IMG/VR virus record: IMGVR_UViG_3300008807_000293
Span: 1 to 5,659 of that record
Reading direction: 5' to 3' (one strand)
DNA: 5,659 nucleotides
Source of the DNA: a virus
The notes below the pieces were generated by a model. The model had not been told where the DNA came from. It saw nothing but the letters and a program-made list of their open reading frames with translations, and ran no database searches. How positions within the stretch are numbered: position 1 is the stretch's first letter; every line of letters starts with the position of its first letter. The translations under genes and the position numbers were made by a program. This document shows positions 1-5,659 of this stretch, in pieces.

Positions 1-99
1 GGAAGCTATACGTCAACGTGAATTTTTTGCACGTCGTTATGTAGATGTTTTAGGAAATGTATGGGGTTCAACTGTTAATATTGATGCAGATCAAAGGCC
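1..99. repeat. Left copy of an exact 99-nt terminal direct repeat (identical to 5561-5659). This is the circularisation overlap of a 5560-nt circular genome.
   Basis: Read directly: ggaagctatacgtcaacgtgaatttttt...gcagatcaaaggcc occurs at 1-99 and again at 5561-5659. The capsid reading frame is continuous across the implied junction (offset 5560; frame 0 at the 3' end maps to frame 2 at the 5' end). Confidence 0.95.
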
Positions 100-682
100 A
101 GAATTGTTAATGCATAATAAGAATTGGTTGTCTGGTTATGATGTTGATGGTACAACTGATACAACATTGGGAACTTATAGTGGCAAAGGTGCAAGTGTTG
201 GTTCAATTAATGTTCCTTGGAAATATATACCCGAACATGGTGCAGTTTGGGTTATGGCTTTGTTGCGTTTTCCACCATTGCATTGTAAAGAACGTCATTA
301 TTTGGCAGGAAAATCTGAACCTACTTATGGGCAGATTTCTGGTGACCCTGAATATTATAAAAATCAAGCACCCATTGCTTTGAATATGTCGGAGTATTTT
401 GTTGGTTCTTCGGTCACTGATGCTGGCCAGATTCCTTATGGTCAATGGTATAGAGAGCAACCAAATTTTGTTCATGATCGTTATAAATTAATTGATGGTC
501 ATCCTTTTATAGAAAATAATTTTGATACTGTATATTCAACTAAGTATATTGGTACGACTGAATATGATAATGTTTTTTCTTCGTCACAATTGAAACATTG
601 GCAATCTCAAGGTTATTTGGACGTTCAAGTTAAGCGTTTAGTTCCTGATCCTCGTACTTCGATATTTGCAGGTACGGTATAA
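2..682 (+). CDS. F: Major capsid protein F, C-terminal part. It continues the ORF that starts at 4935. The joined ORF, 4935..5560 plus 1..682, is 1308 nt (435 aa).
   Basis: The frame is open from the window start to TAA at 680-682. The track start at 104 is an internal TTG. Translation ...DADQRPELLMHNKNWLSGYDVDGTTDTTLGTYSGK...IPEHGAVWVMALLRFPP...GQWYREQP... aligns by eye with phiX174 F (...DADNRPLLVMRSNLWASGYDVDGTDQTSLGQFSGR...VPEHGTMFTLALVRFPP...GQWYRYAP...). Confidence 0.93.
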   Translation, partial: EAIRQREFFARRYVDVLGNVWGSTVNIDADQRPELLMHNKNWLSGYDVDGTTDTTLGTYSGKGASVGSINVPWKYIPEHGAVWVMALLRFPPLHCKERHYLAGKSEPTYGQISGDPEYYKNQAPIALNMSEYFVGSSVTDAGQIPYGQWYREQPNFVHDRYKLIDGHPFIENNFDTVYSTKYIGTTEYDNVFSSSQLKHWQSQGYLDVQVKRLVPDPRTSIFAGTV

Positions 683-683
683 T

Positions 684-866
684 ATGATAATGAAACAGAT
701 TGAGGAAAAAGTTTATAATTATATTTATGATACTTCTAAACAAACTTATAGTGATCTCAAAGGAAAAGAATTGGAAAAATATCATTTTGTTCTTTGGGAG
801 TTGATTAAATGTGGCTATATTCAAATTGATCATGAAATTCGTATAAAAAATGAGGTGATAAAATGA
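684..866 (+). CDS. Hypothetical 60-aa protein inserted between capsid F and the G-slot gene. Possible small helical or winged-helix-like protein.
   Basis: ATG at 684 lies 1 nt after the F stop (TAAtATG). The stop TGA at 864-866 overlaps the next gene's ATG (863) as ATGA. The next gene's SD (GAGGTG, 852-857) lies inside its 3' end. The track start at 666 is a TTG inside F and is less likely. Translation: MIMKQIEEKVYNYIYDTSKQTYSDLKGKELEKYHFVLWELIKCGYIQIDHEIRIKNEVIK. I recognise no homolog. Confidence 0.55.
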   Translation: MIMKQIEEKVYNYIYDTSKQTYSDLKGKELEKYHFVLWELIKCGYIQIDHEIRIKNEVIK

Positions 867-1483
867 AACCAGATTTATCTAATAACCCTTTTTATTATAA
901 AAATCCTTCAATATTTACTTTGACTGATACTATAGTTGATGCTATTGATTCAGCTACAACAAATAATAATATTTATCCTTATGCGAATACATCAGTTGTT
1001 TCAGAAGATTTTGCTGAATTAGTTGTCCGCAATAATTCTTCTTCTAATCCAACTTTAACAGCTAATTATCGTATAGCTTATGGTGTTTTTTTGTCAGCAT
1101 TAAATGATAGGAAAGACATTATTTTTCAAGTTAATGGTTCATTTGTAACTTATCGGGATGCATCAGCTTCTATTTATCCTATTATTGGACGGGCTTCTTC
1201 AAATAGTGTAGTTTCATCCTCATCAAGTGTTGAAAATTTATTATCAACATATTCTATTCTTCCTTATAGTAGCGGTTCTTTAGGTGGTTCGCCAAATCAA
1301 TCTATTGCTAGTGTATCAATTGATATTTATAAAAGATTAGATTCGTCTAATACTTATCCTTATTTTTTTGGATGGGTTATTGAGGCAGGTGGTGCACTTT
1401 GTACTTTAGCAACTATAGTGTCTTCAATTTCTGTTAGAGCTTATTCTAATGAGGTTGACCCTTACCGTCCATCTAGAACGTAA
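863..1483 (+). CDS. Putative major spike protein (G-slot gene), 206 aa.
   Basis: SD GAGGTG (852-857) lies 5 nt before the ATG. The position between F and H matches phiX174 gene G. The protein is Ser/Asn/Thr-rich with no long hydrophobic or charged helices, consistent with a beta-rich spike. There is only faint C-terminal resemblance to phiX174 G (YPYFFGWVIE vs VYVGFMVWS). The call is mainly positional. Confidence 0.55.
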   Translation: MKPDLSNNPFYYKNPSIFTLTDTIVDAIDSATTNNNIYPYANTSVVSEDFAELVVRNNSSSNPTLTANYRIAYGVFLSALNDRKDIIFQVNGSFVTYRDASASIYPIIGRASSNSVVSSSSSVENLLSTYSILPYSSGSLGGSPNQSIASVSIDIYKRLDSSNTYPYFFGWVIEAGGALCTLATIVSSISVRAYSNEVDPYRPSRT

Positions 1484-1641
1484 ATGTCACTTTAAGTGCA
1501 TTAAGGTGGTGTGATTTCTTTAAATTTCTTTCTAACATATTCAAGCCTGTAATTAATACTATAGGAAATATTTTTGGTGTTAAGGGTAATGCTACTGCCG
1601 GAGAGGCTATTAATCAAGCTCTATCTAGCCCAGTTGGTTCT

Positions 1642-2322
1642 ATGCTTGCTGGTGCTGTTGGTAGTGCTGTTAGTGGTAAGGTTAATGGTGTCCCTACTCC
1701 AAGCAATGCACAGAGTGGTACTGCTCAAGGTCAGTCACAGCTTGATTTCATGAATACTGCATATCCCGGTACTACTCCTTGGGAACGTTTAGGTAATACT
1801 GGCATGTCTGGTATAGCAAGTTCTGCAATTTCTGCTAATGCTGCGGAAAAGCAACAGTCTCGTCAATTGGCACATGAAAGGCAGATTGAAACTGCTAGGT
1901 TGCTTGTGCAACAAGCGATTGCTACTAAGCAAGCAAAGGCTCAGGTTTTGTCTGCTGGTAGTCCAATGGGTGTTTCTGCCGCCAAGCAACTAGCAAATGC
2001 GTTGGATGATAAGCCAGTTTCTGAGTATGATACTTTTGTTAAGCAAGGACGTGACAAATTACCTTCTGAGATTGATCGAAATAAATCAGAGGAACATAGG
2101 AATTATTACTCTACTCCTTTTAGTGCAGGTTTTAAAATGGGTGAGGATGGTTCAATTGCTCTTAATACGGCATTGTCTATTTTAAGATTAAGTGGTAAAA
2201 TTTCTTCCCCTGAATCTATTGAAGCGCGTAAAAAATATATTAAGTCAATAGATTATGCTAATCATGATGGTCCTTTTACATTGTTAAAAGATGAATATTC
2301 TGGTAAAAAACATAAAAAATGA
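1642..2322 (+). CDS. H: DNA pilot / minor spike protein H, 226 aa from the first ATG. The true start may lie upstream (see findings).
   Basis: The Gly/Ala-rich N-terminus MLAGAVGSAVSGKVNG resembles phiX174 H MFGAIAGGIASALAGG. The motif FMNTAYPGTTPWERLG resembles YLAAAFPELNAWERAG. A Gln/Ala-rich predicted coiled-coil follows (QQSRQLAHERQIETARLLVQQAIATKQAKAQ). No obvious SD lies directly upstream of ATG 1642. Confidence 0.85.
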   Translation: MLAGAVGSAVSGKVNGVPTPSNAQSGTAQGQSQLDFMNTAYPGTTPWERLGNTGMSGIASSAISANAAEKQQSRQLAHERQIETARLLVQQAIATKQAKAQVLSAGSPMGVSAAKQLANALDDKPVSEYDTFVKQGRDKLPSEIDRNKSEEHRNYYSTPFSAGFKMGEDGSIALNTALSILRLSGKISSPESIEARKKYIKSIDYANHDGPFTLLKDEYSGKKHKK

Positions 2323-2329
2323 TTGTTAG

Positions 2330-2354
2330 GGCCGTCTGCTTTTTAGACGGAACC
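2330..2354 (+). terminator. GC-rich stem-loop in the H-A intergenic region. Candidate transcription terminator, mRNA-stabilising hairpin or ssDNA structural signal.
   Basis: CCGTCT (2332-2337) pairs perfectly with AGACGG (2345-2350) around the loop GCTTTTT. GG (2330-2331) can pair with CC (2353-2354) across an AA bulge. It starts 8 nt after the H stop (TGA, 2320-2322). No 3' T-run follows the stem, so it is not a textbook intrinsic terminator. Confidence 0.45.
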
Positions 2355-2364
2355 GGAACGGCTT

Positions 2365-3813
2365 ATGTTATCAGAATTAACCGACCCCGATTTTTCAATT
2401 ACTAATCTATGTCAAATAGACAAAGTATTTCGTTTAAAACACCGTATTAAATCACGTATTGATAATTTGACTGTTCAATCTAAGTTAAGTGATACTTATA
2501 ATGGTTTTCTTTATAATTTAGAGTATAAGCATTTATTTAATAAAGATATTCAAGAACTCTATAATATATATAATCGACTAGATAATAATAACGTTATTTG
2601 CAACAAGACGTATGAAGAATGTTATTCTTTGTATGTTAGGTATCCAAAGACGTTAAAAGAGCATGCTCAATTGTTGTTTGGTGGTCATTATTATAAGGCT
2701 AAGAATGTAAAAGAGCCATGTCCAGAATTAAAACAGTTTTTAATTAATTTAAAAAATAATACGTTAAAGTCTAGGAAATTTGAATCTTTAGCACTATTAC
2801 GAGTTGAGTGTCAATATAGATATAAACAAGGATGGTATTTTGTATTTAATACTCTTACGGTTGATAATAATTATTTATCTGATGTCTTTTCTAATGGGTC
2901 TGCTGTTTGGACTAATTATATAAGGTCAATTGATAGAATGTTTGGAATAAAGAGTTTTGGTGATTGGCGCACTGCTTTAAGGCAGAGAAAATTAGGTAAT
3001 GAATTTCATCAATACTTTGCTGTTGTTGAGCGTGGTGGTGAGACTGGTCGTTTGCATATTCATGTTTTACACATGTTTAAAGATTTGCCAGATCAGTTTG
3101 TTGATCCAAATTATGGGGCTAGGATACCTGTTTCACGTGAAATCGATTATATGAAATCATTTTGGAAATATGGCTATTCTTCTCCCATTGCTGTTAGGTT
3201 TAATTCAAGTGACGCTTATGCTAAGAAGTTTTGGCGATGGCCTGTTGAAAAGATGCCTAAAGTTGGTTATGTTTCTTTAGAAACTTCTGATATTGAACGA
3301 ATGATTAATTACGTTGGTAAATATATTTCTAAGACTTTAGATCAACCAATTAATTCTAAGGAGGTAATCAGATGGAGAATAAGGAAGTCAAGGACAATGT
3401 CAAAACAAGTTCTACAGGTTCTAGTGGACAAGTTGAAAGTAAAGGAGTTGGCACTAGTCATGGTAGTCAATCCAATAGTTTTGAAAATGAGAGGGAAAAT
3501 TCTACCCATAAGAATGTTAAGATTGATGGTTCTAAGAAAATTGATGATATATTGGACGATAACGAATTGCCAGAAATTGTCTCAGTTTCAGGCAAACTTA
3601 ATGCCTCGAGAGAATATTGTAAAGCAGTTCGTAAATATGATAAGTCTAAACATGGACTCCAAGATGCTGAGCATTGGAGATTTGAAAGTTCGCATCTTAA
3701 CAAATTTGGCAGGTTCTAGTTTATTGTTGACAATTAAAGAAGTCAGTGATATGATGTTAGGTGAATTGAAGAATAATTATGTAGTTAAACCTTATAGTGG
3801 AGCCATCATATGA
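2365..3813 (+). CDS. A: Replication initiation protein A (HUH rolling-circle endonuclease), 482 aa.
   Basis: This is the first ATG after an in-frame TAG (2344-2346). HUH motif: GRLHIHVLHMF (His-Ile-His codons at 3055-3063) vs phiX174 GRLHFHAVHFM. Also VDPNYGARIP vs VDPNFGRRVR, WKYGYSSPIAVRF vs WPYGYSMPIAVRY, and the paired catalytic Tyr motif YVGKYISK (Tyr codons at 3310 and 3322) vs YVAKYVNK. GWYFVFNTLTV matches GWFIVFDTLTL. Confidence 0.93.
   Translation: MLSELTDPDFSITNLCQIDKVFRLKHRIKSRIDNLTVQSKLSDTYNGFLYNLEYKHLFNKDIQELYNIYNRLDNNNVICNKTYEECYSLYVRYPKTLKEHAQLLFGGHYYKAKNVKEPCPELKQFLINLKNNTLKSRKFESLALLRVECQYRYKQGWYFVFNTLTVDNNYLSDVFSNGSAVWTNYIRSIDRMFGIKSFGDWRTALRQRKLGNEFHQYFAVVERGGETGRLHIHVLHMFKDLPDQFVDPNYGARIPVSREIDYMKSFWKYGYSSPIAVRFNSSDAYAKKFWRWPVEKMPKVGYVSLETSDIERMINYVGKYISKTLDQPINSKEVIRWRIRKSRTMSKQVLQVLVDKLKVKELALVMVVNPIVLKMRGKILPIRMLRLMVLRKLMIYWTITNCQKLSQFQANLMPRENIVKQFVNMISLNMDSKMLSIGDLKVRILTNLAGSSLLLTIKEVSDMMLGELKNNYVVKPYSGAII
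2575..2604 (+). other. Putative (+)-strand rolling-circle origin inside gene A, with the predicted nick after G2581.
   Basis: CGACTAGATAATAATAACGTTATTTGCAAC matches the phiX174 origin 30-mer as I recall it (CAACTTGATATTAATAACACTATAGACCAC) at 20/30 positions overall. It matches 15/18 in the nick-proximal part. It falls at the homologous place in the protein alignment (RLDNNNVICN vs QLDINNTIDH). Confidence 0.6.
3372..3719 (+). CDS. B: Internal scaffolding protein B, 115 aa, wholly nested in gene A in a different frame.
   Basis: A strong SD AAGGAGGT (3358-3365) lies 6 nt before the ATG. The nested-in-A arrangement is the same as in phiX174. The aromatic C-terminus AEHWRFESSHLNKFGRF resembles phiX174 B AEFYRFHDAEVNTFGYF. 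The internal REYCKAV resembles KSYCSRR. The N-terminal half is polar and acidic. Confidence 0.85.
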   Translation: MENKEVKDNVKTSSTGSSGQVESKGVGTSHGSQSNSFENERENSTHKNVKIDGSKKIDDILDDNELPEIVSVSGKLNASREYCKAVRKYDKSKHGLQDAEHWRFESSHLNKFGRF

Positions 3814-4166
3814 ATGTTATTTTACAATCTTTGCAAAGTTTTATTGATATGGAAGGTATTTGGTCAGAACCCATTAAGTATCGTATTTATTATATTTTGG
3901 GTTTATTAGATGAAAAATTGACTGTAACATCTGATACATTGTTGATTTCTAAAGATGGTTCTTTAGATATTAAATCAAGAGAAGAATTTATTTCTGAATC
4001 TGCTAGTGTAAGATTGACTAGAAATTCATTGAGTAATTTGATTTCTAAAGTTAAAGATGCAAATAATTTTTTGGCAATGCCTGATGCTGATACTGATTTA
4101 ATTTCATCTTCTTTGATCAGTGCTCGTCTTTATTTGTTTTCTATTTTGTTAAGTGAGGTTAAATAA
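3810..4166 (+). CDS. Hypothetical 118-aa protein in the position of phiX174 gene C (DNA maturation / packaging switch). I recognise no sequence similarity.
   Basis: GGAG (3799-3802) lies 7 nt upstream of the ATG. The ATG overlaps the A stop as ATGA (3810-3813). The stop TAA at 4164-4166 is 1 nt before the D start. Tight coupling on both sides argues that it is translated. Confidence 0.6.
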   Translation: MNVILQSLQSFIDMEGIWSEPIKYRIYYILGLLDEKLTVTSDTLLISKDGSLDIKSREEFISESASVRLTRNSLSNLISKVKDANNFLAMPDADTDLISSSLISARLYLFSILLSEVK

Positions 4167-4167
4167 T

Positions 4168-4671
4168 ATGCAATATAAAGTTGCTAGAGGTGCAATGGCG
4201 TTAATTGCTCATCAATGTAAGAATGGTGATTTGGATTCAATGGGTGTTACTTTAGAAGATTTTAAAAAATTGACTTCTCATACACCTTGGTTAGCCCCCG
4301 ATAGAAATCGAATGAATCAAGTATTTAATAGCATTATGTCTGGTACTATGGATGTTGTTGGTGTTCCCCGTTTTCAAATGCCTGCTGAGTATATTGCTGC
4401 TGGTATAGCTATGTTTGTTGCCCCCATAAATATTCATGTTGCATGTCGTTTCATGGAAAGAATTCCGACGGCCGAGAGTTTAGGTCGTGGATTAGATCAA
4501 GCAGATATGTGTACAGCTCAACAGTTATTTAGTTTAGTTGTTCAATTAGTTGCTGATCCTGAAACGTCTCATGCAAAGGTTTTATTTGAACGAAATACGC
4601 AAATGAGAATTGAAAATTCTGCTTTTCATGCTGACGAAAATTCTTCGGTTGAATCTGGAAAACGTAAGTAA
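4168..4671 (+). CDS. D: External scaffolding protein D, 167 aa.
   Basis: TLEDFKKLTSHTPWLAPDRNRMNQVFNSIMSGTMDVVGVPRFQMPAEYIAAGIAMFVAPINIHVACRFMER aligns by eye with phiX174 D LTEDDFDFLTSNKVWIATDRSRARRCVEACVYGTLDFVGYPRFPAPVEFIAAVIAYYVHPVNIQTACLIMEG. I prefer ATG 4168 to the track's GTG 4153, because that GTG is part of the SD (GTGAGGT, 4153-4159) serving ATG 4168. Confidence 0.9.
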   Translation: MQYKVARGAMALIAHQCKNGDLDSMGVTLEDFKKLTSHTPWLAPDRNRMNQVFNSIMSGTMDVVGVPRFQMPAEYIAAGIAMFVAPINIHVACRFMERIPTAESLGRGLDQADMCTAQQLFSLVVQLVADPETSHAKVLFERNTQMRIENSAFHADENSSVESGKRK

Positions 4672-4688
4672 AATAAAGGAGGTGCAAA

Positions 4689-4751
4689 ATGGCAAGACCA
4701 AAAAAACGTAAAGGAATCAGAATCCACTATAAAGGTGGAAACCGATTTTAA
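4689..4751 (+). CDS. J: Small basic DNA-binding / packaging protein J, only 20 aa (MARPKKRKGIRIHYKGGNRF).
   Basis: It is below the ORF-track size cutoff and was found by reading. A strong SD AAGGAGGTG (4676-4684) lies 4 nt before the ATG. The N-terminus is basic. The C-terminus RIHYKGGNRF resembles phiX174 J RLWYVGGQQF. Its position between D and F is as in phiX174. Confidence 0.8.
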   Translation: MARPKKRKGIRIHYKGGNRF

Positions 4752-4759
4752 GGTGTCCT

Positions 4760-4927
4760 ATGGGTAAAGATTTTAAATTTTCTAAAAGATCGTCTCTGAT
4801 TGGGTTCATTGTTGGAACAATTTTATCTGTTTTAAGTCTTTTTGTTCCACAGGTGAAAGATTTTAAAGATGCTTTATCTCAAACAAATGAAAATCCAGTT
4901 TCAGTTGTAGTTGATTCTATTAAGTGA
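4760..4927 (+). CDS. Hypothetical 55-aa single-pass membrane protein. Candidate lysis (amurin-type) or K-like membrane protein.
   Basis: It is below the ORF-track cutoff. SD AAGGTG (4750-4755) lies 4 nt before the ATG. Translation: MGKDFKFSKRSSLIGFIVGTILSVLSLFVPQVKDFKDALSQTNENPVSVVVDSIK. It has a basic N-terminus, about 19 hydrophobic residues, then an acidic/polar tail. The F SD (GAGGTG, 4926-4931) straddles its stop codon (TGA, 4925-4927). It fills what is a non-coding J-F spacer in phiX174. Confidence 0.6.
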   Translation: MGKDFKFSKRSSLIGFIVGTILSVLSLFVPQVKDFKDALSQTNENPVSVVVDSIK

Positions 4928-4934
4928 GGTGATT

Positions 4935-5659
4935 ATGGGGCAAACTAGTGCAAATGAAAATTCTCATATTAACGAGCGAATCCAGTATGATTTGAGCCAT
5001 TGGTCAATGAATTGTGGCATGATTGGTGGTTTGCAGACATTATCTTTGATTCCTGTTATTGCAGGTGATTCAATTAAAATTGATATGGATGCAGTATTTC
5101 GTCTTTCACCATTACGTAGGAATTTATATTTAGATTGTCAAATTGATTTGTTTGCCTTTTATGTTCCACACCGTCATATTTATGGCTCATCTTGGATTGA
5201 TTTTCTTAAAGCGGGTCCTAATGAAACAACTACTTTTGGTACTCGTACTTTAACTGGTGCAAATTATTGCTGTGGTACTCATTTGCCAGAAGGTACTGTT
5301 CCTCGTTGGATACCTGAAGGATATTTACAGATTTGGAATCGTTATTTTAAGCACCCCACAGATGCTGATGAAGCTATGTCTTATTTCGATAGTTTAGCTG
5401 CTGGTAGTGATGTGTTAAATTATGGAATTCCATGTGGTTGGCCTGGTCGTATTTGGAATACACAAGTTGCGGCTTTAGCTGTTAACTCTGACAAACGTTT
5501 TAGTTTGGTTGATACTGATAAGATTGATTTGTTAGATATGGCTAATAAACAAGGTCACTTGGAAGCTATACGTCAACGTGAATTTTTTGCACGTCGTTAT
5601 GTAGATGTTTTAGGAAATGTATGGGGTTCAACTGTTAATATTGATGCAGATCAAAGGCC
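4935..5659 (+). CDS. F: Major capsid protein F, N-terminal part. It runs off the window end and continues at 2..682 through the circular junction.
   Basis: SD GAGGTG (4926-4931) lies 3 nt before the ATG. I read no stop through 5659. Translation MGQTSANENSHINERIQYDLSHWSMNCGMIGGLQTLSLIPVIAGDSIKIDMDAVFRLSPLRRNLYLDCQIDLFAFYVPHRHIYGSSWIDFLKAG... aligns with phiX174 F ...MPHDLSHLGFLAGQIGRLITISTTPVIAGDSFEMDAVGALRLSPLRRGLAIDSTVDIFTFYVPHRHVYGEQWIKFMKDG. Confidence 0.93.
   Translation, partial: MGQTSANENSHINERIQYDLSHWSMNCGMIGGLQTLSLIPVIAGDSIKIDMDAVFRLSPLRRNLYLDCQIDLFAFYVPHRHIYGSSWIDFLKAGPNETTTFGTRTLTGANYCCGTHLPEGTVPRWIPEGYLQIWNRYFKHPTDADEAMSYFDSLAAGSDVLNYGIPCGWPGRIWNTQVAALAVNSDKRFSLVDTDKIDLLDMANKQGHLEAIRQREFFARRYVDVLGNVWGSTVNIDADQR
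5561..5659. repeat. Right copy of the 99-nt terminal direct repeat (identical to 1-99).
   Basis: Exact identity to 1-99, read directly. It lies inside the capsid ORF, so it is an assembly or linearisation overlap and not a biological repeat. Confidence 0.95.

Follow-up and report, generated by a model that had tools for sequence, protein, structure and literature searches.

Phylogenetic position and genome organization

Pequeñovirus is the sister clade of Bullavirinae within Family 1 (Suborder I), a group defined by the spike and external scaffolding proteins (PMC9239249). The same relationship is stated in a second study (PMC6116155), and the clade was proposed by Bryson et al. 2015, as cited in both of these papers. 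The external scaffolding protein D is a hallmark absent from the other suborders (PMC9239249); gokushoviruses lack it (PMC9431446; PMC9239249), as the initial sequence-only reading of the DNA studied here had stated. Two cultured phages with a non-enterobacterial host, Vibrio phages vB_VpaM_PG19 (PG19) and vB_VpP_WS0699 (WS0699), carry both D and the internal scaffolding protein B (PMC9431446). An AT-rich member of the sister clade, Eel River basin pequenovirus KP087957 (NC_026665; 30.7% GC), became publicly available in 2015.

The analyzed DNA (referred to as the window; 5,659 nt) is a circular contig, whose bases 1-99 form a perfect 99-nt assembly overlap (an unstranded feature) with bases 5561-5659; the true length of the genome is therefore 5,560 nt. 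There is a single coding strand, and all genes and sites described below are located on this (+) strand. The gene order, A (with B nested)-C slot-D-J-F-G-H, is that of phiX174 and is colinear with about 60 relatives. It is highly probable that the window represents the complete genome of an uncultivated phiX174-type microvirus of the pequeñovirus-like radiation, sister to Bullavirinae. In the scheme of Kirchberger et al. 2022 it is placed in Suborder I / Family 1. The presence of D and of a protein with the predicted G fold rules out a gokushovirus or any other microvirus from outside Family 1.

The F protein shares 48% identity with that of KP087957 and 38-39% with those of Bullavirinae (39% with phiX174; at most 39.4% with any of more than 500 Bullavirinae records), and the corresponding values for D are 53% and approximately 39%. 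The nearest F relatives are encoded by metagenome contigs (69, 67 and 62% identity). F proteins retrieved at E<1e-20 numbered 582, a count that includes Bullavirinae. In a neighbor-joining (NJ) tree (midpoint-rooted, without bootstrap support) the window fell within the pequeño-like radiation containing KP087957, together with relatives L004, L014 and L098, and far from Bullavirinae. Pequeñovirus has no formal demarcation criteria; judged by F, the window belongs with the Eel River basin sequences and not with Bullavirinae. Compared with Bullavirinae sensu stricto (Sinsheimervirus, Gequatrovirus, Alphatrevirus), it forms a separate deep branch, with no F of high identity, no gene E overprinted in D and no homologs of C or K.

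The sequence-only reading had suggested a possibly divergent lineage, a view that an F protein lying inside the phiX174/G4/alpha3 clades at high identity would contradict. The F and D identities and the tree place the window outside these clades, but the lineage is not a new one, since it is the known Pequeñovirus clade. The interpretation is new only in part: the sister clade, its AT-rich member KP087957 and the cultured, non-enterobacterial Vibrio phages with D and B have all been described previously. The general picture of microvirus biology is unchanged by these results. What is gained is one more complete genome from the sister group of the best-known ssDNA phages. This radiation has received little study; it comprises at least several hundred public relatives and has no cultured member.

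KP087957 shares with the window the complete gene order, including D and the G- and H-type genes. It differs in that (i) the window is closer to metagenome contigs than to KP087957, (ii) the C slot of KP087957 contains two small unrelated ORFs instead of one 118-aa ORFan, (iii) its gene H has a normal ATG start, and (iv) its genome is larger (6,083 nt versus 5,560 nt). The Vibrio phages resemble the window in having two scaffolding proteins, B nested in A, a genome of approximately 5.57 kb, no recognized C, E or K, and a G protein that is unrecognizable by sequence. However, PG19 and WS0699 branch beside Bullavirinae in the NJ tree, and the F and D proteins of phiX174 gave much stronger matches to WS0699 than to the window (F, 1e-111 versus 5e-89; D, 7e-49 versus 3e-20). 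The Vibrio phages also have a higher GC content (41%).

Capsid, scaffolding and DNA-binding proteins

The major capsid protein F (435 aa) is interrupted by the ends of the contig. Its 5′ part (positions 4935-5659) is preceded by the Shine-Dalgarno sequence (SD) GTGAGGTG and continues at positions 100-682 once the overlap is removed; the 3′ part occupies positions 1-682, of which 1-99 duplicate 5561-5659. F matches Pfam Phage_F (1.3e-58) and PHROG 514 (6.5e-76), in agreement with the capsid protein type of Family 1.

The external scaffolding protein D (167 aa; positions 4168-4671), the Family 1 hallmark, matches Pfam gpD (1e-19; 71 bits, above the 25-bit cut-off), PHROG 1386 (3.3e-46) and the phiX174 D structures in the PDB (1tx9/1al0/1cd3; 2.6e-18), and it is present in all of the nearest relatives.

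The internal scaffolding protein B and the DNA-binding protein J, a B gene nested in A and a small basic J being a further Family 1 feature, are putatively assigned by weak E-values (~1e-3 and ~1e-2, respectively) backed by position and motif. The B gene (115 aa; positions 3372-3719; SD TAAGGAGGT) lies wholly within A and is read in the +2 frame relative to it, as is phiX174 B. Only the C-terminal 40 aa are matched, by Pfam Phage_B (1.2e-3, below the Pfam cut-off) and PHROG 1473 (8e-4); in pairwise alignment with phiX174 B the C-terminal motif reads HWRFESSHLNKFGRF / EFYRFHDAEVNTFGYF. Homologs of this B were found in most relatives. The J protein (positions 4689-4751; SD AAGGAGGTG) has just 20 aa (MARPKKRKGIRIHYKGGNRF), which sets it apart from Bullavirinae J. 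It matches Microvir_J at 0.009, and its C-terminal motif (KRKGIRIHYKGGNRF, versus KRKGARLWYVGGQQF in phiX174; pattern RKGxRIHYxGGxRF) is common to Bullavirinae J proteins.

The two-scaffold (B plus D), phiX174-type architecture recognized in the sequence-only reading is therefore supported, with D, F, A, B and J homologous to the phiX174 proteins. By homology, procapsids would be assembled from F and G pentamers with the aid of both scaffolds, B (internal) and D (external), and the small basic J would be co-packaged with the single strand.

Spike and pilot proteins

The G and C slots had initially been considered unrecognizable. At the level of sequence families this holds for both. The G-slot protein (206 aa; positions 863-1483) has no match in Pfam or PHROG, and its comparison with Bullavirinae G using hhalign gave only E 0.018; it is conserved in approximately 25 pequeño-like genomes. 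Its predicted fold, however, is that of the G spike. The best four PDB matches of the AF2 model (pLDDT 70, pTM 0.72; moderate confidence) are the G proteins of PJNS002, phiX174, PJNS001 and alpha3 (E from 5e-7 to 3e-6, probability 1.00; TM 0.44-0.57 against the solved structures), and the next PDB match has a 500-fold worse E-value. A comparison with BFVD also returned the G protein of ID204, as well as pequeñovirus-type proteins with TM of 0.7-0.8. On the basis of this model, the protein is a predicted major spike protein G, diverged past sequence recognition from its Bullavirinae counterparts, and this Family 1 hallmark is seen by fold only. The "missing" spike of pequeño-like phages would thus be a diverged G, detectable by its fold.

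Gene H (positions 1516-2322; approximately 268 aa) encodes the DNA pilot protein (PHROG 1471 pilot protein, 0.009). Matches between H of the window and Bullavirinae H range from 1e-3 to 1e-4, those between phiX174 H and the H proteins of relatives from 2e-5 to 3e-4, and a shared motif was seen (AYPGTTPWERLG / AFPELNAWERAG). As in phiX174, H would act as the DNA pilot. A strong SD, TTAAGGTGGTG (positions 1501-1511), precedes codon 1516, where TTC stands in place of a start codon. No canonical start is present at the conserved N-terminus; in frame, the first is ATG 1642. This start-less layout (SD-TTC) was seen in two independent genomes, the window and L098.

Replication gene A and other DNA elements

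The rolling-circle replication initiator A (482 aa; positions 2365-3813; PHROG 713, 5e-76; Pfam Phage_GPA, 8e-8) contains the HUH motif GRLHIHVLH and the two-tyrosine motif YVGKYISK, both of which align with phiX174 A. A candidate viral-strand origin, CGACTAGATAATAATAACGTTATTTGCAAC (positions 2575-2604), is homologous to the 30-nt origin of phiX174, CAACTTGATATTAATAACACTATAGACCAC, and occupies the equivalent site in gene A. With 3 mismatches, it was the single match, where 0.04 would be expected, and the peptides encoded across the two origins align (RLDNNNVI / QLDINNTI). The element is also present in gene A of L004, L014, L098, L099, L102, L105, L113 and L155. An HUH initiator with two predicted catalytic tyrosines and a putative origin within its own gene corresponds to another Family 1 feature; A would nick this conserved origin, leading to rolling-circle replication.

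The best sigma-70-like promoter match (TTGACA-17-TATGAT with TG; 11/12 positions) lies at positions 3727-3755, immediately past B and ahead of the C slot and D; promoter-like sites were not enriched genome-wide (31 versus 26.2 in shuffled sequences). The H-A intergenic region contains a G+C-rich hairpin (positions 2325-2359; core stem 2332-2337 / 2345-2350; DNA fold -6.8 kcal/mol, z -2.15), possibly a terminator or a strand-origin element.

Small fast-evolving genes and a candidate lysis protein

The start of the C-slot ORF (118 aa; positions 3810-4166) overlaps the stop codon of A as ATGA, exactly as does C of phiX174, and its translation may be coupled to that of A. Among 1.84 billion representatives, its homology search returned just the protein itself and two low-complexity matches. 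There were no matches in 70 relatives or to Pfam and PHROG families, and hhalign comparisons with the slot ORFs of relatives and with Bullavirinae C were negative. The AF2 model has a pLDDT of 53. Judged by these comparisons, the protein is a true ORFan.

The proteins C, E and K of phiX174 gave no match to the window. Gene D contains no overprinted hydrophobic ORF either, so the absence of K and E reported in the sequence-only reading was borne out. Among Bullavirinae, phiX174 E and C matched every locus tested, and K matched phiX174/G4-type loci only. In contrast to phiX174, where these regions are intergenic, the window has two additional free-standing small genes, in the J-F and F-G slots.

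The J-F gene (positions 4760-4927) encodes a 55-aa protein, designated TM55, whose N-terminus is basic and for which a single membrane helix is predicted (residues ~12-30; hydrophobicity 2.22 over 19 aa). No Pfam or PHROG family matched TM55. A homolog, a 59-aa membrane ORF, occupies the same position in KP087957 (3e-6), and an HMM of TM55 did not reach past this genome. Similar small membrane ORFs are found in the J-F slots of L098, L100, L110, L115-L119 and L150, and no TM55-like gene is present in those of the nearest relatives L004 and L014. Our best guess is that TM55 is a candidate lysis protein; if so, TM55 and its positional counterparts, replacing the overprinted E, would constitute a new single-gene lysis family.

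The F-G slot contains a 60-aa accessory ORF (orf60; positions 684-866) with no family match. The nearest relatives lack it; KP087957 and L100 have ORFs of similar size at the same site. The small-gene slots (C slot, J-F and F-G) turn over fast, and novel proteins for lysis or host interaction may be encoded there.

Composition, host and alternative interpretations

The genome has a GC content of 33.9%, compared with 44.7% for phiX174, which bears out the strong AT-richness noted by eye. The tetranucleotide GATC occurs 13 times where 16 are expected, and 44 pequeño-like genomes show the same lack of avoidance (1027/1025), as does KP087957. In contrast, GATC is nearly absent from every Bullavirinae genome tested (observed/expected 16/231 over 13 genomes; 0/15 in phiX174) and from the Vibrio phage (1/17), the latter in keeping with its Vibrio host. 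Avoidance of GATC is tied to Dam/MutH.

The long canonical SDs that had been noted are real, as illustrated by those of J, B and F given above; for six structural genes their strength ranges from -9.5 to -15.2 kcal/mol, against a background mean of -2.2. Together with the AT-richness, they had been taken to suggest a low-GC, SD-dependent host other than Escherichia, Salmonella or typical Bacteroidota. They do argue against SD-poor hosts such as Bacteroidota, but cannot separate the window from phiX174, because the SDs of the latter are also strong (H: -12.6 kcal/mol).

The proposal of a non-enterobacterial host is favored by composition (the low GC content and unavoided GATC), but a scan of species genomes provided no direct host link; its only matches were phiX174 spike-in contamination and a single whole-virus contig from a bin. 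Neither a prophage nor flanking bacterial DNA was seen; an 11.9-kb contig consisted of two joined viral genomes. The host probably lies outside the enterobacteria. Composition points most likely to a low-GC, SD-using, two-membrane bacterium without Dam/MutH, and therefore not to a member of Enterobacterales or to Vibrio.

Could the window simply be an AT-shifted but otherwise typical phage of the phiX174/G4/alpha3 groups that infects enterobacteria? The shared gene order, the ATGA coupling of A and the C slot, the identical frame of the nested B and the homology of D, F, A, J and H would all fit. We nevertheless find this barely credible, given an F (38-39%) and D (~39%) so distant from all 500+ records, the remote position in the tree, the absence of C and E (found in all Bullavirinae loci tested) and of K (found in phiX174/G4-type loci), GATC that is unavoided here and reduced to 7% of expectation in Bullavirinae, and a GC content 11 points lower. 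An assembly chimera or defective variant, with a broken H and a junk C slot and orf60, would account for the conserved N-terminus of H without a canonical start and for the two ORFs without homologs. This is very improbable as well, since the contig closes on itself through a perfect overlap, is colinear with its relatives, and shares the start-less H layout with the independent assembly L098. Moreover, the chance of a 118-codon open frame at 34% GC is ~1e-4 (an estimate from base composition), and this frame fits exactly between A and D.

A low-GC Gram-positive (Bacillota) host, which would make this the first phiX174-type phage of a monoderm, is compatible with the GC content, the long canonical SDs and the unavoided GATC, and one relative, L018, had been placed in the bin of a Clostridia MAG. 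However, L018 says nothing about Clostridia, because this contig, a complete viral genome of 6 kb, was assigned to the bin by composition and avoids GATC (2/20) like enterobacterial phages. Furthermore, all cultured D-bearing microviruses infect Gammaproteobacteria, and the virion retains the G spike and the H pilot with its conserved motif; G and H of phiX174 are responsible for LPS binding and for the tube that crosses the two-membrane envelope. A Bacillota host is thus unlikely, and we prefer the low-GC, two-membrane host without Dam/MutH. A more far-reaching combination, in which H is produced by non-canonical initiation or recoding at the conserved SD-TTC, the host lies outside Gammaproteobacteria (low-GC and Dam-negative), and E is replaced by TM55-type lysis, is doubtful, though less so than a Bacillota host. 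GATC counter-selection draws a clean line between the pequeño-like radiation and phages whose hosts are Dam-positive, and thereby provides a cheap compositional test for host class.

Genome organization

The first 99 bases of the window are identical to its last 99, so that the contig represents a 5,560-nt circle that was read through once by the assembler. The G+C content of the window is 33.9%, as against 44.7% for phiX174 in the same analysis, which bears out the impression, gained earlier from the sequence alone, of a more AT-rich genome; on the coding strand the bases rank T>A>G>C. Every long ORF lies on the + strand and, with the terminal overlap removed, the gene order is that of phiX174, A(B)-C-D-J-F-G-H. 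The long canonical Shine-Dalgarno (SD) sequences quoted in the sequence-only reading are present, with pairing energies of -9.5 to -15.2 kcal/mol for the six structural genes versus a background mean of -2.2. Counts of four-base palindromes revealed no restriction-site avoidance in the window, and searches of the window gave no match to any Rfam family or tRNA.

Two putative regulatory sequences were also observed. A G+C-rich hairpin (2325-2359; core CCGTCT-7 nt-AGACGG; -6.8 kcal/mol, z -2.15), located between H and A, where the sequence is otherwise AT-rich, may be the counterpart of the terminator that follows phiX174 gene H. A near-consensus sigma-70 match (3727-3755; TTGACA, 17 nt, TG-TATGAT; 11 of 12 positions) lies directly past B and upstream of the C slot and D; across the window, promoter-like sites show no enrichment over shuffled sequence.

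Proteins recognizable by sequence

The two-scaffold architecture of the phiX174 type, with D, a nested B and a tiny J, was confirmed. The product of D (4168-4671, +) matches the Pfam gpD family at 1e-19 (71 bits, cut-off 25), PHROG 1386 at 3e-46 and the solved phiX174 D chains in the PDB at 2.6e-18; its identity is unambiguous. B (3372-3719, +), which is nested in A in another frame, gave weak scores (Pfam 1.2e-3, under the Pfam cut-off; PHROG 8e-4), both over the last 40 residues only. Its frame offset within A is that of phiX174 B, HWRFESSHLNKFGRF at its C-terminus can be aligned with EFYRFHDAEVNTFGYF of phiX174, and homologs are present in most of the relatives. The 20-residue J (4689-4751, +) is recognized by its C-terminal KRKGIRIHYKGGNRF, a match to both KRKGARLWYVGGQQF of phiX174 and the relatives' J peptides.

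The major proteins F (4935 to the end of the window, then 100-682, +) and A (2365-3813, +) match Pfam Phage_F (1e-58) and PHROG 713 (5e-76), respectively. The A protein contains an HUH motif (GRLHIHVLH) and a two-tyrosine motif (YVGKYISK), aligned with those of phiX174 A, and a 30-mer within the gene (2575-2604) resembles the phiX174 origin, is located at the equivalent site and recurs in relatives. By homology, (i) A would nick the origin that its gene contains and drive rolling-circle synthesis, (ii) B would act as the inner and D as the outer scaffold in the assembly of F and G pentamers, (iii) J would enter with the DNA and (iv) H would pilot the DNA during infection of the next cell.

The G slot

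The protein encoded in the G slot (863-1483, +) has no family match in Pfam or PHROG, and a profile of 24 members of its clade, compared with the Bullavirinae G profile using hhalign, gave a colinear alignment that is not significant (E 0.018). It is kept in about 25 related genomes. A word-indexed protein search returned only the protein itself when started from the sequence, and 16 mostly distant proteins when started from the G alignment. The AlphaFold2 model, which rests on a shallow 16-sequence MSA, is all-beta, with a mean pLDDT of 70 and a pTM of 0.72. The four highest-ranking PDB matches are all G spikes, from Salmonella phage PJNS002, phiX174 (2bpa_2), PJNS001 and alpha3 (1m06_G), with E-values of 5e-7 to 3e-6 and a probability of 1.00; the fifth match stands at 1.6e-3. 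In BFVD the best matches (TM 0.7-0.8), which judging from their accession series are presumably entries of the Eel River pequenovirus, are followed by G of phage ID204. From the predicted fold we conclude that the slot holds a diverged G spike. The earlier statement that the proteins of the G and C slots are not recognizable therefore stands for both at the sequence level, and falls for G once its fold is considered.

The H slot and its start

The H protein (about 1516-2322, +) shows weak, reciprocal similarity to its counterparts: the window H matches Bullavirinae H at 1e-3 to 1e-4, and phiX174 H matches that of the relatives at 2e-5 to 3e-4. A motif, AYPGTTPWERLG / AFPELNAWERAG, is common to them. 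Comparison with the PDB gave only insignificant, troponin-C-like matches.

The frame of H is open from 1477, and its first ATG, GTG or TTG codon, at 1642, has no SD. The 42 codons that precede it (1516-1641) align residue for residue with the H N-terminus of L004 and L014, two close relatives, and a strong SD, TTAAGGTGGTG (1501-1511; -11.5 kcal/mol), lies six bases upstream of codon 1516. This codon is TTC; the relatives have ATG at that position. A one-off sequencing error is unlikely, since the arrangement recurs in an independent assembly, that of a third close relative (L098; 62% identical in F): in L098 (region 3508-3685), TAAGGAGGTGTGCT-TTC precedes a run of 59 codons without a start. 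A programmed -1 frameshift was considered as the explanation. The window, and it only, contains a GTG at 1511 in the +1 frame, followed by a -1 slippery heptamer (T_TTA_AAT, 1519-1525) leading into the H frame, so that such a mechanism would be workable here; we rejected it as a general account because L098 is likewise start-less and lacks the slippery heptamer. Pattern scans of IMG/VR and a metagenome collection with the H-start motif yielded chance matches only and no microvirus genes.

The C slot and the missing E and K genes

The phiX174 E, K and C proteins have no match in the window; the same E and C queries match every Bullavirinae genome tested, and K only those of the phiX174/G4 type. 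Nor was any hydrophobic ORF overprinted on D found in the window, in agreement with the previously noted absence of E and K.

The ORF of the C slot (3810-4166, +) is very probably a gene, because its 118 codons remain open at 34% GC, it occupies precisely the space between A and D, and its start codon shares an ATGA overlap with the A stop; phiX174 C starts in the same way. An exhaustive HMMER search of 1.84 billion representatives found only the protein itself and two long low-complexity proteins, nothing was found in 70 related genomes, and hhalign linked its profile neither to ORFs in the same slot of relatives nor to Bullavirinae C. The single-sequence AF2 model (pLDDT 53) is too poor for use. 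In the relatives the A-D slot is occupied by between one and three small ORFs, and many of these share no detectable similarity; judged from these comparisons, it is a region of fast turnover.

A 31-codon hydrophobic ORF (3814-3909), which starts one base past the A stop, overprints the C slot at about the position of phiX174 K. No homolog was found in any relative, and it is probably not a gene, as T-rich sequence readily yields such ORFs.

Small accessory genes

Between J and F lies a free-standing 55-aa ORF, TM55 (4760-4927, +), whose product has a basic N-terminus and one predicted membrane helix. Its homolog (3e-6) is a 59-aa ORF at the J-F position of the Eel River basin pequenovirus (KP087957), and in many relatives this slot contains unrelated-looking small membrane ORFs as positional counterparts. 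Our best guess is that TM55 is a candidate lysis protein, substituting for the missing E. The guess is a weak one, because the slot has no TM55 counterpart in the nearest relatives, L004 and L014, and the positional counterparts are not connected by profile: the other small membrane ORFs were not picked up by an HMM of TM55 and its KP087957 homolog.

A 60-aa ORF (orf60; 684-866, +) is located between F and G. Read by eye, its product has a helix-turn-helix-like residue pattern; no family match was obtained for it. The nearest relatives, with F-G gaps of only 10-62 nt, lack this ORF; at this site KP087957 and another relative, L100, have ORFs of 63 and 75 aa. In L004, the closest relative, a small zinc-ribbon-like ORF (CxxC...CxxC; 802-999) follows H, and the J-F slot contains a perfect G6/C6 hairpin (3470-3500) instead of a membrane ORF, which shows that the small accessory slots change freely.

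Placement among related genomes

Among GenBank phages the best F match is KP087957 (48%; its D 53%), followed by a Ciona-gut microvirus (47%); identity to all 500+ Bullavirinae is 38-39%. In a large protein collection the closest F proteins share 69, 67, 63, 62 and 61% identity, and are encoded on metagenome contigs of 5.3-5.9 kb, in all of which the gene order is that of the window; 582 F proteins were found at E<1e-20. In IMG/VR the single-protein F query gave no match, and an alignment-based scan was needed.

In a neighbor-joining tree of 68 F proteins the window groups with L004, L014 and L098, in a subclade of 34-39% GC genomes. This lies inside a large radiation that includes KP087957 (30.7% GC), spans 30% to 60% GC, and is set apart from Bullavirinae, the Vibrio phage and a few intermediates. 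The lineage is divergent, as had been suggested, but it has already been described: Suborder I / Family 1 includes Bullavirinae, Klebsiella prophages and Pequeñovirus MAGs, with the spike and the external scaffold as hallmarks (Kirchberger et al. 2022, PMC9239249). Cultured Vibrio microviruses with D and B have been reported to lack recognizable C, E, K and G (PMC9431446).

An 11.9-kb contig carrying the F gene of a relative was considered as a prophage and rejected, as it consists of two viral genomes in tandem. The 11-12-kb contigs L118 (IMGVR 3300020043_004369) and L165 (ENA ERZ23493485 scaffold_235) each contain two different microvirus genomes in head-to-tail arrangement, and are concatemers produced by assembly rather than prophages.

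The host

A scan of 185,579 species genomes revealed no prophage or host link. Apart from one whole-virus contig binned into a 'Clostridia' MAG, its output was phiX174 control DNA contaminating dozens of unrelated assemblies. These contaminants are 5.4-5.5-kb contigs (L019-L097) from Phaeobacter, Clostridium, Bifidobacterium, Helicobacter and others, similar in size to phiX174 (5,386 nt); their F gives the same match to the query as phiX174 F (39%, residues 14-432), and they represent sequencing-control DNA left in public records. The binned contig is L018, a different 6-kb microvirus.

The sequence-only reading had proposed a low-GC, SD-dependent, non-enterobacterial host. Composition favors a non-enterobacterial host, by low GC and by the frequency of GATC, the latter being, we think, the more discriminating; the SD argument excludes little, since the SDs of phiX174 are comparable on some genes. 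Whole-genome counts, which covered the window and L001-L163, distinguish genomes almost devoid of GATC from genomes with the expected number. Those of the first kind are 13 Bullavirinae genomes, in which GATC occurs 16 times versus 231 expected (7%; phiX174, 0/15), the Vibrio phage (observed/expected 1/17) and L018 (2/20); those of the second are 44 pequeño-like genomes (1027/1025) and the window (13/16). Counter-selection of GATC in enterobacterial phages is attributed to Dam/MutH, a system known only from some Gammaproteobacteria. The host of the window would then lack Dam/MutH, and would therefore not be Escherichia, Salmonella or Vibrio. A two-membrane host appears more likely than a Gram-positive one, given that the predicted G spike and the H pilot, as understood from phiX174 biology, are retained. 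Two relatives, L100 (2/10) and L104 (3/18), are exceptions with respect to GATC; selection against this sequence by their hosts or by restriction systems may be the reason.

What the first reader, a model, noticed from the sequence alone, without database searches (positions are those of the whole stretch)
4760..4927. Free-standing 55-aa single-TM gene between J and F, while the E-equivalent frame in D is closed: candidate relocated or novel lysis gene
In phiX174 the lysis gene E is overprinted on D in the +1 frame, starting at the codons for VYGTLDF. Here the homologous +1 frame of D is open only from 4316 to a TAG at 4406-4408. From its only ATG (4352) it encodes 18 residues (MLLVFPVFKCLLSILLLV). 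It is hydrophobic like E but truncated. No other overlapping ORF of 60 aa or more exists in D. Instead, the J-F interval, which is non-coding in phiX174, holds an SD-preceded ORF. This ORF has a basic N-terminus, one TM helix (SSLIGFIVGTILSVLSLFV, followed by Pro30) and an acidic tail. A small membrane protein is the expected form of a single-gene lysis protein in a phage this size. A K-like accessory membrane protein is the alternative. The TM segment is flanked by identical KDFK motifs, each encoded by the same 12-mer aaagattttaaa (4766-4777 and 4856-4867).
Basis: partly seen in the sequence, partly recalled or inferred. Interest (0 to 1): 0.75.

Follow-up and report, generated by a model that had tools for sequence, protein, structure and literature searches.

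The report
Conserved small membrane gene, candidate lysis
A phiX174-like phage genome with no equivalent of the lysis gene E carries a real, conserved 55-residue membrane-protein gene between genes J and F; it is the best candidate for the phage's lysis protein, but that function is untested.

Summary
The window is a complete circular 5,560-nt microvirus (34% GC) of the "pequenovirus" sister clade of phiX174-like phages, with genes A, B, D, J, F, G and H.

- **E frame:** the E-equivalent +1 frame of D is closed (TAG at 4406; 18-aa ATG ORF).
- **The ORF is a real gene:** 4760-4927 is packed between J and F, each stop codon lying inside the next Shine-Dalgarno site. Its codon usage matches the phage's genes in that frame only.
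- **Conservation:** homologs sit in the same J-to-F slot in nine other divergent genome lineages. These ten are the whole family in searches of 5.8 and 1.8 billion proteins.
- **Shared architecture:** a basic N-terminus, one TM helix with a conserved small-residue stripe (G15, G19, S23, S/A26) ending in F-x-P, and an acidic tail. This predicts N-in/C-out topology.
- **Not E or K:** profile comparison gives 2% and 0.1% probability, and the predicted topology is opposite to E. "Relocated E" is rejected.
- **Lysis role:** a novel single-gene lysis protein is the best reading (about 0.5), argued by elimination and analogy. The family is missing from several close relatives, so a non-lysis accessory membrane role remains a serious rival.
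- **KDFK 12-mer repeat:** real, but not conserved in any homolog.

The parts
4760..4927 (+). 55-aa small membrane protein gene (ORF55), member of a 10-lineage family found between J and F in pequenovirus-like microviruses
   Evidence: ORF listed. Codon usage supports this frame only. Homologs. Leave-one-out HMM gives E 5e-14 to 4e-4 for 8 of 9 members.
4750..4755 (+). Shine-Dalgarno AAGGTG for ORF55, overlapping J's stop codon (4749-4751), 4 nt before the ATG
   Evidence: J (AAGGAGGTG, 4-nt spacer) and F (GAGGTG, 3-nt spacer) use the same AGGTG-type site.
4760..4789 (+). Basic N-terminal segment (residues 1-10, net +3), predicted to be cytoplasmic
   Evidence: The K/R column at residue 10 is conserved in 9 of 10 members.
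4790..4849 (+). TM helix (residues 11-30) with conserved small-residue stripe G15, G19, S23, S26, followed by F28-x-P30
   Evidence: KD19 hydropathy 2.2. Column conservation. AF2 helix 9-28 with a break at residue 29, just before P30 (pLDDT 64).
4850..4924 (+). Polar, acidic C-terminal tail (residues 31-55), predicted to be periplasmic. It contains a second helix and then a weakly conserved hydrophobic/acidic patch (VVVD).
   Evidence: Tail net charge is -1 to -8 in 7 of the 8 aligned members that have a tail; L021 is +2. AF2 helix 30-43. Alignments.
4766..4777 (+). First copy of the 12-mer AAAGATTTTAAA (KDFK, residues 3-6)
   Evidence: Not conserved in homologs.
4856..4867 (+). Second copy of the 12-mer AAAGATTTTAAA (KDFK, residues 33-36)
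4689..4751 (+). Gene J (20-aa DNA-binding protein MARPKKRKGIRIHYKGGNRF), immediately upstream
   Evidence: Weak Pfam Microvir_J and phrog_2354 matches (E 0.009 each). The ...HY.GG.R. C-terminus is shared by the J proteins of all relatives.
4168..4671 (+). Gene D (external scaffolding protein)
   Evidence: Pfam gpD 1e-19, phrog_1386 9e-47.
4316..4408 (+). E-equivalent +1 frame of D: a 30-codon open stretch closed by TAG at 4406-4408; the only ATG is at 4352 (18 aa)
   Evidence: This frame is open for 40 or more codons in at most 32% of 19 related genomes.
4935..5659 (+). Gene F (major capsid protein), 5' part. It continues across the circular junction to window position 682.
   Evidence: Pfam Phage_F 1e-58.
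1..682 (+). Gene F, 3' part. Positions 1-99 duplicate 5561-5659, the terminal redundancy of a circular assembly.

Best explanation
ORF55 (4760-4927) is a genuine late gene of a pequenovirus-like microvirus.

What it encodes: a bitopic inner-membrane protein. The basic N-terminus is predicted to stay in the cytoplasm. One TM helix carries a conserved small-xxx-small stripe (G15, G19, S23, S/A26) and ends in F-x-P. A short acidic tail is predicted to lie in the periplasm.

Expression: it is probably translated from the D-J-F late message, because each stop codon in the J-ORF55-F run is embedded in the next gene's SD.

Most likely function (inferred, not shown): it is the phage's single-gene lysis effector and functionally replaces the missing E.

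Favoured mechanism: the small-residue face of the TM helix packs against a membrane-embedded enzyme of the lipid-II supply line, an MraY-, MurJ- or similar-type target. This would block peptidoglycan synthesis so that growing cells lyse. It is an independent invention, not a displaced E.

Shown: the gene is real, coding, conserved, has the features of a membrane protein and is unrelated to E and K; no other conserved lysis candidate was found.

Inferred: the topology (positive-inside rule), the lysis function and the target class.
For: - Coding: only this frame has phage-like codon usage, and the gene is tightly coupled to J and F.
- Family: ten lineages carry a homolog directly after J (window, L024, L022, L025, L026, L001 = NC_026665 VV06_gp5, L017, L021, L002, L036). 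Their D proteins are only 52-66% identical to the window's, where that was measured (not for L036).
- HMM support: an iterative HMM search of 2,275 ORFs separates members (E <= 1.5e-12) from the best decoy (E 0.067).
- Age: on an F+D tree, members span deep and shallow branches, so the gene is ancestral to the clade and has been kept for a long time.
- Conserved features: K/R10, G15, G19, S23, S/A26, F28 and P30. N-terminal charge is +1 to +8, and tail charge is -1 to -8 in 7 of 8 members with a tail.
- Elimination: no Pfam or PHROG lysis, holin or muralytic hit in any ORF. The only overprinted frame open in all relatives is B in A, and D's +1 frame is not conserved open. ORF55 is the only free-standing ORF with an ATG start and a TM segment in the window.
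- Slot behaviour: related genomes that lack the family often carry unrelated small TM ORFs in the same D-to-F interval (L016, L018, L005, L041/L042, L033/L035, L038). This is the turnover pattern described for Sgl genes (PMC7693330).
- Precedent: known Sgls are small single-TMD proteins of either topology that target MraY or MurJ (PMC10229422, PMC12506998).
Against: - There is no functional data of any kind.
- The family is absent from six related genome lineages where J abuts F (L009-L012, L013-L015, L019/L020, L007, L008, L006). L009 and L013 form the sister group of the family-bearing L024. An essential function would need an unseen replacement there.
- The gene has a good SD and an ATG and sits between two highly expressed structural genes. 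That looks unlike the weakly expressed E and could mean high copy number.
- The tail carries a weakly conserved periplasmic patch, which hints at a periplasmic partner rather than a purely intramembrane target.
- In the ssRNA-phage screen, only 33 of 293 candidate ORFs were active in E. coli (PMC7693330).
- The host is unknown: two genome-contig scans found nothing.
Confidence: 0.5

Rival explanations
1. ORF55 is a dispensable accessory inner-membrane protein and not the lysis effector. It could be a superinfection-exclusion or entry-blocking factor, or a K-like modulator of burst size. In that case its periplasmic tail would act on a periplasmic or envelope partner, and lysis would be done by something not yet recognised.
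For: - The distribution is patchy, with clean losses where J abuts F (L009/L013, L019, L007, L008, L006).
- One member is truncated, has no tail and starts with GTG (L002).
- The tail has a weakly conserved hydrophobic/acidic patch predicted to face the periplasm.
- Other members of the wider clade carry lipobox ORFs, which resemble phage receptor-blocking lipoproteins (an analogy from general knowledge): L004 1205-1447 and L047 2770-3000.
- The gene sits in a high-expression context.
Against: - No other conserved lysis candidate exists in the window or across the clade.
- The gene has been retained across deep branches of the clade.
- There is no similarity to K (hhalign probability 0.1%).
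- No homolog carries a functional annotation: the one GenBank homolog is a hypothetical protein, and the family searches gave no significant hit. PADLOC was not searched.
Confidence: 0.3
2. ORF55 causes lysis or host killing by self-assembly rather than by inhibiting an enzyme. The glycine-zipper-like TM face would drive oligomers that depolarise or damage the inner membrane, in the manner of a pinholin or an MS2-L-like protein, and so trigger host autolysis.
For: - A small-xxx-small stripe runs the full length of the helix.
- The domain order is basic N-terminus, hydrophobic segment, then an LS dipeptide in 6 of 10 members. This resembles the L-like Sgl architecture, which is a resemblance from memory plus PMC7693330.
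- The likely high expression would suit a mass-action trigger.
- There is a marginal BlyA-holin match (E 0.095).
Against: - The genome has no endolysin to partner a holin.
- All holin- and L-type matches are far below threshold.
- A small-residue stripe equally suits binding to a target helix.
Confidence: 0.12
3. The ORF is a chance open frame in an AT-rich intergenic spacer, and the real lysis gene is a degraded or mis-sequenced E in D.
For: - The genome is T-rich, so alternative frames readily give hydrophobic peptides.
- The D +1 frame peptide is hydrophobic, like E.
Against: - Ten homologs occupy the same slot, with conserved residues.
- Codon usage is frame-specific.
- The D +1 frame is closed at different places in most relatives, so a single sequencing error at 4406 cannot explain its closure.
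Confidence: 0.02

Closest known systems
phiX174/G4/alpha3 lysis protein E (Pfam Microvir_lysis), the MraY inhibitor
   Same: It is a small single-TM protein of a D/J/F-type microvirus that has no endolysin. The TM helix ends in an (L/M)F(I/V)P motif in both proteins. It is the presumed lysis effector.
   Different: - No detectable homology (no Pfam hit; hhalign probability 2%).
- Free-standing between J and F rather than overprinted in D.
- The charge pattern is reversed: basic N-terminus and acidic C-terminus here, against a basic C-terminal domain in E, so the opposite topology is predicted.
- There is no mid-helix Pro21 equivalent.
- 55 aa, against 75-91 aa for E.
ssRNA-phage single-gene lysis proteins SglM (LysM) and SglPP7, the MurJ inhibitors
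   Same: They are 37-55-aa class bitopic membrane proteins that act through TM-helix packing against a lipid-II pathway membrane protein. Unrelated Sgl families of either topology converge on the same targets (PMC10229422, PMC12506998). ORF55 meets the candidate criteria of at least 25 codons, an SD and a TMD (PMC7693330).
   Different: ORF55 comes from an ssDNA phage, not an ssRNA phage. No sequence similarity is claimed or was found. The target is unknown and activity is untested.
MS2 L-like Sgls
   Same: The domain order is the same: a basic N-terminal region, a hydrophobic segment and an LS dipeptide (TILSV in the window; LS in 6 of 10 members).
   Different: The resemblance is architectural only and was partly recalled from memory. 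It was not tested against L sequences here. The mechanism of L itself is unresolved.
YP_009126957.1 (VV06_gp5), hypothetical protein of Eel River basin pequenovirus NC_026665
   Same: It is a true homolog: 38% identity over 39 residues (E 2e-9), in the same J-to-F position and with the same architecture. It is the only member found in the GenBank phage collection searched.
   Different: It is annotated only as hypothetical. It is 59 aa long, with a more basic N-terminus (+8) and a more acidic tail (-8).
phiX174 protein K
   Different: hhalign probability is 0.1%. K overlaps A and C, whereas ORF55 is free-standing between J and F. K has no comparable TM segment with a basic N-terminus and an acidic tail.

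Membership tests
Microvirus lysis protein E (Microvir_lysis) | Sequence match to the E family profile | tested here: not met
   No Pfam hit to the E family for the window ORF or for any of the 9 members at E <= 1. hhalign of the family against phiX174/alpha3/ID2 E gives probability 2.1%.
Microvirus lysis protein E (Microvir_lysis) | Overprinted in the +1 frame of gene D | tested here: not met
   ORF55 is free-standing at 4760-4927. The D +1 frame is closed at 4406 and is not conserved open in relatives.
Microvirus lysis protein E (Microvir_lysis) | N-terminal TM helix with an essential mid-helix proline, followed by a basic cytoplasmic C-terminal domain | tested here: not met
   The Pro is at the end of the helix (P30, in 8 of 10 members). 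The N-terminus is basic and the C-terminus is acidic.
Microvirus lysis protein E (Microvir_lysis) | Inhibits MraY and depends on SlyD | not testable with these tools
   This needs expression and genetics.
Single-gene lysis proteins (Sgl, a functional class) | Small ORF (at least 25 codons) with a Shine-Dalgarno site and a predicted TMD (nomination criteria of PMC7693330) | tested here: met
   55 codons; AAGGTG 4 nt upstream; 20-residue hydrophobic helix with KD19 2.2.
Single-gene lysis proteins (Sgl, a functional class) | The phage lacks a holin/endolysin system | tested here: met
   No muralytic or holin domain in any ORF by Pfam or PHROGs.
Single-gene lysis proteins (Sgl, a functional class) | Expression alone causes host lysis | not testable with these tools
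   This is the defining property, and it is unknown here.
phiX174 protein K | Sequence similarity and a position overlapping A and C | tested here: not met
   hhalign probability 0.1%. ORF55 lies between J and F.
Holin / pinholin | Small TM protein encoded next to an endolysin gene | tested here: not met
   The genome has no endolysin. The best match is BlyA holin, E 0.095 at 12.7 bits against a 52.85-bit cut-off.
i-spanin (Rz-like) | N-in TM anchor, a long periplasmic coiled-coil domain and a partner outer-membrane lipoprotein | tested here: not met
   One of the 10 members (L021) hits phrog_739 at E 0.003, over the anchor region only. The tail is only 25 residues, and the window has no lipobox ORF.
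Pequenovirus J-F small membrane protein family (defined here) | Match to the family HMM; position directly after J and before F; K/R10, G15, G19, S23, S/A26, F28-x-P30 | tested here: met
   With the window left out of the model, it still scores E 3e-10. Full-model E is 1.5e-22. All the conserved columns are present in the window.

The most novel reading that the evidence does not exclude
The ORF55 family is a second, independently evolved single-gene lysis ("protein antibiotic") family of ssDNA microviruses. It is free-standing rather than overprinted, has the opposite membrane topology to E, and uses a conserved small-residue TM face, possibly together with a periplasmic tail motif. It would inhibit a cell-wall precursor step in a low-GC Gram-negative host, possibly at a target or interface not hit by E.
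Probability: 0.4. Interest if true: 0.75.

Novelty: new member of a known kind. Interest (0 to 1): 0.5.

Why it matters
E is the only lysis protein characterised in the family Microviridae. How the many non-phiX microviruses lyse their hosts is largely unknown, apart from peptidase genes in some families (PMC9239249).

A conserved, free-standing, 50-80-residue membrane protein in the sister clade of phiX174 is a cheap, directly testable candidate. The route is already established: gene synthesis, inducible expression, then multicopy-suppressor or resistance mapping (PMC10229422).

If it is lytic, it would add a new "protein antibiotic" and perhaps a new weak spot in envelope biogenesis. It would also show that lysis genes turn over in ssDNA phages as they do in ssRNA phages.

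If it is not lytic, it defines a new accessory membrane-protein family, and the lysis question for this clade stays open.

Tried and rejected
- **Direct homolog searches with the 55-aa protein.** The 5.8-billion word-index search, the 1.84-billion exhaustive phmmer search and tblastn against GenBank phages found only the query itself. Homologs were reached only through synteny, by fetching genomes that encode related D or F proteins.
- **Locus scans seeded with D.** IMG/VR and JGI metagenome scans gave few loci. The D profile search followed by contig look-ups was far more productive.
- **Family alignment as a pattern seed.** It was too variable to use.
- **Host inference.** Two genome-contig scans, with D and then F, were empty. 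A search for the SRA run accessions in the literature found nothing.
- **"Relocated E" and "K-like" by homology.** Both were rejected.
- **Complementary distribution.** I tested whether genomes without the family have an E-like ORF in D. The result is not convincing. L009 and L013 have 45- and 35-aa hydrophobic +1 ORFs, but these start with TTG and have no SD. L002 and L024, which carry the family, also have long open +1 stretches. The hydrophobicity follows from T-rich third positions in D.
- **Purifying selection by dN/dS.** The only near-identical pair (L022/L023) has zero differences. All other pairs are saturated, at 14-40% amino-acid identity.
- **Structure.** AF2 accepted only a 3-sequence alignment and gave pLDDT 64, which is useful only for helix boundaries. 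I ran no fold search because a two-helix model cannot give meaningful matches.
- **Signals and RNAs.** Rfam and the promoter/terminator scans found nothing on the + strand in the J-F region.
- **Original pequenovirus paper.** Bryson et al. 2015 is not held in the library.
- **Wider membership.** L041/L042 (PKFS... N-terminus), L033/L035 and L038 look similar by eye but are not HMM-significant. I treat them as analogues only.

Full report
**1. What the window is**

Positions 1-99 repeat exactly at 5561-5659. The window is therefore a complete circular genome of 5,560 nt with assembly redundancy. It is 34% GC and T-rich. All genes are on the + strand:

| Gene | Coordinates | Evidence |
|---|---|---|
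| F | 4935, wrapping to 682 (435 aa) | Phage_F 1e-58 |
| G-like | 863-1483 | position only |
| H-like | 1642-2322 | weak pilot-protein match |
| A | 2365-3813 | phrog_713 5e-76 |
| B-like | 3372-3719, overprinted in A | weak Phage_B match |
| 118-aa ORF | 3810-4166 | none |
| D | 4168-4671 | gpD 1e-19, phrog_1386 9e-47 |
| J | 4689-4751 (20 aa) | weak Microvir_J match |

At the DNA level the best GenBank match is Eel River basin pequenovirus, with about 69% identity over 10% of the query. phiX-like coliphages match only in a 200-nt stretch of F. The phage therefore belongs to the pequenovirus group, which together with the Bullavirinae forms "Family 1/Suborder I" of microviruses. That group is defined by the external scaffolding protein D and a spike protein (PMC9239249).

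**2.

- The ORF, its peptide, Pro30, the two KDFK motifs and the two copies of AAAGATTTTAAA are exactly as described.
- The +1 frame of D is open only from 4316 to 4405 and is closed by TAG at 4406. Its sole ATG (4352) gives an 18-residue hydrophobic peptide.
- No ORF of 60 aa or more overlaps D on either strand.
- In phiX174, J ends at 964 and F starts at 1001, with nothing between them. E (568-843) lies in D.

**3. The ORF is a real gene**

(a) Packing. J's TAA lies inside ORF55's AAGGTG site, with a 4-nt spacer to the ATG. ORF55's TGA lies inside F's GAGGTG site, with a 3-nt spacer. J uses the same AGGTG-type site.

(b) Codon usage. Third positions are 53% T and 2% C, as in the main genes (52% and 5%). 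The codon-usage log-likelihood is +13 bits in this frame, against -33 and -73 in the other + frames and at most 0.2 on the minus strand.

(c) Homologs.
- The 59-aa "hypothetical protein" VV06_gp5 of NC_026665 lies between J and F and aligns at 38% identity (E 2e-9).
- Genomes fetched through D and F relatives gave further members in the same slot: L024, L022 (= L023), L025, L026 (= L032), L017, L021, L002 and L036.
- A leave-one-out HMM test against 985 ORFs from all genomes recovers 8 of 9 members at E between 5e-14 and 4e-4. Decoys scored 0.2 at best. L026 is marginal.
- An iterative HMM search over 2,275 ORFs converges on 10 lineages (E <= 1.5e-12), with the next ORF at E 0.067.
- Direct searches of 5.8 billion and 1.84 billion proteins find nothing outside this set.

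(d) Phylogeny. On an F+D neighbour-joining tree, members sit on both deep branches (L001/L026, L021/L025) and shallow ones (window/L017, L024, L002) of the pequeno-like clade. The gene is therefore old and has been maintained. It has also been lost (L009+L013, L019, L007) or replaced by unrelated mini-TM ORFs (L016, L018).

**4. Anatomy of the protein**

The family shares four elements:
- A basic N-terminus, with net charge +1 to +8 and K/R at column 10 in 9 of 10 members.
- A hydrophobic helix of 19-23 residues in most members.
- A conserved stripe of small residues on that helix: G15 (8/10 small), G19 (9/9), S23 (9/10) and S/A26 (9/10).
- A helix end of F28 (7/10) and P30 (8/10), followed by a polar tail. 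The tail is net acidic (-1 to -8) in 7 of the 8 aligned members that have one, and L021 is +2. It contains a weakly conserved hydrophobic/acidic patch (VVVD, VIES, SVDI, VEVVES).

AF2 on the three sequences it would accept gives helix 9-28, a break at residue 29 just before P30, and helix 30-43 (pLDDT 64).

By the positive-inside rule, the N-terminus is cytoplasmic and the tail periplasmic. The hydrophobic segment is too long for a cleaved signal peptide and has no AxA-type cleavage site. These topology statements are inferences.

The KDFK duplication occurs in no homolog. The genome has three local exact 12-mer repeats, whereas only 11% of Markov-simulated genomes had any. The repeat is thus a real but lineage-specific micro-duplication with no evidence of function.

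**5. What it is not**

- It does not match Pfam, PHROGs, NCBIfam or PDB sequences at a meaningful level.
- Profile-profile comparison with an E alignment (phiX174, alpha3, ID2) gives probability 2%. The only overlap is the generic hydrophobic stretch ending in (L/M)F(V/I)P.
- E has a mid-helix Pro21 and a basic C-terminal domain. ORF55 has the reverse charge pattern. "Relocated E" is rejected.
- Comparison with K gives probability 0.1%.
- One member (L021) hits an Rz-like i-spanin PHROG at E 0.003, over the membrane-anchor region only. The 25-residue tail and the absence of any lipoprotein partner rule out a spanin.

**6. Function**

No ORF in the genome has a muralytic, peptidase or holin domain.

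I aligned A, D, F, G and H across 15-19 genomes and asked where an alternative frame stays open for 40 or more codons:
- The positive control, B in A, is open in about 100% of genomes.
- D's +1 frame reaches at most 32%.
- No other region exceeds about 60%, which is close to the background for +1 frames in T-rich genomes.

So there is no conserved overprinted lysis gene. ORF55 is the only free-standing ATG-initiated ORF with a TM segment in the window. It satisfies the criteria used to nominate Sgl genes experimentally (PMC7693330). Known Sgls are short single-TMD proteins of either topology that jam MraY or MurJ through helix packing (PMC10229422, PMC12506998). A conserved small-residue face is what such packing would need.

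In related genomes that lack the family, the D-to-F interval often holds other, unrelated small TM ORFs: L016 (43 aa), L018 (25 aa), L005 (54 aa, between D and J), L041/L042, L033/L035 and L038. This resembles the rapid turnover described for Sgl genes.

These points make "novel single-gene lysis protein" the best explanation, and I put it at about 0.5.

**7. Why not higher**

- The argument rests on elimination and analogy.
- Six related lineages have J abutting F and no recognisable substitute. These include L009/L013, the sister group of the family-bearing L024.
- Their D +1 ORFs start with TTG and have no SD. Family-bearing genomes have similar open stretches, so there is no clean complementary pattern.
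- The gene's strong translation signals, in the most highly expressed part of the genome, differ from E's weak expression.
- The tail motif points to a periplasmic partner.
- In the ssRNA-phage screen, only 33 of 293 candidate ORFs were active in E. coli (PMC7693330).
- The host is unknown.

A dispensable accessory role, such as superinfection exclusion or K-like burst modulation, is therefore a serious rival (0.3). Lysis by self-assembly is a smaller one (0.12). A chance ORF is excluded (0.02).

**8. Novelty and verdict**

The family is unannotated. Its only GenBank member found is a "hypothetical protein". I found no paper that discusses it.

It is best filed as a new member of a known kind: small phage membrane proteins that are candidate single-gene lysis effectors. 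Its homology is independent of E, and its genomic form (free-standing) and predicted topology both differ from E.

Interest is moderate, at 0.5. The candidate is concrete and cheap to test, and it bears on an open question, namely how non-phiX microviruses lyse their hosts. The function itself remains unproven.

Noticed in passing
window 1-99 and 5561-5659: There is an exact 99-nt terminal redundancy. The window is a complete circular 5,560-nt genome, and gene F runs across the junction (4935 to 682).
   Followed up: yes
window 666-866 (probable ATG at 684 or 690); also L001 4018-4209, L021 3028-3195, L025 4402-4572, L026 1677-1904, L007 3894-4058: A small soluble ORF of about 55-75 aa occupies the F-G interval in several pequeno-like genomes. 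It is absent where F abuts G (L009, L013, L002, L017, L024). It has no family hit. Homology between the copies was not tested.
   Followed up: partly
window 3810-4166: A single 118-aa ORF lies between A and D, where relatives carry two ORFs of 52-77 aa (for example L017 4080-4256 and 4253-4411). It has no blastp similarity to any relative at E <= 1e-3 and no Pfam or PHROG hit. It may be a C/K-region fusion or a replacement.
   Followed up: partly
window 561/681, 3942/4038, 4766/4856: The genome has three independent exact 12- to 13-mer direct repeats, each pair less than 150 nt apart. Only 11% of Markov-simulated genomes had any. This suggests local micro-duplication in this genome.
   Followed up: partly
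L009 3214-3465 (and its variants L010-L012): This genome lacks the J-F gene. Here J's reading frame stays open for 84 codons upstream, into the 3' end of D. An in-frame ATG at 3271 would give a 68-aa protein with a hydrophobic N-terminus fused to J. No SD was seen, so it may be a chance feature.
   Followed up: partly
L009 868-999, L013 1476-1616, L024 4293-4409; also L005 874-1056 and L039 2688-2855: Small Cys-rich ORFs with a zinc-ribbon-like CxxC...CxxC pattern recur in several related genomes. In the first three they lie between H and A.
   Followed up: no
L004 1205-1447 and L047 2770-3000: These are small ORFs with lipoprotein signal peptides (lipoboxes LSAC and LVTGC) in more distant D-bearing microviruses. 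They may be receptor-blocking or lysis-related lipoproteins.
   Followed up: no
L036 (first 6,928 nt of the 42,762-nt IMG/VR contig 3300020050_002980): After a full gene set (A, B, D, J, family ORF, F, G, H), a second and different A-like ORF begins at 5434-6879. No exact periodicity was found. The long contig may be a chain of different microvirus genomes or a chimeric assembly.
   Followed up: partly
L002 1389-1523 and 748-966: The L002 family member is truncated: it starts with GTG, is 44 aa long and has no tail. The same genome has the longest open E-equivalent frame in D among family-bearing genomes (73 codons, with a 52-aa ATG ORF). This might be a lysis-gene transition caught in progress, or coincidence.
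   Followed up: partly
L041 2653-2850, L042 2717-2941, L033 548-715, L035 2457-2600, L038 2584-2715: More small single-TM ORFs lie in the D-to-F interval of more distant relatives. Some have N-termini (PKFS.K/R, KSRR) and F-P helix ends that recall the family, but none is HMM-significant. L033 and L035 lie before J rather than after it, and L038 overlaps J's start.
   Followed up: partly
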